Assembly (NCBI GenBank): GCA_016931225.1
Contig: JAFGFE010000026.1
Location: 11,499 to 75,498, forward strand
Length of the DNA: 64,000 bases
Direction of reading: 5' to 3'
DNA from: Candidatus Zymogenaceae bacterium
GTDB taxonomy: Bacteria; Desulfobacterota; Zymogenia; Zymogenales; Zymogenaceae
In this document: piece by piece, positions 1 to 64,000 of the stretch
How the letters are laid out: every line of letters begins with the position of its first letter
Position numbering within the stretch: position 1 is the first letter of the stretch
Notes under the pieces: model-generated
Told to the model about the DNA's origin: nothing
Seen by the model: the letters and a program-made list of their open reading frames with translations, nothing else
Database searches by the model: none
Made by a program: the position numbers and the translations under genes

Positions 1-98
1 GAATATATGAGAAACAGGGGAGAGCCCTCCCGGTTTCCAACGCCGCTCGCGATACGAAAGCGAAAGCAAAATTCTCAATACTCTCGTAGATGGGAAAA

Positions 99-124
99 GG
101 GGGGATATGCTCCCCCCTTTTTTT
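99..124. terminator. GC hairpin (GGGGGGA..TCCCCCC) with A-run on one side and T7 on the other; candidate bidirectional intrinsic terminator downstream of the hydrogenase cytochrome b gene
   Basis: Seen in sequence: inverted repeat at 99-117 followed by a T-run at 118-124 and preceded by aaaa; lies just 3' of the minus-strand operon end at 168. Confidence 0.45.
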
Positions 125-167
125 AATATAACACAGTTTGTTTTTTTTGTCCCTACTATTGTGCCGT

Positions 168-836
168 TTACTTGACTTTCTGGAACGTCCTGCCGTTGAT
201 CATCGAGGAGACGGTCCCCTCCTTGAAAATCACGTCGTACCAGAACGCCATGTAGATGTGCACAAAGATAAACAGGATAAACAGCCACGTCAGGATATGA
301 TGCACATACCTGACACCGGCCAGCCCCCCCATCATCCGTTCCACCGGCCTGAGAATGGCATAGACGACGCCGGTAACCCCGGCATCGTAATTGCCGCCCA
401 TCAGGATGAGGCCGGTGATGACGATGAGAAAGACCATGACAAACAACCCGCCGTAGGCCATCGCCTGCAGGGGACCGTACAGGTAATTCCGCTCCGGTTT
501 TTCCTTCGAGACGAATGTGTAGAACTTGATCTGTTTGATGAGGTTCTTCCACTCCGTAAAGGCCAGGAAGTTCTTCCACGAGGCGTGCTGCGCGGGGATG
601 AATCCCAGGTAGACCCTCCAGATGAAGGTGAACACCAGAAACAACCCGAACAAAATATGTACGAATCGGACGTCTCCCATGAAGAACTTATCCACCGTTT
701 CGCCCGCCTCCAGGACGAAGGGTCGGGCGATATAGAAGCCGGTGGCGATCAGAATGAAGATGGTGAGCGCCATCGTCCAGTGTAATATCCTGATGGCCAC
801 GGACCATTCTTTTACCGCAACTCTTGTGTCTTCCAC
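168..836 (-). CDS. [NiFe] hydrogenase cytochrome b subunit (HyaC/HupC/HynC-type membrane anchor)
   Basis: ORF 168..926(-). The region ...RVAVKEWSVAIRILHWTMALTIFILIATGFY aligns with the HyaC N-terminus (VRIWHWL...). The first ATG at 926 overlaps the large-subunit gene, so the likely start is GTG 836, 9 nt after a GGAGG at 846-850. Multiple TM helices with conserved His. Confidence 0.85.
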   Translation of the reverse strand: MEDTRVAVKEWSVAIRILHWTMALTIFILIATGFYIARPFVLEAGETVDKFFMGDVRFVHILFGLFLVFTFIWRVYLGFIPAQHASWKNFLAFTEWKNLIKQIKFYTFVSKEKPERNYLYGPLQAMAYGGLFVMVFLIVITGLILMGGNYDAGVTGVVYAILRPVERMMGGLAGVRYVHHILTWLFILFIFVHIYMAFWYDVIFKEGTVSSMINGRTFQKVK

Positions 837-856
837 CGCAATCACCTCCTGTGACG

Positions 857-2530
857 TTACAGCACCTTGAACTGATTCACCTCGCCGGAGCGCGGATCGA
901 TAATGTGCACCGCACAGGCCATGCACGGATCGAAAGAATGGATCGTGCGCAGTATCTCCAGGGGTTGTTCCTTATTTGAAAGCTTCACGCCGATGAGTGA
1001 CTTCTCGTACGGCCCCCGGCTTCCCTCAGCGTCCCGCGGAGAGCAGTTCCAGGTGGAGGGTACGATGGCCTGGTAATTAGCGATCACCTTGTTCTCGATG
1101 CGAATCCAGTGTCCCAGGGCGCCACGGGGAACTTCGTTCATGCCCCTGCCCTGTCCTTCCTTCGGCACGTCGCAGCGGGTCCAGGTTCGTTCGTCTCCGG
1201 CCCTGACGTTGGAAACCAGCTCGTCGATCCACGACTCGGTGTTGTCGGCGACCAGCTTCGTCTCCAGGGCCCTGGCCGCGGTCCTTCCCAGTGTGGAGAA
1301 GAGAATCGAGGCAGGGGCGTTCAGGGCACCCAGAGTGTAGTCCACCAGGCCCTTGATCTGCTCGTGGCCCTGGGCGTATCCGACCAGAAATCGGGCCAGG
1401 GGTCCCACCTCGTAGGGATCGCCGTCGTAACGGGGCGCCTTGCACCAGGTGTACTTGCCGTCCCCCTGGACGTATCCGTCTGCGCCGAATCCGGTGTATT
1501 CCGGTTCCGTCTCGCCGTTATAGGGATGAAGCGCCTCCGACCCCTGGTACCAGGAGTGGGTCACCTCCTCGGTGATTTTCTCCTCGTCCAGCTCCAGCGC
1601 CTCGGAGAGGTCCATGTTCTTGACGACCCCCCGGGGAAGGAGTGTCTGGTTCCAGTCGTCATCCAGGGGAAATCCGCCGTAGGCGAGGTAGTTGCCCACA
1701 CCGGCCCCGATGCCCGCAAGTCCCTCGTCGGCGTAGGTCGCACCGGCGATCAGCACGTCCGGGATATACGCCGTGTCCACAAAATTCTGTACCTCGCGGA
1801 GCATGAATCGGTACTTCGACAGGCGATCGGCGTCCAGCGCGTCCATAACACAGGTCACGCCGCCGGCAACCAGGGTCTGGGGATGGGGATTCTTGGACCC
1901 GAAGATGGCCTGCATGCGCGCGCCGATTTTGGAGATATACAGGGCGTCCAGGTAGTGCGACGTGATCACCAGGTTTGCCTCGGGCGAGAGCTTGTAGGAT
2001 GAATTGCCCCAGTAGGCGTTCGCGAAGGGGCCGAGCCGTCCCGAGTCGACGAAACGTTTCAGACGCTCCTGCACCGCTTTGTAGTGGGTCTCCGAGCAGT
2101 TATAGGGATTGTCATGCACGCTCTTGGCAAGCGCCACCGCCTTTTTCGGATCCGCACCGAGCGCGCTGACGATGTCAACCCAGTCCAGTCCGTGCAGGTG
2201 GTAGAAATGCATGATGTGGTCGGTTAAATACTGCGAGGCCTTTATGAGGTTCCTGATGATCCGGGCGTTCGCCGGAGGCTTCACGCCGAAGGCGTCCTCC
2301 ACCGCCATGATCGACGCCTCGTAGTGTGAGTAGGTACAGACGCCGCAGAATCGCTGGGTAAACAGGCCCGCGTCCCGGGGATCCCGTCCCTTGAGGATGG
2401 TCTCAAACCCCCTCCAGAGTGTGATGGAACTCCAGGCGTCCTGGATGGTATTGCCGCCGTCTACCTCCACCTCTATGCGTAAATGTCCTTCGATCCGGGT
2501 AATCGGATCGACGATAATTCGTTGCGCCAT
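857..2530 (-). CDS. [NiFe] hydrogenase large subunit, group 1 (uptake type)
   Basis: 557 aa. N-terminal RFCGVC and C-terminal DPCMACAVH Ni-binding motifs, followed by a 15-aa extension typical of maturation-protease cleavage. AAGGAG RBS 9 nt upstream of ATG 2530. Confidence 0.95.
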   Translation of the reverse strand: MAQRIIVDPITRIEGHLRIEVEVDGGNTIQDAWSSITLWRGFETILKGRDPRDAGLFTQRFCGVCTYSHYEASIMAVEDAFGVKPPANARIIRNLIKASQYLTDHIMHFYHLHGLDWVDIVSALGADPKKAVALAKSVHDNPYNCSETHYKAVQERLKRFVDSGRLGPFANAYWGNSSYKLSPEANLVITSHYLDALYISKIGARMQAIFGSKNPHPQTLVAGGVTCVMDALDADRLSKYRFMLREVQNFVDTAYIPDVLIAGATYADEGLAGIGAGVGNYLAYGGFPLDDDWNQTLLPRGVVKNMDLSEALELDEEKITEEVTHSWYQGSEALHPYNGETEPEYTGFGADGYVQGDGKYTWCKAPRYDGDPYEVGPLARFLVGYAQGHEQIKGLVDYTLGALNAPASILFSTLGRTAARALETKLVADNTESWIDELVSNVRAGDERTWTRCDVPKEGQGRGMNEVPRGALGHWIRIENKVIANYQAIVPSTWNCSPRDAEGSRGPYEKSLIGVKLSNKEQPLEILRTIHSFDPCMACAVHIIDPRSGEVNQFKVL

Positions 2531-2557
2531 AATCTATCGCTCCTTGTTCGATATCCG

Positions 2558-3754
2558 TTACTTTTCGTCCTTCGATTCTTCCGCGGCCTTGTCGTGTCGT
2601 TTGAGGGCCGTGACACCGGCGTGAACGCCGATTCCCGCCGCCGTCGCCGCCGCCAGCCCCAGGAAGACACCATCCGCCACCGCCTCGAAACCGATGGACT
2701 TTTCCGCAATCGGCTTTTCCAGGGGCGCCATGGTGTCCCAGAAGGCCGGCTCCACGCATCCCATGCAGCCGTGACCGCCCATGATGGGCCAGGACGTGGC
2801 GTCGTTGAATCGAACCTTGCCGCAATTGGCGTAGGTGTAAGGGCCCTTGCATCCCATCTTGTAGAGACACCAGCCGCGCTTGGCGCCCTCGTCTCCCCAT
2901 TCCTCCACGTATTCCCCGGCGTCGTAATGAGAGCGCCTTTCACAGTAATCATGAATGCGCTTTCCGTACGCCCAGACCGGCCGGCCCAGCCCATCGGTGG
3001 CGGGCATGGCGCCGAACATGAGGAAGTGGAGCACGGTGCCGGTGAAGTTTATGGGATTGGGCGGACACCCGGCGATATTGACCGTCTTGATCCTGATGGC
3101 GTCCCTGACGCCCTTGGCATCGGTGGGATTCGGCCGCGCGGCCTGAACATTCCCAAAAGATGAGCAGCTTCCGATGCAGATGGTCGCCGCGGCCTTCGAA
3201 GTCACTTCCTTGGCGACCTCCAGGCCGGTCTTTCCCTTTGAACCCAGGGTCAGGTAGTATCCGTCGAGCCCCGTGGGGATGGCGCCCTCGATAACGCAAA
3301 CGAATGTACCTTCAAAATCGGCAATGGCCTTGTGGAGGTTTTCCTCCGCCTGATCCCCCGCCGCTACCATCAGTGTCTCGTGGTACTCAAGGGAGATGGT
3401 ATCAAGCAGGATATCGTCCACGTTCGGGTATGATGAGCGCAGAAACGCCTCGGAGCAGCCGGTGCACTCGGCGAAGTGGAGCCATACCACCGGGAGCCGG
3501 CTGAAGTTTTCCGCCGCCCGGGCCACCAACGGTCGAAACGCCGTCGGCAGCATGAGGGCCGTGGTCATAACGGCCGTCCACTTCATAAAATCACGCCGAT
3601 TGACGCCTCCCCGGGCGAGTGTTTCGTGAAAATCGAATTTCGGGGCGGGAAGCTCCGCTTCCACCCTATCCATATGCGCCCGGCAGTGTTCAAGCAACTC
3701 CTCATATTGCGTTTCAATGGTCTGCCGATAGTCGCTTCCGTTCTTCTTTGCCAT
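2558..3754 (-). CDS. [NiFe] hydrogenase small subunit (Tat-exported, C-terminal membrane anchor)
   Basis: ORF 2558..3835. Twin-arginine motif GVNRRDFMKWTAV, then ECTGCSE and a distal Cys cluster, with a hydrophobic C-terminal helix. Start set at ATG 3754 because of a strong AAGGAGGAG RBS; alternative in-frame ATGs exist at 3835 and ~3673. Confidence 0.9.
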   Translation of the reverse strand: MAKKNGSDYRQTIETQYEELLEHCRAHMDRVEAELPAPKFDFHETLARGGVNRRDFMKWTAVMTTALMLPTAFRPLVARAAENFSRLPVVWLHFAECTGCSEAFLRSSYPNVDDILLDTISLEYHETLMVAAGDQAEENLHKAIADFEGTFVCVIEGAIPTGLDGYYLTLGSKGKTGLEVAKEVTSKAAATICIGSCSSFGNVQAARPNPTDAKGVRDAIRIKTVNIAGCPPNPINFTGTVLHFLMFGAMPATDGLGRPVWAYGKRIHDYCERRSHYDAGEYVEEWGDEGAKRGWCLYKMGCKGPYTYANCGKVRFNDATSWPIMGGHGCMGCVEPAFWDTMAPLEKPIAEKSIGFEAVADGVFLGLAAATAAGIGVHAGVTALKRHDKAAEESKDEK

Positions 3755-4357
3755 ATATCTCCTCCTTAATTCATCGATGTTTTGCGATTCAGCTCCGATA
3801 CGGATCCGTACGCACCCGAAAGCGGCGCGATCCATACCGTTGTAATGTGTGCCGGCTGGGCGGTCTTGTCACAATGGGCTTTGGACCGCATGCCGGCTCA
3901 TATACACCACAAACGCTCTCTTTTCTTTTTCACATAAGGAGAATAAAGCCGAAAGGGCACAGATGCACATCTCGGTATCACGATAGACGTGAGACGGGGG
4001 AACCTGCGTCGAAATGGGGAAAAACAGTAGGCGCAGATATAGCGGCTCATGAGGCTCATGATTATTCTCCTTTCCAAACACGGGAGGCGTGGCCGTTTCC
4101 AGCCAAACCCTATCGGCCAAGCACCGTGGAGAAGGAGAAAAGCCTCTCCCGAAGGCGACGTATCAAACCACTCTGTCCGGTAAGTCCGTCCACATCTCTT
4201 TAGGCACTGTGGCTCGGAGAATCTGTCTGCTTATGTTTTAAAAAAAACGCGAGACTATGTCAAGATATTTCTGCCCGTGCTCGAAATTTACCCGTCCGAG
4301 ACCCCCACCGTGTCGGTCTCATCCTATGTAATACACTATTTTTAAAACATAAAACGC

Positions 4358-4386
4358 TTGACAGTGAATCGCTATTCAGTTATATT
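4358..4386 (+). promoter_or_regulatory. sigma70-type promoter for the formate dehydrogenase operon (TTGACA-N17-TATATT)
   Basis: Seen in sequence: TTGACA at 4358-4363, a 17-nt spacer, TATATT at 4381-4386, about 230 nt upstream of the fdh alpha start. Confidence 0.55.
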
Positions 4387-4453
4387 TGTTTTCGGTTACA
4401 AAAAATATAACTACTTCCGAGTTCCTGTGTCCCATCGGGATACATGAACCGAT

Positions 4454-4547
4454 AGGGAAAGAGAGCAATTTCTTTCCCGGCCGCACTCGCAAAGGAAGCA
4501 TTGACCGCTGTGAACGATCAGCGGCGGTCGAGGCTTCCTTTTTTTTT
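4454..4547 (+). promoter_or_regulatory. Structured 5' leader of the fdh operon: upstream hairpin (GGGAAAGA..TCTTTCCC), then a GC stem (GGAAGC..GACCGCTG..CAGCGGCGGTC..GCTTCC) followed by T9. Candidate attenuator or riboswitch-like terminator
   Basis: Seen in sequence: nested inverted repeats at 4494-4538 followed directly by ttttttttt at 4539-4547. They sit between the promoter and the start codon at 4615. Confidence 0.45.
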
Positions 4548-4614
4548 GGATACCATATCACCTGTTTTCAACCCATTATTACCCATCAAAAGGGTGAAAG
4601 GAGAGAGAAGCGTT

Positions 4615-7600
4615 ATGGACGTAACCAGACGTGCATTTCTCAAGCTCTCGGGCGCCACTGCTTTGGGTACGGGATTAGGCCTGAATATAACCAACGCGTA
4701 TGCCCAGGCCCTGCCCCTGAAAATCCAGTACGCCCGTGAGTCAACCACTATTTGCCCATACTGCGCGGTGGGTTGCGGTATTATTGTACACACCAAGAAC
4801 GGCAGAGTTGTCAATACCGAAGGCGACCCGGATCATCCCATCAACGAGGGCGCCCTCTGCTCCAAGGGGGGCTCGCTCTACCAGATGGCGGTGAACGACG
4901 CCCGCCTGAAAGTACCCCTGTACCGCGCACCCGGCAGCGACAAGTGGGAAGAAAAATCCTGGGAATGGATGATCGAACAGATCGCCAAGCGGGTGGTGAA
5001 AACCCGCGAGGAGACCTTTACCCTCACCAATGACCAGGGCAAGACAGTCAACCGCACACTCGGAATCGCTTCAATGGGAAGCGCCGCCATGGACAACGAG
5101 GAGTGCTATGTGTATCAAAAATTTCTGCGCGGGTTGGGCCTGGTGTATGTCGAGCACCAGGCACGTATCTGACACAGCGCAACGGTAGCGGCTCTGGCAG
5201 AGTCGTTTGGACGCGGCGCGATGACAAATCACTGGATAGACCTCAAAAACAGTGATTGCATCTTAATAATGGGCAGCAATGCTGCAGAAAATCACCCCAT
5301 TTCTTTCAAGTGGGTACAGCGCGCAATTGAAAACGGCGCAACCCTCATCAACGTGGACCCGAGGTTCACCCGTACGTCGGCCAAGGCGCATATATATGCA
5401 CCTCTGCGGTCAGGATCGGACATTGCATTTCTGGGCGGCATGATAAAATACATCATTGACAGCAATCTATACTTCAAAGAATATCTTGCCGAGTACACCA
5501 ACGCGTCATTCATCCTTAACCCGGATTTCAAGCTCCCCGCGGAAAACAACGGCGTTTTCTCCGGGCTCACCGAGACCCCCACCGGCGGCAAATACGACAA
5601 GTCGACATGGGCGTTCGTCAAGGACGGCAGGGGCGTCCCGGTTCGGGACAAGACCCTCTCCGATCCGATGTGTGTCTTTCAGCTGTTGAAAAAGGAATTT
5701 GACCGCTACACCATCGAAACGGTTTCGAGGGTAACCGGCACCCCGGAAGACAAGCTGAAGACCGTATACGAAACATACGCACAGACCGGGACCCCGGATA
5801 AGTCCGGCACCATCATGTACGCCATGGGCTGGACCCAGCACACGGTGGGCGTGCAGAACATCAGGACCATGTCCATCATCCAGCTGCTTCTGGGTAACAT
5901 GGGCATGGCCGGCGGCGGTGTGAACGCCCTCAGGGGCGAGTCCAACGTGCAGGGGTCTACAGACCATGCCCTGCTGTATCACATCCTCCCCGGCTACCTT
6001 TCCACCCCCCATACCGGATGGCCGACCCTGGACGACTACAAGAAGACCACTGTCGCCTCCGTCTCCACAAAGGACCCCCTCAGCGCCAGCTGGTGGACCA
6101 ACTATCCCAAGTATATTGTCAGCCTCCTTCGGGCCTTCTACGGCCTGAACGCGACGCCGGAGGAAGGGTATCTCTACCTTCCCAAGCTGGACCCCGGCGT
6201 CAACTATTCGTGGCTGAAGATATGGGACGAGGTCTACAAGGAAAACATCAAGGGTGTGTTCGCGTGGGGCCAAAACCCGGCATGTTCCGGCGCACACTCC
6301 AACAAGGTGCGTCAGGGACTCGCCAAGCTGGATTGGCTGGTCAACGTCAACATCTTCGACAACGAAACCGGCTCCTTCTGGCGGGGCCCGGGCATGAAAC
6401 CTGCGGACATCAACACCGAGGTGTTCATGCTCCCCTGCGCGGGATCGGTCGAGAAGGAAGGCAGCATCACCAACTCCGGCCGATGGATGCAGTGGCGCTA
6501 CAAGGCAGTTGAGCCGCCCGGATCGGCAAAACCCGACGGCGACATCATCAGCGAGCTGTATTTCAAGATCAAAGAAGTCATGGAGGAAGAGGGGTCCGTT
6601 TTCAAGGATGCCTTCACAAAACTGACCTGGGACTATGGCCCAAAGGATTTCTTCGGCAAAATGACGGCGTTTGACACTCATTACGCCGCCAAGGAGATCA
6701 ACGGCTTCTTCCTGGAAGACAAAGTCATCAACGGCGTATTGTATTCCAAGGGAGATTTGGTCCCGTCGTTCGGCTCCCTCCAGGATGACGGCTCCACGTG
6801 CAGCGGGAACTGGCTGTACTGCCAGTCCTATAACGCCTCCGGCAACAACGCCGCACGTCGTAACAACAAGGATGAGTCCGGCATCGGCCTCCATTCGGAA
6901 TGGGCCTGGTGCTGGCCGGTCAACCGGCGCATCATCTACAACAGGGCGTCGGTGGACCTCTTCGGCGCACCCTGGGCGCCTCAAAAGCCCGTCATCAAGT
7001 GGAACGGCGCCAAGTGGCTGGGAGACGTCCCCGACGGCGGCTGGGCCCCGATCTACAAGGAAAACGGCTCCGTGAATTCCGCCTCCAAGCTTCCGTTTAT
7101 CATGAAGCCCGACGGCGTCGCGTCGATTTTCGGTCCCGGCAGGGCCGATGGACCGTTCCCGACCCACTACGAACCCACGGAATGCCCGGTAGAGAAAAAC
7201 CTGATCAATCCGGATCAACTTCTCAACCCGACGGTATACCGGTTCGATAAGGAAGACGTCGGAAGCGACCTGGACACGTTTGCGGGGGTATGCGACCCGA
7301 ACTATCCGATCATCGGCACCACGTATCGCGTCAGCGAGCACTGGCAGACGGGTATCATGACCCGCTGGCAGCCGTGGCTGGCGGAGATGCAGCCTGCGAA
7401 TTTCGTGGAAATGAGCGAGCAGCTGGCCGATCTCAAGGGTATCAAGAACGGTGAGAAGGTGCGTGTCACCTCCGCCCGGGGCTCCGTGGACGCGGTGGCC
7501 ATTGTCACCGCCAGATTCAAGCCATTTCTCGTGGACGGCAATACGATACATCAGGTGGGAATGCCCTGGCATTACGGCTGGAGGACCGCCAAAAACGGTC

Positions 7601-7755
7601 AGAACAGTGACCCCCTGAACGCAAAACCGGACGTGTTCACCTACGGTGACTCCGCAAATCTTCTGACCCCCTCCATCGGCGACCCGAACACCATGATTCC
7701 GGAGACAAAAACCTTCCTTGTCAACATTGAAAAACTGAAGGGAGGTGGGGAATAA
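4615..7755 (+). CDS. Formate dehydrogenase catalytic (alpha) subunit, periplasmic, selenocysteine-containing (TGA at 5170-5172 read through)
   Basis: ORFs 4501..5172 and 5221..7755 are contiguous through an in-frame TGA: EHQARI-U-HSATVAALAESFGRGAMTNHW, which matches the FdnG/FdhA active-site context. Tat signal MDVTRRAFLK; N-terminal CxxC..C Fe-S motif; AAAGGAGAGAG RBS before ATG 4615. Confidence 0.93.
5170..5172 (+). other. Selenocysteine (UGA) recoding codon in the fdh alpha gene
   Basis: In-frame TGA flanked by the conserved QARI-U-HS motif. A downstream SECIS hairpin is expected but was not folded here. Confidence 0.85.
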
Positions 7756-8570
7756 TGGCAGCGACATACACAATGAAGAAGAAAGAAATGGTCAAATTGG
7801 TTGACCTTACGAAATGTACCGGTTGCCGCTCATGCCAGGTCGCCTGTAAGAACTGGAACCAGCAGCCGGCGGCTCAGACCGAAAATGTCGGGAGTCACCA
7901 GAATCCTCAGGACCTCCAGCACAACACATGGACGCTCATTCGCTTCCATGAGGGGACCGATGCAAATGGAGATATGTACTGGGATTTCAGGAAGGACGGC
8001 TGCTTCCACTGCTCCGACGCCTCATGCGTCCGCGTGTGCCCCACGGGGGCCCTCAGCTACGGGGAGATGGGGGCGGTCCGCCTCAACCAGGAGCTGTGCA
8101 TCGGGTGTCAGTACTGCACCATCGCCTGCCCGTTCAGCATCCCGAGATACGACAAGGTTACCAACAAAACCTACAAGTGCACCCTGTGCGAGGATCGCAT
8201 AACCAACGACCTGCCCCCCGCGTGCGTCAAGGCCTGCCCCACCGGCTGCCTGTCCTTCGGTCCCAAGGAGGACATGATCGCGGCCGGCGAACAGCGGGTG
8301 ATTGCGCTCAAGGAAATGGGGCATGAGAACGCGTCTCTCTACGGCAAGGAGTATGTGAACGGCACCCATGTCATGTACGTGCTCACGAAGCCGGAAAAGG
8401 AATATGCGGAACTGACGGTCAAGCCGAACGTCCCGGTTGCGGTCAGGCTGTGGCGGGGTGTGGCAAAGCCGCTGGGCCTCCTCTCGATCGGTGCGGTCGT
8501 CGGCGCGTCGCTGCTCCACTATTTCATCAAGGGTTCCAAGGCGCCCAAGGAAGAAGAGGGAGGTGAATAA
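7755..8570 (+). CDS. Formate dehydrogenase iron-sulfur (beta) subunit, FdnH-like, with C-terminal TM anchor
   Basis: 271 aa. Four CxxCxxCxxxCP ferredoxin motifs, a C-terminal hydrophobic helix, and a TAATG stop/start overlap with the alpha gene. Confidence 0.92.
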   Translation: MAATYTMKKKEMVKLVDLTKCTGCRSCQVACKNWNQQPAAQTENVGSHQNPQDLQHNTWTLIRFHEGTDANGDMYWDFRKDGCFHCSDASCVRVCPTGALSYGEMGAVRLNQELCIGCQYCTIACPFSIPRYDKVTNKTYKCTLCEDRITNDLPPACVKACPTGCLSFGPKEDMIAAGEQRVIALKEMGHENASLYGKEYVNGTHVMYVLTKPEKEYAELTVKPNVPVAVRLWRGVAKPLGLLSIGAVVGASLLHYFIKGSKAPKEEEGGE

Positions 8571-8572
8571 TC

Positions 8573-9202
8573 ATGGCTACGGCAAAGGACAAAACCATCA
8601 TCGCGTCAACGGCGTATGAACGGATCGTCCATTGGTTTCTGGCGATTCCCTGCCTCCTGCTGGTGCTCACCGGGGTCATCCTGGCCTTTCGGTCCTTCGA
8701 ACCGCTGGCGATCATCTTCGGCGGATATAAAAGCGTTGTGATCATCCACCGCGCGTGCGGGGTGATTTTCACAATAGCGCTGTTCCTGGGCATCCAGATC
8801 TGGTATAAGTACGCCGGATACCTTGACAAATCGGACATCCAATGGCTGATGAACGCCGGCGGATATCTGTGGAAGGCCGACATCCCCAAGCCCTACAAGT
8901 ACAACGCGGGACAGAAGCTCTTTTTCCTGACCGTTGCGGGTTATGGAGTCGTGATGGTCATCACCGGATTCCTCCTCTTTTTCAAGGGGAGCCTCAACCC
9001 GACTTTGATGAGCTGGGTCGTCGCCTTTCACGCCCTCGGCGTGATGATTATCGGCGGCTTTGCCATGGTGCACATCTACCTGGGCACCATCGGTACCGAG
9101 GGCAGTCTGTACGTGATGACCGACGGCAAGGTCTCGAAGGCGTGGGCGAAAACCCACATGCCCGGCTACTACAAGGAAAAAATTGAGGGGAAGAAAGACT
9201 GA
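8573..9202 (+). CDS. Formate dehydrogenase cytochrome b (gamma) subunit, FdnI-like
   Basis: 209 aa with four TM helices and conserved His; a GGAGGTG RBS directly after the beta stop. Confidence 0.88.
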   Translation: MATAKDKTIIASTAYERIVHWFLAIPCLLLVLTGVILAFRSFEPLAIIFGGYKSVVIIHRACGVIFTIALFLGIQIWYKYAGYLDKSDIQWLMNAGGYLWKADIPKPYKYNAGQKLFFLTVAGYGVVMVITGFLLFFKGSLNPTLMSWVVAFHALGVMIIGGFAMVHIYLGTIGTEGSLYVMTDGKVSKAWAKTHMPGYYKEKIEGKKD

Positions 9203-9228
9203 TTCTTCTCTTTTCTCTACAAGCACCG

Positions 9229-9262
9229 AGGGCGGCCTTTCAGGCCGCCCTCTCTATTAAAT
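9229..9262 (+). terminator. Intrinsic terminator after fdh gamma (GAGGGCGGCC-TTTCA-GGCCGCCCTC + TCTATT)
   Basis: Perfect 10-bp stem seen in sequence, then a weak U-tract. Confidence 0.5.
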
Positions 9263-9340
9263 GCCGATCAAACACTCTTTTTTCATATTCAGGCATATTT
9301 TTTTATTTGCGATTCATACCTCCCTGTAGGATACTGAACT

Positions 9341-10225
9341 GTGGATACACTGCAAAAAGAACTGACCGCCATTCAACGGGCCAAGGAAGAACACCGGGAG
9401 CTCATCGACGTCCTGGATCTCCTTGAAAACCTCGTCGAGACGTCACGGGACGATTCGATCATCGCCTCAACCCCGGAAGCCCCCCCCGCCGGATCAAGCG
9501 ACTTCGCCCTCCGCCTGTCGGACGGATTCCCGATAGCGGATGAAAAAACCGTCCCCCTCTCCATCAAAGACGCCCACGCCCGATTCGACCGCGTGGTGGG
9601 TGTCCTCACCGTTCGAAATCCCGAGGCGGGATCGCGGATTGTCGAGGCGCTCCGTGATCCGCAGCGATTCCAATCCCTCCTTGATACGGCGTTTCCAGGC
9701 GAGATCGGATTGCTTGATCCAAAGGGTGACTCCGAGCCGCTCATTCTTCTGGCGGCACACGAAACGCTGCGCCCCGCATTCGATGTCCTCTGGAATATCG
9801 CCCGCACAGACTACGCGGACGCCCTGTCGGGCTGGAGCGAACTGTTCTGCCCGATATGCGGCGCAAGGCCGAACCTCTCCTTCATCGAAGAGGAGGAAAA
9901 CAGGTCCCTCTTATTCTGCAGCCGGTGCCCCGCACACTGGAGCTTCTCCAGAGTCACCTGCCCGTTCTGTGGAGAAACCGACCACCGGAACCTTCGCTAT
10001 TTCCAGGTCGAGGACGATAACTCCCACCGGGTGTATGTCTGTGACACCTGCTCTCACTATATAAAAGCCGCTCTGGGAGAATCGGGCCGGCATATACACG
10101 CGCGCCTTCTGGACCTGTTAACGCTCCGTCTCGACGCCGTGGCGCGTCGGGAGGGGTACACGCGGGACACGCTGGATCTCCTGGGGATTCTTCTCTTGGA
10201 TATACCGGAGTCGGAAGGCGCTTGA
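9341..10225 (+). CDS. fdhE: Formate dehydrogenase accessory protein FdhE
   Basis: 294 aa with four CxxC pairs (CPICG, CSRC, CPFCG, CDTC) in FdhE arrangement. GTG start. Confidence 0.85.
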   Translation: MDTLQKELTAIQRAKEEHRELIDVLDLLENLVETSRDDSIIASTPEAPPAGSSDFALRLSDGFPIADEKTVPLSIKDAHARFDRVVGVLTVRNPEAGSRIVEALRDPQRFQSLLDTAFPGEIGLLDPKGDSEPLILLAAHETLRPAFDVLWNIARTDYADALSGWSELFCPICGARPNLSFIEEEENRSLLFCSRCPAHWSFSRVTCPFCGETDHRNLRYFQVEDDNSHRVYVCDTCSHYIKAALGESGRHIHARLLDLLTLRLDAVARREGYTRDTLDLLGILLLDIPESEGA

Positions 10226-10252
10226 GTCTTTTGATGCGCTGTTTTTCGCACC

Positions 10253-11176
10253 TCAACGAGATTTAGGATTCGCACCCACCCGTCCCAGGCCGCTATAGAC
10301 CAGAAACGACCCGTCCCTGACCATGCCCACGAGCATCAGCCCCGCGTCCCGTGCCGCCTGGACGCCCCGGTCCGTGGCGGCGGAGCGGGAGATCAGCGCG
10401 GAAACCCCCAGAAGACGCGCCCTGGCCACGATGTCCGACGCCACCCTGCCGGAGGTGATCAGCGTCATCCCGTCGGTGGGGATACTGTTGATGAGGGCGA
10501 ATCCCGCCACCTTGTCGATGGCGTTCCTTCGGCTGATGTCGCTCCGTGCCGCCACCGCTTCCTCCCCGTCCACAAGCAGCGCGATGTGGCTGCCGTGGGT
10601 CCGATCGTGCACATCCGAGTGCGCCTCCATGAGCCGCATCAAGGAAAATATCCGCTCCGGCGTCATCACGCCGCTCCCGGCGCACCCGGCCTTTTCCGGG
10701 GGGATATCCACGACGGTCCGATGATCGTCGGTCATGGTGAAACCCACAGAATCCCCCAGGGCCCTCCGGATCGCCTCCGGCGGGGCGCCGACATCCACAA
10801 CCGCCCCGCGCCCTTCGTCGATGATGGAGACGGAGAGCACATTCGCCGGGGAGACACGGACGCCGTGGAAAAACAAAAATCCCAGCGCCAGCTCGTCCCA
10901 CGCGCCGGGGGACGCGGTGAGGCTCACCATTCGGCTTCCGCGCGCCGTGATCACCAGGCGCCCCTCGACGATGACGTCCGAAGCTTCCCGGGAAAGACGT
11001 GTGCCGACATATCGCTCGATCGTCTCCGCGGCGATCTTCTCGTCTATGGTATCCTGTCCGAAGGGCGGTCCCCCGCCCCCTCCGTCGCGTTGTGACATAT
11101 CGTGCCGTTTAAAAAACAAACCGCATGGGAGACATACATACCACGTCGGCGTCACGCCGTCAACGCCCATCGCCAC
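10253..11176 (-). CDS. fdhD: Formate dehydrogenase accessory sulfurtransferase FdhD
   Basis: Family-level similarity (GCAGSG Cys loop; THGSHIAL; SGRVASDIV..LISRSA). The start is uncertain: GTG 11176 (a weak GGAGACGG lies upstream), with internal ATGs at 11170 and 11098. The 11098 start would give a 281-aa product. Confidence 0.8.
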   Translation of the reverse strand: MAMGVDGVTPTWYVCLPCGLFFKRHDMSQRDGGGGGPPFGQDTIDEKIAAETIERYVGTRLSREASDVIVEGRLVITARGSRMVSLTASPGAWDELALGFLFFHGVRVSPANVLSVSIIDEGRGAVVDVGAPPEAIRRALGDSVGFTMTDDHRTVVDIPPEKAGCAGSGVMTPERIFSLMRLMEAHSDVHDRTHGSHIALLVDGEEAVAARSDISRRNAIDKVAGFALINSIPTDGMTLITSGRVASDIVARARLLGVSALISRSAATDRGVQAARDAGLMLVGMVRDGSFLVYSGLGRVGANPKSR

Positions 11177-11486
11177 GCCGGCCGTCTCCGGCGGTACTCA
11201 TGCCGCGCGGTATGATCGTCGTTTCAGGGAAACGGGCTCGTTTGCCGCCCGTGACGCACGAGGGGAATTCTTTTATTTTTTTAATTCAAAATGGAAAAAT
11301 GCGCGGTGATATCATCCGGTGCGGACATGGGGAATGTCCGCTCGGCCGTTTGAGCGCCTTAAAAAAGCTCCGACGGATCGAAGACGACGTAAACGGCCGG
11401 GCGCACGTCGCCCCACGAAAAGCGGAACTCGCACGCTGAACGAATAGTCATTGAGACGTTCGGCGGCGGGATGTGCTCCATCTCCC

Positions 11487-11741
11487 TTACACGAAGGGCC
11501 ACGCCGGCCCGGACTCCACCAGCACGATCTCCTCGCACCCGGGACACCAGAAGGCCTGCGCCGTCTCGGCGGCCACCACCCCCAGCTCCGGGTCGGTATT
11601 GACCGATACCAGGATGGTCTCCACCAGGCGCAGCTCCGCCCCGCATTCGAAGCAGGTGGCGTAGACGTCCTCGTCGAAATCGATGATGTCTTCAACGAAG
11701 AACTTTATCCCGTCCTTGACTACAATCTCTCCCACTTTCAT
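11487..11741 (-). CDS. Small hypothetical Cys4 zinc-ribbon protein, immediately upstream of fdhD on the same strand
   Basis: 84 aa from ATG 11741 (GGGGGA 6-7 nt upstream). CFEC..CPGC motifs. No family recognised. Confidence 0.4.
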   Translation of the reverse strand: MKVGEIVVKDGIKFFVEDIIDFDEDVYATCFECGAELRLVETILVSVNTDPELGVVAAETAQAFWCPGCEEIVLVESGPAWPFV

Positions 11742-12412
11742 GGCTATCCCCCGGATAAACCTGTGTGTCGCAAACGATAGTCTCGGTTCCCGGGGGATGA
11801 AATCCGCGCATCCTAGTATTTCTCGGAATCCTTGTATAAATATACCGCAGGCTGTCAGGGGAAAGGTCGTCGGTTTTATATGCATGAAGCGGTGAAAGGC
11901 CGGTGAGATATGAGGGCAGAGGAAAAAAATGATGAACAAAACATGCCGGAAAGATCATTCCGATCGGCGCATGAAAAGAGCATTCCCCGATCACCGAGTT
12001 GAATGATATTTCATATGGGCTATAACACCTCCAAAAAGGTCTCTTGAGGCTATTATTCTACCGGGAAACGGGATGGATGTCAAAAGTTATTTATGAGACC
12101 ATAAGTAATAGTTTATGTGCTGTTTTTTTTACTGCCTTGTCGGTGAACTGAGGCGCGCTTTCGGATCACATACACACCGTCATACCATCCGGGCGAAGCG
12201 ATGGGGCGATCCCTTTGCCTTTGCCCTGTTCCCTATTTCCCCTAAAGGAGGAGTGACGGCCCGGCCCAGAGGCGTCTCACTCCGGAGGCGAGCCGTACAG
12301 TATCCGGGTGGGGGGTTCGAAAAAAAAGCAAAAGAGTCCATAATTCGATGAGTATTTTTCACCATTCTTAGCATACGCTCCTTTTTATAATTTCATTAAC
12401 GTAAAATGTTAA

Positions 12413-12441
12413 TTGACACATTGTGAGAAATTTACTATATT
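12413..12441 (+). promoter_or_regulatory. Consensus sigma70 promoter (TTGACA-N17-TATATT) driving the OLD-family nuclease gene
   Basis: Seen in sequence within the AT-rich stretch, about 35 nt before the RBS (TGAGGT) and ATG 12475. Confidence 0.5.
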
Positions 12442-12474
12442 TACCAATAGTTAATAAAAAACTGAGGTTTCAAA

Positions 12475-14313
12475 ATGAAGTTAGAAAAGTTGATAATATC
12501 AAATTTCAGAGCTTTTAACGGTACTCACGAAATTTCATTCAATGACTTAACGGTATTCATTGGAAAGAATGATATAGGAAAATCTTCAATTCTGGATGCT
12601 CTCGAAATTTTTTTCAATTCAGGTAAAATTGATTCCTCTGATATTAGTATTCACCCAAGTCCAAAAGATAATACTACCAGTAGCATCGGATGTGTTTTTT
12701 CTAAACTACCAGAAGAAATTATCCTTGATGCGAATGCAAAAACATCTTTGAAAGAGGAATATATACTAAATAAAGATGGTTTTTTAGAGATACATAAATC
12801 TTTTAATTTTTCCTCTGCAAAAAATCCAAAAGCTAAAATAATTGCAAAGGCTTACCATCCAACAGAAGAAACCTTTAAAGTATTATTGCATAAAAAGAAC
12901 GCTGATTTAAAAAAACTGGCAGAAGAAAAAGATATTCCAAGCAACGTAGACAAGAGATCAAATGTTGAGCTAAGAAAATTCCTTTGGAGTACTATCGACG
13001 ATTTAAAATTTGACAATGAAGACATCGATCTAGAAAAAGAAGATGCAAGAAAATTATGGGATCAAATTTCGAAAAAACTCCCTCTATTTGCACTATTCAA
13101 AACAGATCGGCCAAGCACAGATGAAGATTCTGAAGTACAAGACCCCATGAAACTTGCTGTAAAGCAGGTAATAAGTGAAATTGAAAATGAATTAGAAACC
13201 ATCAAAGAAAGAATTAAAGAAGAAACTCTTGATGTCGCAACAAGAACGGTTGAAAAACTTAAAGAAATAGATAGCACTCTTGCAGAAGAACTTAAACCAA
13301 CTTTTAAAGAAGAACCAAAGTGGAGTAATATTTTCAAACTTTCACTAACTGATGAAAATCAGATACCTATTAACAAGAGAGGGAGCGGTGTAAGACGACT
13401 TATCCTTATAAGCTTTCTACAAGCAGAGGCTGAAAGAAAACGATCTTCTGAGAATAAAGATAATCTTATTCTTGCTATAGAAGAACCAGAAACTTCACAA
13501 CACCCAGACAATCAGAAACTATTAATCGAGGCACTTGAACAACTATCACAAAAGGAAGGTTATCAAATAATAACAACAACACATGTACCTGCATTGGCAG
13601 GATTAGTGCCTATAAGAAGTATACGGTATATCGAAAAGGCACCAGATAATATAAGACAAATTCAAACAGGTACAGATGACACTGTATTGGAAAAAGTATC
13701 TAATAGTCTCGGTGTTCTGGCAGATAGGAGAGTTAAAGCCATAATTTGTGTTGAAGGTCCCTCAGATGTTAAATATCTAAAGTGTTTTTCAAAAATTCTT
13801 AACAAAAAAGATAACGAAACACCAAACCTAGAGAATACGAATGAAGTTGTGTTCATTCCTATGGGTGGCCGAACTTTACAAGATTGGGTAAACGATAAAT
13901 ATCTTAAACCTTTCGGTCTACCTATGTATTATATTTTTGACAGAGGAGATGAGAATAAGTATGAGGAACAAGCGAATAACATCAATAGTGACCAAGATAA
14001 ATCAATAGCATACATAACTAATGAAAGAGAAATCGAAAACTACTTACATTCATCTGCTATTGAAAAAGCGATTGGAGTTCGAATAGAAATAACTGATACC
14101 AATAAAGTAGCTGAGGAACTCGCAAAACATATTCACTGTAGTGCCCCCAACGCCAAAGAATGGAAAAATTTATCTCCGGAGGAGATAAAGAAAAAAACTA
14201 CCAGATGTAAAAAGAGATTATGCAATGAAGTATTACCATTTATCACATTAAAAATGATTGAAGAAAGAAATGCTATCGAAGAAATTAGTATGTGGCTTGA
14301 ACCATTAAAATGA
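12475..14313 (+). CDS. OLD-family ATP-dependent endonuclease (N-terminal ABC/AAA_15-21 ATPase + C-terminal Toprim); class-1-like stand-alone defence nuclease
   Basis: 612 aa. Walker A FIGKNDIGKSSILDAL; ABC signature/Walker B LILAIEEPETSQHP. The C-terminal AIICVEGPSDV..FIPMGG..IFDRGDEN..NEREIENY block is consistent with Toprim acidic residues. The gene is strongly AT-rich compared with its flanks. Confidence 0.8.
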   Translation: MKLEKLIISNFRAFNGTHEISFNDLTVFIGKNDIGKSSILDALEIFFNSGKIDSSDISIHPSPKDNTTSSIGCVFSKLPEEIILDANAKTSLKEEYILNKDGFLEIHKSFNFSSAKNPKAKIIAKAYHPTEETFKVLLHKKNADLKKLAEEKDIPSNVDKRSNVELRKFLWSTIDDLKFDNEDIDLEKEDARKLWDQISKKLPLFALFKTDRPSTDEDSEVQDPMKLAVKQVISEIENELETIKERIKEETLDVATRTVEKLKEIDSTLAEELKPTFKEEPKWSNIFKLSLTDENQIPINKRGSGVRRLILISFLQAEAERKRSSENKDNLILAIEEPETSQHPDNQKLLIEALEQLSQKEGYQIITTTHVPALAGLVPIRSIRYIEKAPDNIRQIQTGTDDTVLEKVSNSLGVLADRRVKAIICVEGPSDVKYLKCFSKILNKKDNETPNLENTNEVVFIPMGGRTLQDWVNDKYLKPFGLPMYYIFDRGDENKYEEQANNINSDQDKSIAYITNEREIENYLHSSAIEKAIGVRIEITDTNKVAEELAKHIHCSAPNAKEWKNLSPEEIKKKTTRCKKRLCNEVLPFITLKMIEERNAIEEISMWLEPLK

Positions 14314-14330
14314 TTTGAGAATAATTACTT

Positions 14331-15185
14331 TCAGAAATAATTCCTGAACGGGTGGGTTAACAGAAATACGTCCATGTCCCGGATGAGAGACGGGGGGATG
14401 GTGGTGGCCACGCCGATATTCTGGACGAGTGTGTTCATCCCCACCACCAGGCCCACGCACTTGAGCATGTCGTCCCGAAGGTCCAGGGCGAAGACCGGAC
14501 CGCCGGAGTTTCCGGGCATGAAGATATCGTTGGCGACGATAATAAAGGCGTTTTCGTCGGTGAGGATCACGTCCGCGTCCGGCTCGGATATCTGGGCGCC
14601 GATGAGCTTCGGGTGTCCGTCGCCTCCGTAGCCCATATAATAAATGAAGAAGTTCATCTCATCGGGCGTCGGCCCGAATTCGAAGGACGTGGTATGTTCC
14701 ACGTCATAAAAGGACATCAGGTGCAGCAGGAGAAGGTCGTAGCTGGGATAGCGCCTGACCACCTTCAACGGGACAACTTTCCCCTGATGAAGGAGAAACA
14801 TATCCCCGGTCATGTGCGAGTCCACGTGATTGGCCGTCAGGACGAAGAGATTCCGATGATACTCAAAGACGATGCCGCTCCCCATGGCATCGGTTGTATA
14901 GACCGGGTGAATGCCCCGATACAGATCCAACACCTGCTCCTGGTCGATCCAAAAGCTGTTCCGGGCGTAATCGCTTTTGGGCAATCCCCAGAGCGTGGAT
15001 TTCAAAACCGAAAACAGGGGCGGGACTATCCCCGGGGCGATCACCAGCAACAGAAAAAGCGCAAGCAGCGTGCCCAGAATCATATTCCGGAAGCGCGTCT
15101 TCGATTCCTGCTGTTTCTGTTTCTGCTCCGCCAGGGCGGCCAGGGCGGCCGGTGAGAGCCGCTGTTTGTGATTCTGTGTATTCAT
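14331..15185 (-). CDS. Membrane-anchored trypsin-like (S1/chymotrypsin-fold) serine protease
   Basis: 284 aa. N-terminal TM helix; catalytic-triad-like TANHV (His), a conserved Asp, and MPGNSGGPV (Ser). Confidence 0.7.
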   Translation of the reverse strand: MNTQNHKQRLSPAALAALAEQKQKQQESKTRFRNMILGTLLALFLLLVIAPGIVPPLFSVLKSTLWGLPKSDYARNSFWIDQEQVLDLYRGIHPVYTTDAMGSGIVFEYHRNLFVLTANHVDSHMTGDMFLLHQGKVVPLKVVRRYPSYDLLLLHLMSFYDVEHTTSFEFGPTPDEMNFFIYYMGYGGDGHPKLIGAQISEPDADVILTDENAFIIVANDIFMPGNSGGPVFALDLRDDMLKCVGLVVGMNTLVQNIGVATTIPPSLIRDMDVFLLTHPFRNYF

Positions 15186-15335
15186 GGCGATGTGTTTACA
15201 TATATCATTTTCGCGCTCGTTTCGTCAATCGTCAGGCGGGAGTGTTTATGAAAAAAACACGGTTTTGACGAATGGTGCTCACGCCCGTCGAATGCTCTTC
15301 GGCGATTTTTTGTATCACCGCTCTTTATACGGGTC

Positions 15336-16616
15336 TCATCCCGTCGTCTCCTCCGGGATCGGGGTTCCCTCCGCCGGGAGGAACTGCGCCCGCACCCACC
15401 GCCAGGCGGAGGTCACCCGGGCAACCACCCTAAGATCCGTTACCTGCCGGGAAAGCCCCAGGGCCTCGGCCACCGCCTCCTCGTGTCCCCGGTAGCGGGG
15501 CGGCAGTTCAAAGAGCGTCCGGGAGGCGTCCCCCTCCGTCGGCTCCACGACGGAAGGCCCCCACACTCCCCGGGCCGCCGCCAGCTCCCGGGCCGCCCTT
15601 GGGTACACGACACGGCGGGCCGGCAGCACCAGCCAGGGTCTCGTTCGAAACACCGGGAACTCCCCCTCACACGAAAGACGCCCGAAGCTGCGGCGGGGGA
15701 CTCCTTCCATCTCCCGGGCGGCGAAGGCGGTCACCGGTAAGAGTCGTAAGTCATCAACGGACGCCGCGCGGTTTCCCAGAAGATCGCCGACGATCACAAC
15801 GCCGTATACGGTCATGCGCATGGACCACCCGGCCAATCGATACGCCAGGTAGAGGACGATGAGCACCGCCACAAGCCCCAGGATGGGGCTGATGATCGCC
15901 GTAACCGCCAGCATCGCCAGCACCGCAAGCCGCAGCCCCTTGAGCACCACGCCGGTAAACGGCACGGGGGAGATCAGCGTCAGCGCCTCCACGACGGCGC
16001 TGGCCAGCCACACCATCAGGAATATTCCGCCCGCGAGTATCGAGGAGACGACCACCGCGATGCCGCCTACGATCCCGCCGACACCGCCCCCTTCCCCCGT
16101 CCCGTCCGCCGCCCAGGCCGTTCCCGGCCCCAGAAATCGAAAGAGGCTCGACACCGCCTCGCCCACGGGCTGGGTCAGCACCTCCACCAGCCCCGGCACA
16201 ATGGCCGCCAGGGCCAGGGCCGCCAGCACGTACTGCTGGGCCAGGGCCACGCCGTCCAGCACCTTTTTCGAGGGGGGATACGCCTCGCCGATGGTGTCGT
16301 TGAGCCCCACCAGCACCAGGAGTATCGCCAGCAGGATCAGAAAAACCGGCGAATAGAACCACCGGACGCTCTCCCCGTCCCGGACCGCGTTGATGTAGTG
16401 ATAGCTCCCCACCACCATCAGCCCGAGGAGCGGATTGACGGCGATGCCCACGGTCTTGGACAGCTCCCGGGATATCGCCGTTCCCCGGTCGTACATATCG
16501 GTGATGTCCCGGGCCGCCTCGCTCACCGCCTCCAGTTCCTCATCCTGGGAGGGGGCGGCCGCGGCCACGCCCAGAGACAGCGCCGCAACAACCAGAAGCG
16601 CCACAACTCGTTTCAT
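15336..16616 (-). CDS. Hypothetical secreted/polytopic membrane protein (signal peptide, Gly-rich TM helices, Arg/Pro-rich C-terminal tail)
   Basis: 426 aa, no recognised family, on the same strand as and directly upstream of the protease gene. The ORF-track end of 16616 and my reading of the sequence differ by 1 nt. Confidence 0.55.
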   Translation of the reverse strand: MKRVVALLVVAALSLGVAAAAPSQDEELEAVSEAARDITDMYDRGTAISRELSKTVGIAVNPLLGLMVVGSYHYINAVRDGESVRWFYSPVFLILLAILLVLVGLNDTIGEAYPPSKKVLDGVALAQQYVLAALALAAIVPGLVEVLTQPVGEAVSSLFRFLGPGTAWAADGTGEGGGVGGIVGGIAVVVSSILAGGIFLMVWLASAVVEALTLISPVPFTGVVLKGLRLAVLAMLAVTAIISPILGLVAVLIVLYLAYRLAGWSMRMTVYGVVIVGDLLGNRAASVDDLRLLPVTAFAAREMEGVPRRSFGRLSCEGEFPVFRTRPWLVLPARRVVYPRAARELAAARGVWGPSVVEPTEGDASRTLFELPPRYRGHEEAVAEALGLSRQVTDLRVVARVTSAWRWVRAQFLPAEGTPIPEETTG

Positions 16617-16759
16617 ACGTCACCCCGCCATACAGGCCGACTCACAGGTCACATGCGCCTATCGCGTGTTCCTCTTATAATACCACGACCGTTTCTGCGA
16701 GGAAACGGTTTTTCGCCCCTCCCCGGGAGAGGGGCGACTTTCTTTCGCCCCTTTTTCCC

Positions 16760-16809
16760 TTGACAGGTCCCCGCAAGATTCCTATAATATGATGGCCAAC
16801 ATACGTTGG
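16760..16809 (+). promoter_or_regulatory. Perfect consensus sigma70 promoter (TTGACA-N17-TATAAT) abutted by a CCAAC-ATAC-GTTGG palindrome; candidate lexA promoter/operator
   Basis: Seen in sequence: -35 at 16760-16765, -10 at 16783-16788, inverted repeat at 16796-16809. This is about 200 nt upstream of the lexA ATG. Confidence 0.5.
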
Positions 16810-17007
16810 GGCTGTAATCATGATACCGGGCGGCAGGGGGGGCCTATCGACGGCGACCGGCAGCCTCCGGTTGTGTGAGAGTAACACGGTCGTACCCCGC
16901 CCCTTCCACAGCGGCGGTGCGGGGTCTCCCTCGGTATTGCGGGCAACGGCGCGCATGCGCCCCGGTGCCCGGAAGAAGTTTTTCGCCGCGGGGTGAAAGG
17001 AGGACAG

Positions 17008-17682
17008 ATGGTCGAGCGACTCACCGACAGGCAGCAGGAGGCCCTGGATTTCATCCGGGCGTACACCGAAGACCGGGGCTACCCCCCCACGATGCGGGAG
17101 CTGGCCGACGGCCTGGGCCTTTCCGGCCCCAAGGGCGCCAAGGAATACATGGATATCCTGGAGCGCAAGGGATACATCCGGCGGGAGCCGGAGAGCTCCC
17201 GGGCGCTGACGATTATCGACGGCGGCCGGGGGGAGGGGGACGCCGGGCCGGGTCTCTTCTCCCGCCTGGAGGGGATCCCGGTGGTCGGGCGGGTGGCGGC
17301 GGGGATGCCCATCACCGCCGTGGAGAATATCGAGGGCTATTTCACCCTGGCCGGCAGGCGCACCGACGACCTGTTCATGCTCCGGGTCTCGGGAGACAGC
17401 ATGATCGAGGCCCACATCGCGCCGGGGGACATGGTGCTGGTCAATCCCCTGTCCCGGGTGGAAAACGGGGACATCGTGGTGGCCCTGCTCGACGGCGAGG
17501 CCACCGTCAAGCGATACAAGACCAGCCACCGCCCGGGGCCCGAGGGGTCCGGGGTGGTGCTCTACCCGGAAAACCGAACCATGCAGCCCATCTTCGTGGA
17601 CGGCGGGATGGATTTTTCCATCGTCGGCAAAGTGGTGGGCGTGGTGCGGGACATGGAGGGGGATCTGGTGATGCCCGAATAG
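17008..17682 (+). CDS. lexA: LexA repressor (wHTH + S24 peptidase)
   Basis: MVERLTDRQQEALDFIRAY N-terminus; catalytic Ser in VSGDSM and catalytic Lys in ATVKRYK. AGGAGGA RBS. Confidence 0.93.
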   Translation: MVERLTDRQQEALDFIRAYTEDRGYPPTMRELADGLGLSGPKGAKEYMDILERKGYIRREPESSRALTIIDGGRGEGDAGPGLFSRLEGIPVVGRVAAGMPITAVENIEGYFTLAGRRTDDLFMLRVSGDSMIEAHIAPGDMVLVNPLSRVENGDIVVALLDGEATVKRYKTSHRPGPEGSGVVLYPENRTMQPIFVDGGMDFSIVGKVVGVVRDMEGDLVMPE

Positions 17683-17987
17683 GTCCGGGGGGGGGAGGGG
17701 GGAGCGAAAGAGATAGGGAGCGTGAGAGATAATCACCGGCAACCGGAAAGAGGCCGGGATAAGAGAATTTTTATAATAGAAGTAATGTATACCCCGGTCG
17801 AAGGAGGTCCTCCCCGGTGACGGGCCGACGCCCGGTCATGCCGCTCGACCCCTCGCCCGGCGGCGGCGCGGTGTGTCCCCATCGGCGGCGGAGTGAAAAC
17901 AGGCTCCGCCTCCCGGCCTCGCCCCGCAGTAAGTGAATATCCAATGACACACATCAGCCACGCATACATGCCGCGGAGAAATACACC

Positions 17988-18239
17988 ATGCCGTTCGTCA
18001 TCGGAGAGTCCGTTACGGTGGGCGCCGTCTTTGGCGACGGGCGGGTGAATCCCAAGTGGTTCATCTGGCGGGGGGAAAAATATCCGGTGGACGGCATCAC
18101 CTACACCTGGCGGGACCAAGACGGACGGGACACCGTCCACCACTTCGCCGTGCTGGCCTGCGGCAACCTCTACGAGCTGTGCTACCGCGAGCGGCGGATG
18201 AACTGGTTTCTGGCGTCGGTGGAGGTGGAGGGGGGGTAG
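17988..18239 (+). CDS. Hypothetical small protein (83 aa) downstream of lexA
   Basis: Protein-like composition with Trp/Tyr-rich content; GGAG 9 nt upstream. The competing antisense ORF looks spurious. Confidence 0.4.
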   Translation: MPFVIGESVTVGAVFGDGRVNPKWFIWRGEKYPVDGITYTWRDQDGRDTVHHFAVLACGNLYELCYRERRMNWFLASVEVEGG

Positions 18240-18242
18240 ATA

Positions 18243-19358
18243 TTATTCCCCGTCAAACTCTTCCGGGTACTGCTCGTGGAGATACGTCAACAGCGCCTCG
18301 GCGGCGATACGCACGCCAGTCGGATTCCAGTGGGTGTCCCCCGGATAGTAAATCAGATCGTTGATATCGTTCTTTTCACGATATGCCATATAGTCCGGGA
18401 GGACATTCACGCACGGGACCCCTCGACGCGCAAGCTCCTTTTCGAGGCGCGGGATAAAATCATGGTACGGTCCCGCCCCGGCAAGGTCGCCGTATATCGT
18501 GTATTTATCAGGTATGGGCAAAAAGATCATTTCGATGTTGTATTCCCGTTCCAGCACCTCCCGGATTTCCATGATAACGTCCGCCATGACGGCGACGTCT
18601 TCCTGCGAGAATTCCAGATTGTACGCGTCTACCTCGGCGTATGAAAACAGCATATTCGGTTTCAGGGAATATTTCGGCGTCAGATCGGGCAGCTCGTGAA
18701 ACAGAAAGAACCTGAGCGTGGACAAACAGGAAACAAGCCACCGGGTTCCCTGGAAGTTCAAAAACGTATACTCGATCTTGTCCTTATGGAGATAGATCGC
18801 TTCGAGGTGCGTGTCAATCTCCTGGAGAAAGGAGGACGCCTCCTCCCGCGTCTCTGTTTCCGAAACGACGTCTTCTTCCGGGGCGGGCGCCATTTCCGGG
18901 ATCTCCCGTGCGATCAGGCGTTCCACCTTCTCCCACACGAGAAAGGTTTTTCCCTTGGGAGCATATTGGAGCTCGGACAGCATGACAAGGGGGTTGTTTC
19001 TCCCCTGTGATCTGAGCGCCGCGTATACGATGATCGATGTGTTTTTGCCGGTCTCCCGTGAGAGTTCATACCCGAGGAGCTCATCATTGAACGCGACAAA
19101 GCTGTCTCCAAACAGAACGACGTCGGCATCATTCACCTCCACGAACGTCTCGAGGTCCGACCAGGGAAACTCGTCCGGGATTTTTGATTTGAACACCGCC
19201 ACCTTGTTCAGGTCATACAGGTCCCCATAGTGCGCGCCGTGACCGGTGACCGATTTTCCCATTTCCGGGATATGGCTTGCCACAAGGAGAAAAAGGAAAT
19301 ACAGCGCGGCGATGTAAAAAAGACCCTGGACGATTATCGATTTTTTCCCGTTCAGCAT
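18243..19358 (-). CDS. AlgJ/AlgX-like SGNH-fold polysaccharide O-acetyltransferase partner (periplasmic, N-terminal anchor)
   Basis: 371 aa; a DTHWNP motif near the C-terminus and an N-terminal TM segment; adjacent to and co-oriented with the MBOAT gene. Confidence 0.65.
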   Translation of the reverse strand: MLNGKKSIIVQGLFYIAALYFLFLLVASHIPEMGKSVTGHGAHYGDLYDLNKVAVFKSKIPDEFPWSDLETFVEVNDADVVLFGDSFVAFNDELLGYELSRETGKNTSIIVYAALRSQGRNNPLVMLSELQYAPKGKTFLVWEKVERLIAREIPEMAPAPEEDVVSETETREEASSFLQEIDTHLEAIYLHKDKIEYTFLNFQGTRWLVSCLSTLRFFLFHELPDLTPKYSLKPNMLFSYAEVDAYNLEFSQEDVAVMADVIMEIREVLEREYNIEMIFLPIPDKYTIYGDLAGAGPYHDFIPRLEKELARRGVPCVNVLPDYMAYREKNDINDLIYYPGDTHWNPTGVRIAAEALLTYLHEQYPEEFDGE

Positions 19359-19367
19359 GGCTCTTCA

Positions 19368-20813
19368 TCAAAAATTGAAATAAATAAAGTCCGTCCCGTG
19401 GAATACACCGAGGAGGAAAAAGGAAAGAACGAACACGGCCCAGATGCATATCTTCACGGAAAGGGGCGTCTGTTGTTTTACTCTTTCGATATACAGGGGG
19501 GCGCTTTCGGACAGCACCTCCCAGACAATCAGGCATCCGACAAGGACGAGAGAAAGGACGAGGTTGAACACGCCCAGGCCGACATCAAGAGAACCGGAAA
19601 AAAACGGCCCCCGGCCGACGCCCGCGATCAGGGCGACGGCGTCGTACATGGACGCCGAGCGAAAGAATATCCAGGCGAACGTTACCAGGTGAAACGTCAA
19701 AAGAATCTTGCCCGTTTCATTCAGCCACGGTCTCTTTGCCGGCGGAGCTGTGGGGAACACCCGGGATTTCTTCGCCGTGAGGTGATGGACGACATAATAG
19801 AGACAATACAAAAGCCCCCAAAACACAAAGGTCCAGTTCGCGCCGTGCCACAGGCCGCAGATGAAAAAGGTGACAAAAATATTGAAAAAGAGCCGCGCCC
19901 TGGTCACCCGGTTCCCGCCGAGGGGAATATATATATAGTCCCTCAGCCACCGCGACAGGGAGATGTGCCACCGTCTCCAGAAATCGGGAATGGACCTTGC
20001 CAGATACGGCCGCTGGAAGTTCTCCATAACGTTGATCCCGAGGATCTGGGCGCTCCCGATGGCCATATCGGTGTATCCGGAAAAATCGCAGTATATCTGA
20101 AAGGAATAAAAATATATCGCGAGCACCAGGGCCAGGCCCGTATATTCATCGTAGTTGCCGTACACCTCGTTGACATACATGGCCAGGCGGTCGGCGATGA
20201 CGATCTTTTTGAACAGACCGAAAAAGAACCGCTTCAATCCCTCTTGCACCATCTCCGCATCGAAACCGGGGGTCTGTTTCAACTGCGGTATGAGAGATCC
20301 CGCCCGCTCGATGGGCCCGGACAGCACGATCGGGAAAAAGGAGATGAAAAGGGCGAAGACCCCCGGATTTTTTTCGGGGGAAACCTGCGTTCGATAGACA
20401 TCGACGAGATAGGCGACGGCGAGAAAGGTGAAAAACGATATCCCCGTCGGCACGGCAACATGGGAAAAGGATTTCGAGAACGTGACCCCGAACAGGTCGA
20501 GGAGGCCGGCGGCGCTTTCCGCCAGAAAACCGGCATACTTGAAATAGACGAGGGGCAAAAGCACACAGACGACGGACAGGACGAACACGGCCTTTCGGAC
20601 CGCCCCGTGCAGGGGCCTTCCCATGACGAGCCCGGCGGCGTACGACGCCGCGGTCACGTAGAGCAGCACGAGCACGGGCACAATGCCCCAGTACAGATAG
20701 AAGTAGTAGCCGAACAGCAGCAGAAACAGCCATCGAATCCGCTGCGGCAGGAGGAAATAGATGCCCGCCGCAACGAAGAACAGCATGATGTACAGAAGAG
20801 AGGAAAGTATCAT
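19368..20813 (-). CDS. MBOAT-family membrane-bound O-acyltransferase (AlgI/DltB-like)
   Basis: 481 aa polytopic protein with FWRRWHISLSRWLRDYIYIPLGG (the conserved MBOAT His) and LWHGANW. Confidence 0.88.
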   Translation of the reverse strand: MILSSLLYIMLFFVAAGIYFLLPQRIRWLFLLLFGYYFYLYWGIVPVLVLLYVTAASYAAGLVMGRPLHGAVRKAVFVLSVVCVLLPLVYFKYAGFLAESAAGLLDLFGVTFSKSFSHVAVPTGISFFTFLAVAYLVDVYRTQVSPEKNPGVFALFISFFPIVLSGPIERAGSLIPQLKQTPGFDAEMVQEGLKRFFFGLFKKIVIADRLAMYVNEVYGNYDEYTGLALVLAIYFYSFQIYCDFSGYTDMAIGSAQILGINVMENFQRPYLARSIPDFWRRWHISLSRWLRDYIYIPLGGNRVTRARLFFNIFVTFFICGLWHGANWTFVFWGLLYCLYYVVHHLTAKKSRVFPTAPPAKRPWLNETGKILLTFHLVTFAWIFFRSASMYDAVALIAGVGRGPFFSGSLDVGLGVFNLVLSLVLVGCLIVWEVLSESAPLYIERVKQQTPLSVKICIWAVFVLSFFLLGVFHGTDFIYFNF

Positions 20814-21180
20814 CGCGTATTATCCAAAACGGGTGTTTTTCGGCGCATGTGCGGATTCGGCGAAACGGGCCTTCGGTTTTTCGAAAAAACCATCGGCGCA
20901 CACAGCCCCGCGTGCGGATTGCATCCGGGCGCGCATCCCACACGATGCCGTTTCTCCCGGAAGCACGGAAAACGGGTGGATTTCGTCCGTTCCCCGCGAT
21001 TTTTTATTGTTTTACAATGGTTTTGAAATGTACAACCATCACCGCCGTCTTGTCAATCTTTTTTCTCGTTTAGCGGCACCCTCGTTTTTTCCCGGGCGCT
21101 GCACGCCGCGCCACGCGGGGGGCGGAGAAGCCTGTTTTGAGCGGCGGGGGAGGGGAAGGGTAAAATCCTTCCATTACTCA

Positions 21181-21192
21181 TAGCATATGCTA
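21181..21192. promoter_or_regulatory. Perfect 12-bp palindrome TAGCATATGCTA next to a TAAAAT -10-like hexamer, ~40 nt upstream of the AT-rich orphan gene; candidate operator
   Basis: Seen in sequence. Confidence 0.35.
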
Positions 21193-21229
21193 AAATAGAT
21201 AAATATATTTTTGAAAAATACGTGAGTAG

Positions 21230-22453
21230 TTGATTATGTTAGAAGAATTTTTTCTTACCACAGGTATTAGGTTTATTTATCGGCTATGGGAAAAGCTTGC
21301 AAAAAAATTTAAAATTAAACGCGGCAAACTAATTCACGTTATATTCGAAGAAGAATATGCCGAAGAATTTTATTCTTTTATTCCCTTTGTGGATATTATC
21401 AAATACAGGGACGATCTTTTACAAATTCGTGATGCGTGGATTATGTTCAAAGGAGATAAAAATCCTTTTGGAAAGAAGGAGACAACAACATACAAATACT
21501 CTTTGAATAGAGACTCAATAACTCCAAAAGAAATAAAACACAGCGAAGAAGTTTCTTTCGGACATGTATGGCTCCCGCAAAACCTTTCTGAAATAGTAGA
21601 ATCAAAAGATGTTCATCTTTTTTTCAAGGATGGTAAAGACAAAGAACACTCCTACTGCTTTGAAAAAGAAAACTTATCTTCTTTGAGACGTTGGTTTTCA
21701 ACTCGACAGATTAAAAACAGTGACTACATCGTTCATATTATATGCGGAACTGAAATAACCCGCGACCACAGGGGCAGGATTATCGATAATAAACCCAGCC
21801 TCTTTTTCACTAACCCAAGAAAACGAGGAGATGTTCCTGTTAAGGAATTTGCATCTAATCCTCTTCCTGTTTCAATGATTCAACCTTCGGATTCCACCAC
21901 TAACATTGATGAGGTTCTTCCTCTTGAAATAATAAAGTATCGCTACTGCCCGGAAGACCCGAATTTTTTTCTTTTTTTTGTTAAGAATTATCACCCACAT
22001 CAAGCTGCTGTCACCGATCGAGGAGTTTTACAATACGGTGATGAACATTTTGAACTTCGTGGTAACTATTACTCTACCGTAATAAAGTATAAACATAAAA
22101 TTAGTTCCACCAAAGATTTCGAAGATATCCATCATGCAATGTCCGTTCTTGGATTAAAAGAACTCCCTATAGAGGCCGCTATTAAATTTGCCGGGAAAAA
22201 AGAAATTCTGGAAGGCGAAAAACCAGCTCCTTATTACGCGAATAATGGCATTATTCCTTTCGGTCAAACTTTTTGGGTTGTAATGAAAATAAGAGATAAA
22301 AAAGGTAAGGAACTATTGGGGAAAAGCGTAAAAGTCGTTTTGAAAAACGGCGGTATGCCTGTGAGTCGCCCCTTCGAATTCTTAGTCGGGACCGAAAAAG
22401 AACTCATTGAAAAGCACACTACTAAGATTTCTTTTTCTCCTTTTGTCCTCTAA
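21230..22453 (+). CDS. Hypothetical protein (407 aa), strongly AT-rich orphan gene inserted immediately upstream of dinB
   Basis: Long clean ORF (Lys/Asn/Ile/Phe-rich) in an AT-rich island; TTG 21230 or ATG 21236 start; no recognisable domain. Confidence 0.6.
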   Translation: MIMLEEFFLTTGIRFIYRLWEKLAKKFKIKRGKLIHVIFEEEYAEEFYSFIPFVDIIKYRDDLLQIRDAWIMFKGDKNPFGKKETTTYKYSLNRDSITPKEIKHSEEVSFGHVWLPQNLSEIVESKDVHLFFKDGKDKEHSYCFEKENLSSLRRWFSTRQIKNSDYIVHIICGTEITRDHRGRIIDNKPSLFFTNPRKRGDVPVKEFASNPLPVSMIQPSDSTTNIDEVLPLEIIKYRYCPEDPNFFLFFVKNYHPHQAAVTDRGVLQYGDEHFELRGNYYSTVIKYKHKISSTKDFEDIHHAMSVLGLKELPIEAAIKFAGKKEILEGEKPAPYYANNGIIPFGQTFWVVMKIRDKKGKELLGKSVKVVLKNGGMPVSRPFEFLVGTEKELIEKHTTKISFSPFVL

Positions 22454-22481
22454 CATATTTTTTCTTATTTTTAAAAAACCC

Positions 22482-23780
22482 ATGACCACCACACCCGACA
22501 GCCCGTTACCCAAAAGCTCCTTCCCGGGGCCGAGGCACTACCGCCCCGGCGGGGAGATTGAGCGGGTCGTGCTGCATTTGGATATGGACGCCTTCTTCGC
22601 CCAGGTGGAGCAGGTCACAAACCCCCATCTTTTGGGAAAGCCCATCGCCGTGGTGGGGAGCAAAAAGCGCACGGTGGTGGTCACCTCCTCGTACGAGGCG
22701 AGAAAATACGGCGTCAAGACCGCCATGACCATCGGCGAGGTGAGGCGTCTCTGCCCGGAGATCATCTTCGTCCCCGGCAACAACCGGAAATACATCGACA
22801 CGTCCGTGCGCATCATCAACGTCCTCAAGGAATTCAGCCCCGACGTGGAGGTCTACTCCATCGACGAGGCCTTCGTGGACATCACGGGCTCCTTGCGCCT
22901 CTTCGGCGGGTCGGAGGCCATCGCCCACAGCATCAAGGAGCGCATCCTTGATGAGGTGGGGCTGACCGCCTCCATCGGCGTTGCCCCCAACAAGCTGGTG
23001 GCGAAGATCGCCAGTGACCTGAAAAAGCCGGACGGCCTGGTGATCCTCACGGAAGCCGACGTCCCCGGCCTGATGGAGACCCTCCCCATCGAGGAGGTCT
23101 GCGGCATCGGCCGGCGCACCGCCGCCAAGCTCCACTCCCTGGGCGTCTCCACCTGCGGCGAGCTGGGACGCTACCCGGTCTCGGTGCTCACAAAAAAATT
23201 CGGCGTCATCGGCGAATACCTCCACTGCATGGGCAAGGGCCTCGATTCCAGCCCCGTCATCCCCGCAGGGCAAGAGGACGACGTCAAAAGCATCGGCCAC
23301 TCCATGACGTTTCCCTTTGATGTGGAGGACAGAGACGGCCTTTCCCATTATCTGCTGCTCCTCTCGGCGAAGGTGGGGCGCCGCGCCCGGCGGGCGGGAT
23401 GCGCCGGGCGCACCGTGGCCCTCTATGTCCGCTTCGCCGACTTCACCGGAGTGGGCAGGCGGACCACCTGCCACCACCACATCCAGCTCGACGCCGACAT
23501 CTATGAGACGGCTCTTGAGATCCTCTCCTCCATCGAGCTGACCCAGCCGGTGCGGCTTCTGGGGGTGAGCCTCTCCAACCTGACCCATACGGGACGGCAG
23601 CTCCCCCTCTTCTCCGGGGAGCGGCGGGAGTTCTTATTGGCCCGCGCCATGGACTCCATCCGGGATCTCTTCGGCGACGACGCCGTGGCCTACGCCTCCA
23701 TCACGGACCGCATCAGCGAGGCGGGGGTCATCTCCCCGGCGTGGCGTCCCGCGGGACCCCGGCGGGTGGACCCGCGATGA
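22482..23780 (+). CDS. dinB: DNA polymerase IV (Y-family translesion polymerase DinB)
   Basis: VVLHLDMDAFFAQVEQ..SIDEAFVDITGS..GIGRRTAAKL motifs. The ORF frame opens at 22407 inside the AT-rich island; the start is most likely ATG 22482 or the downstream GTG. Confidence 0.9.
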   Translation: MTTTPDSPLPKSSFPGPRHYRPGGEIERVVLHLDMDAFFAQVEQVTNPHLLGKPIAVVGSKKRTVVVTSSYEARKYGVKTAMTIGEVRRLCPEIIFVPGNNRKYIDTSVRIINVLKEFSPDVEVYSIDEAFVDITGSLRLFGGSEAIAHSIKERILDEVGLTASIGVAPNKLVAKIASDLKKPDGLVILTEADVPGLMETLPIEEVCGIGRRTAAKLHSLGVSTCGELGRYPVSVLTKKFGVIGEYLHCMGKGLDSSPVIPAGQEDDVKSIGHSMTFPFDVEDRDGLSHYLLLLSAKVGRRARRAGCAGRTVALYVRFADFTGVGRRTTCHHHIQLDADIYETALEILSSIELTQPVRLLGVSLSNLTHTGRQLPLFSGERREFLLARAMDSIRDLFGDDAVAYASITDRISEAGVISPAWRPAGPRRVDPR

Positions 23781-23917
23781 ACCATGAAAAGACGCCTTGC
23801 GTCGCAGGTTGTCCGCGAAGGTTTTTACCCGAACCCCGTTTTTTGTTGACTCCCGGGAGTATCCTTGATATCTTATTCAGGTTAAAGAATTCTAATAAAC
23901 GGAGATGCTTCACGCAG

Positions 23918-24625
23918 ATGCTATCGAATACACGAGCGGCGCTTTGTGTTCTCGCGGCGATGTTCCTCGCCGCGTCTGCGTTTTCCCAAACGACGGACCC
24001 CGTCGCCCGAAGCAACGAGATCGTCGCGGAACGAATGACGGAGCTGGAAAATCAGCGGGGACCGGCGGAGACCTACACCTACGGCGCCATCACCGACGAC
24101 GAGAACAATCGGGAGCTGTTCCGGGTCGCATCAAAAATATCCGACCTGACGGGGCTCGATTTCGTCGCCCTCGCCTCCATCCAGCAGCTTGGGGGGGAGG
24201 TGGAGCTCTACTCCGTGGCGACGACCCTGCCGGGAGATCTCCCGGGAAAAGACGACATGCTCCGGATACTGGCCAGGAGCCGGCTCAGGCATTTTGAGCC
24301 GTATTATTATGAAGCGTATTTCAAGGACTACCCCCAGGACGACACCGCCGCATTCTCCCAGGCCGTGGCCGACGAGGTGTGGCTCGCCTTCCGGGAGGAA
24401 TACGGCGACCTGAGCGACACGGATCCCGAGGGGCTGGCGGAGAAATATCCCGCGGCGAAAAAGGCTGCGGACCTGACGGGGCTGGATATCATACCCCTTT
24501 CGGGCGTACTCGCCACCGGGGGATATGACGGACTCTCAAAGTTGCTGATGGTCATGCCCGAGGAGCTCCCCGGAAAGCATGAGGCCATTGGAGAAGTCGC
24601 CGACGAACGCAGGAAAAGCCGATAG
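23918..24625 (+). CDS. Hypothetical secreted protein with an internal tandem duplication (…DLTGLD…GG…LPGDLPGK repeated)
   Basis: Signal peptide MLSNTRAALCVLAAMFLAASAFSQT; two homologous ~70-aa halves; no family recognised. Confidence 0.5.
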   Translation: MLSNTRAALCVLAAMFLAASAFSQTTDPVARSNEIVAERMTELENQRGPAETYTYGAITDDENNRELFRVASKISDLTGLDFVALASIQQLGGEVELYSVATTLPGDLPGKDDMLRILARSRLRHFEPYYYEAYFKDYPQDDTAAFSQAVADEVWLAFREEYGDLSDTDPEGLAEKYPAAKKAADLTGLDIIPLSGVLATGGYDGLSKLLMVMPEELPGKHEAIGEVADERRKSR

Positions 24626-24822
24626 TATCGTCTTCATCACACAGCGAACGATCGGTCACATATGAACAGCACATACAGACATAACGCCGGCATGACACGT
24701 ACCGGCGTATTCTTTTTTCCCAAAAAGACAGAGGTCCGACACACCTCAGGGGAAGAAACTCCCGATATCTTACCATTCGCACCCCCTGAGCGCTCGATCG
24801 AAGGAAACAAGGTATAACAGAC

Positions 24823-27819
24823 ATGGCACACCGAATCGAAGTGGGACTGCTCCCCGGCTTCAAGGACGCCGCCGGAGAGAAAATACACCGACGCATCACC
24901 GACGACCTGGGCATCGACACGAAGGACGTTCGGACGATCCATGTCTTCACCCTCGACATGGACCTTTCCAACAACGAGCTGGTTACCATCGCTGAGAACC
25001 TCTTTGTCGACCCGATCATACAGCACTACACCGTGGACGCCCCATTGGCCTCCGATTTCGATCATCTCGTGGAGGTCGGTTTTCTCCCCGGCGTGACCGA
25101 CAACGTGGGCAGAACCGCCACCGAGGGGGTCCACCTGATCCTCCCGAACCGCATCACGGCCGATGGGCGGGTGCACTCTTCCATCCAGTACCTGATATCC
25201 GGGGATGTCTCGCCCGAGGAGGTTGAGCACATTACGACGGGCCTTCTGGCCAATACCCTCATTCAGCGATTCGTCATCCTGGACAAAGAGAGCTTTGACA
25301 AAGAGGGAGGGGTGACGGTCTCGGTGCCCCGTGTATCCGGCCGGGTCTCCACCGAGATGGAATTGATCGACCTGGAAATTCCGGACGAGGACCTGGTATC
25401 CCTCAGCAGGGATCGGGTCCTGGCCCTCTCCCTGGAGGAGATGCTTACCATCCGGGAATACTTTCGCGATGAAAAGGTGCGCACGCAGCGGACCGCCGTT
25501 GAGCTGGACGGGCGGATCACCGACATGGAGCTGGAGGCCCTGGCCCAGACATGGTCGGAACACTGCAAGCATAAAATTTTCAACGCCCACATCACCTATT
25601 CCAACGAGAACGGGGAGAAAGAGGAGATCAAAAGCCTCTTCAACACCTACATCAAGGGCTCCACGCAAAAAATCAGGAACAAAAAGGGCGATGATGACTT
25701 TTGTATGTCGGTCTTCGTGGACAACGCCGGCGTCATAAAATTCAACGACGACTACAACCTCGTCTTCAAGGTGGAAACCCACAACAGCCCCTCGGCCCTC
25801 GATCCCTACGGCGGCGCCCTGACCGGCATCGTCGGGGTCAATCGGGATCCCTTCGGCACGGGACTGGGCGCCCGCCTGATATTCAATACCGATACGTTCT
25901 GCTTTGCCGATCCCTTCTACACGAAAGAGCTTCCCCCCCGGCTGCTGCACCCCAAGCGGGTGTACGAAGGCGTCCGGGAGGGGGTGGAACACGGCGGCAA
26001 CAAGAGCGGCATACCCACGGTAAACGGCTCCATCGTCTTTGACGATCGGTTTCTCGGAAAGCCGCTGGTCTATTGCGGCACGGGGGGCATTATGCCGGCG
26101 GTCATTAATGGGAGACCTTCCCACAAAAAGGCCGCGAAAGTAGGGGATCGCATCGTCATGACCGGCGGCCGCATCGGGGCCGACGGCATCCACGGCGCCA
26201 CCTTCTCGTCCGAGGAGCTCCACGAGGGATCCCCGGCCACGGCCGTACAGATCGGCGACCCCATCACCCAGAAGCGCATGACAGACATGCTCCTGGTGGC
26301 CCGGGACCGCGGATTGTATAACTCCATTACCGACGACGGCGCCGGGGGGCTTTCCTCTTCGGTGGGGGAGATGGCCAGGGACACCGGCGGGTGCGTCCTG
26401 ACCCTGGAGCGCGCCCCCCTGAAATACGAGGGACTCCGCCCCTGGGAGATTCTCCTGTCCGAGGCCCAGGAGCGCATGACCCTGGCCGTACCCAAGAATC
26501 ATATCGATGAATTCATGGAGCTGGCCGAACAGATGGACGTCGAGGCGACCATCCTGGGCGAGTTCACCGATACCGGAAAGTTTCACGTCCTCTACGAGGG
26601 AAAGACCATGGCGTATCTGGACATGGAATTCTTCCACGACGGCGTCCCCACGATGCACCTCGACGCCTTGTGGTCGCCCCCCTCCCGCCCGGAGCCGACC
26701 TTTCCCTGTCCGGACTCCCTCAACGATTCGCTCCTCGCCATGCTGGGCCGCCTCAACGTCGCCAGCAAGGAATCTGTGATACGACAGTACGACCACGAGG
26801 TTCAGGGCACCAGCGTCGTCAAGCCGCTGGTGGGACAGATGGACGACGGGCCGTCGGATGCGGCGATTATCCGCCCGATCCTGGACAGCCTCGAGGGCGT
26901 CGTCATCTCCAGCGGCATCTGCCCCAAGTATTCGGACATCGACACCTACCACATGGCCCGGGCCGCCGTGGACGAGGCGGTCAGAAACGCCGTGGCCGTG
27001 GGCGGAAACATCGATTACATGGCGGGGCTGGACAACTTCTGCTGGTGCGATCCGGTCAAGAGCGACAAAACCCCGGATGGTGAATATAAGCTCGCCCAGC
27101 TCGTCCGGGCCAACCGGGGCCTCTTCGACATCACGACGGCTTACGGCATCCCGATGATCTCGGGCAAAGACAGCATGAAAAACGATTACATGATTGGGGA
27201 CACAAAGATATCCATCCCCCCGACGATCCTCTTTTCCATCATGGGCCGTATCGAGGACATCACGAAATCGGTCACCATGGACGCCAAAACCCCCGGCGAT
27301 TTCGTCTACGTCCTGGGGCCGACCGGGTACGAGCTCGGGGGATCAGAATATTTCGCCCATCACGGTTTCACGGGCGGCGCGGTTCCGGTCGTGGACGAGG
27401 AAAAAAATCTCCGGCTCTATCGGGCGCTCTACCGGGCGATTCAGGACGGTTTGATCGAGTCCTGTCACGACATCTCCGACGGCGGCTTGGGAGCCGCCCT
27501 GGCGGAGGTCGCCGTCGCCGGAGATCTGGGAATGGAAATCGATCTCGAGAAGGTTCCCACGGGCGTGGCCGAGGAGGAGCGGCGGGACGACTATCTCCTC
27601 TTCAGCGAATCCCAGGGGCGATTCGTGGTGACGGTCAAGGCGCATAAGGCCAGCGAATTCGAGAAGGCGCTCTCTGTATCGGCTTTCGGCCTTGTGGGCG
27701 CGGTCGTCGAGAGTGACGACGACAATCGGCTGGTCATCCACGGGTGCGACGGCAGCACGGTGGTGGACCTCTCCATCGACGCACTGCGGCACGCCTGGAA
27801 GCGTCCGCTGATGTTTTAG
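24823..27819 (+). CDS. purL: Phosphoribosylformylglycinamidine synthase, PurSL-type large subunit (no glutaminase domain)
   Basis: 998 aa. N-terminal PurS-like region, then FGAM synthetase core with paired AIR-synthase-related domains (DDGAGGL..; HDISDGGLG). Confidence 0.88.
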   Translation: MAHRIEVGLLPGFKDAAGEKIHRRITDDLGIDTKDVRTIHVFTLDMDLSNNELVTIAENLFVDPIIQHYTVDAPLASDFDHLVEVGFLPGVTDNVGRTATEGVHLILPNRITADGRVHSSIQYLISGDVSPEEVEHITTGLLANTLIQRFVILDKESFDKEGGVTVSVPRVSGRVSTEMELIDLEIPDEDLVSLSRDRVLALSLEEMLTIREYFRDEKVRTQRTAVELDGRITDMELEALAQTWSEHCKHKIFNAHITYSNENGEKEEIKSLFNTYIKGSTQKIRNKKGDDDFCMSVFVDNAGVIKFNDDYNLVFKVETHNSPSALDPYGGALTGIVGVNRDPFGTGLGARLIFNTDTFCFADPFYTKELPPRLLHPKRVYEGVREGVEHGGNKSGIPTVNGSIVFDDRFLGKPLVYCGTGGIMPAVINGRPSHKKAAKVGDRIVMTGGRIGADGIHGATFSSEELHEGSPATAVQIGDPITQKRMTDMLLVARDRGLYNSITDDGAGGLSSSVGEMARDTGGCVLTLERAPLKYEGLRPWEILLSEAQERMTLAVPKNHIDEFMELAEQMDVEATILGEFTDTGKFHVLYEGKTMAYLDMEFFHDGVPTMHLDALWSPPSRPEPTFPCPDSLNDSLLAMLGRLNVASKESVIRQYDHEVQGTSVVKPLVGQMDDGPSDAAIIRPILDSLEGVVISSGICPKYSDIDTYHMARAAVDEAVRNAVAVGGNIDYMAGLDNFCWCDPVKSDKTPDGEYKLAQLVRANRGLFDITTAYGIPMISGKDSMKNDYMIGDTKISIPPTILFSIMGRIEDITKSVTMDAKTPGDFVYVLGPTGYELGGSEYFAHHGFTGGAVPVVDEEKNLRLYRALYRAIQDGLIESCHDISDGGLGAALAEVAVAGDLGMEIDLEKVPTGVAEEERRDDYLLFSESQGRFVVTVKAHKASEFEKALSVSAFGLVGAVVESDDDNRLVIHGCDGSTVVDLSIDALRHAWKRPLMF

Positions 27820-27896
27820 CGTCCCATATCGGGACGATACGAGATCGACGGACTCTTTTATTTTCTTTCACCCACTTACGGCACAAAGATACGAAC

Positions 27897-28793
27897 ATGG
27901 CACAGAACGGGACACCGAAAACAAAAAGGACGAACGGGGCGAACTCCCACAACAGGAAAGAAACACAGGCCCTGGCCCCGCAGGTCAGGGTGATGACATT
28001 ATCCGGCAACGGCATCAACTGCGAAAGAGAGACCGCCCACGCCTTCTCCCTGGCCGGGGCCTCCGTATCGGACATCGTCCACGTGAGCCGCGTGGTATGC
28101 GGCGAGGTGTCACTCAATAACTACCACATCCTCGCCCTGCCGGGCGGTTTCCTCGACGGCGACGACCTGGGCGCCGGAAAGGCGATGGCGAACCGCCTGA
28201 AATTCGCCTCCGTGGCCGATGGAGAAAAGCGGCTCATCGACATGATCATGTCCTTCATCGCCGACGGCAAGCTCATCCTGGGCATCTGCAACGGCTTCCA
28301 GTTGATGGTGAAGACGGGCCTGCTCCCCGGCCTCGGGGGAGACTATACGAGGCAGACCGCAACCATCACATACAACGACTCCGGCAGATTCGACGATCGC
28401 TGGGTGCGCCTTTCCGTGGATGAGTCATCACCGTCTGTCTTCACAAAGGGACTCACGGACGCCTATTTTCCGATCCGCCACGGCGAGGGGAAATTCGTCG
28501 CCCCTGACGACGTCCTGGACGCCCTGGAGGAGAAGCACCTGGTCACGCTCCGTTACGCAGACGAGGACTATGATCCGACCATGCAGTACCCCCAGAATCC
28601 GAACGGGTCCCTCCGGTCAATCGCGGGCATCTGCGACGAAACCGGCCGCCTGATGGCCATGATGCCCCACCCGGAGGCGCACATCCATAAGACCCAGCAT
28701 CCCCGCTGGACCCGGCAGGACCGTGCGGACACGGGTCCGGGCCTGGTGATTTTCAAGAACGCGGTAGAATACGTCGTACAGCACCTGCTCTGA
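27897..28793 (+). CDS. purQ: FGAM synthase glutamine amidotransferase subunit (PurQ-like, class I GATase)
   Basis: VRVMTLSGNGINCERE N-terminal motif; catalytic Cys in LGICNGFQ; His/Glu near MMPHPE. Start ambiguous between 27897 and 27993. Confidence 0.8.
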   Translation: MAQNGTPKTKRTNGANSHNRKETQALAPQVRVMTLSGNGINCERETAHAFSLAGASVSDIVHVSRVVCGEVSLNNYHILALPGGFLDGDDLGAGKAMANRLKFASVADGEKRLIDMIMSFIADGKLILGICNGFQLMVKTGLLPGLGGDYTRQTATITYNDSGRFDDRWVRLSVDESSPSVFTKGLTDAYFPIRHGEGKFVAPDDVLDALEEKHLVTLRYADEDYDPTMQYPQNPNGSLRSIAGICDETGRLMAMMPHPEAHIHKTQHPRWTRQDRADTGPGLVIFKNAVEYVVQHLL

Positions 28794-29041
28794 TCGTCCG
28801 TCCCGATCGATCGGGATCGGAACGTGACGATGTCCCTGACGAAGGAAATATCGCGGCGAAATCATCCACGGTCCCCCGTTTCCCTTTCTTCCCGATATAC
28901 ATTTAATTTCTTGACAAATTTGTACTAATATGCTTAACTCTAAATTTGTATATTGGCATAAGCCGCGTCATGCGGTTTTTTTACGTATCACGCACAATGA
29001 CAATGTGAAATCTCACAGTTCGATAGAAAAGGTAGCAACCG

Positions 29042-29176
29042 ATGAAGAGAACCTTTCAGCCCAGCAACAGGAGGAGAAAGAGAAATCACGGCTTTCTGAA
29101 ACGTATGAGCTCTCCGGGCGGCAAGAACGTCCTGCGACGCAGGAGGGCGAAGGGAAGAAAAAGGCTCGCCGCATAG
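29042..29176 (+). CDS. rpmH: 50S ribosomal protein L34
   Basis: [44 protein letters not shown], 44 aa. Found by manual translation; it is absent from the ORF track because it is shorter than 60 aa. Confidence 0.92.
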
Positions 29177-29463
29177 GTATCGGATCGGCCGGAAACGAGC
29201 GGTGTATTACGTGTGACACCACACGCCGAGAATACTCTAAAAAACGCTTTCCATGTAAGCACACATTTTCAGACACGTTCTCTCACCACCCCGAATCCGG
29301 CATCCGGTATTCCGCCGCACACCGCGAAACAGGGGAGGGTATATTCGCCTCCAGAGATTGATGTGCTACAGAAAGCGGCCGGAAACCACATATGCGTGTA
29401 ACGCCGAGCCGGAACGAGCGATCGCTTCATTTTTCACATCCGCGCCTCAGAACACGATGAACC

Positions 29464-29988
29464 GTGAACCCGAGCCTCTCCCTGACACACACAACAAGAG
29501 ATACCCTGAATACCAAAGGTAAAACGAGTGCCTCCGGGGCGGCACGCCGCGTCCGTGCACACCACGATCCGAACGTGTCAATCGATGAACAAGCACAGTC
29601 GTCACAGGCCGAGAACCAGCGATTCACAAAGCGGGAAAGGCTGCGTACCCGTTCGGATTTTCAGCGGGTATACAGAACCGGCGTTCGCGTTTCGGATGAT
29701 CACTTCACGCTGATCGCATCATTGAACCTTCCCGATACCAGGCGGGTGGGCATCAGCATACGAAAAAAGGTCGGCAAGGCCCACGACAGAAACCGCATGA
29801 AACGACTTCTCAGAGAAGTGTTTCGGCGAAATAAGAACAGGTTCCCGGAAGGGTGTGATTTTGTCCTGGTGGTCTCATCACCACCGTCGACGCTCACCTA
29901 CTCGGCCTTTCAAGAAGCCATTCTCTCCCTCACAGACAAGCTTTCTGGGCGCCCCCTTACCCGGGGCCGTCGGCACGATCCGACATAA
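29464..29988 (+). CDS. rnpA: RNase P protein component
   Basis: FTKRERLRTRSDFQRV..GISIRKKVGKAHDRNRMKRLLRE (RNR motif). The true start is probably internal (e.g. GTG ~29575); the upstream part of the ORF is likely not translated. Confidence 0.8.
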   Translation: MNPSLSLTHTTRDTLNTKGKTSASGAARRVRAHHDPNVSIDEQAQSSQAENQRFTKRERLRTRSDFQRVYRTGVRVSDDHFTLIASLNLPDTRRVGISIRKKVGKAHDRNRMKRLLREVFRRNKNRFPEGCDFVLVVSSPPSTLTYSAFQEAILSLTDKLSGRPLTRGRRHDPT

Positions 29989-30071
29989 CAGCGCTTCATC
30001 GGTTATTGGAAACGAAAGAACCACCCGGACACTCATTTTCAATTCCCGATATACTCGGAGGCAAGAATTAG

Positions 30072-31721
30072 ATGGACAAACGGACACTCCTTGCAATCGC
30101 CCTTTCATTTCTCATCATCGTTGCCTGGCAGCTGTTGATCGTCAAGCCCCAGCAGCAGACGCCGGATGAGACCATTGTTGCGGAAGAGACTCCCGAATCG
30201 ACGCCGGAGGTTATCGAGGAGGACGTCCCGCCGGTCACGGAAGAACCCGAGGTCGTCACGCCGGCTCCGATTCCCGAATCGACGCCCACGGATTCCCCGG
30301 AACGATTCATCGAAGTGGACACCCCCCTCTACACCGCCGTCATCACCACCCACGGCGGCACCTTTGTCGAGTTCCTGTTGAAGGACTATACCGAAAGCAT
30401 CGACAACCACCTTCCGGTCAACATCATACACGAAGAGGCCGAGAGCCTTTCTCCCGCCCTGTCGTTTGACACCAATATGGGCAGCTTCGATGAGGACGTT
30501 ATCTACTCTGCCTCGGTGGAGGAGGATGTGATCGTCGTGGAAGGAACATCGGAAGACGACACCGCCTCTCTGGTCCTCACATACGTCTCCGACACATTTC
30601 ATATAACAAAGACTTATACCTTCAACCCCTCGACGTACGAAGTCGGCGTGGATTTTGATATCGTCAACATGAGCGAGCACAAGGTGAAAGGGGAGCTGGA
30701 GATTTCCCTCTTCCAGTATATTGACCCTCAGAAAAAGCGCGGTCTCTTCAGCAAGTACACCTACCCGCCCACCTTCATCACACTTATCGGGGACGATTTG
30801 AAGAAGACGCCGGGATCAAAGCTAAAGCCGAACGAGGAGGAATTATATACGGGCGATATCCGCTGGTTTGGATATGACACCAAATACTTCATCTTCGCCG
30901 CCGCCGGGGGCGACCTGGAGGACGGCGAGGTGGAGGCGGCCCGATTCAGCAACGACCTAGCCTCGGGATCTTTCCTCCTTGACGACCTGAGCATCCCCTC
31001 CGGCGGTGCATTCGAGGAGGGCTTCGCCCTCTACCTGGGTCCCAAGGAATCCCACGCCATGGAGAACGTCGGGTACGATTTCTACCGCGCCATCGACTAC
31101 GGTTTCTTCAAGTGGCTGGCGGTTCCGCTGGTGATGCTCCTGAACATCTTTTTCTCCTTCGTGAAGAACTACGGCGTCGCGATCATCTTCCTGACCATCG
31201 TGGTCCGCCTGATCCTGTTCCCCATCACCTTTAAATCCATGAAGTCCATGAAGGACATGCAGAAGCTGCAGCCCCTGGTCACGGAGCTCCGGGAAAAATA
31301 CAAGGACGACAAGGAGCGGATGAATCAGGAGGTCATGAAGCTGTACCAGACCCACAAGGTCAACCCGGTGGGCGGTTGCCTGCCGCTTTTGCTGCAGCTT
31401 CCGGTGTTCATCGCGCTGTACCGCGCCCTCTTCGTCTCCATCGAGCTCCGCCAATCGCCCTTCATCTTCTGGATTAAGGACCTGTCGGAAATGGACCCCT
31501 ACTACATCACGCCGATCGTGATGGGGGCGTCGTATTTTCTCCAGCAGAAGCTGACACCCTCCAGCGCCGATCCGACCCAGCAGAAAATGATGATGATGAT
31601 GCCGATCATGTTCACGATCATCTTTCTCAATCTCCCGTCGGGACTGGTGCTCTATTTCTTCGTCAGCAACCTGCTGTCCATCGGCCAGCAACTTTACATG
31701 AACAAGATCAAGAAAGACTGA
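30072..31721 (+). CDS. yidC: Membrane protein insertase YidC
   Basis: 549 aa. N-terminal TM helix, large periplasmic domain, and a C-terminal 5-TM core with conserved YidC motifs. Confidence 0.92.
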   Translation: MDKRTLLAIALSFLIIVAWQLLIVKPQQQTPDETIVAEETPESTPEVIEEDVPPVTEEPEVVTPAPIPESTPTDSPERFIEVDTPLYTAVITTHGGTFVEFLLKDYTESIDNHLPVNIIHEEAESLSPALSFDTNMGSFDEDVIYSASVEEDVIVVEGTSEDDTASLVLTYVSDTFHITKTYTFNPSTYEVGVDFDIVNMSEHKVKGELEISLFQYIDPQKKRGLFSKYTYPPTFITLIGDDLKKTPGSKLKPNEEELYTGDIRWFGYDTKYFIFAAAGGDLEDGEVEAARFSNDLASGSFLLDDLSIPSGGAFEEGFALYLGPKESHAMENVGYDFYRAIDYGFFKWLAVPLVMLLNIFFSFVKNYGVAIIFLTIVVRLILFPITFKSMKSMKDMQKLQPLVTELREKYKDDKERMNQEVMKLYQTHKVNPVGGCLPLLLQLPVFIALYRALFVSIELRQSPFIFWIKDLSEMDPYYITPIVMGASYFLQQKLTPSSADPTQQKMMMMMPIMFTIIFLNLPSGLVLYFFVSNLLSIGQQLYMNKIKKD

Positions 31722-31726
31722 TAGAT

Positions 31727-32587
31727 ATGCCCATGGAAGACTATGAGAACAAGGGCATCGTTATTAAAGACGACAGCCTTGAAAACGCCCTGACACGGGC
31801 ATCCGAGCTTTTACATATCGACCGCGCCCGGGTTTCATACCGCGTGATAGAATCGGGCAGCGGCGGCATTTTGGGCCTCTTTGGAAAAAAGAAGCTGGTC
31901 ATTCGCGCCTGGGCGGACGAACTGATTCCGAAAGATATTCTCACACTCCCTGATTCTCCGAAAACGGACATTCACGGGAAGCAAGAGGCCTCCGGAAAGG
32001 GGAAAAAACCCAGGGGGCGGGACGCCTCCCCGGAGCGGGACACACGCCGCACGCGGGAGAAACCCAGAGGCGACGACACACCCCGGGAACGGACCGCTAT
32101 TGATCCGTCCCTTCGGAACGATCCGCAACTCATGGAGGTCAAGGAATTCCTCACCGGCCTTCTGACGCGCATGGGCGCCGAGTTCACGATTTCCGAGTAT
32201 CGTACGGAAGACGGCATCCTGATGAATGTCTCCAGCAACACAGAGGGTATGCTGATCGGCCGAAAGGGACAGACCCTCGACGCGCTGCAGTATATCCTCA
32301 ATCGCTACCTGTCCCGGCCTTCCGGATTCAACGGGAAGATCACCCTGGACGTGGAAAACTACCGGGAGCGACGGGAGGCAAAGATACAGAAAACGGCCCG
32401 AGACATCGCGAAGAAGGTCAGAAAGACCGGAAAGCCCATCGCGGCCCAGCCCATGGCGTCCGGCGAAAGACGCATTTTTCACCTCGCCCTGAAGCACGAC
32501 ACCGACCTGTCGACGGAAAGCCGGGGCAGGGGGGAAAAGCGTAAAGTCATCGTCTATCCGAAAAAGACGGATAAAAATCGTTCGTAA
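31727..32587 (+). CDS. jag: Jag/KhpB RNA-binding protein (KH + R3H domains)
   Basis: GxxG KH motif MLIGRKGQTLDALQYIL; R3H ERRIFHLAL at the C-terminus; conserved position after yidC. Confidence 0.85.
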   Translation: MPMEDYENKGIVIKDDSLENALTRASELLHIDRARVSYRVIESGSGGILGLFGKKKLVIRAWADELIPKDILTLPDSPKTDIHGKQEASGKGKKPRGRDASPERDTRRTREKPRGDDTPRERTAIDPSLRNDPQLMEVKEFLTGLLTRMGAEFTISEYRTEDGILMNVSSNTEGMLIGRKGQTLDALQYILNRYLSRPSGFNGKITLDVENYRERREAKIQKTARDIAKKVRKTGKPIAAQPMASGERRIFHLALKHDTDLSTESRGRGEKRKVIVYPKKTDKNRS

Positions 32588-32707
32588 TCTTTTTTGAGAC
32601 CGGCGAAACGGCGCCCACCATACGGAATATACACCCGATCCGCCGTATCGCCGGCTGTTTTTTTCTCAATGAACGACCCACGCCGCACACGCCCACCCGC
32701 CCCTCCG

Positions 32708-34117
32708 ATGGAACATCCAACGGAAATCGACGGCGACACCATCGCAGCGGTCGCCACCCCTCCCGGATTCGGCGGCATCGGTATCGTTCGCCTCTCCGGA
32801 CCCCGGGCGCTGGAAATCGGGAGATACCTCTTCACGCCGACCTTGGAATCGGCGGACGCCGCACCCCCCGCCCCCCGAACCATGCATACAGGCTGTTTCG
32901 TGGACGAGGACGGGGACACCATCGACCGCGGCCTCTTTCTCTTCATGCCGGCCCCCGCCTCATACACCGGAGAGGACGTCGTTGAGCTTCACGGACACGG
33001 CAGCCCCCTGGTCATGGAGCGGCTCCTGTTTCACGCCGTCGCCCGGGGCGCCCGGATCGCCGAGGGGGGGGAGTTCACCCGGCGGGCCTTCATGAACGGC
33101 AAGCTCGACCTGGTTCAGGCGGAGGCGGTGGCGGACCTGATTTACGCCTCATCCACCGCCGCCGTGAAAATCGCCACGGCGCACCATATGGGCGGGCTCT
33201 CCCGTGCACTCTCCGGGATATCGGAGTCGCTGCTTGTGCTCCTCTCCGATCTGGAGGCGGCCGTCGACTTCCCCGACGACGAGGATGATCACGCATCACT
33301 CGATTTCGTCCCGGATCGCATCGTGGAAATACGAACGCACATAGAATCCCTCCTGGACACGTTTCACCGGGGGCGAATCCTCACGGAGGGCGCCCGGGTG
33401 GTTATCGCCGGACGGCCGAACGTCGGCAAATCGAGCATCATGAATCTGCTCCTGGAGCGCCCCCGCTCCATCGTCACATCCGATCCCGGCACCACCAGGG
33501 ACACCGTCGAGGAGATGATGGTCATCGGTCCCGTTCCGGTCCGCCTCATCGACACCTGCGGCGTTCGAGAGGCCCTTTCCGCTCCGGAGCGGGAGGGCGT
33601 CGCACGGACGCTGGTTGCTGTGGAAGAGGCGGATTTGGTACTCGTGGTGATCGAGGCGGACCGACCGGTGAACGATGATGAGCGGGCGCTGTTATCCGGC
33701 ATCAATGAAGATCGGTGTATCGTCGTCTGCAACAAGATCGATCTCGTCCCCGGCGGCCCCGAATCATTCTCTCCCCCCGACACCGCCCGGATGACCGTCG
33801 TGACGTCGGCGACCGCCCCGTACGGCATCGAAGAGCTCACCGGCGCCATCAGAAGCCGCCTTGCGATCCCGCAGACGGGCTCATCCCCCAGCCAAGAGGA
33901 CCGGATCGTTGTGAGCAACGCCAGGCATTTCGCGGCCCTCACACACGCCCGGTCGTCGCTGAACGAAGCGGCGGCAAGCGCCGCCCGCCGCGAGTCGCCC
34001 GAATTCGTCTCCATGGACATCAGGGGGGCGCTTGCCTCTCTGGGCGACATCACGGGGGAGGTGACCGCCGACGACGTGCTGGATGTCATTTTCTCCCGCT
34101 TCTGTGTCGGGAAATAA
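32708..34117 (+). CDS. mnmE: tRNA modification GTPase MnmE (TrmE)
   Basis: DTIAAVATPPGFGGIGIVRLSG N-terminus, G-domain GRPNVGKSS, C-terminal FCVGK. Start set at ATG 32708 to match the MnmE N-terminus. Confidence 0.92.
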   Translation: MEHPTEIDGDTIAAVATPPGFGGIGIVRLSGPRALEIGRYLFTPTLESADAAPPAPRTMHTGCFVDEDGDTIDRGLFLFMPAPASYTGEDVVELHGHGSPLVMERLLFHAVARGARIAEGGEFTRRAFMNGKLDLVQAEAVADLIYASSTAAVKIATAHHMGGLSRALSGISESLLVLLSDLEAAVDFPDDEDDHASLDFVPDRIVEIRTHIESLLDTFHRGRILTEGARVVIAGRPNVGKSSIMNLLLERPRSIVTSDPGTTRDTVEEMMVIGPVPVRLIDTCGVREALSAPEREGVARTLVAVEEADLVLVVIEADRPVNDDERALLSGINEDRCIVVCNKIDLVPGGPESFSPPDTARMTVVTSATAPYGIEELTGAIRSRLAIPQTGSSPSQEDRIVVSNARHFAALTHARSSLNEAAASAARRESPEFVSMDIRGALASLGDITGEVTADDVLDVIFSRFCVGK

Positions 34118-34169
34118 TCCCTCCCGTCCAATATCTCGCCCCCATTCGTACATCGTACTCTCAACGCGC

Positions 34170-34185
34170 CGTTTCACGTGAAACA
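34170..34185. promoter_or_regulatory. parS centromere site (15/16 match to TGTTTCACGTGAAACA)
   Basis: cGTTTCACGTGAAACA seen in sequence upstream of parA. Confidence 0.8.
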
Positions 34186-34207
34186 GGTCGTTTCTATCCC
34201 CCGGGGA

Positions 34208-34223
34208 TGTTTCACGTGAAACA
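34208..34223. promoter_or_regulatory. parS centromere site (16/16 TGTTTCACGTGAAACA)
   Basis: Perfect canonical parS palindrome seen in sequence, 22 nt after the first copy. Confidence 0.85.
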
Positions 34224-34331
34224 TTTCCGACCCCGTATCCTTCCCGCACGGGCCCATTTTGATGCTTTTTACTTTATCCGTTTTCGCATCTGTGCTATAG
34301 TGAGTCACTTTTTTAGCCGAGTGCGAGAATC

Positions 34332-35102
34332 ATGGGAAAAATTTTGTGCATCGCCAATCAGAAGGGCGGGGTGGGGAAAACCACAACCGCCGTGAACCTG
34401 TCGGCCAGCCTTGCCGCCGCCGAGAAGAAGACCCTCGTCATCGACATCGACCCCCAGGCGAACACCTGCAGCGGCCTCGGCGTCGATAAGGACTCGGTAA
34501 CAGAAAACATCTATCATGTCATTATCGAACAAACCCCTCTGAACAGCATTATCATTCAGCCCCTCCCGGAGCTTCCCTACCTGTACCTCGCGCCCTCCAA
34601 CACCGATCTGATCGGCGCCGAGGTGGAACTTGTGGGGGCGCTTGCCAGGGAGACGAAGCTGAAAGCAGCCCTTGAAGATACAACCGACTCTTTCGATTAC
34701 ATCCTCATCGATTGCCCCCCGTCCCTCGGACTCCTGACGGTCAACTCCCTCACCGCCGCCCACGGCGTCATCGTCCCCCTCCAGTGCGAGTACTTCGCCC
34801 TGGAGGGCCTCGGCCAGCTCCTCAAGACCATCAACATCATCAAGAAAAGCCTGAACAAGGGGCTTTCCATCGAGGGCATCCTGCTGACGATGTTCGATAT
34901 CAGAAACAACCTCTCTCACCAGGTGCTCGAGGAGGTGTCCCAACATTTCCCCGACCGTATGTTCGAAACCGTCATCCCCAGAAACGTCCGCCTCTCGGAA
35001 TGTTCCAGCTTCGGAAAGCCGATTATCCTCTACGAAATCGATTCCAAGGGCGCGAAGAGTTACCTAGATCTTGCCCATGAAATCATCAGGAGGGAGAAGT
35101 AA
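34332..35102 (+). CDS. parA: Chromosome partitioning ATPase ParA/Soj
   Basis: Deviant Walker A KGGVGKTT; 256 aa. Confidence 0.95.
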   Translation: MGKILCIANQKGGVGKTTTAVNLSASLAAAEKKTLVIDIDPQANTCSGLGVDKDSVTENIYHVIIEQTPLNSIIIQPLPELPYLYLAPSNTDLIGAEVELVGALARETKLKAALEDTTDSFDYILIDCPPSLGLLTVNSLTAAHGVIVPLQCEYFALEGLGQLLKTINIIKKSLNKGLSIEGILLTMFDIRNNLSHQVLEEVSQHFPDRMFETVIPRNVRLSECSSFGKPIILYEIDSKGAKSYLDLAHEIIRREK

Positions 35103-35951
35103 ATGGCCAAAAGAAAGGCACTGGGCAAGGGCCTTTCCGCCCTGATTCCGGATGCCGCGACTGAGCCTTCCGGGGATAAGGGGAGCCTCTTCGCCGTCGA
35201 CATCTCCGATATCTCCCCGAACCGGTTTCAGCCGAGGCACGGATTCGACGACGCCGGCCTCGATGACCTGGCCCGGTCCATCGCCGAAAAGGGAGTTATC
35301 CAACCCCTCATCGTCCGTGAGGTGGATGACGGATACGAATTGATCGCCGGCGAGAGGCGTCTCCGCGCCTCCAAGCTCGCGGGCCTCGCCGAGGTCCCCG
35401 TCGTCATCAAGGACGTCTCGGACGCCGAATCCCTGGAGATCGCCCTCATCGAAAACATTCAGAGAGAAGACCTGAATCCCCTCGAGGAGTCCGAGGCGTA
35501 CCAGCGACTCATCGATGAATTCGACATCACCCAGGAAGAAATGGCGAAGAGAGTCGGTAAGGATCGAACCACCATTACCAACTCTCTTCGCCTCCTCTCC
35601 CTTCCCGATACGATTAAACGATACCTCGCCACAGGCGAGCTTACCACCGGTCACGCCCGCGCACTCCTGTCCCTGGGAGATACATCCCTCATGCTCGCCA
35701 CGGCGAAACGCATCATAACCCAGGGCCTCTCCGTGAGGGCCACGGAGGCCCTGGTAAAAAGGCTCAAGGAGGGGGCACCCCCCTCTGAAAAACCGGCCCG
35801 AGATGCGCACTACGACGACCTCGAGGAATCCCTTACCCGCTCTTTGGGAACGAAAGTTCGCTTGACTCCCCGGGGCGAGGGGGGTAAAATCGAGATCGAA
35901 TATTATTCCCCGGACGAGCTCGATCGTCTGTTGGAGTTGCTTGGAGGATGA
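35103..35951 (+). CDS. parB: Chromosome partitioning protein ParB/Spo0J
   Basis: GERRLRA arginine patch; HTH; start immediately after the parA stop. Confidence 0.95.
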   Translation: MAKRKALGKGLSALIPDAATEPSGDKGSLFAVDISDISPNRFQPRHGFDDAGLDDLARSIAEKGVIQPLIVREVDDGYELIAGERRLRASKLAGLAEVPVVIKDVSDAESLEIALIENIQREDLNPLEESEAYQRLIDEFDITQEEMAKRVGKDRTTITNSLRLLSLPDTIKRYLATGELTTGHARALLSLGDTSLMLATAKRIITQGLSVRATEALVKRLKEGAPPSEKPARDAHYDDLEESLTRSLGTKVRLTPRGEGGKIEIEYYSPDELDRLLELLGG

Positions 35952-36055
35952 CCACGCGTTCCGTATCTCGCGTCGGGGTGAGTAACATATTCCCGGACCC
36001 GCTGTCATTCCCCCATTTTTTTATATACGTCTTCATATAAGCACAAGGAGCAGAT

Positions 36056-36529
36056 ATGTTCGGCAATATTAAGTTGCTCGGGGGAAAGACCCCCGACAAA
36101 TTTGACAAAACCGCAGAGTTGAACGCATTCATCGGTCAGGGAACAGAGTTCGACGGAACATTGACCTTCGTGGGAACCATCAGGGTTGAGGGTACCCTCA
36201 GGGGAGAAATTTCCGCCAAGGACATCCTGATCGTCGGCGATCACGGGGTTGTCGAAGGTGAGGTCGACGTTGATACAATCATCATCACCGGATTGGTCAG
36301 GGGGTCCATTCGGGCCGCCCGCAGCGTCGAGATTACCCCGCCGGGCAGGTTCTATGGCGATATTGAAACACCGAAATTTATTCTGAGGGAGGGGGGTATC
36401 TTCGAGGGGAACTGCAAGATGCAGGACATCCATCTCGGCGACGAGTCGACCAAGTTCGCCGCCGCCTCCCGGGACACGGAGCACTCCTGGATCAAGGTTT
36501 CGGACAAGAAGGGGAACGGCGGCGGCTGA
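36056..36529 (+). CDS. Bactofilin family cytoskeletal protein (DUF583)
   Basis: Repetitive beta-helical bactofilin core (GxVxGxI periodicity: GTIRVEGTLRGEISA..IVGDHGVVEGEV..ITGLVRGSI) with disordered termini. Confidence 0.8.
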   Translation: MFGNIKLLGGKTPDKFDKTAELNAFIGQGTEFDGTLTFVGTIRVEGTLRGEISAKDILIVGDHGVVEGEVDVDTIIITGLVRGSIRAARSVEITPPGRFYGDIETPKFILREGGIFEGNCKMQDIHLGDESTKFAAASRDTEHSWIKVSDKKGNGGG

Positions 36530-36561
36530 TCGCCGTTCAGATCGCATTCGATACCGACCGA

Positions 36562-36599
36562 CATCGGGGGACGGCTTTCGTCTCCCGATGTTTCTTTTT
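36562..36599 (+). terminator. Intrinsic terminator after the bactofilin gene (CATCGGGGGAC..GTCTCCCGATG + TTTCTTTTT)
   Basis: Seen in sequence. Confidence 0.5.
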
Positions 36600-37029
36600 C
36601 TCCTCATTGTGCCGTCCCATGTCGTCCACCCACACTCCGAAAGATTGTCCCCTCCCGCACCGCCCCGCCTCCCCTTACGTTCGGCACGATTCCACCAATC
36701 CGGACACTCCCCGCATCGACGCCTTACATGATTTACCCTTACCGCCCACGGTGCCCTGCATACGGCCAGGATCGGCTCCACCCCCCTTTTTTGAGAGCCC
36801 CCATCCACCCGTCATAAGTAATATACCGATCCTCGTGAGGAGATCGATCGGAACGCGTGCCACCCGCACGATACCGGTCCGATATCGGCATCATTTCGGG
36901 TGTCCGATTCATATTCACTCTTGATCTTTTTTTTCTCTTTTCTCTTGACATGAATATTATCCCTATGGTAGTTTCTATCGGTTGAGGTTGAATGAGTAGT
37001 CATTCATTTATTTATTTGAGGAGTTTCCC

Positions 37030-37455
37030 TTGATCGAGCTCAACTTCACATTCTTCATACAGTTGTTCAATTTTCTCGTGCTCATCGCCGTTCTCAACTG
37101 GCTCCTCGTAAAACCGGCCATGAAAATCATCAATGAGCGTCGCAGTCGGGTTGAGGGAAGCGACGAGGAAACCCGTCTTCTCCTGGAACAGGTGGAGAAA
37201 AACACGGCCGAATACCAGCAGCGATTATCCGAGGCGCGCATTCTGGCTAACTCCGAAAAGGAAAAGCTCAGGCACGAAGGCTCACAGCAGGAAGCCGACA
37301 TCGTGAGAAAGGCCAGAGAAGAGGCCCGGACCATGCTCGAGGAAATGAAATCCGGTATCGAACGGGAGACTCTTGCCGCTCAAGATGCAATGAGAAGCGA
37401 GATTGAAGCACTGTCCCGTGACATCGCTGAAAAAGTTCTCGGCAGGGGGGTTTAA
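37030..37455 (+). CDS. atpF': F0F1 ATP synthase subunit b' (second b-type subunit)
   Basis: 141 aa. N-terminal TM helix + long charged coiled coil. TTG start after a GAGGAG RBS, and the gene overlaps the next b gene (TAAATG). Confidence 0.8.
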   Translation: MIELNFTFFIQLFNFLVLIAVLNWLLVKPAMKIINERRSRVEGSDEETRLLLEQVEKNTAEYQQRLSEARILANSEKEKLRHEGSQQEADIVRKAREEARTMLEEMKSGIERETLAAQDAMRSEIEALSRDIAEKVLGRGV

Positions 37456-38076
37456 ATGGTGTCCGAGTTTCTTGCCCGCATAAAAAAAGACAAAGTCCTT
37501 CTCGGCATGATCATCTTCAGCATACTCGCCATTGCCGGTGCAATCTGCGTCAGTCTCACTAAATTCGGCGTCCTCTCTCTTCCGATGAACGAAAACAGAT
37601 TGCTTGAGGATCTTGCCTGGCGCATCGCCAATTTCTCCATTCTCATCATTATCCTTCACGTCGTGTTGACCGACAGAGTCATCGACTTCTTTAGAAACCG
37701 TACCCAGGCCATCCGTGAGGCTCTTGAGACCTCTTCCAAGGCCAAGAGTGAGGCGGAAAAGAAATATCAGGAAGTCGCCGATATGCTGTCCCGCGCCAAG
37801 AAGGAGATCGAGAACATGCATGAATCCTTCATCGAGGAAGGCAGGCTTGAGCGCGATCGGCTGATCTCCAACGCCGAGAAGGAGGCCGAGAAGATAAAGA
37901 TCCAGGCTAAAAATACGGCCGAGCAGGAAATCCGCGCCGCCCGCTTCGCCCTCAGGGCCGAGGCGGTTGAGCTTGCGGTGGAGCTGGCAGAAGAACTGTT
38001 GAAGAAGACCATAACCGAAAAAGACTTAAAACGGATCACGAAAGATTACATCGATAAGACCTCAGAACTGTTATGA
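37456..38076 (+). CDS. atpF: F0F1 ATP synthase subunit b
   Basis: 206 aa; TM helix + coiled coil; operon context. Confidence 0.85.
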   Translation: MVSEFLARIKKDKVLLGMIIFSILAIAGAICVSLTKFGVLSLPMNENRLLEDLAWRIANFSILIIILHVVLTDRVIDFFRNRTQAIREALETSSKAKSEAEKKYQEVADMLSRAKKEIENMHESFIEEGRLERDRLISNAEKEAEKIKIQAKNTAEQEIRAARFALRAEAVELAVELAEELLKKTITEKDLKRITKDYIDKTSELL

Positions 38077-38624
38077 TTCAAGATACGATAGCAAAAAAAT
38101 ACGCCAAGGCGTTGTTGGAGCTGGGACAGGAGGACGGCCAGGAGGAACGGTACGGCCGTGATATCGCCGACCTTGAGTCTTTTCTGACAAAAGACGAGTC
38201 TCTCTGGAGCTGGCTCACCGGCCCGGTGGGAGACTATAAGGGAAAGCGGGACACCCTGGACAAGATCCTCTCTCAAACCAACGCGCCCCAGATAATACAA
38301 AATTTCTTTCGACTCCTGCTGGAAAAGGACCGGTTTGTCCTCATCCCCGTCATCGTCAGGTCCTACCAGCGCCTTCTCGACGAGGTACTGGGTCGCGTTC
38401 GGGCACACATCATCACAGCAAGCGACCTGACGAAAAAAGACGTCAGCGATCTCTCCGAGCGCCTCTCCACCGCCGTCGGCAAGGAGGTCGTGTGTGATAT
38501 CACGGTTGATCCCTCCATCATAGGCGGCATCATCGCCCATGTGGGAGGTCTCGTTTTCGATGGCAGCATCAAGACAGAGTTGCATACCATTCGCGATAAT
38601 CTCAAGAAAGGACAGATGGTATAA
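38073..38624 (+). CDS. atpH: F0F1 ATP synthase subunit delta (OSCP)
   Basis: 183 aa; ends ...IRDNLKKGQMV; ATGA overlap with atpF. Confidence 0.88.
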   Translation: MIQDTIAKKYAKALLELGQEDGQEERYGRDIADLESFLTKDESLWSWLTGPVGDYKGKRDTLDKILSQTNAPQIIQNFFRLLLEKDRFVLIPVIVRSYQRLLDEVLGRVRAHIITASDLTKKDVSDLSERLSTAVGKEVVCDITVDPSIIGGIIAHVGGLVFDGSIKTELHTIRDNLKKGQMV

Positions 38625-40139
<1,515 letters not shown>

Positions 40140-40154
40140 TCGGAAATATATACC

Positions 40155-41015
40155 ATGGCGAGCCTGAAAGACATACGAAAACGAATCCAGTCGGTGAAAA
40201 ACACCCAGCAGATTACCAGCGCCATGAAGATGGTCGCCGCCTCCCGGCTTCGCCGCGCCCAGGAACGTATTGAACGGGCACGGCCGTATGCCGAAGAAAT
40301 GGCGGTGGTCCTTTCCGATCTGGCTGTACGGGTTCATGCGGACTCCCATCCGCTGCTTACCCGTCGTCCGGTGGGCAAGGTCATGCTCATCGTCTTCACC
40401 TCGGATCGCGGCCTGTGCGGCGGCTTCAATCAGAACATCATCAGGACCGCGGAGCGCTTCATCAGGGAAAACAGAAAAAAATACTCGAAAATCACCTTCA
40501 CCATTATCGGTAAAAAGGGGTACGATTATTTTAGAAGGCGCACCACCCCCATCTTTAAAAACTACACCGGAATTTCGGGAAGCATCGAGTATCGGCTCGG
40601 CGAAACTATCGTCCAGGATGTCGTGAAATCCTTTCTCGATGGATCGATGGACGAAATCTATCTCCTGTTCAATAAGTTCATCACGCCCATGACCCAGGAG
40701 GTCGTGTTCGATCGGCTGCTCCCCATCTCCCGGTCCAAGGCCAGGGAAAACACCACGCCCGTCGAATACCTGTTCGAGCCGTCCCAGGAGTACGTCATCG
40801 AAGGTATCATCAAACGGCATCTGAATACTCAGGTTTTCCGCGCACTCATCGAATCCGAAGCATCGGAGCTGGGCGCACGGATGACCGCTATGGACAGCGC
40901 CACATCTAACGCTGAAGAGATGATAGAAAAATTGACGCTGGATTACAACCGCGCCCGCCAGGAGGCCATCACCTTGGAGTTGATGGAAATCGTCAGCGGC
41001 GCGGAGGCCCTTTAA
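40155..41015 (+). CDS. atpG: F0F1 ATP synthase subunit gamma
   Basis: 286 aa; the conserved C-terminal ...ITLELMEIVSGAEAL. Confidence 0.95.
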   Translation: MASLKDIRKRIQSVKNTQQITSAMKMVAASRLRRAQERIERARPYAEEMAVVLSDLAVRVHADSHPLLTRRPVGKVMLIVFTSDRGLCGGFNQNIIRTAERFIRENRKKYSKITFTIIGKKGYDYFRRRTTPIFKNYTGISGSIEYRLGETIVQDVVKSFLDGSMDEIYLLFNKFITPMTQEVVFDRLLPISRSKARENTTPVEYLFEPSQEYVIEGIIKRHLNTQVFRALIESEASELGARMTAMDSATSNAEEMIEKLTLDYNRARQEAITLELMEIVSGAEAL

Positions 41016-41073
41016 AACTCAAAGAAAAACACGCCGGATGCATTGAGTGCATTCCGCGTTCATATACCGTTAG

Positions 41074-42525
<1,452 letters not shown>

Positions 42526-42526
42526 C

Positions 42527-42568
42527 GAGAGGGCCGATCAAGAGGGCCGATTAAGAGGGCCGAGAGAA
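42527..42568. repeat. Short imperfect tandem repeat (GAGGGCCGAT[C/T]AA x3), followed by a GA-rich tract, in the atpD-atpC spacer
   Basis: Seen in sequence: gagagggccgatcaa / gagggccgattaa / gagggccgagagaa, then ggggaaacgggagaggggagaggggagg. Confidence 0.5.
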
Positions 42569-42670
42569 GGGCACGAGAGGGGAAACGGGAGAGGGGAGAG
42601 GGGAGGACGTCTCTCTTTTCCAATCGGCACAGCAACAGCGAGAGCGCTTTTTCGGCGCCGTGTGTGAGGA

Positions 42671-43090
42671 TTGAAAAAAATGGGATTCTATCTGGAAATC
42701 ATTACCCCGGATAAAAAATTCGTCAGCGAGGAGGCGGATAAGATTGTGTGCCCCGGTGAGGCCGGGGTATTCTGCGTCCTCCCCGGCCACGCGCCGATGT
42801 TGTCTTTGTTGAAGCTGGGAGAGCTGCGCTACGTCGATTCAACGCGCTCGAACGAGCACTTCATGGTGGTGACCGGCGGTTACGTGGAGGTGACCCAGGA
42901 TAAGGTCTCGGTCCTCGCCGATGAATGCGTTCGTCCCCGGGATATCATCCTCTCCCAGGCGGAGGCCGATATGGCCAAGGCCGAGGAAAAACTCAAAACC
43001 GTGGATAAGGACACCGAGGCGTACCGAAAGGCGAAGTGGAACTTAGACTACGCCCAGGCCGTCGTCAAGTTGGGACAGAAATTACAATAA
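42671..43090 (+). CDS. atpC: F0F1 ATP synthase subunit epsilon
   Basis: 139 aa with a beta-sandwich + helical hairpin pattern; last gene of the operon. Confidence 0.92.
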   Translation: MKKMGFYLEIITPDKKFVSEEADKIVCPGEAGVFCVLPGHAPMLSLLKLGELRYVDSTRSNEHFMVVTGGYVEVTQDKVSVLADECVRPRDIILSQAEADMAKAEEKLKTVDKDTEAYRKAKWNLDYAQAVVKLGQKLQ

Positions 43091-43124
43091 TAAAAAACTC
43101 AAAAACCTTTTTTTGATTGAAATG

Positions 43125-43157
43125 AAAAAGGGGTGGCGATTTCGTCACCCCTTTTTT
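43125..43157. terminator. Bidirectional intrinsic terminator between atpC (+) and the TetR gene (-)
   Basis: aaaaaGGGGTGgcgatttcgtCACCCCtttttt: stem flanked by an A-run and a T-run. Confidence 0.65.
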
Positions 43158-43178
43158 AACGTACTCTTTGATGTCGGG

Positions 43179-43793
43179 TCAGTCAGCAATCGTTCCATAT
43201 AACATGAGATCGGCTATCGCCTCCTTCCTCTCGTCCAACTTCTCCCTGGTAAACTGATCCTCTCCCTCAATCGCTTCTAAAATCGGCGCCAGCAAGAAAT
43301 ATGAAATGCTCAGACCAATACTGGAGATCAAGTAATGTTTCGCACTTTTTTGACGTACGATCTCTCCCGCCAGCTCCTGTTGTTCCGAAATGAATTCTTC
43401 CGTCTGGGAAAAAAAATCTTTCAGGTATTTTTTTGAAATCTTCGATACCCGGTCCGAATCCAGGTTCAGCTCATGTATCATGATCTTGAGGAAATCCCTG
43501 TTGTCGTTGAGAAATTCCATATACCGATATATCATGTCCCGTATAAGCTTACCGTCAAAAACGTCCGTTCTCGGCATTCGGGCAAACTCCCCCATGATGG
43601 AAAAGATCTCCTCAAAGGTCCTGTCCAGAACGACGGCATACAGTTTTTCCTTGTTCTTGAAATAGTGATACAGCGTCGCCGAGTTTATTCCCGCATGTCT
43701 CGCGATCTCTCTGATGCCGACGGCGGAAAATCCCTTCTTGGCGAACGCCTTTTTCGCCGCAGCAATGATCTTTTCTCTTTTTTCTTCACTCAT
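43179..43793 (-). CDS. TetR/AcrR family transcriptional regulator
   Basis: N-terminal HTH GFSAVGIREIARHAGINSATLYHYFKNKEKL. Confidence 0.9.
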   Translation of the reverse strand: MSEEKREKIIAAAKKAFAKKGFSAVGIREIARHAGINSATLYHYFKNKEKLYAVVLDRTFEEIFSIMGEFARMPRTDVFDGKLIRDMIYRYMEFLNDNRDFLKIMIHELNLDSDRVSKISKKYLKDFFSQTEEFISEQQELAGEIVRQKSAKHYLISSIGLSISYFLLAPILEAIEGEDQFTREKLDERKEAIADLMLYGTIAD

Positions 43794-44190
43794 CGCTTCA
43801 CCAATATAAGAGGCATATACTCACCGCCCGTTACCCGTTCTCCTTTTCAGTCCTTCCTCCCCACACCACCATACTTCTCCCGGATCCTTTCACGATCAGC
43901 CGCTTCATCCCCCTCAATTCACCCGCAATCTACTCATTCCCCGCCCCTCGTTGTGAAACGACGGCAAGGGAAAATGTTCAATCAATCGTTCGATGAAATA
44001 TATACCATGAAGGCTTCCGTTCGTCAAGGTTTTTCCGGTTTTCTTTTTTTTATGAATTTATTATGTATCTATCGTGTTGTGTGGGGTGTAATACAATATC
44101 TTTTCACTCTAGAATTCGCATATTAGATTTCCTTCCCCCCTGCCTCTTCCCTCTTTACATATACCATCTTTTAATCATGTAAAAACCAAC

Positions 44191-44230
44191 AAAAAAACCC
44201 CGAGGTTTCGCAAAACCTTCGGGGCTTTTT
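44191..44230. terminator. Bidirectional intrinsic terminator (aaaaaaaCCCCGAGGtttcgcaaaaCCTTCGGGGcttttt) 3' of the AIM24-like gene
   Basis: Seen in sequence. Confidence 0.6.
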
Positions 44231-44244
44231 CCGTTTCATGTCGG

Positions 44245-44922
44245 TTATGATGATTTCGTCGGGATTTTTGGGATCAGCCATGACAAAAACGCCCTTTCGC
44301 TTCGGGTTTGGAGCGCCACCGTCCCCGGTCCGGTCAACTGCACCACCAGGCCCTCTCCGCTAAAAACGGTGCTCTTGAGGCCTCCCACCGTCTTCACCTC
44401 GTAGGAGATGCCCTCATCGAAGGCTACAAGATGGCCGGTATCCACAATATACTGCTGTCCCTGTGCGAGCTTGATCGTGTGGATGGCGCCGTAGCTGGCC
44501 ATGATCAGTGTGCCGGTCCCGCTGACACGGAGCATGAAAAGCCCCTCGCCGCCGAGAAATGTCTTCGCCCCTCCCCACTTGGTATCCACCTCCACCCCGT
44601 CCGATGAAGCCAGATACGATCCCGATTGCACCAAAAGACCGTTTCCCTTCATCTCCGTGACAACCACGTCCCCCGGCAAGGTCGGCGCCAGTGTGATCTC
44701 TCCCCCGCCTTCCGGCGCGGTGTACGTATTCATGAAGAAGCTCTCTCCCCCCAGGGCCGCTCGGGCGAGGGACTTCATAATGCCCCCCCTGGCCTTTGTT
44801 TCCATCTTCATTCCCGCGCTCATGCTCACCATCGCCCCCGCCTCCGTCCTGATCGATTCGCTCGGACCCAGAGCGACGATCGCCAGAGAATACGACGGGC
44901 GATACTTGACGTCTACCTGCAT
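44245..44922 (-). CDS. TIGR00266/AIM24-family protein (DUF124)
   Basis: 225 aa; the Gly-rich beta-rich repeat pattern typical of this family (GGEGLFMLRVSGTGTL..). Confidence 0.7.
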   Translation of the reverse strand: MQVDVKYRPSYSLAIVALGPSESIRTEAGAMVSMSAGMKMETKARGGIMKSLARAALGGESFFMNTYTAPEGGGEITLAPTLPGDVVVTEMKGNGLLVQSGSYLASSDGVEVDTKWGGAKTFLGGEGLFMLRVSGTGTLIMASYGAIHTIKLAQGQQYIVDTGHLVAFDEGISYEVKTVGGLKSTVFSGEGLVVQLTGPGTVALQTRSERAFLSWLIPKIPTKSS

Positions 44923-45061
44923 ATCTTTCTCCCGTATTTAAGTGTTGTTATCTCATTACTCGAGACGGACCGCCGCCTCCCCTCATTGTGTCACTGAACA
45001 TTATCTCACGAAAACCATGCGGCGATCCTTTTTTTCTTCATCGAGGGATGTTCCCTCCCCT

Positions 45062-46201
45062 CTACCGAAGTTTTTCCAGGTTTTCTCGGGCAAGTTGTAC
45101 GGCGGCCTGACGTGTCGTAATCCGTTTCTTTTTACTTTCCTCCACGCAATACCTGACCCCCTGTCGAATGCGGGAGCTGAATTCCCCGAAGACCTCTTCG
45201 ATCTTACATTCTCCGGTCAGAATCAGGCCGAATCCCGCCGCCGCGCCTGCGTTCGCGATAAAATCGGGGATGACCAACACGCCCCTCTTCATGAGCCTCT
45301 CCTGGGCCCCGGTTGTGATGGGTATGTTCGCCCCTTCAAGAACGAGCTTTGCGTTCACCTGTTTGACGTTTTTTTCGGTTATGGCGTTGGCTATCGCCGC
45401 CGGCACGATGATGTCCGCGCCCGAGGTCAGCCACCCGTCCCCCTTCCCGGTTGTGAAATCGAAGTCCAGCTTGTTCCTGTCCACCGTTCCTGCGGCGTCC
45501 CTCGCCTCGATCATCTTTTCCACGTCCAGTCCGTCTTTCGAGATGATGCTTCCCTCAATATCCGTCACGGCGATGATTTTCACACCCCGTCGCGCCAGGT
45601 TTCTGGCGGTGATGGCGCCCACGGTGCCGAATCCCTGCACAGTGGCCGTGGCTCCCTCCAGGGAGATATCCAGAAGTCCCGCCGCCTCGTCGGCCGCCTC
45701 GGCGACGCCGTATCCGGTGATGAGCTCCTCAAAGCTTTCACCTCCCAGGTTTGAAAATTCGATACCCTCGGGCAGCTCCAGGGTAATGCCGAGCTCCCCC
45801 GCCTTTTTCTTGGCGAACGCGATGGGATCAACCCCGGCGTTTTCATTTATGATCCTCACATCCTCCGCGTCGGTTCCCATGTCTTCTGCGGTTATATAAA
45901 TCGTATTGAGGTAGGGTGTGGCGAGCCTCCCGAACGCGGCCGAAGCCTTTCTCTTGTCCGGGGAGCGGGGATCAAACACGATGCCGGACTTGGCGCCTCC
46001 CACCTTCACGCCCATCGCCGCGAATTTGTATGTCATGGTCCTTGCCAGCATCCCGACCTCTTCCAGCGTCACCACAGGACTCATGCGGCATCCACCGCCG
46101 CACACCCCGTTGATGAGCCTGTCAACCACGATATAGGCCGTCACGCCGGTATCCGGATCATGAAGCGTCACCTGATGCACGTACGTATCTTCCTGTTTCA
46201 T
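45062..46201 (-). CDS. Glu/Leu/Phe/Val-family amino-acid dehydrogenase (NAD(P)-dependent)
   Basis: Catalytic-lysine region VKVGGAKSG; Rossmann QGFGTVG; 379 aa. Confidence 0.8.
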   Translation of the reverse strand: MKQEDTYVHQVTLHDPDTGVTAYIVVDRLINGVCGGGCRMSPVVTLEEVGMLARTMTYKFAAMGVKVGGAKSGIVFDPRSPDKRKASAAFGRLATPYLNTIYITAEDMGTDAEDVRIINENAGVDPIAFAKKKAGELGITLELPEGIEFSNLGGESFEELITGYGVAEAADEAAGLLDISLEGATATVQGFGTVGAITARNLARRGVKIIAVTDIEGSIISKDGLDVEKMIEARDAAGTVDRNKLDFDFTTGKGDGWLTSGADIIVPAAIANAITEKNVKQVNAKLVLEGANIPITTGAQERLMKRGVLVIPDFIANAGAAAGFGLILTGECKIEEVFGEFSSRIRQGVRYCVEESKKKRITTRQAAVQLARENLEKLR

Positions 46202-46296
46202 TATTTTCTCCTCGATCTCCCTGACAATTTCCGAAAATCCTTCGGTTCAAAGCGGAATGAGACGACACACCCTTTTTCTTCTTTCCCGTCCGCTGT

Positions 46297-47820
46297 TTAC
46301 ATCCCCTCCCGGTCCAGCGAGCGGTACTGGACCGCCTCCGCCAGATGCCGGGGGAGTATCTGCTCTCCTCCCTCGAGATCGGCGATGGTCCTTGCCACCT
46401 TTATGATCCGGGTGTATGCCCTGGCGGAGAGCTTTAACGACTGCATGACCCGCTCCAGGAGCTTCTCTCCCTCCTTTGTGACGGGGGCGAATATCGCCAG
46501 GTCCTTCTGGGACATTCCCGCGTTGAAAAAGTAGTCCCGCTCACGAAACCTGTGATACTGTATATCCCGTGCGGCGTTCACCCGCTTCCTGATGGCCGTA
46601 GACCCCTCTGATTCCCTCTCCTTCAACTCCCGATATTTCAAGGCCGGCACCTCGATATGAATATCGATCCGATCAAGCATGGGGCCCGACAGTCTCGATC
46701 GATATTTGCGTATCTGATATATCGAACAGGTACAGTCGTTGTTCGGATCGTCCAGATATCCGCAAGGACACGGGTTCATGGCCGCAACCAGCATGACCCT
46801 GGCCGGATACGTGATGCTCATCAGCGCCCGGGAGATGGTGACGGAGCCGTCCTCGAGGGGCTGCCTCATGACCTCCAGGGTGTTTTTGTTGAATTCCGGT
46901 ATCTCGTCCAGAAACAGCACCCCGTTGTGTGCGAGGCTCACCTCCCCGGGAGAGGGAATCTGTCCCCCGCCGATGAGGCCTGCGTCCGAGATGGTATGGT
47001 GGGGCGATCGAAAGGGCCGTGTGGCGATGAGGGGCCTTCCGTCCATCTTGCCGGCGACGCTGTGTATCTTCGTCGTCTCAAGCGCCTCCTCGAAGCTCAT
47101 CTCCGGCAGAATCGTCGGAATTCTCTTTGCCAGCATGGTCTTTCCCGAACCGGGAGGACCGATCATGATCGCATTGTGGCCTCCGGCCGTGGCCACTTCC
47201 AGGGCGCGCTTTGCGTGCGCCTGACCCCTGACGTCGGAAAAGTCGTTGTCGTACCTGTTATGGCTCCGAAACATCTCCCGGCGGTCCACGACGACGGGAG
47301 GGATCTCCTCTTCTCCCCGTAAACAACCCACCGCCTCGGGCAGAGAGCGAATCGGCACCACCGATACGCCGTCCACGACCGCCGCCTCCCGGGCGTTTTC
47401 GGCGGGCACCAGGAGCCGCTCGAATCGATTGTCCCGAGCCGCAACGGCCAGGGGCAGCACCCCCTTGACGGGCTTGAGGCTTCCGTCCAGGGAAAGCTCT
47501 CCGACCATACAGGTGTTTTCCAGTGACTGTTTCGTAATGATTCCCGAGGCGCTCAGTATCGCCACGGCGATGGGGAGATCGAAGGCGGACCCTTCCTTCT
47601 TGATGTCCGCGGGGGCCAGGTTTACGGTGATTTTTTGAATCGGAAAGTCATAGCCCGAGTTCTTTACGGCGGCCCTGACCCGATCCTTGCTCTCCTTGAC
47701 CGCGGCATCCGGCAGGCCCACTGTGGAAAAATGCGGCAGACCCTGGGCAAGGTCCACTTCCACATCGACTATGTAGGCGTCGATACCCAATACCGCGCCG
47801 CTTTTCACCAATGAGAGCAT
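46297..47820 (-). CDS. comM: ComM/YifB-family Mg-chelatase-like AAA+ ATPase
   Basis: Lon-like N-domain; Walker A GPPGSGKT; characteristic family length (507 aa). Confidence 0.9.
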
Positions 47821-47835
47821 ACCATTGAACGCCGA

Positions 47836-48297
47836 TCAGAAATTTCCGGCCATCTGGAGGAAGGCCTTCAGTTTGTCGTTTGTCTCCCTGAGTCGAGAAG
47901 AAAGGGTGCGCACGAATGCCCAGAGCATTTTGTATGCGATGTCTTTATCGAAGAATAACAGGTTATCAAAGTCTTTTTTGTAAATGGCAAAAAGCTCGGT
48001 TTCCGCATGTATAATTGCGTCGGCAGATCGGGGAGCGTCGTCGATGAGGGCCATTTCGCCGAAATAGGTTCCCTCTTCAAGAATGGTCAGGGCTTCCTCC
48101 CCGGTTCCGGCGATGTTCTGGCTGATCCGTACCGCTCCTTTTCGGATGATATAGAACCGATCGCCCTTGTCACCCTCTTTGAATAACATGTGTCCTTCGG
48201 GAAAGGTTTCCGATACCACTATCTCAGAAACCTTCTTTATTTCCTCCTGGGAGAGGTCTTCGAAGAGATAAATATTCTTGAGCAGCGCAGGATCCAT
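47836..48297 (-). CDS. Stand-alone cyclic-nucleotide-binding domain protein
   Basis: cNMP-binding signature FGEMALI..RSA; 153 aa; no DNA-binding domain. Confidence 0.8.
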   Translation of the reverse strand: MDPALLKNIYLFEDLSQEEIKKVSEIVVSETFPEGHMLFKEGDKGDRFYIIRKGAVRISQNIAGTGEEALTILEEGTYFGEMALIDDAPRSADAIIHAETELFAIYKKDFDNLLFFDKDIAYKMLWAFVRTLSSRLRETNDKLKAFLQMAGNF

Positions 48298-48436
48298 GTA
48301 AAATCCTCATATTTGTGGTATCTAATATATAACAAATGGCGGGTGAAAACACAACGAAAATCAGGCTGTGCGGATCTCACCCGATCAACATGCAAACTCC
48401 TTTACAACAAATTCCCGCTCTGATATATTAGGTAAC

Positions 48437-49000
48437 ATGGATATCTCTCAAAAGATGGCTCTGCTGGAAAAGAAACTCAACGAGCTCAAGACCGGGTATG
48501 ATAAATATTTCACGGGCGTCGAGCGCATTGAGCCGGTCCGTCTTCGGGAAGAGGTCCAGCGGATGATCCGCCAGGCCGGCACATGGCACATCACCAATAC
48601 CGGCCTGAAATTCAAGCGCGATAACATCGTCGCCCAGTTCAATTCCTATACCCAGTACTGGAACCGCATCCTGCGGCGCATCGAGGACGGCACCTACGAG
48701 CGGGATGTGTTTAAAATGAAGCTCAAGGAACGAGCCGGCTCCATGAACCAGACAAAACCGGCCGCATCCGGGTCCCCGAATAAACAATCGGGCGACGGGT
48801 ACGACTCGGTGTATAACGACCTGATGAACGCCCGTAAAAAGGCGGGCATCCCCACAAATTCCATGGATCGCAGCGCCTTCGAGGAAAATCTCAGACGCCA
48901 ATCCGAAACCATCAAGAAAAAATACGGCGCGTCCCGGGTGGATTTCGTGGTGGGAGAAAAAGACGGCAAGCCTGTCGTCAAGGCGGTACCGAAGAAATGA
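48437..49000 (+). CDS. Hypothetical protein (187 aa)
   Basis: ORF from ATG 48437 (MDISQKMALLEKK...); charged/coiled N-terminus; no family recognised. Confidence 0.5.
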   Translation: MDISQKMALLEKKLNELKTGYDKYFTGVERIEPVRLREEVQRMIRQAGTWHITNTGLKFKRDNIVAQFNSYTQYWNRILRRIEDGTYERDVFKMKLKERAGSMNQTKPAASGSPNKQSGDGYDSVYNDLMNARKKAGIPTNSMDRSAFEENLRRQSETIKKKYGASRVDFVVGEKDGKPVVKAVPKK

Positions 49001-49200
49001 GGCATCCCGTGCCGCCCCTCCCGCGGCCTTGAGACCAGATATCACACCATACCGGCACCATCGACATCTGACGTGCGGCGAAATGCGAGCCGTATCCGAA
49101 TCGCCGGAGGGTATTCCGTCAACAGTGTCTCCCGTTCATCGTTATGACCCTCCCTTTTTATTATGTTTCCTTCTGCGACGACTCCATCCAGCCGGACCGC

Positions 49201-50334
49201 CTAAGGCTTTACGGTCCTTCCCTTCCACTGAATGGTGCCCGTGCCGGACACTTTTCCGATCGCTCGAAATATTGTCACGATCCACGCCAGCGCCGCCAGG
49301 GGCACAAGGAGCGCCCGACCGAGGGTGAGACCGTATCGTCCCGTCGCCGTCAAGTACATCACGGCCCCCAGCAACACGTTGGCGATCGGCACCATGACGC
49401 CGAAGAGGGTGTGCACGTCTCCCATGAGATACGATACAAGCTGCAGCCACGGCAGAACGAAGAGAACAAAAGAAATCGCCGCGAACGATATCGACAACAT
49501 CGCCGAGCGGGACGCCGTCGATACGTGGTGCCGTATCAACCCGTCCCACAGGTTCGGCGGCGGGCCGTAGGGCCTGACCCGGCATAACGACTCCCCCGAG
49601 AGCAATCCGATCTTCCCGCCCTTCGCCTTCACCTCCCGTGCCATCACCTGGGCCTCACGTATGGTTTCGCTGGCTTTGCTGTGGCCGCCGATTCTCTTAT
49701 ACATCTCCCTCTCCAGCAGAAAGCAGCGATTATGTGCGTGGGCCACCAGCGGTTCCCAGGGCCAGTTCATGGCATACGCGGGGAACAACAGATAGAGGTG
49801 AAAATAGATGAACGGCGTGACGAGGTTTTCCCAGAAGCTGTCCGTGGAGAGCGCCGGGAGCATCGAAACGATGCCCGCCCCACGCTGCGTGGCGGCGGCC
49901 AGGAGCATGGCCAGGGCCCTCCGGGTCAGGATCACGTCCGCGTCCAGAAACAGGAGGTATTTCCCCTTCGCGTTCTTCAGCGCCTCGTACTGGGCGTATG
50001 GTTTCCCGAACCAGTGGGGGGGGAGCTCCCTGCCCCTGATAAGCGTGACGCTCGGCTCCGTCAAGGCGATATCCGAAACCACCTGGGCGGTGTTGTCCGT
50101 GGAGCCGTCGTCCACGACGATGATTTCGAATTTATCGAAGCTCTGGGCAAGGATTGATTTGACGCAGGCGCCGATGGTCCTGGCTTCATTTCTCGCCGGT
50201 ATGATAACCGATACCGTGGGGAGAAAATCCTTCGGGATGGCCACCGTCGGCTCCCTGATGGACATGCGGTTTGCAACGACCTGCACCAGAAACACCATCA
50301 TGATGACAAAAAGTATCAAGTCTACGGGATTCAT
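49201..50334 (-). CDS. Family-2 glycosyltransferase, membrane-integrated
   Basis: VSVIIPARNE..VVDDGSTD..LFLDADV (DXD) plus N- and C-terminal TM helices. Confidence 0.85.
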   Translation of the reverse strand: MNPVDLILFVIMMVFLVQVVANRMSIREPTVAIPKDFLPTVSVIIPARNEARTIGACVKSILAQSFDKFEIIVVDDGSTDNTAQVVSDIALTEPSVTLIRGRELPPHWFGKPYAQYEALKNAKGKYLLFLDADVILTRRALAMLLAAATQRGAGIVSMLPALSTDSFWENLVTPFIYFHLYLLFPAYAMNWPWEPLVAHAHNRCFLLEREMYKRIGGHSKASETIREAQVMAREVKAKGGKIGLLSGESLCRVRPYGPPPNLWDGLIRHHVSTASRSAMLSISFAAISFVLFVLPWLQLVSYLMGDVHTLFGVMVPIANVLLGAVMYLTATGRYGLTLGRALLVPLAALAWIVTIFRAIGKVSGTGTIQWKGRTVKP

Positions 50335-50420
50335 GCTGTCTTTCGCTCAAATGGTTTGAATGATACGGTTTGTTATCTTACATCGTATGCACACAACCGG
50401 TCAATCTCTTTTCGCGGTCG

Positions 50421-51854
50421 CTATTCGTTCTCTATTCCCGCAAGCTTCTTGACCAGTCTCTTTTTTTCCTCGATGTCATAGGTCCCCATAATGGCGATGT
50501 TCTCCATCACCGGTGAGCCGCCGCCGTGCACGCCGGCATACTGAAGGACGCCCCCCAGGGCGGAAACCGTCATGTCCGATATCGCCCGAAAACAGCGATA
50601 CTGGTCCTCGGACGAAATATCATCCACACGCTTGAGGTATTTTTTCAGCAGATCCCCCACCTCCGGACTTATAAATTCCGTATCATAGGGGAGCGTCGCC
50701 GGCAACCCCCCGGCCAGATCGCACAGAATCTCGTATTCATGGTAGATATTCATCCCGGCGTGGCGCCGTCCCGCATTGCAGTAGACCACATTCGGGATGC
50801 ACGTTCCCGACGGGTGCGCGGTGCTTTCAACGGCCGCGGCCACTCCCGCGGCGAAGGTCAGCTCCGCCACGCTGACCATCTCCGCCAGCTTGTCCCGCAC
50901 GTGGGTCGATTTCTCGATGCCGTTATATTCCGACACCAGGGCCGCGGCCCCCATCATGATGTCCGTGATCGCCGGCTTGCATCCGGTATAGCTGTGTCGG
51001 TGGAAGAGGGCGAAGAGCAGCGCCAGCTGTCCCCCGTATTCGGTTTCGCCGCAGAGAAACACCCTTTCTGAGGGAATGAATACATCGTCGAAGACGGTCA
51101 TCGAGTCTGCGCCGCCGAAGAGCGTCATCGGCGCGTCCAGCTGGGGCACCCGCTCCCGCACCGTGGTGGTCCTGGTCAAAAGCTTGACGCCCTTCGTATC
51201 CGCAGGGATCGCGAAGGCCACCGCCCAGTCCCCCTCCTCGCTTGTCAGGAAACGGGTCGGTATGGCGATAATCTCCTCGGCATAGGGAGCCATGGTGTTG
51301 TGCGCCTTGGCGCCCCGTACCACGATGCCGTCCTTTTTCCTCTCGACGATCCTGAGGTAGAGATCCGGGTCGGTCTGCTGGTGGGGTCGTTTTCGCCTGT
51401 CCCCCTTCACGTCGCTCTGGGCGCAGCAGCCGACGGTGTTGTTCTCCTGAAACTCCCTTAAAAACGCCTCGAAGCGCTGATGATAATCGGTTCCTCGATC
51501 CTGGTCGCACGCGTAGGTGACGGCGGAGAGTGCGTTCACGGCGTCGATGCCCATACACCGCTGGATGCATCCGCCGCAGCGCTGGCAGAGGATCCGCGTC
51601 ATTTTCTGTTTTTTCAAAAGATCGTCGGCGTTTCGGTGGATATGCGTGAAGCGATTGACGGGTTCCCCGCTCAGGTGCGATTGGGCGAACATCAGGTCGG
51701 CGATATCTTGATCCATCTGGGCGTCGAATGTGATGCTGACGGTGTTCATTCCGGGATATAGTTTCGGATCGTCCCTCCCCACCACGTCCCCCCCCAGGTA
51801 GATATTTTTCTTCATGCCGTACAGGCTTTCAAAATAGTCTTCCCGTGTCCTCAT
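50421..51854 (-). CDS. 4-hydroxybutyryl-CoA dehydratase / 4-hydroxyphenylacetate hydroxylase (HpaB/AbfD) family protein
   Basis: DPDLYLRIVERKKDGIVVRGAKAHNT closely resembles the AbfD core as I recall it; a Cys cluster CQRCGGCIQRC is also present. Confidence 0.7.
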   Translation of the reverse strand: MRTREDYFESLYGMKKNIYLGGDVVGRDDPKLYPGMNTVSITFDAQMDQDIADLMFAQSHLSGEPVNRFTHIHRNADDLLKKQKMTRILCQRCGGCIQRCMGIDAVNALSAVTYACDQDRGTDYHQRFEAFLREFQENNTVGCCAQSDVKGDRRKRPHQQTDPDLYLRIVERKKDGIVVRGAKAHNTMAPYAEEIIAIPTRFLTSEEGDWAVAFAIPADTKGVKLLTRTTTVRERVPQLDAPMTLFGGADSMTVFDDVFIPSERVFLCGETEYGGQLALLFALFHRHSYTGCKPAITDIMMGAAALVSEYNGIEKSTHVRDKLAEMVSVAELTFAAGVAAAVESTAHPSGTCIPNVVYCNAGRRHAGMNIYHEYEILCDLAGGLPATLPYDTEFISPEVGDLLKKYLKRVDDISSEDQYRCFRAISDMTVSALGGVLQYAGVHGGGSPVMENIAIMGTYDIEEKKRLVKKLAGIENE

Positions 51855-51865
51855 GATCTTTCTCC

Positions 51866-52795
51866 TTATAGATTGAATAAGGTCCGGGCGTTCCCGCCCA
51901 GTATCATGTCGATCTCTTCTGCCGTCAGGCGGTGATGCGGGTCCGGTTTCGTCTCCAGGTCGCGAATCGCCTGGACGTAGTCCGGCTCCGGCAGCACCGG
52001 CCAGAGGTATGGATTGTCGGTACCGAACAGGACCCGCTCGGGACCGAAGTGCGCCACGGCGTCCTTCACCGCGTGGGCGAATTCATGATATCGATCCCTG
52101 GCGGTGGTCTGCCACGCGGCGAGGTCGACATACAGATTCGGGCGGTTCATGCCCAGGGCGAAGAGCTGGTATCGGTGTCCGTATCCCATGTGGGCGGCGA
52201 TGACCGGCACCTCCGGAAAGCGAAGGAGCATCTCGTCCAGATAGATCGGATCGCAGTACTTGCTCTTCGTGGGCGGGATGCTGGCTCCGGTGTGGCTCAG
52301 GATGGGAACGGAATGCTTCGCCGCCAGCTCCGCCAGCGCCAATGTCTCCTTCTCCTCGGGATTGAAGCCGCTCCCGGGGTGTATTTTTATCCCCCTGGCT
52401 CCGTGGTCCGTAAGGCCGGTGGCGACCAGCTCTTTTGCGTTTTTTCTCCGGGGATCCACGGAGACGAAGGGGATGATTCTCTCCGGATATTTTTCCGCCA
52501 TCCGATACACGATGGCGTTCTGTTCCTCGATGTTTTTCCTCCCCTCCCCGGCGATCAGCCCCGTATCGAACAGCAGCATCACGGTCTTGTCGATACCCGC
52601 TTCGTCCATCGCCGCGATGTGACGCATACCATCGGCATCAAAATATGCGGGCATGATCGAATCGACCACCATGTCTATATCCGCCTCCACCCCCATGCGC
52701 CGGAGTATGGGCAGCGCCATCCGGGCGAAGCTTCTCCAGTAGCGGTCGGAAAAAAAATCTCTGTCAATAATATGCCTGTGAACATCAATAATCAT
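51866..52795 (-). CDS. Amidohydrolase-2 (TIM-barrel metal-dependent hydrolase) family protein
   Basis: MIIDVHRH N-terminal metal-binding motif. Start set at the internal ATG ~52795, which is preceded by a perfect AAGGAGGAA RBS; the ORF extends to 52954. Confidence 0.8.
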   Translation of the reverse strand: MIIDVHRHIIDRDFFSDRYWRSFARMALPILRRMGVEADIDMVVDSIMPAYFDADGMRHIAAMDEAGIDKTVMLLFDTGLIAGEGRKNIEEQNAIVYRMAEKYPERIIPFVSVDPRRKNAKELVATGLTDHGARGIKIHPGSGFNPEEKETLALAELAAKHSVPILSHTGASIPPTKSKYCDPIYLDEMLLRFPEVPVIAAHMGYGHRYQLFALGMNRPNLYVDLAAWQTTARDRYHEFAHAVKDAVAHFGPERVLFGTDNPYLWPVLPEPDYVQAIRDLETKPDPHHRLTAEEIDMILGGNARTLFNL

Positions 52796-53245
52796 GGTTC
52801 CTCCTTGCAAAAGGAAAAGCAGACGCGTCCCTCCCGGTGTCGGGGGATAAAATTCGCGCAGTCGATGGTGAAACACTAATCGGAATGCCCGGGCAATTGA
52901 TTGAAGAGAAGAGGTGTCAATAGTGGGGAATGCATGTGTGAAGCCGCCGGGCATTATGTACCGGACGCTTCCATGCCAGTGTAAAAGACCGACTCTTCGT
53001 TGTCAAGGATTCAGCTCTTGTATGATGAAATACGCACCCTCGTATTTTTCTTGAAAACTATACATTTCTTTATTATACTTATTTAATTATGCTGTAACAA
53101 TGTGACGGCGGTCATGGCCCATGTGGTCCCGGCGGTGGTATGGTTGTCGTGATATGATTGATTGACGCCGATACAGCTCCCGCTGTTTTGGGTTGTCTGC
53201 CGTTTGGCTGTTTTACCGAAATTTAGAAATGTCAGGAATAAATCT

Positions 53246-54151
53246 ATGGGTATTATCAGTGCTCACAACCTGATCAAGGATTACGCCCGGGTCAGAGCCC
53301 TGGCCGGCGTCACCCTTGATGTACAGGACGGCGAAATCTTCGGTTTTCTCGGCCCCAACGGCGCGGGAAAAACCACCTTCGTCAAGACCATGCTCGGCTT
53401 CATCGGGATCACCGGTGGCTCCGTGAATGTGTTCGACAAACCCGCCGGCGACCGTGAGGTTCGCCGTCGGGTCGGCTACCTGCCGGAAAACATGCGCCTG
53501 CACGGCTTCCTGAAGGGGAGGGAGTTTCTGGACTTCGCCGGCAGGCTCTACGGCATGCCGAAAGACAAAAGAAAGAAACGGACCATGGAATGCCTGGACG
53601 CCCTGAACATGCTTGACGCAGCCGATCGTCCCCTCAGGGAATACTCCAAGGGGATGCTCCAGCGCATCGGCATCGCCCAGGCCCTGATCCACGATCCGGA
53701 CCTGCTTCTCCTGGATGAGCCGACCTCCGGCCTCGATCCCATCGGTACGAAGGAAGTCCGGGACATTATCCTGGGCGAGAAGAAAAAAGGGAAGACCGTC
53801 TTTATAAATTCCCACCTGCTGTCCGAGATCGAGCGTACGTGCGACCGTGTGGCGATCCTGAACAAGGGAATGATCGTGAAAAAGGGTCACCTGGACGAGC
53901 TGTCATCCAAAACCCCGTCGGTGCGGGTGGAGGTGGCCAAGACCAGCAAGGCCACCGTGAAGGCCCTCGGAGAAGTGGCAAAGGATGTAAAGGTCGACGG
54001 TAATGTCTACGTTATCATCCCCAAAAATGATGAGGCCAAGGGGCGCATCCCGGAAATCCTGATACAGAGCGGCGATAAGATGATGTCCATGACCGAATCC
54101 CGGGAATCCCTCGAGGATATCTTTTACCGAATCATCAAGGAGGAGGGGTAA
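53246..54151 (+). CDS. ABC transporter ATP-binding protein (ABC-2/export type)
   Basis: Walker A GPNGAGKTT; signature YSKGMLQR; Walker B LLLLDEPTSGLD. Confidence 0.92.
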   Translation: MGIISAHNLIKDYARVRALAGVTLDVQDGEIFGFLGPNGAGKTTFVKTMLGFIGITGGSVNVFDKPAGDREVRRRVGYLPENMRLHGFLKGREFLDFAGRLYGMPKDKRKKRTMECLDALNMLDAADRPLREYSKGMLQRIGIAQALIHDPDLLLLDEPTSGLDPIGTKEVRDIILGEKKKGKTVFINSHLLSEIERTCDRVAILNKGMIVKKGHLDELSSKTPSVRVEVAKTSKATVKALGEVAKDVKVDGNVYVIIPKNDEAKGRIPEILIQSGDKMMSMTESRESLEDIFYRIIKEEG

Positions 54152-54152
54152 C

Positions 54153-54956
54153 GTGAGAGCCATCCTTGCCATATGCGGAAATACCATTAAGGAAGGGCTC
54201 AGAAACAAGCTCTTCTATATCCTTTTGATTATCGGCCTGCTGTTCATCCTGATGGGAAGAATGTGCATGCAGGGCGATGTATCTTTCAATAGCCAGTCCC
54301 TTTCTCCCCAACAGGTCGTCGCCCTGGCGACGACGATAAGCTTTCACATCATCATCTTCTGGGGACTGACCCTTGCGGGGCTTCTCTCCATGGGCGCCGT
54401 GCTGGGAGATATTGAAACCGGTGTGATCACCGTTTTCATCGCCAAGCCTATTTCCCGTTTCGAATACCTGCTGGGTAAATTCTTCGGCGTCATGGGAGTG
54501 GTGCTGCTGAACGTCATCGTCCTGGGATGCGGCTTTTTCCTCCTGGCGTACCTCAAGACAGACATCTGGCCGTTCAAGATTTTTCTCTCCCTGGCGGTGT
54601 TCATCCTGAACCTGATGCTCCTGGTTTCCGTCGTCATGTTGGTATCGCTCATCTCCTCCCGGATCGTTGCGATGCTGATGGGAATCGTCGGCTACCTGTT
54701 CAGTGTCGGTATAGACATCCCCGTCTATTTCGACGCCCTCCGGGCGCAGATGGTCGAGAAACCGGCGGTCCTGATTCTGTCAAAGATCATATACTTCGCG
54801 TTCCCTCAGTGGGGGTCCACGCAGTTTTACGCCGCCTCGTTTCTCAGCGATATGTTTGCCCAGAAGATGTCTTTCTGGCCCACGATTCATACCGCCGGGT
54901 ACATCGTGCTCGTGTGGTTGGGTATGATGCTGCTGTTTAACAAGAAGGAGCTGTAA
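54153..54956 (+). CDS. ABC-2 family transporter permease
   Basis: Six TM helices; GTG start after a GGAGGAGGGG RBS; translationally coupled to the ATPase gene. Confidence 0.85.
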   Translation: MRAILAICGNTIKEGLRNKLFYILLIIGLLFILMGRMCMQGDVSFNSQSLSPQQVVALATTISFHIIIFWGLTLAGLLSMGAVLGDIETGVITVFIAKPISRFEYLLGKFFGVMGVVLLNVIVLGCGFFLLAYLKTDIWPFKIFLSLAVFILNLMLLVSVVMLVSLISSRIVAMLMGIVGYLFSVGIDIPVYFDALRAQMVEKPAVLILSKIIYFAFPQWGSTQFYAASFLSDMFAQKMSFWPTIHTAGYIVLVWLGMMLLFNKKEL

Positions 54957-55276
54957 TTCGCCTTTTAAGGAGTTTCCCGCGACCGAAAGTTACAGCGTGT
55001 TCCCACATACCCGTCTCATGGGACCGCTGCAATCGTATATGTCAATGACTCTCTGATGTCCTTGGAGGTGCGTTACTCATCGGTTTTTGGTTTTCGTGTG
55101 AATCTCGACGGTATCTCCGGAATATTTTCCCGGTAATAGATAGAAAGATATTCTTGTATCTATCCACAGGATGAGTTCTGTGAGCACTCCTTCGACACTG
55201 AAGGAAGGGATTCACCAAACGATACCGACGAAAACGGTGATACTCTCATCCAGGCCGCCTCTCTCTCGGTGTTGTT

Positions 55277-56836
55277 ATGTCCGAACATACAGTATTATTT
55301 GTGGGTAATCTCTCCGAAACGCCCTTTCCCAAGCTTCTCAGCGAGATCAACAGCATGGGGATCACGGGTCGGCTTTCTTTCGAACGGGGCAAGATAAACA
55401 AGCAGGTTTTTTTCAAGAACGGCAGACCGTTTCTTGTCACATCCAATATCCTGCAGGAAGTACTCGGACGGTTCCTCGTCAGTACCGGAAAAATCACCGA
55501 GGAACAGTATAAACGTTCTCTTGTCACGGCCAAGGAGTTCGGCAAGCTGCACGGCCAGGTCATGATTCAGGAGAAGTTTCTGACTTCCGAGGAATTGAAC
55601 GAAGCGTTGCGGGAGCAGTCCAGGTTTCGGCTCTTTTCCCTTTTCAAGTGGAACGACTGCGATTACAAGTTCTTCAGAGAGGATTTTTTCCAGGAACGGG
55701 ACGAATATGCGGACCTCACGATCACCGATATTATTCTCAACGGCATCAGGCAGTCCCATTCCCTCGACCGCCTGATCTCTCTCTTGGAACCCTATCGAAA
55801 TCTCTACCTTTTCCCCGGCGCGGAAAACTCGCGCCTGGATGCAGACTCAACGTTCGATGAACATCAGCGCTGGCTTTTAAATCTGTGCGACGGCACCCAT
55901 ACCGTGGGCGACACCTTGGATCTTTCGCCGCTGGATTTCATTGAGACCCACAGAACCATTTACGCGGCCATCATTCTGAATATCATCACCATAAAGAAAG
56001 ACTCCGCCTCCGAGATACAAAAGAGAGAGGCGCCGACCCCCCCCCGGCCCGAGGGCGTTCCCCTCGAAAAGGAAGCGCCGCCACCGAAAAAGCCCGACGA
56101 GGAATTCAAAGAGCTTCATACAAAGCTGATGGCCATATATCACCAGATGCGCACGAAGAGCTACTTCGACATCCTCAGGGTACAACAAGACTCTCCGGAC
56201 GCGGAAATCAAGAAATCATACATCAAGATGGCAAAGAAGTTTCATCCCGATTCTTTTTCTCCCGAAGAAATCGTGGTTGTGGAAAAGACCGTCAACAAGA
56301 TTTTCGACATCGTCACCCAGGCCTATCGGGTGCTGAGCGATGAAAAAAAGCGAAAGGAATATATCGCCTCCCTCGTCTCTCCGAAAGAGGGAAAAGATGC
56401 GAAACAAACCCACGATATCATGACCGCGGAGCTCCAGTTCCAGAAGGGAATGGTTTTCCTGAAAAAACGGGATTACAGAAATGCGTTCGAGTCCTTCGCC
56501 TGGGCCGTAAAGCTCATGCCCGACGAGGGCGAGTACCTTGCATATCTGGGATGGTCGATTTTCCTGTTTTCCTCGGACAAAACGGGGCCGAACTCGGTAC
56601 AGGCCATCAAGCATCTCAAGAAAGCGGCGACCCTCAACCCATCCATTGAAACACCGTTTCTCTTTCTTGGAACGATATACAAGGTACAGGGGCTCAAGGA
56701 CGTCTCGATCCTTAATTTTAAAAAAGCCCTCGATATCAATCCGGATTCTCTGGAGGCGAGGCGGGAGCTCACCGCCCTGGGGGTCAAACAGAAGGGTGAT
56801 GAACAGAGAAGGGGTCTTTTCGGGAAGAAAAAATAG
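55277..56836 (+). CDS. Multidomain protein: N-terminal DUF4388-like domain + J-domain (HPD) + C-terminal TPR repeats
   Basis: J domain YFDILRVQQDSPDAEIKKSYIKMAKKFHPD; N-terminal LFVGNLSETPFPKLLSEI..GRL pattern; TPR-like C-terminus. Confidence 0.8.
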   Translation: MSEHTVLFVGNLSETPFPKLLSEINSMGITGRLSFERGKINKQVFFKNGRPFLVTSNILQEVLGRFLVSTGKITEEQYKRSLVTAKEFGKLHGQVMIQEKFLTSEELNEALREQSRFRLFSLFKWNDCDYKFFREDFFQERDEYADLTITDIILNGIRQSHSLDRLISLLEPYRNLYLFPGAENSRLDADSTFDEHQRWLLNLCDGTHTVGDTLDLSPLDFIETHRTIYAAIILNIITIKKDSASEIQKREAPTPPRPEGVPLEKEAPPPKKPDEEFKELHTKLMAIYHQMRTKSYFDILRVQQDSPDAEIKKSYIKMAKKFHPDSFSPEEIVVVEKTVNKIFDIVTQAYRVLSDEKKRKEYIASLVSPKEGKDAKQTHDIMTAELQFQKGMVFLKKRDYRNAFESFAWAVKLMPDEGEYLAYLGWSIFLFSSDKTGPNSVQAIKHLKKAATLNPSIETPFLFLGTIYKVQGLKDVSILNFKKALDINPDSLEARRELTALGVKQKGDEQRRGLFGKKK

Positions 56837-57048
56837 CTTACCTCTCGAACCGATGACCCACAAGGCCGAGAAGCGACACAGGGCTCTCACTCACAGTCAC
56901 CCGTCACGACGCCCCGTGAAGTCATGGACACACACAAACGGCCCCCGTCTTCGTCACAACCGAAGGCGGCCCATATCGAATCAAGCCTTCCGGGCGACAC
57001 GAGAGTCAGGACACTCCGCCTCCCCTCTCCATCTACACGTGAGGATGT

Positions 57049-57936
57049 ATGAAAGAAACCCGCTTCGGTCGGATTGTCTTCATACCGGGACAAAACGACG
57101 GGAAATATCCATTCTGCAATTCCCTCTATCTCGAGGGAGACCAAAAGGTCATAATCGATCCGGGATCGAATGACGCGCGCCTCTTCTCCCTCAAGGAAGA
57201 CCCGGGCGTCGATCTCGTCTGGCTTTCCCATTTTCATGAGGACCACTTCATGTTCCTCGGTCTCTTCTCCGACCGGGAACTGTGGATGCCCGGGCACGAC
57301 GCCCAGGCTATGTTGTCGATGGAGCATATCCTCGATCTCTACGGCATCGACGACGCCGAAGAGAGGAAACAGTGGGCCTCCTTCATGACCGAACATTTCA
57401 ATTATTCGCCCAGGGAGGTGAACAGGACCTTCGATGGGGAGGAAACCATCGATTTGGGAGGTCTTTCTGTCGTGACGATACCGGCGCCGGGACACACCGC
57501 AGGCAACACCGCGTTTTACGTTCCGGACGAGGGGCTTCTCTTCATCGGCGATTACGATCTTCTCCCCTTCGGCCCCTGGTACGGCGATCGCGATTCCGAT
57601 ATCGACCTGCTCATCGCGTCGGCCCGTAAGCTTCGGGAGATCCCCGCAAAGGTCTGGGTCACCTCCCACGCCGCGGGTTTTTTCACCGACGACCCAAGAG
57701 AGCTCTGGGATCGTTACCTTGCCGTGATCGACCGCCGGGAGCAGATGCTGATTGACTTCCTCTCCATACCCCGTACCATCCATCAGATCATCGACGCCCG
57801 TATCGTCTACAAAAAAAAGAAGGAGCCAGCACTCTTTTTCGATTTCGGCGAGCAGGCGCTGATGATGAAACACCTGCATCGATTGATGAAGAACGGGGTT
57901 GTGGTGATGGAGGAGGAGAGATACCGTCTTGCGTAG
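57049..57936 (+). CDS. MBL-fold metallo-hydrolase
   Basis: HFHEDHF (HxHxDH) motif. Confidence 0.85.
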   Translation: MKETRFGRIVFIPGQNDGKYPFCNSLYLEGDQKVIIDPGSNDARLFSLKEDPGVDLVWLSHFHEDHFMFLGLFSDRELWMPGHDAQAMLSMEHILDLYGIDDAEERKQWASFMTEHFNYSPREVNRTFDGEETIDLGGLSVVTIPAPGHTAGNTAFYVPDEGLLFIGDYDLLPFGPWYGDRDSDIDLLIASARKLREIPAKVWVTSHAAGFFTDDPRELWDRYLAVIDRREQMLIDFLSIPRTIHQIIDARIVYKKKKEPALFFDFGEQALMMKHLHRLMKNGVVVMEEERYRLA

Positions 57937-58064
57937 GAATCGGGCGCTTCTGTGCGGCTTTTAGGCCTTCATATGAAACAGCCGGGAAGAGAACCTCTCC
58001 CGGCCGTGCATCGTGTTTTTTGATTTCGCGGGGTGGGACCAGCGACGGTTTCCCCAATCATGGG

Positions 58065-58475
58065 TCAGCTGTCGAACCGTCGCATGGGTATTTTCATGAA
58101 CGTCACTCCCTCTTCCTGAAGCTCCTGTTCTTCCTGTGGCGTGGTGGTTCCCCGGATGCTCCGCTCTTCTGTTTCTCCGTAGTGTATCTTCAGGGCTTCC
58201 TCTGCGAATTGCGGTCCCACGTCTTGGAAGTTTTTCTCCAGAAATTCCGTCATCTGTTGGAAAAAACTCTCCGGATTTATATTCCCATACGTCGTTTCAG
58301 TCTTCTGGGCGCGACCCCCGATGCCGAACGTGGATGGAGCCACGTCCACCCGCACCGTACCGCAGATCGGACAATCTATGAGGTTGCTTCTTTTCTGTTC
58401 CTCAAACGCCTGCCGATCCTCGAACCAACCCTCGAAAATGTGACCGTTTTCGCACCGAATATCATAGACTATCAT
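58065..58475 (-). CDS. DUF1178-like zinc-ribbon protein
   Basis: MIVYDIRCENGHIFEGWF...CPICGT. The start was chosen at the internal ATG; the ORF extends to 58652 with an implausible Cys/Arg-rich leader. Confidence 0.55.
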   Translation of the reverse strand: MIVYDIRCENGHIFEGWFEDRQAFEEQKRSNLIDCPICGTVRVDVAPSTFGIGGRAQKTETTYGNINPESFFQQMTEFLEKNFQDVGPQFAEEALKIHYGETEERSIRGTTTPQEEQELQEEGVTFMKIPMRRFDS

Positions 58476-58546
58476 GGGTATTTTGCGGCAAATTACATAC
58501 AGTGACGTACCATTCACTGTCAGTATAACATAACGATCGTGTGATG

Positions 58547-59503
58547 TCAGTCTTTTTGCTGGGCGACCTCCAGCTTCACATCGGCATCGTTTGCCACAAC
58601 GGTCTTTCCCTTGCCCGTCTCCTTCGCACGGTACAGCGCATGATCCGCCCATTCGAACATGGCGATGGCCCGACGCATTTCTTCCGGCGTGTTCTCTCCC
58701 AGTGTCGCCACGCCCGCGCTGACGGACAGGGAAAACGATTTTTTCTCTTCCGTGAATACTTCCGACTCTATGGCACCGCGGATTTTTTCGACCATCCCGA
58801 ACGCCTCTTCTTCGTCGGTGTCCACCAGCACGACCACGAATTCTTCACCGCCGTATCGCGCCACCAGGTCATACTGGCGGACGTTCCTTCTGAGAATATC
58901 CGCCACCTTTACAAGCACTCGATCCCCTGCGAGATGACCAAAGGCATCGTTGATGTTTTTGAAATCATCCACATCGAGAATTACGATCGACAGCGGTTTT
59001 CTGATCCGGTTGAACTTAGTGACTTCCCGGCTGAAGTATTCCCAGAAGAATCCCGCGTTTTTCAGACCCGTCAGATCATCCGTCGTTGTAATCTCGCTCA
59101 GCTTCGCTTTTAAAATAGATATCTGATCCTTGAACTCCTTGATTTTGATCGCCGAACCGACCCGGGCAAGAAACTCCACCTCGTCAAACGGCTTCTTGAC
59201 ATAGTCAACGGCGCCCGCCTCCATCCCCATTTTGACGTCGGACAACGTGGTCCGAGAGGTGAGAATGATAACAGGAATGTCCTGAGTCTCCGCTCCCGAC
59301 GTCAGCATGCGGCAGGCTTCCATGCCGTCGATGTGTGGCAGTACCACATCCAGTATTATCAGATCCGGCTTCTCTTCATTCGCCTTGCGGAGCCCCTCAA
59401 GCCCGTCGGCGGCCTCTATCACCTCATATCCTCTCTTGGAGAGAATCCTATTGACGAGTCCCCGTGTGAGCTCATGGTCCTCAATAATAAGGATTTTCTT
59501 CAA
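58547..59503 (-). CDS. Response regulator receiver + GGDEF diguanylate cyclase (PleD-like)
   Basis: Receiver Asp in LIILDVVLP; GGEEF active site RYGGEEF. Confidence 0.92.
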   Translation of the reverse strand: MKKILIIEDHELTRGLVNRILSKRGYEVIEAADGLEGLRKANEEKPDLIILDVVLPHIDGMEACRMLTSGAETQDIPVIILTSRTTLSDVKMGMEAGAVDYVKKPFDEVEFLARVGSAIKIKEFKDQISILKAKLSEITTTDDLTGLKNAGFFWEYFSREVTKFNRIRKPLSIVILDVDDFKNINDAFGHLAGDRVLVKVADILRRNVRQYDLVARYGGEEFVVVLVDTDEEEAFGMVEKIRGAIESEVFTEEKKSFSLSVSAGVATLGENTPEEMRRAIAMFEWADHALYRAKETGKGKTVVANDADVKLEVAQQKD

Positions 59504-59733
59504 CGATCTTCCGAAATGTATTGAAAAATTTTTATATTTAATTTAATCTTATAATACGTATCGCCGGTGGTCAACATTTTTTGACGTTTTTTGGTTTAAA
59601 CATTCTGTATCTTCCCATGTGTTGGGTTACGCATTCCCCGAGTACCCGTGTAACGACATCGAACATCTGCTCACTCCGGTCCCTCGAACGAGAAAACACC
59701 GTTCTTTTTCGCCTCTCTTTTCTATAAATTCTC

Positions 59734-59763
59734 TTGACAATGATTGTGGTTAAAAGGTAAAAT
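59734..59763 (+). promoter_or_regulatory. sigma70-type promoter (TTGACA-N18-TAAAAT) for rplU-rpmA
   Basis: Seen in sequence, about 100 nt upstream of rplU. Confidence 0.5.
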
Positions 59764-59868
59764 GCCAATTTACGCGTTGTGCCGTATGTGGTAAAAAGAC
59801 ATATACCTCCCCGGCGTCTTCCGCGTATGAGAGAGTAAAAACAGGCATGGGGGTAAAGGATTTTTCTG

Positions 59869-60183
59869 ATGTACGCGATAATACAAACCGGAGGCAAACA
59901 GTATCGAGTGTCTCCGGGTGACAGTGTAAAAGTTGAGAAGCTCGACGGCAACGTGGGCGATACGGTGACGTTCGATAACGTGCTTATGATCGGCGGAGAC
60001 AAGGACCCGATCGTCGGGACGCCCGTCGTCAAGGGCGCCTCGGTAACCGGCACCATTACCGAACAGGACAAGGCAAAGAAAGTCACCATCCTCAAGTTCA
60101 AACGCCGCAAGGGCTATCGGAAAAAGATGGGACATCGTCAGCCGTTCACCCGTCTTCGCATCGAAAAGATCACCAATTCATAA
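59869..60183 (+). CDS. rplU: 50S ribosomal protein L21
   Basis: [15 protein letters not shown]-terminus. Confidence 0.97.
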
Positions 60184-60197
60184 ACGGAGCGACCATC

Positions 60198-60455
60198 ATG
60201 GCACATAAAAAGGGACAGGGCAGTTCGAAAAACGGTCGCGACAGCGCCGGTCGCCGTCTGGGTGTGAAACGCTACGGCGGCGAAAACGTGACGGCCGGAA
60301 ACATCATCATCCGCCAGCGCGGCACGAAAATTCACCCCGGCAAGGGCGTGGGCCTGGGCAGAGACCACACCATCTTCGCCCTGATCGACGGAGTGGTGAA
60401 ATTCGAGACAAAAGCAGGCGATCGGAAATACGTCAGCGTGATCTCCTCCTCGTAA
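60198..60455 (+). CDS. rpmA: 50S ribosomal protein L27
   Basis: [17 protein letters not shown]-terminus. Confidence 0.97.
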
Positions 60456-60698
60456 CGGTTTTTAGCGAGGACGCACTCGCCGTCGTTTTTGCGTCGCATC
60501 GACGACCTGTTGCGGGTATGAATTCGACCTCTGACTGTGCCCCTCTTTATCCAAAAATGAAGAGGGTTTTCTTTTATCGACACGGATGGACAGGCCCCGA
60601 CGCTTTTATCGGTTATATCCCGTGGTCGGTCGGTCTTTCAGAGATGCGAGACCGGTCTTTTATTCGCTCCCTGTTACCTCACATGGAGAAAACGGACG

Positions 60699-61718
60699 AT
60701 GCATTTTGTCGACGAGGCCGTGATTGAAGTCAAGTCCGGCGGCGGCGGCAGGGGGTGTGTCAGCTTTCGCCGGGAAAAATACGTCCCCAGGGGCGGTCCC
60801 GACGGCGGCGACGGGGGCGACGGCGGCGACGTATACGTCATCGGTAATCCGCATATGTCCACACTGCTGGACTTCAAGTACCGCCAGCACTGGTCCGCCA
60901 AGCGCGGCGTCCACGGGAGCGGGAAAAACAAACATGGGAGAAACGGTGAGGACCTCGTCATCCCCGTGCCGCTGGGCACGGAGATCATCGACGAGGAAGG
61001 CGGCGATCTCATCGTCGACGTCACCTGTGCGGGCGAGAAAATCCTCATCCTGACCGGGGGGCGGGGAGGCCGGGGAAACGCCCGGTTCGTCACCTCCACC
61101 CACCAGGTGCCGAGGGAATACGACGAGGGAGATCCGCCGAAGACGGCCCGCATCAGGCTCGTTCTCAAGGTAATCGCGGATGTGGGCATCATCGGTTTTC
61201 CCAACGCCGGGAAATCGACCCTCATCAGCGTCATCTCACACGCGAAACCGAAGATCGCCGATTATCCCTTTACCACCCTCACCCCCAACCTGGGCATCGT
61301 CCGCCTCGACGAGGAGCGTAGTTTCGTCGCCGCTGATATCCCCGGCATCATAGAGGGGGCATCGGAAGGGACGGGGCTCGGGACCAGATTCCTCCGCCAT
61401 GTCGAGCGAACGAAGGTGCTGATACACATGATCGATATGAACCCGGACACCGGGAGGAATCCCGTGGACGATTATCATACCCTCAACCGGGAGCTTCTTT
61501 CCTTCAGCCCGCTGCTTGCCGAAAAGCCCCAGGTGATCGCGGCCGGTAAAATGGACCTGACCGGGGCGGAGGAAAGATATGCCGAGCTTCAGGCGGAGTT
61601 AGCTGTTGACATTTTTCCCGTTTCTGCTATGAATGGAACTGGCATCAGGGAGCTTCTGAATCACGTGTTTCTCCGCCTTGAGAGGCTCCGGGCGGACGAA
61701 ACGGACGATGTGTTGTGA
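60699..61718 (+). CDS. obg: GTPase Obg/CgtA
   Basis: Gly-rich Obg fold GGPDGGDGGDGGDV; G-domain GFPNAGKST. Confidence 0.95.
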   Translation: MHFVDEAVIEVKSGGGGRGCVSFRREKYVPRGGPDGGDGGDGGDVYVIGNPHMSTLLDFKYRQHWSAKRGVHGSGKNKHGRNGEDLVIPVPLGTEIIDEEGGDLIVDVTCAGEKILILTGGRGGRGNARFVTSTHQVPREYDEGDPPKTARIRLVLKVIADVGIIGFPNAGKSTLISVISHAKPKIADYPFTTLTPNLGIVRLDEERSFVAADIPGIIEGASEGTGLGTRFLRHVERTKVLIHMIDMNPDTGRNPVDDYHTLNRELLSFSPLLAEKPQVIAAGKMDLTGAEERYAELQAELAVDIFPVSAMNGTGIRELLNHVFLRLERLRADETDDVL

Positions 61719-62866
61719 CAATGACCGAAGAGACCAACATCAGGGAATCGCACACCGCCGACGTCGGTCGGGTTGTGGTGAAGATCGGCAGCGGCGTGCT
61801 GACCGCCCGTCACGGCCTGAACATCGACGCCCTCGAGGGGATCGTATCCGATATTGCATCACTCTGTAAACGGGGGATCGAGTGTATCGTCGTCTCCTCC
61901 GGCGCCATAGCCGCGGGGCTTCCCCGGATGGGTATAACCGTTCGTCCGAGGGCCATTTCCATGCTCCAGGCGGCGGCGTCTGTGGGACAGACGTCCCTGA
62001 TGCGGGCGTACGAGCGGGCGTTCGACCGTCACGACATCGTCGTCGGTCAGATCCTCCTGACTCACGAGGACTTGAAAAACAGGCATCGGTTCATAAACGC
62101 CAGAAATACCATTCTGGCCCTCATCGATCAGGGTATTATACCGATCATCAACGAAAACGACACCGTGGCGGTGTCGGAAATCAGGCTGGGGGACAACGAT
62201 TACCTCGCCTCCCAGACCATCAACCTTGCGGGCGCCGACCTGTTGATTCTCCTGACCGACACCGACGGCTTTTTCGATAAGGACCCGCATCTTTATTCCG
62301 ATGCCTCCCTTATCAGCGTTGTTCACAGCATCATAGACGAAATAAAACACCTTGCGTCGGACACGTCCACGGCGGTCGGTCGCGGGGGGATGAAGTCCAA
62401 GGTGGAAGCGGCGGACATGGCCACGGCGATCGGGATCCCCGCGATCATCGCAAACGGCCTGACCAATGGGATTCTTCTCGATATCCTCGAGGGAAAAAAC
62501 GTGGGAACCCTCTTCATTCCCCGGTCCGAGGGTCTGAACAGCCGGAAACACTGGATCGCCTATACCCTCAGGGCGAAGGGGTCGCTGACGGTGGATCAGG
62601 GGGCGGCGGACGCCATCGCCGACGGCGGGAAGAGCCTGTTGCCCAAGGGAATCGTCTCCCTCTCGGGCAGCTTCAGCCCGGGGGATCTGTTGTCCATCAT
62701 GGACCCCCAGGGTCGTGAATTCGCCCGGGGCCTGGTCAACTACAACTCCAAGGAGATTTCCCGCATCAAGGGGCTGAATTCCGGGGAGATCGAGGCGACG
62801 CTCGGATACAAATACTCCGACGAGATCATTCATCGGGACAACCTGGTGCTGATGAACGGCCGATGA
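61715..62866 (+). CDS. proB: Glutamate 5-kinase (with PUA domain)
   Basis: VVKIGSGVL kinase N-terminus and a C-terminal PUA domain. GTG 61715 overlaps the obg stop; ATG 61721 is an alternative start. Confidence 0.92.
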
Positions 62867-62960
62867 CGCGTGTGGCTGGCGTCCCTTTTCATGAAAGGAG
62901 ACCTGCGGCGTACCACGGATTGAATAGAGACATACACTTTTCTTCTCAGAAAACAGTAAG

Positions 62961-64000
62961 GAATCGATTCATGGCTGACAGCTCGGTAAAAGGGGCGGTA
63001 CGGGATGTGGCGAAACGGGCCAGGAAGGCGGGCACGACACTCGCCAAGACGAACACCCGGACAAAAAACGACGCGCTCTTGATCATGGCCGACGAACTGG
63101 AGGGACACAAGGCACACCTCAAGGGGGAAAACGAAAAGGACCTGGCGGCGGCGAGGGAAAAGGGAATCTCCGGCGCCATGCTCGATCGCCTGACCCTCTC
63201 GGATAATGTCATCGCATCCATGTCCGAAAGCCTCCGGGAGGTGGCGGCCCTTCCCGATCCGGTGGGAGAGGTCACCAAGATGTGGCGGCGTCCCAACGGC
63301 CTGTTGGTGGGGAGGCAGCGCATCCCCCTGGGTGTTATCGGCATCATCTATGAATCTCGGCCCAACGTCACCGCCGACGCCGCGGGGCTCTGCATCAAGA
63401 GCGGGAACGCCGTCGTGCTCAGGGGCGGGTCCGAGGCCATTCATTCCAACGTCGCCATCGCCGACGTCCTCAGGCAATCCTGCAAGAAAGCGGGCATTCC
63501 CGAAGACTCCGTCGGCATGATTTCGACGACGGACCGAAGCGCCGTCGACGAGATGCTCTCCCTGGAGGAATACATCGACGTGATCATTCCCCGAGGCGGC
63601 GAGGCGCTCATAAAAAAAGTGGTCGAGACTTCCATGATTCCGGTCATCAAGCATTACAAGGGGGTCTGCCACGTGTTTGTCGATGTGTCCGCGGACCTGG
63701 ATATGGCCGTCTCCATCGCGGTGAACGCCAAGGCCCAGCGCCCCGGCGTCTGCAACGCCATGGAGACCCTGCTCGTGCATGAAGGCATCGCCGATTCCTT
63801 TCTGCCCCGGGCGGCGTCGGAGCTTGCACAGAAGGGGGTCGAGCTTCGGGGGTGCCCCGAAACACGGAAGATCCTACCGGACAGCACGCCCGCCACCGAG
63901 GACGACTGGTATGAGGAATACCTGGACCTGATCCTCGCGGTCCGGGTTGTAAAAGACATGGACGAGGCGATCGAGCACATCGAGAAATACGGGTCGCTTC
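62961..64000 (+). CDS. proA: Gamma-glutamyl phosphate reductase (partial; the gene runs off the window end)
   Basis: Manual translation from ATG ~62961: aldehyde dehydrogenase-type [14 protein letters not shown] and catalytic Cys in GVCNAMET. No stop before 64000. Confidence 0.9.

Follow-up and report, generated by a model that had tools for sequence, protein, structure and literature searches.

The riboswitches of the molybdenum/tungsten-cofactor (Moco/Wco) class, represented in Rfam by family RF01055, are usually described as repressors of genes for cofactor synthesis or transport. The subtype lacking helix P3 (Regulski et al. 2008, PMC2408646) comprises P1, P2, P4 with a GNRA loop and a 2-bp P5 junction, together with the residues GA, CGAUA/AG and AAA before the P1 3′ strand, and is linked to operons of Mo/W-pterin enzymes. 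The loss of P3 was found to be correlated with the use of the tungsten cofactor, and four rare members of the class were described with GCAA loops, all of them without the receptor (PMC2408646). The supplement of the same paper includes a Moco RNA ahead of the fdnG(Sec)-hybA-fdnI-fdhE operon of Syntrophomonas wolfei.

Here, we describe the leader of a formate dehydrogenase (fdh) operon in a 64-kb stretch of DNA, hereafter called the window. By sequence homology and predicted fold, this leader is a divergent copy of RF01055 that has the elements of the P3-lacking subtype listed above and precedes an operon of the same type as in S. wolfei. It differs from the class in P1 (CUUCC/GGAAG versus CUCC/GGAG), in P5 (GC/GC versus CC/GG), in a P2 reduced to a plain 13-bp hairpin, and in a score of 33.1 bits, which is below the curated gathering cut-off of 36 bits. 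The GCAA, receptor-less form is a recognised minority form and not a ground for exclusion from the class. The architecture of the leader predicts activation of an enzyme that consumes the cofactor, in contrast to the repression usually described. In a literature search that was incomplete, we found neither a published statement of ON-type Moco/Wco riboswitches nor this activation logic spelled out for a cofactor-consuming enzyme. The element is a useful addition to the class but not a fundamentally new kind.

The fdh leader and its aptamer

The fdh operon is preceded by a sigma-70-type promoter on the plus strand (4358-4386), with TTGACA at 4358-4363, a 17-nt spacer and TATATT at 4381-4386, matching 11 of 12 consensus positions. 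From its position, transcription is expected to start at about 4393. The motif TTGACA-N17-TATAnT is kept at equal distance from the aptamer in three related leaders (L161, L162 and L164). The start codon of fdhA is the ATG at 4615, and the 228-nt leader ahead of it folds with -83.7 kcal/mol compared with -55.1 ± 4.5 kcal/mol for shuffled sequences (z = -6.4), none of 200 shuffles folding as well as the native leader. Its last part (4548-4614) contains the purine-rich ribosome-binding region GGAGAGAG at 4600-4607, and a AGGGAAAGAGGAGAG-like block just 5′ of the fdhA ATG is conserved among orthologs.

According to Pfam and the table of open reading frames, fdhA (4615-7755, plus strand) encodes the catalytic subunit of a periplasmic, TAT-exported Mo/W-bis-pyranopterin formate dehydrogenase and contains an in-frame TGA for selenocysteine at 5170-5172. 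It is the first gene under the control of the leader and is followed on the same strand by fdhB (7755-8570), a cytochrome b subunit (8573-9202) and fdhE (9341-10225). The Pfam matches of the operon comprise Molybdop_Fe4S4, Molybdopterin, Molydop_binding, Fer4_11 with Form-deh_trans, Ni_hydr_CYTB and FdhE. FdhA finds its best matches in uncultured Syntrophaceae and Thermodesulfobacteriota genomes, with 62-68% identity, and the host is probably a Syntrophia-like member of the Thermodesulfobacteriota.

The aptamer spans 4414-4498 on the plus strand and is supported by the RF01055 match, covariation, RNAalifold and the minimum-energy fold. P1 is formed by 5 bp (CUUCC 4414-4418 with GGAAG 4494-4498) and is joined through J1/2, GA, to the 13-bp P2 (4421-4433 with 4437-4449). 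The sequence CGAUA of J2/4 (4450-4454) is all that separates P2 from P4, so that P3 is absent, and the P3 positions of the model are deleted in the alignment. P4 is the hairpin GGGAAAGAGA-GCAA-UUUCUUUCCC (4455-4464 with 4469-4478, loop 4465-4468), its GNRA tetraloop being accompanied by a P2 without a CCUAAG...UAUGG-type receptor bulge, the docking site of the tetraloop in the class. P5 pairs GC 4480-4481 with GC 4489-4490, and AAA (4491-4493) stands directly before the P1 3′ strand. The CCUCCC...UUUGG block of the class is replaced by CCCGGCCG...GC in this copy and behaves as a covarying P5 pair. The junction residues GA, CGAUA and the AAA are identical to those of a canonical copy located 200 nt away. 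For the nascent transcripts 4393-4500 and 4393-4532, the fold with closed P1 has the lowest predicted energy. The aptamer lies in the 5′ leader of an enzyme that uses the Mo/W cofactor, the location expected for this class.

With RF01055, the leader yields 33.1 bits (E = 8e-07; 4407-4505 aligned to model positions 5-127), a match that appears only if the 101-nt stretch 4405-4505 is scanned by itself. Scans of the whole 64 kb at the gathering threshold and of 901 nt (3800-4700) at E ≤ 10 reported the minus-strand copy at 4231-4051 and not the leader aptamer. Standard annotation therefore misses a functional-looking riboswitch, both in the window and in the tandem leader of the related locus L169, whose copies gave no RF01055 match at E ≤ 1, since the GCAA, receptor-less form is lost to the speed filters and the 36-bit cut-off. 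Some relatives exceed the cut-off in the range of 40-52 bits (L164 with 51.5, L171 with 44.7 and L145 with 39.8 bits).

A covariance model of our own (R1) was built for the variant aptamer and used to search related fdhA loci. It detected 14 copies upstream of fdhA in 13 leaders, including the window copy and one tandem pair, and in all 13 loci the aptamer lies between a conserved promoter and fdhA with varying upstream neighbours. Among the FdhA relatives with at least 74% identity that were looked up, all eight distinct loci with retrievable DNA carry it in this position (L161, L162, L164, L166, L167, L169, L170 and L171), their upstream neighbours being a hydrogenase, mutL-miaA or a PF0610-like gene. 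P0002 and P0004 are among the closest FdhA relatives, and P0002 was compared by gene layout. The aptamer is also present in four more distant loci (L159, L145, L123 and L146), and relatives with about 70% FdhA identity have the canonical form at the same place (L172 with 67 and L081 with 70 bits).

Across the copies, 90.4% of the base-pair cells are paired, compared with 40-50% in controls with slid partners, and compensatory, double-sided changes occur at 23 of 30 pairs; none of 500 shuffles came up to this. RNAalifold recovers the same helices de novo from a MAFFT alignment. The segments CUUCCGA, CGA-A-GG and GCAAAGG(A/G)AG are invariant or nearly so and align to the conserved positions of the model, which in the class read CCGAG at P1/J1-2, a purine-rich J2/4 ahead of the GGG of P4, and AAA ahead of GGAG in the P1 3′ strand. 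All P4 loops are of the GNRA type (GCAA in the window; GAAA, GUAA, GAGA and GCGA in relatives), the P5 pair varies as a base pair (C-G, U-A or G-C), and J4/5 is freely variable. In L169, two complete aptamer-terminator units are arranged in tandem. Beyond the cofactor aptamer, the terminator and the Shine-Dalgarno region, no conservation was found in the orthologous fdh leaders. A sensitive blastn search (word size 7) in which the leader was compared with the first 80 related loci gave nothing above chance, an exact search with the N-terminal FdhA product of the window matched no contig, and protein-guided scans of genome and metagenome contigs retrieved only FdhA relatives of at most 69% identity, few of them with the aptamer. 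A regular-expression match at 56010-56072 of the window was unsupported by the covariance model and was discarded. The 14 aligned variant copies could be used to extend the RF01055 model.

An earlier note on this DNA had described the promoter, a hairpin at about 4454-4478 and a nested GC stem followed by nine T residues, all of which are present where it placed them. It had named a Moco/Wco riboswitch as a candidate, which agrees with the short RF01055 scan and the covarying orthologous leaders. The Infernal scan it proposed pointed to the opposite strand when run widely and to the leader when run on 101 nt, there with a sub-threshold score. The comparison of fdh leaders in relatives that it suggested gave the same aptamer with strong covariation in 14 copies.

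Overlap of P1 with the terminator and the predicted switch

The aptamer is directly followed by an intrinsic terminator (4494-4547, plus strand). Its nested stem at 4494-4538 has the form GGAAGC / GACCGCUG ... CAGCGGCGGUC / GCUUCC, with a basal stem (GGAAGC 4494-4499 and GCUUCC 4533-4538) and an inner stem (4503-4510 and 4520-4529), and leads immediately into U9 at 4539-4547. Hairpin and U run together reach -29.6 kcal/mol. A simple terminator scan did not flag the stem 4494-4538, probably owing to its being a long nested stem and no simple hairpin.

The first five bases of the terminator are at the same time the P1 3′ strand, so that GGAAG 4494-4498 can pair either with 4414-4418 in P1 or with 4534-4538 in the terminator base. 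The two pairings are mutually exclusive: the aptamer can be closed or the terminator complete, but not both. Of the 14 copies, 13 retain this overlap. The terminator 5′ arm begins at the first G of the P1 3′ strand in 12 copies and one base further in for L146, and the 3′ arm (CUUCC, or CUCUC where P1 has GGGAG) adjoins the U run. In L159, the changed P1 strand GGGAG is still matched by CUCUC in the terminator. Inside the terminators, the sequences are unrelated and their lengths vary from about 20 to 125 nt. The leader of L145 has no U run, and at least this copy must therefore work differently.

The earlier note had proposed mutually exclusive structures, and this idea holds for another pair than the one it named: the hairpin 4455-4478 and the stem 4494-4538 coexist in every predicted fold, and the competition is between the terminator base and P1, a helix that it had not mentioned. 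The search for alternative pairings that it recommended brought out exactly this competition for GGAAG. Its suggestion of conditional read-through ahead of fdhA is supported as well. It had further held that the mechanism could not be told from sequence alone; with the comparison of relatives added, the mechanism is largely readable.

In our reading, to which we assign a probability of roughly 70%, the leader of the fdh operon belongs to the Moco/Wco class and acts as an ON riboswitch at the level of transcription. Transcription would begin about 20 nt upstream of the roughly 85-nt aptamer, and when the polymerase has reached about 4532, the aptamer with closed P1 would be the most stable fold. 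As GCUUCC and the U run emerge, the 3′ arm could take the place of the P1 5′ strand; the terminator would then be complete and transcription would end ahead of fdhA. Bound cofactor would hold P1 closed, leaving the inner hairpin, which could not terminate because 9 nt separate it from the U run. Read-through would then extend into fdhA, fdhB and the cytochrome b gene, and possibly fdhE, so that the apoenzyme, a large protein with selenocysteine and iron-sulfur clusters, would be made only when the metal-pterin cofactor is available. In the transcript 4393-4547 the terminator fold (-67.4 kcal/mol) is ahead of the P1 fold (-54.4 kcal/mol) by 13 kcal/mol, and any ON effect must therefore be kinetic.

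This reading builds on the aptamer homology, the covariation, the conserved P1/terminator overlap and the energetics. From these we infer ligand identity, ligand binding and the direction of regulation in vivo, the ON direction being deduced from the architecture. The ligand is labile, which to our knowledge has so far prevented a direct demonstration in vitro that Moco or Wco binds an RNA of this class. The Pfam assignment of the regulated enzyme as a Mo/W-bis-pyranopterin protein is consistent with cofactor sensing, and the fdh genes are probably transcribed only when the cofactor is available.

The direction could also be the reverse, with the same aptamer acting as an OFF switch in which the ligand favours termination and formate dehydrogenase is repressed at abundant cofactor. 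The literature on the class discusses repression (PMC2408646), and terminator-type tungsten-cofactor (Tuco) riboswitches of Eubacterium limosum are up-regulated at tungsten limitation (PMC11725836). We consider this unlikely for the fdh leader, where the shared P1 strand makes closed aptamer and full terminator incompatible, the predicted folds show no separate anti-terminator that P1 formation could break, and repression of a cofactor-dependent enzyme in the presence of its cofactor would make little physiological sense. Equally, the aptamer-like fold might be a decayed or ligand-independent relic, with a terminator that is constitutive or controlled by a protein or sRNA, or the transcript of about 150 nt from promoter to terminator might itself be a small RNA. 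The score below the Rfam cut-off, the missing receptor, the 13 kcal/mol by which the terminator fold is preferred and weak resemblances to sRNA terminator modules (E about 8.5) would fit these readings. They are improbable given that pairing of 90% with compensatory changes has been kept although the FdhA N-terminal segments encoded behind these leaders share as little as about 51% identity with that of the window, that the junction residues are invariant, and that the exact register of P1 and terminator has persisted while the terminator interior has turned over completely. The tandem duplication in L169 likewise argues for a functional unit. The sRNA matches (isrD and CssrB) are at chance level and were dismissed as terminator look-alikes.

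A further question is what the variant form senses. With its GCAA loop, missing receptor, GC/GC P5 and CUUCC/GGAAG P1, it might recognise another ligand than the canonical copy, Wco as opposed to Moco or a precursor such as the metal-free pyranopterin, with an unchanged switching mechanism and different signals for the two operons. Two clearly distinct sequence versions stand 200 nt apart in one genome, and structural subtypes of the class have been proposed to discriminate between Moco and Tuco (PMC2408646). However, the differences fall at peripheral or covarying positions, all loops remain GNRA, the single-stranded junction residues are common to both forms, and orthologs with about 70% FdhA identity have the canonical form at the corresponding position, which suggests that the two forms are interchangeable and leaves little room for a change of ligand. 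Finally, the earlier note had considered selenium- or formate-responsive attenuation, to which attenuation by a leader peptide may be added. The regulated gene does need selenocysteine and its product acts on formate, but between promoter and terminator (about 4393-4547, plus strand) there is no ATG reading frame with a ribosome-binding site; the listed reading frames begin within the promoter or further upstream, or lie on the other strand. The orthologous leaders show no conserved coding signal, and the elements conserved in them are those of the cofactor switch and the Shine-Dalgarno region. Formate-responsive FhlA systems use sigma-54 promoters, unlike the sigma-70-type promoter found here. 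We regard this kind of attenuation as very improbable.

The minus-strand riboswitch and the hydrogenase operon

On the opposite strand, a divergently transcribed canonical Moco/Wco riboswitch without P3 (4231-4051) matches RF01055 over its full length with 71.1 bits and is conserved in L161 with 64.5 bits. The 3′ strand of its P1, GGAG, doubles as the Shine-Dalgarno sequence of a small upstream reading frame of 53 codons (4059-3898), which starts 7 nt after the GGAG. The spacing between Shine-Dalgarno sequence and ATG is conserved in L161, but most of the substitutions between the two are non-synonymous and the first ATG is lost through a 9-nt deletion; the reading frame is therefore probably regulatory and was rejected as a real protein. 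Downstream of the riboswitch lies solely the operon of a membrane-bound periplasmic [NiFe] hydrogenase (3754-168, minus strand), identified by Pfam, with start codon and Shine-Dalgarno sequence read from the DNA. It consists of the genes for the small subunit (3754-2558, Shine-Dalgarno sequence at 3767-3759, TAT signal), the large subunit (2530-857) and the cytochrome b (926-168). Neither an intrinsic terminator nor a significant structure was found in the hydrogenase leader of about 300 nt (fold z-score -1.2). A terminator-like site at 4156-4142 falls inside the P2 insertion of the riboswitch and was discarded.

It is conceivable, and we advance it tentatively, that the 860-bp divergent region forms a one-metabolite toggle between two periplasmic electron outlets, with fdh ON and the hydrogenase OFF. 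The cofactor would turn fdh on through the variant aptamer, and the canonical aptamer would turn the hydrogenase off by hiding the Shine-Dalgarno sequence of the upstream reading frame. Loss of its translation might expose a C-rich Rho-loading stretch (4060-3941), or a long-range pairing of 4046-4035 with 3760-3750 might stay in place and cover the hydrogenase start codon. In syntrophic and sulfate-reducing communities, reducing power can be disposed of or taken up through either formate dehydrogenase or hydrogenase. With a pair of facing cofactor riboswitches that apparently act in opposite directions, tungsten or molybdenum supply could shift the balance between fdh and hydrogenase expression by a simple mechanism, and if the toggle exists, the trace-metal supply would directly determine whether formate or H2 is the form in which electrons are handled.

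Comparison with known systems

The closest mechanistic parallel is the adenine riboswitch of pbuE/ydhL (Mandal & Breaker 2004, ref. 9 in PMC9481103), which shares with the fdh leader a P1 3′ strand that is also the terminator 5′ arm, and in which the ligand-stabilised P1 blocks termination in a kinetically controlled ON switch. Its aptamer fold and ligand are unrelated, and the fdh leader stands outside that family.

Within the Moco/Wco class, the expression platform of the fdh leader predicts activation, while Regulski et al. discuss only repression (PMC2408646). The Tuco riboswitches of E. limosum resemble the window copy as P3-less RF01055 members from a tungsten-enzyme anaerobe, some with terminator-type platforms; they differ in that the terminator-type copies (focA, fetABC1) are the OFF switches mentioned above, and no riboswitch was found ahead of the formate dehydrogenase genes of that organism (PMC11725836). 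For the minus-strand copy at 4231-4051, the Wco riboswitches upstream of hydrogenase genes (Sherlock et al. 2022, PMC9481103) are a precedent. The arrangements there are in tandem, whereas the window has a lone copy pointing away from a formate dehydrogenase copy of predicted opposite logic.

The fdh leader and the divergent locus

A [NiFe] hydrogenase operon on the minus strand (small-subunit start 3754) and a formate dehydrogenase operon on the plus strand (fdhA start 4615) diverge from a region of about 860 bp. The fdhA gene has an in-frame UGA at 5170-5172 and encodes a Mo/W-pterin enzyme exported by the TAT pathway; fdhB, the gene of a cytochrome b subunit and fdhE come after it, with fdhD on the opposite strand. 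A hairpin after the UGA (context ARI-U-HS; 5164-5235, plus strand) sits where a bacterial selenocysteine insertion element would be expected; its fold is not superior to shuffles (z = -0.9), and the arrangement of UGA and hairpin is ordinary for this enzyme family.

The 228-nt leader (4387-4614, plus strand) folds far better than shuffled sequence (z = -6.4). It follows the promoter TTGACA-17-TATATT, which is present at 4358-4386 as described in an earlier note (11 of 12 positions match), and it contains the hairpin reported there at about 4454-4478 (found at 4455-4478) and the nested GC-rich stem (4494-4538) with nine U directly after it (4539-4547). The two hairpins had been regarded as mutually exclusive, but both coexist in every predicted fold. 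Alternative folding did reveal a competition, although for GGAAG at 4494-4498 and not between these hairpins. No leader-peptide ORF was found in the leader, nor any element suggestive of the selenium or formate sensing that had been considered as a basis for attenuation.

A purine-rich block (AGGGAAAGAGGAGAG-like) within 4590-4614, just 5′ of the fdhA ATG, is kept well past a minimal Shine-Dalgarno sequence and also occurs at equivalent positions in the relatives' loci L161, L164, L166, L167, L170, L171, L169 and L172. Between both divergent promoters lies the 6-bp inverted repeat GAGACC-N11-GGTCTC (4288-4310, plus strand), of which L161 retains only about 4 bp; the repeat may bind a regulator or be a product of chance. 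In a relative whose FdhA is 70% identical (L172 and L173 1-1154), fdh is preceded by a hydrogenase-type cytochrome b gene of like orientation; a Crp/Fnr-type regulator gene lies between the two, and an unannotated partial gene stands directly 5′ of the cytochrome b gene. This second lineage hints that hydrogenase and formate dehydrogenase genes cluster beyond the window.

Membership in the Moco/Wco riboswitch class

The Rfam gathering-threshold scan of the whole 64-kb window gave a single match, RF01055 (Moco/Wco) with 71.1 bits at 4231-4051 on the minus strand, which faces the hydrogenase genes and lies outside the fdh leader. A permissive Rfam scan of 3800-4700 gave no further credible match on the plus strand. 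When 4405-4505 was scanned alone, the fdh leader matched RF01055 with 33.1 bits (E = 8e-07, about 5e-4 if rescaled to the entire window; model positions 5-127), just below the curated cut-off of 36 bits. Because the speed filters change and are loosened for short stretches, this match appears or not depending on the submitted length, which probably leaves divergent members of the class under-annotated.

The predicted fold comprises P1 (4414-4418/4494-4498), P2 (4421-4449), P4 with a GCAA loop (4455-4478) and a P5 of 2 bp (4480-4481/4489-4490), all on the plus strand, and its single-stranded GA, CGAUA and AAA are identical to those of the canonical minus-strand copy. P3 is absent, a loss which has been correlated with the use of the tungsten cofactor (Regulski et al., PMC2408646). 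In contrast to the canonical form, P1 has one additional U-A pair and P5 begins with G-C instead of C-G or U-A, and the variant copies as a group lack the tetraloop receptor in P2, accept any GNRA as P4 loop and leave the residue between P4 and P5 free to vary. These differences are peripheral or covarying, and PMC2408646 already describes all four GCAA-loop members among 176 as being without the receptor. For the fdh leader aptamer, we infer both the identity of the ligand and its binding.

In genome and metagenome collections, protein-guided scans reached no FdhA relative above 69% identity, and the leaders of the relatives found showed no detectable primary-sequence similarity to the window leader. 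A protein search provided closer relatives (70-97% identity), and comparison of their contigs revealed a motif common to the upstream regions of close relatives, consisting of CUUCCGAG, a hairpin, CCGAUA, a GGG...GNRA...CCC hairpin and GCCG...GCAAAGGAAG. With a covariance model built from five of these upstream regions, 14 copies of a conserved structure were found in 13 fdhA leaders: single copies in the window, L161, L162, L164, L166, L167, L170 and L171, two tandem copies in L169, and more distant carriers in L159, L145, L123 and L146. Within the window, the model matches just the fdh leader and the minus-strand riboswitch. Among the FdhA relatives of at least 74% identity that were looked up, the element is present in every locus that yielded DNA, and the genes 5′ of it vary (hydrogenase, mutL-miaA or a PF0610-like gene); being kept despite differing upstream genes, it travels with fdhA. 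In the model-guided alignment, standard pairs fill 90.4% of the pair cells and two-sided changes occur in 23 of the 30 pairs, values reached by none of 500 shuffles, and pairing dropped to 40-50% when the 3′ partners were slid by 1-3 columns. RNAalifold predicted the same four helices on an independent MAFFT alignment.

The sub-threshold match and the covarying leaders thus support the riboswitch interpretation and narrow it to the Moco/Wco class. Some members of the variant group exceed the Rfam cut-off (L164 51.5, L171 44.7 and L145 39.8 bits), in relatives with about 70% FdhA identity a fully canonical copy occupies this position (L172 67.2 and L081 70.3 bits), and a Moco RNA is listed ahead of the fdnG(Sec-split)-hybA-fdnI-fdhE operon of Syntrophomonas wolfei in the 2008 supplement (PMC2408646). 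Both the class and this kind of gene context are therefore known, and the fdh leader element is a divergent member, not a new class.

The minus-strand riboswitch and the hydrogenase operon

The element at 4231-4051 is a canonical riboswitch without P3, and its P2 carries an insertion of 63 nt. L161 has a conserved counterpart (64.5 bits), and a third relative shows a matching gene layout. Downstream of the riboswitch lie no genes other than the hydrogenase operon, whose start is about 300 nt away; there is precedent for Wco riboswitches that precede hydrogenase genes (PMC9481103). The mechanical ORF of the small subunit (2558-3835, minus strand) has 425 aa with a TAT motif from residue 78, and a strong Shine-Dalgarno sequence AAGGAGGAG (3767-3759) makes ATG 3754 the likely true start.

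The 3′ strand of P1, GGAG, is also the Shine-Dalgarno sequence of a 53-codon ORF (3898-4059, minus strand), 7 nt 5′ of its ATG at 4059. In L161, this spacing is kept, the amino acids are not, and the first ATG is removed by a 9-nt deletion; the ORF is probably a regulatory upstream ORF and not a protein gene. Just past the riboswitch, a C-rich, G-poor stretch (4060-3941, minus strand; C/G 1.6-2.2) could be a Rho-loading site, and GCCGCUAUAUCU early in the upstream ORF (4046-4035) shows complementarity to AGAUAUAUGGC, which covers the hydrogenase start codon (3760-3750). Through either feature, hydrogenase expression could depend on translation of the upstream ORF, and each of them may be coincidental. 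Across the whole hydrogenase leader of about 300 nt, no significant structure was detected (z = -1.2).

A strand shared by aptamer and terminator

GGAAG at 4494-4498 can pair with CUUCC at 4414-4418, forming P1 of the aptamer, or with CUUCC of GCUUCC at 4533-4538, forming the terminator base. In nascent transcripts that reach to 4500 or 4532, the predicted minimum-energy structure is the aptamer with P1; with 4533-4547 included, the full terminator is ahead by 13 kcal/mol (-67.4 vs -54.4). This register is repeated in 13 of the 14 copies, with the 3′ arm of the terminator abutting the U run, the exception being L145, which is without a U run. The 5′ arm starts on the first G of the P1 3′ strand in 12 copies and one base in for L146, while in L159 the shared strand is GGGAG and the terminator arm CUCUC. 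The terminator interiors, about 20 to 125 nt long, have no common sequence. L169 carries two complete aptamer-terminator units in series ahead of one fdhA (aptamers at 892-981 and 1092-1181), each with its own P1-overlapping terminator; neither copy matched RF01055 at E <= 1, even in a 306-nt scan.

An intrinsic terminator hairpin separated from its U run by 9 nt should not terminate. With P1 closed, the leftover inner hairpin would stand at this distance from the U run, and transcription would continue. The pbuE adenine ON riboswitch has the same layout (cited in PMC9481103). From the shared strand and this likeness, we infer the direction of control: cofactor binding would prevent termination and turn the fdh operon on. 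Ahead of distant fdhA orthologs, canonical copies (L172 2846-2965, L081 2846-2965 and L087 2850-2971; 54-70 bits) are without a terminator. By inspection only, the P1 5′ strand CUCUCC in L172 and L081 is complementary to GGAGAG of the fdhA Shine-Dalgarno region, which would be a translational version of this ON logic.

An attractive possibility is a reciprocal switch, which would have formate dehydrogenase on and hydrogenase off in the presence of the cofactor and the reverse in its absence. The fdh leader element is useful for annotation and leads to the testable hypothesis of a metal-dependent choice between formate and hydrogen metabolism. The Moco/Wco class has been treated as repressing (PMC2408646), and in E. 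limosum, Tuco riboswitches of the terminator type acted as OFF switches (PMC11725836); no statement of an ON-type member was found in the incompletely covered literature. The fdh leader is a new sub-threshold Moco/Wco member whose ON-type terminator platform is conserved, and it does not amount to a new kind of system.

What the first reader, a model, noticed from the sequence alone, without database searches (positions are those of the whole stretch)
11950..14330. AT-rich single-gene island encoding a stand-alone OLD-family (ABC ATPase + Toprim) nuclease with its own consensus promoter; candidate anti-phage defence locus
A ~2.4-kb stretch sits between the GC-rich fdh accessory genes and a GC-rich protease gene. 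It is conspicuously AT-rich, and the protein is Lys/Asn/Ile-rich, which points to horizontal acquisition. It carries a single 612-aa ORF with N-terminal ABC-type Walker A/B motifs and a C-terminal Toprim-like acidic cluster (VEGPSD … DRGDE … NEREIE), the hallmark of OLD-family nucleases (P2 Old, Gabija GajA, PARIS AriAB). No helicase (GajB) or separate DUF4435 (AriB) partner follows, so it resembles class-1 OLD or a fused AriA-AriB. Its TTGACA-N17-TATATT promoter implies autonomous expression. No integrase or flanking direct repeat is visible, so the insertion mechanism is unclear.
Basis: partly seen in the sequence, partly recalled or inferred. Interest (0 to 1): 0.8.

Follow-up and report, generated by a model that had tools for sequence, protein, structure and literature searches.

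The report
Imported stand-alone OLD-type nuclease gene
A foreign, AT-rich gene for a single-protein ATPase-plus-nuclease of the OLD family, a known kind of anti-phage defence enzyme, has replaced a small host gene in an otherwise conserved stretch of this bacterial genome; it is a clean example of a known kind of system, not a new one.

The parts
12135..14330 (.). Segment with no counterpart in related genomes. It replaces about 710 bp carrying a TfoX_N gene.
   Evidence: blastn: window 11460-12134 matches L017 9196-8524 at 81% over 685 bp. Homology resumes at 14331, the Trypsin_2 stop. L018 gives the same junctions.
12135..12345 (.). GC-rich block (GC 0.57) of unresolved origin at the left end of the segment.
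   Evidence: No blastn or tblastn match to relatives or to TfoX. No unusual RNA fold on either strand, z -0.05 and -0.23.
12346..14330 (+). AT-rich core (GC 0.32): promoter plus gene.
12413..12441 (+). Sigma-70-like promoter, TTGACA-17-TATATT.
   Evidence: 11/12 matches. P = 0.002 by simulation. Function not tested.
12464..12467 (+). Shine-Dalgarno-like GAGG, 7 nt upstream of the ATG.
   Evidence: Read from the sequence.
12475..14313 (+). 612-aa ORF: OLD-family ATPase-Toprim protein.
12475..13596 (+). Residues 1-374: ABC ATPase. Motifs are Walker A G30..G35-K36-S37, Q222, G303-S304-G305, Walker B E336/E337 and H370. A helical insertion spans about residues 224-290.
   Evidence: Pfam AAA_15 3.7e-78. 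The family profile matches TsOLD 6p74 at 4.5e-18. These motif residues are invariant or near-invariant across 118 homologues: 118/118, except G35 and E336 at 117/118. Helices come from the model.
13726..14094 (+). Residues about 418-540: Toprim fold. Key residues are E427, D431, G464-G465, D489 (then R-G-D-E), T515, E519, E521, N522 and H525.
14095..14310 (+). Residues about 541-612: C-terminal helical bundle with invariant K579.
   Evidence: DSSP helices 545-556, 568-589, 592-597 and 601-608. K579 is 118/118. Equivalence to BpOLD K562 is inferred, not tested.
12055..12083 (-). Host promoter-like site (TTGACA-17-TAGAAT) facing the zinc-ribbon gene. It is not part of the import.
   Evidence: It is conserved in L017 and L018 in the junction alignment.
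11487..11741 (-). Host 84-aa zinc-ribbon gene: left syntenic anchor.
   Evidence: Called gene in L007. Homologous 84-aa genes occur in L017-L019.
14331..15185 (-). Host Trypsin_2 peptidase gene: right syntenic anchor. It is convergent, and its stop lies 17 bp from the OLD stop.
   Evidence: Pfam Trypsin_2 6.2e-10. Relatives at 86% and 73% identity occur in syntenic contigs.

Best explanation
This is a horizontally acquired, self-contained cassette (promoter, ribosome site, one gene). It encodes a single-protein OLD-family enzyme with an N-terminal ABC ATPase, a helical insertion that is probably a dimerisation element, a C-terminal Toprim nuclease domain and a helical bundle. In this lineage it replaced a native TfoX_N gene in a conserved slot between the Trypsin_2 gene and a zinc-ribbon gene. 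Shown: the domain identity, the foreign composition, the replacement and its junctions, and the absence of any partner gene. Inferred: it acts as an autonomous anti-phage or anti-mobile-element defence in the manner of Class 1 OLD nucleases. On that view the ATPase senses or gates, perhaps responding to a phage counter-defence protein or to aberrant DNA. The Toprim site (E427/D489 for metal A; D431 with T515/E519/E521 for metal B; K579 or H525 as the charge-stabilising residue) then nicks or degrades DNA in a metal-dependent way, which blocks phage replication or aborts infection.
For: Domain identity:
- AAA_15 at 3.7e-78.
- PADLOC Old at 1e-29, and many GajA models, some aligning through residues 555-573.
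- TsOLD is the best PDB sequence match, at 1.9e-7 for the single sequence and 4.5e-18 for the profile.
- The whole-chain model's top Foldseek hits are TsOLD, GajA and the retron-Eco8 OLD.
- The C-terminal model's top hits are OLD C-terminal regions.
- Candidate catalytic residues sit at the canonical Toprim positions and are 118/118 conserved, matching the metal A/B scheme of PMC7049728.

Acquisition:
- GC3 is 0.227 against 0.70-0.89 for host genes.
- The nearest homologue among 5.8 billion proteins is only 52% identical.
- Syntenic relatives carry a native-composition TfoX_N gene instead.

Expression signals:
- The 11/12 promoter has P = 0.002, and an SD-like site precedes the ATG.

Defence role, by association and precedent:
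- Five of seven nearest relatives on long contigs sit inside BREX-like operons.
- One relative lies next to GmrSD and RhuM.
- 397 plasmid records carry the family.
- Single-gene OLDs are shown to defend: Vc OLD (PMC12392090), HEC-04 (bioRxiv 10.1101/2024.01.29.577857) and YbjD (PMC13261556).
Against: - There is no functional data for this family.
- Pfam OLD-like_TOPRIM is below its cut-off in every member tested.
- The C-terminal profile finds no PDB sequence relative.
- The second Asp of the Toprim DxD is Gly in this protein and in 23 of 118 relatives.
- The window copy departs from near-invariant positions more than any other member, 19 of 166 against a median of 1, including K517E.
- It is not in a defence island: its neighbours are fdh accessory genes, a peptidase and LexA.
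- Its nearest clade is operon-embedded with abutting or overlapping ORFs, so it may normally depend on BREX partners.
Confidence: 0.65

Rival explanations
1. It is a fused PARIS-like (AriA-AriB) system. The ATPase senses anti-restriction DNA mimics such as Ocr, and the released or activated Toprim domain cleaves host tRNA to abort infection.
Against: The AriA PADLOC model covers only residues 1-374 and matches over the same span as Pfam's generic AAA_15 profile. The family profile matches TsOLD at 4.5e-18 and GajA at 1e-11, but AriA only at 2.4e-4. AriA is absent from the top 50 whole-chain fold matches. There is no DUF4435 hit at E <= 10. The full-length protein does not place the AriAB model among its best 25.
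Confidence: 0.15
2. It is an orphaned BREX accessory gene. It was torn from a type-3-like BREX operon, needs BREX partners to act, and so is inert or decaying here.
For: Five of seven nearest relatives on long contigs occupy one fixed position, between the PglX-like methyltransferase and the SNF2 helicase, with abutting or overlapping ORFs. The window has no BREX genes. The window copy is the most divergent member, has Gly in place of the second DxD Asp, and has K517E.
Against: The ORF is intact, and all 118/118-invariant ATPase and Toprim residues are kept. It has its own strong promoter-like site and SD. Other members stand alone between housekeeping genes (P0015, P0060). 256 plasmid records carry full-length copies, and the three inspected have no BREX genes nearby. 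The outlier status is partly an artefact of a set chosen by similarity to the query.
Confidence: 0.12
3. It has a non-defence role, such as maintenance, competition or recombination functions of mobile elements, or a DNA-transaction or cell-cycle role.
For: The family is common on plasmids, 304 of 397 of them conjugative. It often lies next to a small serine recombinase. An archaeal OLD-family ATPase, Cran1, works in cell-cycle progression, not defence (PMC12796447).
Against: BREX embedding and GmrSD/RhuM neighbours point to conflict functions. Recombinases are common on plasmids in any case. The window copy is not on a recognisable mobile element.
Confidence: 0.08

Closest known systems
Class 1 OLD-family nucleases (Thermus scotoductus OLD, PDB 6P74; P2 Old; Vibrio cholerae Vc OLD; E. 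coli YbjD)
   Same: It is a single gene with no dedicated partner. It has an N-terminal ABC ATPase with a helical insertion and a C-terminal Toprim. TsOLD is the best PDB match by sequence and by whole-chain fold. A Glu, an acidic residue at Glu+4 and an Asp after strand 3 are all conserved.
   Different: Similarity to P2 Old and YbjD is confined to the ATPase. Phage P2 gives no tblastn match at 1e-5. The protein is 612 aa against 525 for TsOLD. It has a C-terminal helical bundle, which TsOLD lacks (PMC7049728; model). The second DxD Asp is Gly here. Pfam's OLD Toprim model does not reach threshold.
Class 2 OLD / Gabija GajA (BpOLD C-terminal region 6NK8; GajA 8SM3, 8X5I)
   Different: No UvrD-like GajB helicase lies next to it here or in any relative inspected. 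Sequence identity is 15-16%.
OLD-ABC + TOPRIM 'backup effector' modules embedded in BREX loci (PMC12839542), and the embedded single-gene ATPase-TOPRIM defence HEC-04 (bioRxiv 10.1101/2024.01.29.577857)
   Same: The nearest relatives (50-52% identity) are embedded at a fixed position in type-3-like BREX operons. HEC-04 is likewise a single ATPase-Toprim fusion whose Walker A and metal-site mutants lose defence.
   Different: The window copy is not embedded in anything. HEC-04 is shorter (its catalytic Glu is at residue 319, against 427 here) and came from Hma systems. No HEC model is among the top 25 PADLOC hits.
PARIS (AriA + AriB, or fused AriAB)
   Different: The ATPase is much closer to TsOLD and GajA than to AriA. 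There is no DUF4435 signature. PARIS cleaves tRNA, and the substrate here is unknown.

Membership tests
OLD-family nuclease (any class) | N-terminal ABC-type ATPase with a Walker A Lys, a Walker B acidic residue and an H-loop His | tested here: met
   AAA_15 at 3.7e-78. K36, E337 and H370 are 118/118 and E336 is 117/118. The profile matches TsOLD at 4.5e-18.
OLD-family nuclease (any class) | Helical (dimerisation) insertion within the ATPase | tested here: inconclusive
   The model has helices at 224-272 inserted in the ATPase, but pLDDT there is 49-83. The oligomeric state was not modelled.
OLD-family nuclease (any class) | C-terminal Toprim fold | tested here: met
OLD-family nuclease (any class) | Sequence match to Pfam OLD-like_TOPRIM (PF20469) at the gathering score | tested here: not met
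   15.8-18.0 bits against a cut-off of 23.2. It is the only recurrent family, seen in 5 of 22 members, but always below threshold.
OLD-family nuclease (any class) | Metal A ligands: Toprim Glu plus both Asp of DxD | tested here: inconclusive
   E427 and D489 are invariant. The second position is Gly in the window (D-R-G-D-E), Asp in 93 and Gly in 23 of 118. Whether D492 substitutes cannot be judged without coordinates.
OLD-family nuclease (any class) | Metal B ligands: an acidic residue at Glu+4, plus S/T/D-x-E after strand 4 | tested here: met
   D431 is 118/118. T515 is 118/118, followed by E519 (116/118) and E521 (118/118). The window itself also reads T515-N-E517. Positions were assigned from DSSP topology against PMC7049728.
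Class 1 OLD (genomic definition) | Isolated gene with no helicase, RT or AriB partner | tested here: met
   The neighbours are a zinc-ribbon gene, FdhD, a Trypsin_2 peptidase, a membrane protein and LexA.
Class 1 OLD (TsOLD structural type) | No helical domain after the Toprim | tested here: not met
Class 2 OLD / Gabija | [quoted passage not shown] | tested here: not met
   None is present in the window, nor beside any relative inspected.
Class 3 OLD / retron | Adjacent reverse transcriptase and ncRNA | tested here: not met
   There is no RT ORF near the gene, and the only Rfam match in the window is a Moco riboswitch.
PARIS (Class 4) | DUF4435-type AriB, separate or fused, and an AriA-type ATPase | tested here: not met
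   There is no DUF4435 hit at E <= 10. AriA scores 2.4e-4 against 4.5e-18 for TsOLD. There is only a weak AriAB hit at 8e-4.
BREX-embedded OLD-TOPRIM module | Located within or next to BREX core genes | tested here: not met
   No BrxC, PglX or PglZ is present in the 64-kb window. The feature is met for relatives P0006, P0010, P0028, P0041 and P0044.

The most novel reading that the evidence does not exclude
This roughly 1,100-cluster family is a distinct OLD class whose home is a fixed slot in type-3-like BREX operons. There it would monitor failure or inhibition of BREX. It would use a Toprim site in which the second DxD aspartate is dispensable and a lysine from a class-2-like helical domain completes the active site. 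The window copy would then show that the module can be transplanted with only a promoter and still work as an autonomous defence.
Probability: 0.2. Interest if true: 0.55.

Novelty: new member of a known kind. Interest (0 to 1): 0.35.

Why it matters
If it is active, this is a minimal natural 'promoter plus one gene' transplant of an OLD-type nuclease into a genome with very different composition, with exact junctions and an identified displaced gene. That makes it a tidy case for studying how single-gene defences spread without integrases. It also gives a compact candidate for testing whether the BREX-associated OLD-Toprim clade can defend on its own, what triggers it, and whether a Toprim site lacking the second DxD aspartate still cleaves. 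It does not open a new category. Single-gene OLD defence (Vc OLD, HEC-04, YbjD) and OLD-Toprim recruitment into BREX are already published.

Tried and rejected
- **Species-representative genomes.** Two scans, with Trypsin_2 and with FdhD as queries, found no relative, not even the source genome. The empty-site comparison came later through the protein database.
- **C-terminal profile against PDB sequences.** Nothing was found (best E 0.48).
- **C-terminal profile against 1.84 billion representatives.** It gave 1,102 hits, but the 150 listed are all close family members or fragments. It therefore could not link the domain transitively to recognised Toprim families.
- **Remnants of flanking genes.** I searched the flanks for remnants of TfoX, BREX genes or a recombinase and found only noise.
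- **Junction repeats or microhomology.** Only a shared 5-mer, TTACT, was found, which is not meaningful.
- **GC-rich block 12135-12345.** Tested as a structured RNA, it gave z about 0 on both strands.
- **Active-site geometry.** Model coordinates are not exposed, so the spatial clustering of E427, D431, D489, D492, E519, E521 and K579 could not be measured.
- **'Decay' test.** Counting departures from near-invariant columns is confounded, because the set was selected around the query.
- **Phage origin.** Rejected: only 4 weak, partial phage hits, and none to P2.
- **Defence-island context.** Rejected: the neighbours have no defence-model hits apart from generic domains.
Full report
**1. The observation**

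The window has a 612-aa ORF at 12475..14313 on the + strand. GC falls from 0.55-0.70 in the flanks to 0.29-0.35 across it. At codon level the contrast is extreme. Gene GC is 0.329 and GC3 is 0.227, against GC3 0.70-0.89 for ten surrounding host genes. F+Y+I+N+K make up 33% of its residues, against 12-24% in most host proteins. It is the lowest-GC 2-kb stretch of the window.

TTGACA-N17-TATATT lies at 12413-12441 with 11 of 12 matches. In 20,000 simulated 129-bp sequences of the same composition, a match this good occurred with frequency 0.002. None occurs on the + strand of the 1.8-kb ORF itself. GAGG sits 7 nt before the ATG.

There is no tRNA, no Rfam element near the gene, no integrase and no repeat beyond chance.

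**2. What the protein is**

Residues 1-374 match Pfam AAA_15 at 3.7e-78, with weaker AAA_21 and DUF2813 hits. In PADLOC the best model is an AriA profile that covers only this ATPase part. It is followed by Old (1e-29) and about twenty GajA models, some aligning through residues 555-573. The best PDB sequence match is the Class 1 OLD nuclease of Thermus scotoductus, 6P74. It scores 1.9e-7 with the single sequence and 4.5e-18 with a family profile. GajA scores 1e-11 and AriA only 2.4e-4. All of these sequence matches run through the ATPase.

The C-terminal 200 residues are a different matter.
- Pfam OLD-like_TOPRIM scores 15.8-18.0 bits against a cut-off of 23.2. It is the only family that recurs among 22 members, but never above threshold.
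- A profile of the C-terminal domain finds nothing in PDB sequences (best E 0.48).
- Alone against PADLOC, the domain gives only marginal hits to the Toprim parts of a GajA model (7.3e-4) and of the fused AriAB model (8e-4).

The conserved residues fall where a Toprim active site needs them.
- E427 lies at the end of strand 1.
- D431 lies four residues later, at the start of helix 1.
- G464-G465 follow strand 2.
- D489 follows strand 3.
- T515, E519 and E521 follow strand 4.

These positions correspond to the metal A ligands (Glu plus DxD) and metal B ligands (acidic residue at Glu+4 plus S/T/D-x-E) defined for OLD nucleases (PMC7049728). Across 118 full-length homologues, E427, D431, D489, T515, E521, N522, H525 and K579 are invariant. 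So are the ATPase residues K36, S37, Q222, G303-S304-G305, E337 and H370.

Two deviations stand out. The second Asp of DxD is Gly in the window protein (D-R-G-D-E) and in 23 of 118 relatives. K517, near-invariant elsewhere, is Glu here.

Unlike TsOLD, the protein continues into a confident helical bundle (residues 545-608) that carries the invariant K579. This resembles the class 2 arrangement, where a Lys from the helical domain completes the site. I could not verify the geometry, because model coordinates are not exposed.

**3. How it got there**

The exact protein occurs only in the source MAG, labelled Deltaproteobacteria / Candidatus Zym... by NCBI, and in one raw assembly of about 13 kb. 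The next-best protein among 5.8 billion is 52% identical.

Two scans of species-representative genomes found nothing. A protein search with the abutting host gene (Trypsin_2) then found relatives at 86% and 73% identity on contigs of 14-17 kb. These keep the gene order LexA, membrane protein, Trypsin_2, X, 84-aa zinc-ribbon gene, MarR, NMO, FdhD, FdhE, cytochrome b, Fdh subunits. In them X is a 122-123-aa TfoX_N gene.

By blastn, homology to the window runs from 11460 to 12134 (81% over 685 bp) and resumes at 14331, the Trypsin_2 stop codon. Both relatives give the same junctions. The foreign segment is therefore 12135-14330 (2,196 bp), in place of about 710 bp.

The TfoX genes have native composition (GC3 0.81-0.84) and occur in two relatives of different divergence, so TfoX is the ancestral occupant. 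No TfoX remnant is detectable (tblastn finds none at E <= 10).

The left 211 bp of the segment (12135-12345) is GC-rich (0.57). It matches nothing and has no unusual fold, so its origin is unresolved. The junctions share only a 5-mer. No recombinase, BREX or methyltransferase remnants lie in the flanks. The mechanism of replacement remains unknown.

A TTGACA-17-TAGAAT site on the minus strand there is shared with the relatives.

**4. Context in relatives**

No partner gene is universal. Among the nearest clade (about 50% identity), five of seven members on long contigs lie at one fixed position in a type-3-like BREX operon. The order is BrxF-like, BrxC/PglY, PglX-like N6 methyltransferase, this gene, SNF2 helicase, PglZ, a roughly 255-aa gene. 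Neighbouring ORFs abut or overlap (P0006, P0010, P0028, P0041, P0044).

Two members stand alone between housekeeping genes (P0015, P0060). More distant members lie among transposases and a resolvase (P0104), or beside GmrSD and RhuM (P0111).

At 35-44% identity the family occurs on 397 plasmid records, 304 of them conjugative and 256 full-length. In three inspected cases a serine recombinase or a large methyltransferase lies nearby. Phages hardly carry it: there are 4 weak hits and none to P2.

The C-terminal domain profile retrieves 1,102 representatives from 1.84 billion. The full-length ones among the best 150 have the same 600-640-aa architecture. In 11 of 12 loci the gene is less GC-rich than its surroundings.

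The window itself has no BREX or other defence genes.

**5. Mechanism**

Shown: the domain architecture, the conserved catalytic residues, foreign origin, autonomy of the cassette, and a strong promoter-like signal.

Inferred: an autonomous OLD-type defence. By analogy with TsOLD, P2 Old and Vc OLD (PMC7049728; PMC12392090), I propose three steps.
- The helical insertion mediates dimerisation.
- ATP binding and hydrolysis gate the nuclease.
- The Toprim site, with two metals, nicks or degrades DNA.

The BREX association of the nearest clade suggests that the trigger could be a phage anti-restriction factor or failure of a primary system. This has been proposed for OLD-ABC modules in BREX (PMC12839542) and for embedded ABC-ATPase defences (bioRxiv 10.1101/2024.01.29.577857).

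Rivals:
- a fused PARIS-like tRNase (0.15);
- an orphaned BREX accessory that is inert on its own (0.12);
- a non-defence, mobile-element or DNA-transaction role (0.08).

The window copy is the most divergent in the set (19 departures at 166 near-invariant columns). That fits either a long unsampled branch or relaxed constraint. The test is confounded, because the set was chosen around the query.

**6. Comparison and novelty**

By the genomic definition the gene is a Class 1 (single-gene) OLD. Structurally its C-terminal region looks more like class 2, but it has no GajB. It is not retron-linked, and it is not PARIS by sequence. Sources already label some homologues 'putative ATP-dependent endonuclease of the OLD family'.

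Single-gene OLD nucleases have been shown to defend (Vc OLD, YbjD, HEC-04). OLD-ABC plus TOPRIM modules inside BREX loci have been catalogued in at least 1,242 taxa.

I file it as a new member of a known kind. The noteworthy details are a Toprim sub-family that Pfam's model misses, a degenerate DxD, a nearest clade fixed in type-3-like BREX operons, and an unusually clean gene-for-gene replacement.

Interest is 0.35. A specialist would find it tidy and useful as a test case, but not surprising.

Noticed in passing
window 21230-22453 (+): A second AT-rich single-gene patch. It is a 407-aa Lys/Ile/Phe-rich ORF (GC 0.362, GC3 0.319) with no Pfam or PADLOC hit, directly upstream of and slightly overlapping a DinB-like Y-family polymerase gene (22407-23780). 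In the relative L017 the gene directly upstream of DinB is a 278-aa DUF4238 protein instead, so this may be another variable slot.
   Followed up: partly
window 11177-11486, compared with L017 9170-10943 and L018 5957-7778: Related genomes carry MarR and NMO (nitronate monooxygenase-like) genes between the zinc-ribbon gene and FdhD. The window has only about 310 bp there. Two gene-content differences therefore lie within 3 kb of otherwise conserved synteny.
   Followed up: partly
window 12135-12345: A 211-bp GC-rich block (GC 0.57) at the left end of the imported segment. It matches neither the relatives, nor TfoX, nor anything else in the window, and it has no unusual RNA fold. Its origin is unexplained.
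   Followed up: yes
L001/L002, L003, L012, L013, L014 (relatives): The OLD-like gene occupies one fixed position in type-3-like BREX operons, between the PglX-like methyltransferase and the SNF2 helicase. ORFs abut or overlap, which suggests co-translation as an operon member, not a loose insertion.
   Followed up: partly
L008 5413-5970, L010 8096-8674, L005 6286-6840: A small serine recombinase (resolvase family) lies next to the gene on E. coli IncF and Micrococcus plasmids and in one chromosomal relative. On the E. coli plasmid it ends 30 bp upstream, on the same strand.
   Followed up: no
window 4051-4231 (-): A molybdenum-cofactor (Moco) riboswitch, RF01055, at 71 bits, upstream of the formate dehydrogenase region.
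   Followed up: no
window 14169-14189 (-): A terminator-like hairpin (9-bp stem followed by a T run) on the minus strand, inside the 3' end of the OLD ORF and about 140 bp downstream of the convergent Trypsin_2 stop. It could end Trypsin_2 transcripts that read into the imported gene.
   Followed up: no
L001-L014 (relatives): In 11 of 12 loci the homologous gene has lower GC than its surrounding locus, by 0.04-0.16. This suggests that the family is repeatedly transferred, or keeps an AT-leaning composition.
   Followed up: no

Follow-up and report, generated by a model that had tools for sequence, protein, structure and literature searches.

A putative lineage-specific LexA operator, CCAAC-N4-GTTGG, at the promoter of a split SOS cassette in an uncultured Thermodesulfobacteriota lineage

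In silico analyses of a 64-kb stretch of DNA (hereafter the window) indicate that lexA, the gene of the DNA-damage repressor in this uncultured host of sulfate-reducer type, is preceded by what is probably an autoregulated SOS-cassette promoter, in which a lineage-specific LexA auto-operator, CCAAC-N4-GTTGG, would lie over the predicted transcription start; we assign this reading a probability of ca. 0.78. The dyad is most likely the site at which LexA shuts off its own operon. Its half-site CCAAC, found as GTAAC in sister clades around a common AAC-N4-GTT core, would fit a lineage-specific variant of the GAAC-N4-GTTC LexA box. A preliminary description of this DNA had proposed such a kinship, with one base per arm separating the two motifs; the arms seen here (CAAC/GTTG) do differ by that single base, and phylogenetic footprinting across related lexA loci supports the proposed operator, to which LexA is predicted to bind. 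The location of the features is given in Table 1.

Table 1. Features of the lexA locus and of the split cassette, numbered as in the window
Feature	Position	Strand	Remarks
T-run, UP-element-like	16752-16756	+	directly 5' of the -35 hexamer
-35 hexamer TTGACA	16760-16765	+	exact in 14/14 orthologous promoters examined
-10 hexamer TATAAT	16783-16788	+	17-nt spacer after the -35 hexamer
Extended dyad GCCAAC-N4-GTTGGG	16795-16810
Predicted LexA operator CCAAC-ATAC-GTTGG	16796-16809	.	ortholog conservation and PWM score
5' leader, GC-rich, about 198 nt	16810-17007	+	not conserved
GTGT-N7-ACAC repeat	16873-16887		4-bp arms; not conserved
GC hairpin of the leader	16941-16970		followed after 8 nt by a T-run at 16979-16983
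RBS AAGGAGG	16997-17003	+	ahead of the lexA ATG at 17008
lexA, 224 aa	17008-17682	+	Pfam, TIGR00498, E. coli LexA alignment
ImuB-C-type small protein, 83 aa, second cassette gene	17988-18239	+	weak DUF6504 match
Insertion between imuB-C and dinB, 4.2 kb	18243-22453	.	absent from L097 and L105
AlgX-like SGNH gene in the insertion	18243-19358	-
MBOAT gene in the insertion	19368-20813	-
Low-GC ORF in the insertion	21230-22453	+	without Pfam matches
dinB/PolY, Y-family polymerase	22482-23780	+	Pfam IMS, IMS_C, IMS_HHH

The lexA promoter scores 12/12 in a consensus scan, and the exact sigma70 consensus TTGACA-N17-TATAAT announced in the preliminary description was borne out at the same positions. 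This exact arrangement occurs a single time in 64 kb, where promoters with at most one mismatch give four matches against 0.17 expected. Its two hexamers, within a spacing of 17±1 nt and conserved in the orthologous loci, are those of a sigma70-type promoter, in which the preceding T-run may act as an UP element. The palindrome was present downstream of the -10 as described, with the gap corrected from 8 to 7 nt (atgatgg, between TATAAT and CCAAC). Transcription would start at about 16795-16796, under the dyad, and because the dyad starts 7 nt after the -10 it would span roughly +1 to +15. With its fixed internal spacing, the dyad adjoins or overlaps the lexA core promoter.

For footprinting, a genome scan yielded a single close relative, the uncultured Thermodesulfobacteriota MAG L001 (LexA 69% identical), a metagenome scan yielded L081, L082, L083 and L086 (LexA 92-94% identical) and L085 (63%), and a protein search yielded a clade at 57-69% LexA identity from which L093-L100, L104 and L105 were fetched. 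The same protein search returned a protein identical to the window LexA from an NCBI 'Deltaproteobacteria bacterium' MAG. The comparison set consisted of 14 distinct lexA promoters with readable upstream DNA, window included, whose LexA products are 45-94% identical. The 13 orthologous promoters other than that of the window all show hexamers and dyad in the same position, the dyad being located 3-9 nt after the -10. The -10 hexamers of the relatives read TATAAT, TACAAT, TATACT or TAGAAT at 17-18 nt spacing, except in L104 where only 10 nt separate TTGACA from TACAAT and where the promoter may be non-functional or mis-assembled. Four to seven T precede TTGACA in 10 clade promoters as well as in L104 and L105; the distant relatives L009 and L013 are devoid of a T-run before the -35.

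The dyads have conserved arms (about 2 bits per position) around a 4-nt spacer that is free to vary. Among the loci with the closest LexA (92-94% identical) they read CCAAC ATTT GTTGG (L081) and CCAAC ATAT GTTGG (L082 and L086), and in the group at 64-69% identity CCAAC GCCC GTTGG (L001), CCAAC ACCA GTTGG (L093), CCAAC CTAC GTTGG (L105) and CCTAC ACTT GTTGG (L104). At 57-60% identity the left arm becomes GTAAC, as in GTAAC ATAT GTTGG (L094, L095 and L096) and GTAAC ATAC GTTCC (L097). Finally, two loci with a LexA 45% identical to that of the window and a helix GPKGAKKFLDILERKG carry, between the -10 and the RBS, GGTAAC AAAT GTTTGC (L009) and GGTAAC AAAA GTTGGC (L013). The GTT core is invariant in 14/14 promoters and the AAC core in all but L104, which has TAC. 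In the non-redundant set of loci with a GAKEY helix, each arm position holds 1.9-2.0 bits, a spacer position 0.72 and a position of the 3' flank 0.66, so that the arms are better conserved than what surrounds them; in the closest strains the sequence between the -35 and the -10 drifts while TATAATATGATGGCCAAC....GTTGGG stays. The upstream neighbour varies from locus to locus (a membrane protein, a radical-SAM gene, NAGPA or unknown ORFs), which indicates that the promoter-dyad element belongs to lexA.

The LexA of the window is complete and looks cleavable. It matches PF01726 (LexA_DNA_bind) with 76 bits for a cut-off of 23.7, PF00717 (Peptidase_S24) with 102 bits for a cut-off of 23.3, and TIGR00498 with 199 bits for a cut-off of 111. 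Its VAAG (A98-G99), GDSM (S131) and TVKRY (K168) motifs align with the A84-G85 cleavage site and the S119 and K156 dyad of E. coli LexA, and neither the cleavage site nor the Ser/Lys dyad differs between the window protein and that of L001. The recognition helix corresponds to about P41-R53 (GPKGAKEYMDILER), in which GPKGAKEYMDILE differs from the E. coli SPNAAEEHLKALA at the positions of S39, N41, A42 and E44, replaced by G, K, G and K, with Glu45 kept. The aligned E. coli residues that contact bases are those of PDB 3JSO. The alignment would fit a window operator read by a divergent recognition helix. Across the loci, a GAKEY helix pairs with CCAAC on both arms and a GAK(Q/K/R)F helix with GTAAC on the left arm. 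This co-variation between helix and operator arm is suggestive only, and is weakened because the operators of the sister clades are asymmetric, with GTAAC on the left and a right arm that is still GTTGG.

Taken together with the promoter layout, these features suggest a mechanism in which a sigma70-type promoter close to the ideal (T-run, TTGACA, 17 nt, TATAAT) would drive lexA and the downstream imuB-C and, ancestrally, would also have driven the Y-family polymerase gene dinB/polY. A LexA dimer, with one winged-helix domain per arm, would bind the dyad and block RNA polymerase; upon DNA damage, RecA-stimulated self-cleavage of LexA at A98-G99, involving Ser131/Lys168, would free the operator and the strong promoter would fire. 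This is the mechanism of the E. coli SOS box CTGT-N8-ACAG, in which a LexA dimer sits on a dyad overlapping the lexA promoter and is relieved by RecA-stimulated autocleavage, although half-site and spacing both differ from those of the window dyad.

The occurrence of further sites was assessed with a PWM built from the orthologous lexA sites, with which the window and about 120 kb of the relatives' flanks were scanned. The lexA site scores 23.3 bits and the next best in 64 kb only 10.1. Mismatch motif searches and the PWM detected no second operator site in the 64-kb window, nor did the scan of the ca. 120 kb of relatives' flanks, bar one weaker match in L093 that is intergenic and upstream of a UDP-glucose dehydrogenase gene; in the locus of each relative, the lexA site is the only strong match. 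In particular, no motif was found upstream of dinB, which has no operator of its own in the window, and the same searches confirmed the earlier impression, gained by eye, that there is no second copy near this gene. The likely reason is that an ancestral lexA–imuB-C–polY(dinB) cassette had a single operator and that an insertion split off dinB. Indeed, lexA, an ORF of 81-84 aa and dinB are contiguous on one strand in L097, L105, L102 and L103, and various insertions occur among lexA, the small ORF and dinB in L093-L096 and in the window. In the latter, dinB is found 4.2 kb downstream behind two opposite-strand genes and is not contiguous with the other two cassette genes. The order lexA, imuB-C, inserts where present, dinB, an ORF of ca. 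240 aa and purL is common to the window, L093 and L097.

The small protein encoded second in the cassette shares 57-63% identity with the copies of the clade. An HMM derived from these copies matches the ORF that directly follows lexA in 31 of the loci fetched, spread over several phyla, as well as Geobacter-type ORFs at the same position, and the small-ORF family comprises 516 cluster representatives; in Geotalea, lexA/orf84/dinB are tightly packed. AlphaFold modelling gave a pLDDT of 58 with 3 sequences and of 93 with 44 sequences, the latter corresponding to a confident all-beta fold for which a Foldseek search against the PDB returned no significant match (best E = 0.28). A standalone ImuB-C family has been described with GSU0042 as prototype (PMC3765255; see also PMC6511836), and the conserved C-terminal Trp (W73) of the 83-aa ORF agrees with the published ImuB-C description (PMC6511836/PMC3765255). 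Based on the family HMM, the position just after lexA and the all-beta model of ca. 80 aa, the product is a standalone ImuB-C protein of the known cassette, the likeness to GSU0042 being drawn through the family and not directly. The lexA–small ORF–dinB unit had been considered as a new observation and was dropped, having already been described as the standalone ImuB-C cassette (PMC3765255, PMC6511836). A literature search on DUF6504 found nothing.

Among known LexA boxes, the closest in layout is the Gram-positive (Cheo) LexA/DinR box, which reads CGAAC-N4-GTTCG in B. subtilis and Actinobacteria, with AGAAC-N4-GTTCT as the Dehalococcoides type. Like it, the window site consists of two 5-nt arms with an AAC...GTT core, separated by a 4-nt spacer that is often rich in A and T (ATAT, ATAC), which makes a dyad of 14 bp placed at or just downstream of the -10 of a lexA gene that is autoregulated in the one case and predicted to be so in the other. 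It differs from it in lacking the GAAC/GTTC arms, the fourth base out from the centre being C (CAAC/GTTG), or T in the sister clades (TAAC), instead of G; in the recognition helix, GPKGAKEYMDILE versus SSSTVHGHLARLE; and in its host, which belongs to an uncultured Thermodesulfobacteriota or 'Deltaproteobacteria' lineage. As positive controls, the dyad scan upstream of lexA recovered (A/C)GAAC-N4-GTTC(T/G) in Paenibacillus, Staphylococcus, Clostridia and Bifidobacterium loci, and in Geotalea uraniireducens (L102) the Geobacter box GGTTGTCAAGTGTCAACC was found between the -10 and the RBS.

The Geobacter box reportedly occurs upstream of lexA but not at recA or the other classical SOS promoters, and this restriction to the lexA operon is a precedent for an operator with essentially a single operon to control. 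That box is quoted as GGTT-N10-AACC in PMC8565304 (Jara et al. 2003, as cited there and in PMC6511836). The cassette of the window resembles that of Geobacter in its three genes (lexA, a standalone ImuB-C of ca. 83 aa and a Y-family polymerase) and in its promoter layout, with TTGACA, -10, operator and RBS in this order. The two differ in operator sequence, CCAAC-N4-GTTGG being unrelated to the GGTTGTCAAGTGTCAACC of Geotalea; in the window, furthermore, the polymerase gene is separated from the other two by the insertion and a long and variable leader extends between operator and RBS. No GGTT...AACC dyad is present in 16640-17010.

Related dyads were also detected in more distant groups. In 10 Methylomirabilota/Rokubacteria MAG loci, TCAAC-N4-GTTGA dyads are located 50-90 nt upstream of lexA, and we know of no publication describing them. 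These have the CAAC-N4-GTTG core in common with the window site and differ by their outer base (T/A), by an unrelated helix TARAAFDHLRALE and by a LexA that is about 42-47% identical; they probably arose in parallel, as variants of one and the same ancestral box. Other clades display TGAAC (Brocadia), GGTAC (other Planctomycetota) or TCTAC (Syntrophaceae) dyads upstream of lexA. With such variants in other uncharacterised clades, the window site appears as a further state among LexA dyads of the general form xxAC-N4-GTxx. Literature searches for a CAAC- or TAAC-type LexA box found no description, and the sequence variant is for this reason judged new, the mechanism being well known.

More tentatively, and at somewhat less than even odds, the LexA proteins with a GPKGAK-(E/Q/K)-(Y/F) helix may form an undescribed subfamily in uncultured Thermodesulfobacteriota and allied MAGs, with (C/G)(C/T)AAC-N4-GTT(G/C)(G/C) as motif and a regulon that would be essentially lexA–imuB-C–polY as in Geobacter; here, the insertion would have cut polY/dinB from the operator, so that the translesion polymerase may now lie outside SOS control. 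The binding motif of LexA has changed repeatedly in evolution, which is unusual for a global regulator, and each newly defined motif is a data point on the co-evolution of repressor and operator. In the present case, one LexA family would offer a graded series, from GAAC to CAAC or TAAC with the AAC-N4-GTT core fixed, alongside substitutions in the helix. The family to which the window LexA belongs comes from lineages without a cultured model, and the motif may be of practical use in locating the SOS genes of these metagenome-assembled genomes. With dinB split off, the cassette lends itself as a natural test of the need of this gene for control by LexA. The known mechanism of LexA is left unchanged by the findings made in the window.

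Several other explanations of the palindrome were considered. Viewed from the window alone, it is within chance expectation: chance alone would give 0.67 copies of the CAAC-N4-GTTG core per window, and at least one copy occurred in 44 of 100 shuffles, while the 14-mer dyad with at most two mismatches was found 11 times against 29.7 expected and is thus not commoner than chance. What makes it significant is solely where it lies and the fact that orthologous promoters conserve it. The idea that it arose by chance beside a genuine promoter is effectively refuted by this conservation, since the dyad holds the same position in 13 other promoters with surroundings that do not align, and the idea can practically be dismissed. 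A regulator different from LexA is unlikely to have the dyad as its operator. Such a regulator would account for the fact that no other SOS gene with a site was seen in the window or in the relatives' flanks, but the site accompanies lexA whatever the neighbours, with no other regulator gene conserved nearby, and both its architecture and its AAC-N4-GTT core match operators located upstream of lexA in other clades. In addition, lexA autoregulation is established as the rule in characterised bacteria (PMC8565304).

A quite improbable alternative is that the repeat acts in RNA, as a 5'-terminal stem-loop stabilising or regulating the lexA mRNA. It does lie right at the predicted 5' end of the transcript and folds into a hairpin of 5 bp with a 4-nt loop in the minimum-free-energy structure, and conserved arms around a free loop sequence are compatible with a hairpin as well. 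The changes in the arms are, however, non-compensatory, with GTAAC/GTTGG (L094-L096 and L013), GTAAC/GTTCC (L097), GTAAC/GTTTG (L009) and CCTAC/GTTGG (L104) each breaking one or two pairs of a stem that is weak at 5 bp; the AAC...GTT core typical of LexA boxes persists; and the constant distance is to the -10 and not to the RBS, which is 15-633 nt away. The nature of these changes, the persistent core and the distance fixed to the -10 favour recognition of the DNA by a protein. The suggestion of the preliminary description that the leader itself may encode a small RNA, or else a riboswitch-like element, fared poorly and is very unlikely. Besides its length and GC content, the leader presents a GC hairpin followed 8 nt further on by TTTTT, with a similar arrangement in L081 and L082, yet no Rfam family was found in it at the gathering threshold applied to the whole window, a permissive Rfam scan of 16600-17050 gave no E-value below 1, and the loci of eight relatives gave nothing either. 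The predicted fold of 16795-17010 is no better than that of shuffled sequence (z = -0.22). The leader was measured at 198 nt, in line with the ca. 200 nt first estimated, and the distance from operator to ATG in the relatives is 15 nt in L009, 20 in L013, 56 in L086, 84 in L095, 107 in L097, 178 in L093, 180 in L001, 229 in L081, 430 in L082, 491 in L096 and 633 in L094. Strains with a LexA 92-94% identical thus differ widely (56, 229 or 430 nt, and 197 nt in the window by the same count), the more distant relatives have only 15-20 nt, and only 40 nt at 80% identity are shared with the leader of a locus whose LexA is 94% identical. Degenerate direct or inverted repeats make up the long leaders: the leader of L082 contains degenerate direct-repeat units of 51 nt located 76-92 nt apart, degenerate direct repeats also occur in the leaders of L001 and L085, and REP-like inverted elements were found in that of L094. 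The window leader has no such direct repeats, Tandem Repeats Finder detected nothing in the leaders, and blastn of the window leader against the window revealed no dispersed copies. The leader is a variable region that tolerates insertions and repeats, and not a conserved RNA.

The sole Rfam match in the window, a Moco riboswitch, is located away from the leader. The GTGT-N7-ACAC repeat initially noted near 16880 was located within the leader (see Table 1). Finally, the hairpin and T-run of the leader lie just before the RBS, an arrangement that recurs in L081 and L082 and not in L086 and that could be a minor hint of attenuation.

In many phyla (31 fetched lexA loci), an ORF of 81-84 aa sits right after lexA and ahead of dinB. 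Its product is the standalone ImuB-C of the GSU0042 family, already described as part of the operon lexA–imuB-C–polY. The protein gives a confident all-beta AlphaFold model (pLDDT 93) for which no significant structural neighbour was found among PDB structures, and in Pfam it has only a weak match, to DUF6504. In the window, this cassette is split by an insertion that carries on the minus strand an AlgX-like SGNH gene and an MBOAT gene, together with a low-GC ORF of 407 aa that returned no matches in Pfam and PADLOC searches. Because dinB is thereby parted from imuB-C, it has no predicted LexA site, and it is probably transcribed as part of the transcript of the low-GC ORF, since the gap between the two is only 28 nt.

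Features of the window and of the lexA loci (L-numbers) compared with it
Feature	Locus	Position (nt)	Strand	Remark
Standalone ImuB-C gene	window	17988-18239	+	directly 3' of lexA
Standalone ImuB-C gene	L102 (Geotalea)	4001-4255
Insertion, 4.2 kb	window	18243-22453		between imuB-C and dinB
AAA_15/OLD-family ATPase, 612 aa	window	12475-14313	+	PADLOC
Moco/tungsten riboswitch	window	4051-4231	-	71 bits
Molybdopterin formate-dehydrogenase ORF	window	5221-7755	+	Pfam
lexA leader with repeats or inserts	L082	2294-2724
lexA leader with repeats or inserts	L094	9367-10000
lexA leader with repeats or inserts	L096
lexA leader with repeats or inserts	L001	2772-2952
lexA leader with repeats or inserts	L085	1-320
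TCAAC-N4-GTTGA	L018, L024, L027, L029, L033, L039, L080, L091, L092	about 50-90 nt upstream of lexA

Degenerate direct repeats in variable copy number are present in lexA leaders among the relatives: a 51-nt unit occurs three times in L082 with a spacing of 76-92 nt, and a unit that includes GGCAAAACGCTATT is present in three copies in L001. In L094 the leader contains REP-like inverted elements (GGGGCCCCCAAAAGGCCTGCCTTTTGGGG). The space between operator and RBS seems to be a hotspot of insertion or expansion.

Immediately 5' of the lexA -35 element, the plus strand of the window (16690-16747) holds a pair of GC-rich hairpins that both have a T-run behind them; the first reads ACCGTTTC..GAAACGGTTTTT and the second CGCCCCTC..GAGGGGCG+CTTTCTTT. 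They look like plus-strand terminators, yet upstream of them there is no plus-strand gene, because the neighbouring gene (15336-16616) is divergent. Both hairpins are kept in L081 and L086 and missing in L001 and L093. A TATAAT occurs upstream of them at 16667-16672, and with it the ensemble could correspond to a tiny transcript or an insulator.

Across the relatives' loci, the sole extra operator-like site (CCCAACATAAATTGGT, 14.4 bits) is located in L093 at 1760-1775, between a divergently oriented gene for a glutamate symporter and a gene for a UDP-glucose dehydrogenase, and may be due to chance. In L104 (965-1005), a relative 64% identical, TTGACA and TACAAT are separated by only 10 nt and the left arm of the dyad reads CCTAC. 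The promoter/operator may have decayed here or lost 7 nt by deletion, or the assembly may be in error.

In other lineages, TCAAC-N4-GTTGA was observed upstream of lexA in Methylomirabilota/Rokubacteria and Deferrimicrobiaceae; this second CAAC-core dyad, apparently undescribed, is accompanied by an unrelated LexA recognition helix (TARAAFDHLRALE). Syntrophaceae lexA loci carry TCTAC-N4-GTAGA, and GGTAC-N4-GTACC is found at lexA in some Planctomycetota.

Elsewhere in the window, the gene for the 612-aa ATPase sits in a low-GC island (35% GC) at 12-14 kb; AriA was its top PADLOC match (5.6e-66), and Old and GajA were matched too. The gene probably serves in anti-phage defence and was acquired. 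The riboswitch faces the genes for the small (3835-2558) and large (2530-857) subunits of a [NiFeSe] hydrogenase, an operon that would be an unusual target if indeed under its control, and formate dehydrogenase genes lie divergent from it. The Pfam match of the formate-dehydrogenase ORF begins only at profile position 99, and a 223-aa ORF (4501-5172, plus strand) is located just 5' of it; the whole segment 4501-7755 is probably a single fdhA gene broken by an in-frame selenocysteine TGA.

What the first reader, a model, noticed from the sequence alone, without database searches (positions are those of the whole stretch)
20950..22500. Second AT-rich island: a 407-aa orphan protein wedged immediately upstream of dinB, preceded by perfect palindromes
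The 21230-22453 ORF is strongly AT-rich in an otherwise GC-rich neighbourhood, has no recognisable domain, and ends ~30 nt before the dinB start. The dinB reading frame even opens inside the island (22407). Two candidate operators lie upstream: a 12-bp perfect palindrome TAGCATATGCTA (21181-21192) overlapping a TAAAAT -10-like box, and ATGGTT-N11-AACCAT (21017-21039). The island may have captured, or be co-transcribed with, the SOS-inducible dinB promoter region. That would make its product damage- or prophage-induction-responsive, as reported for several defence and anti-defence genes. lexA lies only ~4.5 kb away.
Basis: partly seen in the sequence, partly recalled or inferred. Interest (0 to 1): 0.75.

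Follow-up and report, generated by a model that had tools for sequence, protein, structure and literature searches.

The report
Orphan gene in SOS-operon defence hotspot
The AT-rich orphan gene in front of dinB is real, and it sits in a strain-variable slot inside the conserved lexA–small gene–dinB DNA-damage operon; in sister strains that slot holds anti-phage-type genes instead, which makes the orphan a candidate new defence gene, but the two palindromes are not damage-response operators.

Summary
A 405-aa ORF (21236-22453, GC about 0.37 against 0.55-0.65) ends 28 nt before dinB and matches no known family.

It is a real gene. A 69%-identical copy sits at the same place in a related strain (dN/dS 0.29). 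Only two other distant, domain-level relatives turned up in the searches of the 5.8-billion-cluster and 1.84-billion-representative protein collections.

Comparative genomics reframes it. lexA, an 83-aa DUF6504-like gene and dinB form a tight array in many phyla. In the Zymogenaceae, the space between the small gene's stop and dinB (window 18240-22466) is a hypervariable slot:
- empty in one genome;
- TPR+HEPN_LA2681 in two lineages;
- a Bpu10I-like nuclease in one locus;
- DUF4238, an experimentally validated anti-phage family, in one locus;
- the orphan in the window and in the L001-type strains;
- in the window, the orphan plus a 2.9-kb antisense AlgX/MBOAT insert.

The clade's LexA box (CCAAC-N4-GTTGG) occurs once per locus, upstream of lexA, and never near the orphan. 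The 12-bp palindrome is not conserved and is within chance. The ATGGTT-N11-AACCAT repeat belongs to the MBOAT insert.

The orphan's biochemical function is unknown: structure models were poor. The window copy has lost the N-terminal membrane helix that its relatives carry.

Best reading: single-gene defence-type cargo, ancestrally co-transcribed with the SOS operon, and now probably supplying dinB's transcription.

The parts
16760..16788 (+). Consensus sigma-70 promoter (TTGACA-17-TATAAT, 12 of 12) upstream of lexA
   Evidence: sequence
16796..16809 (.). Inferred LexA box CCAACATACGTTGG, 8 nt after the -10. It is the only match with up to 1 mismatch in the 64-kb window
   Evidence: The arms are conserved and the spacer varies in L167, L173, L169, L170, L006 and L005, always upstream of lexA
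17008..17682 (+). lexA
   Evidence: Pfam LexA_DNA_bind 1.7e-21 and Peptidase_S24 2.3e-29; translation
17988..18239 (+). 83-aa DUF6504-like small gene, the left border of the variable slot
   Evidence: tblastn. DUF6504 match is weak (6.9e-7 for the L005 orthologue). It lies between lexA and dinB in 21 loci from several phyla
18240..22466 (.). Variable slot between the small-gene stop and about 15 nt before the dinB ATG
   Evidence: Alignment with congeneric L173 breaks exactly at 18239 and resumes at 22467. Slot content differs in L001, L173, L180, L005, L006 and L007
18243..19358 (-). AlgX/SGNH-like gene, first gene of the 2.9-kb antisense insert that L001 lacks
   Evidence: Pfam ALGX 1.1e-11; L001 comparison; same junction in L165, L174, L177 and L178
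19368..20813 (-). MBOAT O-acyltransferase, second gene of the antisense insert
   Evidence: Pfam MBOAT 1.4e-29
21017..21039 (.). ATGGTT-N11-AACCAT inverted repeat. It lies in the MBOAT upstream region and overlaps the minus-strand promoter-like site TTGACA-18-TACATT (21056 to 21027). It is not part of the orphan islet
   Evidence: region absent from L001; chance level
21114..21160 (+). Degenerate copy (about 72% identity) of the 3' end of the small gene, marking the old junction between small gene and islet
   Evidence: local alignment score 31; 1 of 200 shuffles reached it. This is borderline
21161..22466 (+). AT-rich single-gene islet: promoter, orphan ORF and a short trailer
   Evidence: GC profile; homologous islet in L001 at about 703-2066; no second conserved ORF
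21181..21192 (.). 12-bp perfect palindrome TAGCATATGCTA. It is not conserved in L001 and is within chance
21188..21196 (+). Extended -10 element TGCTAAAAT, conserved in window and L001. It is the candidate promoter of the orphan and, in this genome, of dinB
   Evidence: in L001: TTTTCA-17-TAAAAT preceded by TG
21236..22453 (+). Orphan ORF, 405 aa (MBN1882640.1 / JW885_10740)
   Evidence: dN/dS is 0.29 against the L001 copy. The N-terminal TM helix seen in relatives is lost through a 45-nt in-frame deletion
22482..23780 (+). dinB (DNA polymerase IV), the right border of the slot
   Evidence: Pfam IMS, IMS_C and IMS_HHH; 91% identical to the L001 orthologue

Best explanation
The 405-aa ORF is the single gene of a small AT-rich islet. 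The islet occupies a strain-variable cargo slot inside the conserved lexA / DUF6504-like small gene / dinB SOS array of Candidatus Zymogenaceae.

Slot contents are probably swapped between strains by recombination through the conserved flanks. No integrase or shared junction repeat was seen. The identifiable alternative cargos are defence or toxin-type genes. The orphan is therefore most likely a novel single-protein anti-phage or abortive-infection-type effector. Its family normally has one N-terminal membrane helix followed by a cytoplasmic, beta-rich body of two domains.

In the ancestral layout, seen in L001, the gene lies co-directionally between the small gene and dinB. There it can be transcribed both from the LexA-controlled lexA promoter and from its own extended -10 promoter.

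In this window a later 2.9-kb antisense AlgX/MBOAT insertion separates it from lexA and the small gene. Here the orphan and dinB are probably expressed from the islet's own promoter, and dinB depends on read-through from the orphan.

Shown: the gene is real and under purifying selection; the slot is hypervariable; the alternative cargos are defence-type; the LexA box is only upstream of lexA. Inferred: defence function, co-transcription, SOS coupling.
For: Real gene:
- A 69%-identical copy lies at the same position in L001.
- dN/dS is 0.29.
- Domain-level relatives P0003 and P0004 exist.

Slot variability:
- L007 is empty, with a 59-nt spacer.
- L005 carries TPR+HEPN_LA2681 (Pfam 1.7e-74).
- L006 carries a Bpu10I-like nuclease (9e-24).
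- L173 carries DUF4238 (3e-26).
- L180, L181 and L176 carry TPR+HEPN_LA2681.
- L174, L177, L178 and L165 carry AlgX/MBOAT.
- Flanks are 83-94% identical at the nucleotide level, and alignments break exactly at the small-gene stop and about 15 nt before dinB.

Defence-type company:
- A single DUF4238 protein gave strong resistance to phage T7 (bioRxiv 10.1101/2021.01.21.427644).
- LA2681-type HEPN is listed among conflict-system RNase toxins (PMC3710099).

Cargo diverges faster than its flanks:
- Orphan 69% identical against DinB 91%; dS 0.70 against 0.27 and 0.18.
- HEPN cargo 50% against DinB 68%.

Operon geometry:
- lexA-small-dinB is tight in 21 loci.
- The HEPN cargo starts 5-14 nt after the small-gene stop.
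- No terminator lies between small gene, orphan and dinB in L001, nor between orphan and dinB in the window.

Promoter and operator:
- A LexA box follows a 12-of-12 promoter upstream of lexA.
- TGCTAAAAT is conserved in both islets.

Membrane helix: present in P0002 and P0003, absent from the window protein.
Against: - No defence family matched the orphan (PADLOC; relatives), and no catalytic-looking motif is conserved.
- The defence assignment rests on guilt by location, drawn from about ten independent loci.
- One slot occupant (AlgX/MBOAT), and the genes after the small gene in L166, are not classical defence genes.
- The window copy has lost the membrane helix and may be inactive.
- No LexA box lies near the orphan or dinB.
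- The lexA-small spacer is 305-588 nt in this genus, so LexA control of the downstream genes is unproven even in L001.
Confidence: 0.5

Rival explanations
1. The orphan is a functionless or decaying passenger: a remnant of a mobile element that persists in a transcriptionally quiet, insertion-tolerant site, with no role in defence or in the SOS response.
For: The window allele has lost the N-terminal membrane helix through a 45-nt deletion. The family has only four members in the two large protein searches. No motif or fold could be assigned.
Against: The 405/420-codon frame is intact in two lineages that differ at 24% of nucleotides. dN/dS is 0.29, close to dinB's 0.21. The promoter element is conserved. 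The deletion is in frame.
Confidence: 0.15
2. The orphan is a moron or superinfection-exclusion-type gene of a phage or phage satellite that integrates at the 3' ends of genes. On this view the slot is an attachment site, not a recombination hotspot.
For: The N-domain relative P0003 sits in an 880-bp AT-rich islet flanked by a 108-nt direct repeat of the lysA 3' end. That islet lies next to a phage-capsid-like gene cluster. In the window, a degenerate copy of the small-gene 3' end lies left of the islet. Membrane-anchored exclusion proteins are common in prophages (own knowledge).
Against: No integrase, phage gene or shared junction repeat lies at the slot in the window, L001, L173, L180, L005 or L006. 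No relative was found in IMG/VR viral contigs, and PHROGs gave nothing significant. The duplication in the window is borderline (1 of 200 shuffles).
Confidence: 0.15
3. The orphan is a dedicated accessory or regulator of DinB or of the SOS response, for example a factor that modulates translesion synthesis, and is linked to dinB for functional reasons.
For: It is tightly abutted to dinB (28-29 nt) in both genomes that carry it. The E. coli dinB operon also carries extra genes, yafN, yafO and yafP (PMC3105422).
Against: Congeneric strains replace it with unrelated proteins (DUF4238, HEPN-TPR) or have nothing there. Its distant relatives P0003 and P0004 are not next to dinB. Its composition is foreign (GC3 0.32 against 0.88-0.92).
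Confidence: 0.05

Closest known systems
Defence hotspots between conserved flanking genes (for example the P2/P4 prophage hotspots of Rousset et al., bioRxiv 10.1101/2021.01.21.427644)
   Same: Fixed conserved borders. Short, mostly single-gene cargos of atypical composition that differ between close strains. The cargos include DUF4238, HEPN and nuclease genes. Unknown genes at such a slot are candidate defence genes.
   Different: The borders here are chromosomal SOS genes (the DUF6504-like gene and dinB), not prophage genes. No phage backbone is present. The cargo lies inside a LexA-headed gene array.
E. coli dinB-yafN-yafO-yafP operon (SOS-regulated toxin-antitoxin cargo in a dinB operon of variable content; PMC3105422, PMC2814082)
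   Same: Toxin-type accessory genes share a LexA-controlled transcription unit with dinB, and operon content varies between strains.
   Different: In E. coli the extra genes follow dinB, and YafNO is a two-gene toxin-antitoxin pair. Here a single gene precedes dinB, no antitoxin is present, and the LexA box lies upstream of lexA and not of dinB.
lexA-dinB operons of Deltaproteobacteria such as Geobacter sulfurreducens (own knowledge: Jara et al. 2003)
   Same: lexA and dinB lie in one co-directional unit headed by an autoregulated LexA operator.
   Different: Here an 83-aa DUF6504-like gene and a variable cargo slot are interposed. The LexA box (CCAAC-N4-GTTGG) resembles the Gram-positive GAAC-N4-GTTC type and not the reported Geobacter motif.
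[not shown]
   Different: The model is too poor (pLDDT 43.5) for a fold assignment. Positive residues after the helix predict a cytoplasmic body, unlike secreted pilins.

Membership tests
LexA (SOS) regulon member | A LexA operator in the gene's own promoter region | tested here: not met
   The clade motif CCAAC-N4-GTTGG has no match with up to 2 mismatches between 16810 and 27031. It is absent from the L001, L180 and L173 slots.
LexA (SOS) regulon member | Position in a co-directional operon headed by a LexA-controlled promoter | tested here: inconclusive
   Geometry fits in L001, where lexA, small gene, orphan and dinB share a strand with gaps of 72 and 29 nt and no terminator. In the window a 2.9-kb antisense insert and a 305-nt lexA-small spacer intervene.
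LexA (SOS) regulon member | Induction by DNA damage | not testable with these tools
   This needs RNA-seq or RT-qPCR with and without mitomycin C. The organism is uncultured.
Defence-hotspot cargo | Conserved flanking genes with different content between related strains | tested here: met
   At least six states were seen between the small gene and dinB.
Defence-hotspot cargo | Known defence genes among the alternative occupants | tested here: met
   DUF4238 (Pfam 3e-26; weak PADLOC DUF4238-Pers match at 7e-4; validated against T7), HEPN_LA2681+TPR (1.7e-74) and a Bpu10I-like nuclease (9e-24).
Defence-hotspot cargo | Protection against phage when expressed | not testable with these tools
   This needs an experiment.
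Known defence protein families (PADLOC 2.0) | Significant profile match | tested here: not met
   There were no hits for the orphan or for P0002-P0004.
Type II toxin-antitoxin module | Two adjacent small genes (toxin and antitoxin) | tested here: not met
   The islet has a single 405-aa ORF, and no second ORF is conserved between window and L001.
Integron gene cassette | attC-like imperfect inverted repeat at the cassette end and a nearby integron integrase | tested here: not met
   The junctions of five cargos share no repeat. No integrase was seen among the Pfam-scanned neighbours or the precomputed Pfam labels of related loci, but neighbours were not scanned exhaustively.
Prophage or satellite moron | Embedded in or adjacent to phage structural or integration genes | tested here: not met
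   This is not met in the window or L001, and there were no viral-contig relatives. The distant relative P0003 does lie beside a capsid-like cluster.

The most novel reading that the evidence does not exclude
The lexA / DUF6504-like gene / [slot] / dinB array of Zymogenaceae is a dedicated SOS-gated immune socket. Interchangeable toxic effectors are kept silent by LexA and fire when phage infection or prophage induction activates RecA. On this reading the orphan family is a previously unknown class of membrane-tethered, beta-sandwich abortive-infection effector.
Probability: 0.2. Interest if true: 0.8.

Novelty: new variant of a known kind. Interest (0 to 1): 0.55.

Why it matters
If the reading is right, it gives two things.

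First, it describes a chromosomal defence hotspot embedded in a LexA-headed operon. That would wire interchangeable immune effectors directly to the DNA-damage signal in an uncultured sulfate-reducer-related lineage.

Second, it offers a concrete candidate for a new single-gene defence protein, from a family with only four known members. The candidate was found by the same 'unknown gene in a defence slot' logic that has already yielded validated systems.

The locus also shows that cargo insertion can rewire the transcription of a translesion polymerase. In this genome dinB appears to depend on the foreign gene's promoter.

Tried and rejected
Searches on the orphan that found nothing useful:
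- Pfam, PADLOC, PHROGs and NCBIfam gave nothing significant.
- A profile search of PDB sequences gave nothing (best E 0.099).
- Re-searching the 5.8-billion-cluster collection with a four-sequence profile found no new members.
- IMG/VR viral contigs held no relative.

Structure:
- AlphaFold2 gave pLDDT 34.9 from the single sequence and 43.5 from the four-sequence alignment.
- Foldseek against BFVD found nothing at E <= 0.001.
- The afdb50 library was unavailable.

Other checks:
- Rfam found no RNA family in 16000-24000.
It missed the close clade, though it did show the lexA-small-dinB array in other phyla.
- I rejected the 16675-17742 minus-strand ORF as a gene; lexA lies on the plus strand there.
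- I considered a G-run ('GGAGG..GAGGGGGGG') as a shared insertion target of the P0003 and P0001/P0002 islets. I did not pursue it: there are too few cases, and in the small gene it encodes the conserved C-terminus.
- I considered the ATGGTT-N11-AACCAT repeat as a Geobacter-type LexA box (GGTT-N11-ACC). The spacing is off by one and the element is absent from L001.
Full report
**1. Observation**

The window contains an ORF at 21230-22453. The likely start is ATG 21236, giving 405 aa. GC falls to 0.32-0.39 across 21200-22400, against 0.54-0.65 in the flanks. The stop lies 28 nt before the ATG of a DinB/IMS polymerase gene at 22482-23780 (Pfam IMS 1.4e-54).

The upstream extension of the dinB frame to 22407 is a mechanical artefact. 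The N-terminus MTTTP... is conserved in the orthologue.

Both palindromes exist at the stated coordinates. Neither is unusual. The window has 22 perfect 12-bp palindromes, and 6-N(0-20)-6 perfect inverted repeats occur at 9.6 per kb.

The protein has no significant match in Pfam, PADLOC, PHROGs or NCBIfam.

**2. It is a real but very rare gene**

A word-indexed search of 5.8 billion protein clusters found two proteins:
- the gene itself (P0001 = MBN1882640.1, JW885_10740, a Candidatus Zymogenaceae MAG);
- one 69%-identical protein, P0002.

An exhaustive HMMER pass over 1.84 billion cluster representatives added two domain-level relatives:
- P0003, 209 aa, which matches residues 16-198;
- P0004, 353 aa, which matches residues 227-393.

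A profile of the four sequences found nothing further.

Against the P0002 gene, dN/dS is 0.29, so the frame is under purifying selection. Synonymous divergence is 0.70, against 0.27 for dinB and 0.18 for the small upstream gene. GC3 is 0.32, against 0.88-0.92. The islet has therefore either evolved much faster than its flanks or been exchanged as a unit.

P0002 and P0003 have a strong N-terminal transmembrane helix (Kyte-Doolittle 2.6 and 2.1) followed by a lysine/arginine-rich stretch. This predicts a cytoplasmic body. The window protein lacks the helix because of a 45-nt in-frame deletion (KD 0.38).

**3. The context is the informative part**

P0002 also lies in an AT-rich islet directly upstream of a dinB that is 91% identical to the window's.

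In L001 the islet starts immediately after the stop codon of an 83-aa gene. The window has the orthologue of that gene (93% identical) at 17988-18239, just downstream of lexA at 17008-17682.

The 83-aa protein matches DUF6504 only weakly. Even so, the array lexA, small gene, dinB recurs in 21 loci from several phyla, usually with gaps under 100 nt.

Within the Zymogenaceae-like clade, the space between the small-gene stop and dinB is hypervariable:

| Locus | Slot content |
|---|---|
| L007 | empty, 59-nt spacer |
| L005 | 494-aa TPR+HEPN_LA2681 protein (1.7e-74) |
| L006 | 286-aa Bpu10I-like nuclease (9e-24) |
| L173 (flanks 83-89% identical to the window) | 278-aa DUF4238 protein, GC 0.44 |
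| L180, L181, L176 (flanks 93-94% identical) | 540-aa TPR+HEPN_LA2681, GC 0.38, starting 5 nt after the small-gene stop |
| L001, L167, L169-L171 | the orphan |
| L165, L174, L177, L178 | antisense AlgX/MBOAT after the small gene; these contigs end before the dinB side |
| window | antisense AlgX/MBOAT pair, then the orphan |

Alignments with L173 break exactly at 18239 and resume at 22467. This defines the slot in the window as 18240-22466.

Several of these strains come from the same sample series (Ga0180431-Ga0180434), so the variation is at strain level.

A single DUF4238 protein was shown to give strong resistance to phage T7 (bioRxiv 10.1101/2021.01.21.427644). LA2681-type HEPN domains fused to TPR are catalogued among conflict-system RNase toxins (PMC3710099). 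Every identifiable single-gene occupant of the slot is thus of the defence or toxin type. By the hotspot logic of that paper, the orphan is a candidate new defence gene.

**4. Regulation**

Upstream of lexA the window has a 12-of-12 sigma-70 promoter at 16760-16788. Eight nucleotides later comes CCAACATACGTTGG at 16796-16809.

The same arms, with different 4-nt spacers (ATTT, ATAT, GCCC, GCCT), lie upstream of lexA in L167, L173, L169, L170, L006 and L005. In each of those loci and in the window, this is the only match with up to 1 mismatch. L007 has no match at that threshold; its lexA upstream region carries only the degenerate GTAACATACGTTCC. I take this motif as the clade's LexA box, by phylogenetic footprint.

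The motif has no match with up to 2 mismatches between 16810 and 27031, and it is absent from the slots of L001, L173 and L180.

- TAGCATATGCTA reads CAATATGTGCTA in L001. What is conserved is the overlapping extended -10 element TGCTAAAAT at 21188-21196.
- ATGGTT-N11-AACCAT lies in the 2.9-kb AlgX/MBOAT insert that L001 lacks. It overlaps a minus-strand promoter-like site that faces MBOAT.

In L001 the order lexA, small gene, orphan, dinB is co-directional, with 72- and 29-nt gaps and no terminator. SOS-driven read-through is plausible there. For the HEPN cargos, with gaps of 5-14 nt, it is almost unavoidable.

In the window the antisense insert sits between the small gene and the orphan. There the orphan and dinB probably depend on the islet's own promoter. 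dinB has no promoter or LexA box of its own in the 28-nt gap.

All of this is inference from geometry. The 305-588-nt spacer between lexA and the small gene in this genus adds uncertainty.

**5. How the cargo moves**

No integrase and no shared junction repeat was seen. Flank-mediated homologous replacement is the simplest model.

Two observations hint at integration into the 3' ends of genes:
- A degenerate copy of the small-gene 3' end lies at 21114-21160. This is borderline: 1 of 200 shuffles reached the score.
- A clear 108-nt duplication of the lysA 3' end flanks the P0003 islet in L004, beside a phage-capsid-like cluster.

**6. Verdict**

The locus is a new variant of two known kinds of thing: defence hotspots between conserved genes, and dinB operons that carry toxin-type cargo. 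The orphan protein itself belongs to no described family.

My confidence by claim:
- about 0.85 that this is hotspot cargo;
- about 0.45 that it is a defence or toxin effector;
- about 0.5 that dinB is co-transcribed with it in this genome.

Noticed in passing
window 12135-14330 (ORF 12475-14313, +): The first AT-rich island encodes a 612-aa AAA_15 ATPase with a weak OLD-like Toprim tail. Its best PADLOC match is PARIS AriA (5.6e-66), followed by Old and GajA. In congeneric L173 the same position holds a 710-bp segment with a TfoX_N gene instead, so this is a second variable slot.
   Followed up: partly
window 18240-21113: A 2.9-kb antisense insert carries an AlgX/SGNH-like gene and an MBOAT O-acyltransferase, placed 3 nt after the small-gene stop. 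Related strains L165, L174, L177 and L178 share it; L001, L173 and L180 lack it. It may be a surface-polysaccharide O-acylation module, which could alter phage receptors.
   Followed up: partly
window 16760-16809 and 16810-17007: A perfect TTGACA-17-TATAAT promoter plus the CCAAC-N4-GTTGG box lies about 220 nt upstream of the lexA ATG. This leaves a long GC-rich leader of unknown role.
   Followed up: no
L088, L090, L092, L097; L080, L033; L091: The lexA / DUF6504-like gene / dinB array occurs in other phyla with different palindromes upstream of lexA: GTATACATTTGTATAC in four loci, CTGCAC-N4-GTGCAG in the two Ignavibacteria loci, and GTAAACGTATGTTTAC in one locus. The small gene looks like an unrecognised, widely conserved member of the SOS array.
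   Followed up: partly
L004 9745-9852, 10731-10838, 13466-13511: The lysA 3' end is repeated two to three times. The first two copies bracket the 880-bp AT-rich islet that encodes P0003, and a phage-capsid-like cluster follows. This looks like tandem integration at one attachment site.
   Followed up: partly
window 17683-17987 compared with L167 9413-10000 and L173 9640-10000: The lexA-small intergenic spacer varies from 305 to 588 nt among close relatives, and is only 15-140 nt in other lineages. It may hold another insertion site or an unannotated element. Rfam found nothing there.
   Followed up: no
L006 2930-3229 and L005 3000-3300: AT-rich patches also lie just upstream of the lexA promoter in sister genomes. 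The one in L006 encodes a protein that looks HicB-antitoxin-like by eye.
   Followed up: no
L166 452-6193: In one relative (small protein 65% identical) the small gene is followed by GNAT acetyltransferase, methyltransferase, TldD/PmbA and ABC-transporter genes, with no dinB within 5.7 kb. This is either a large insertion or a broken array.
   Followed up: no
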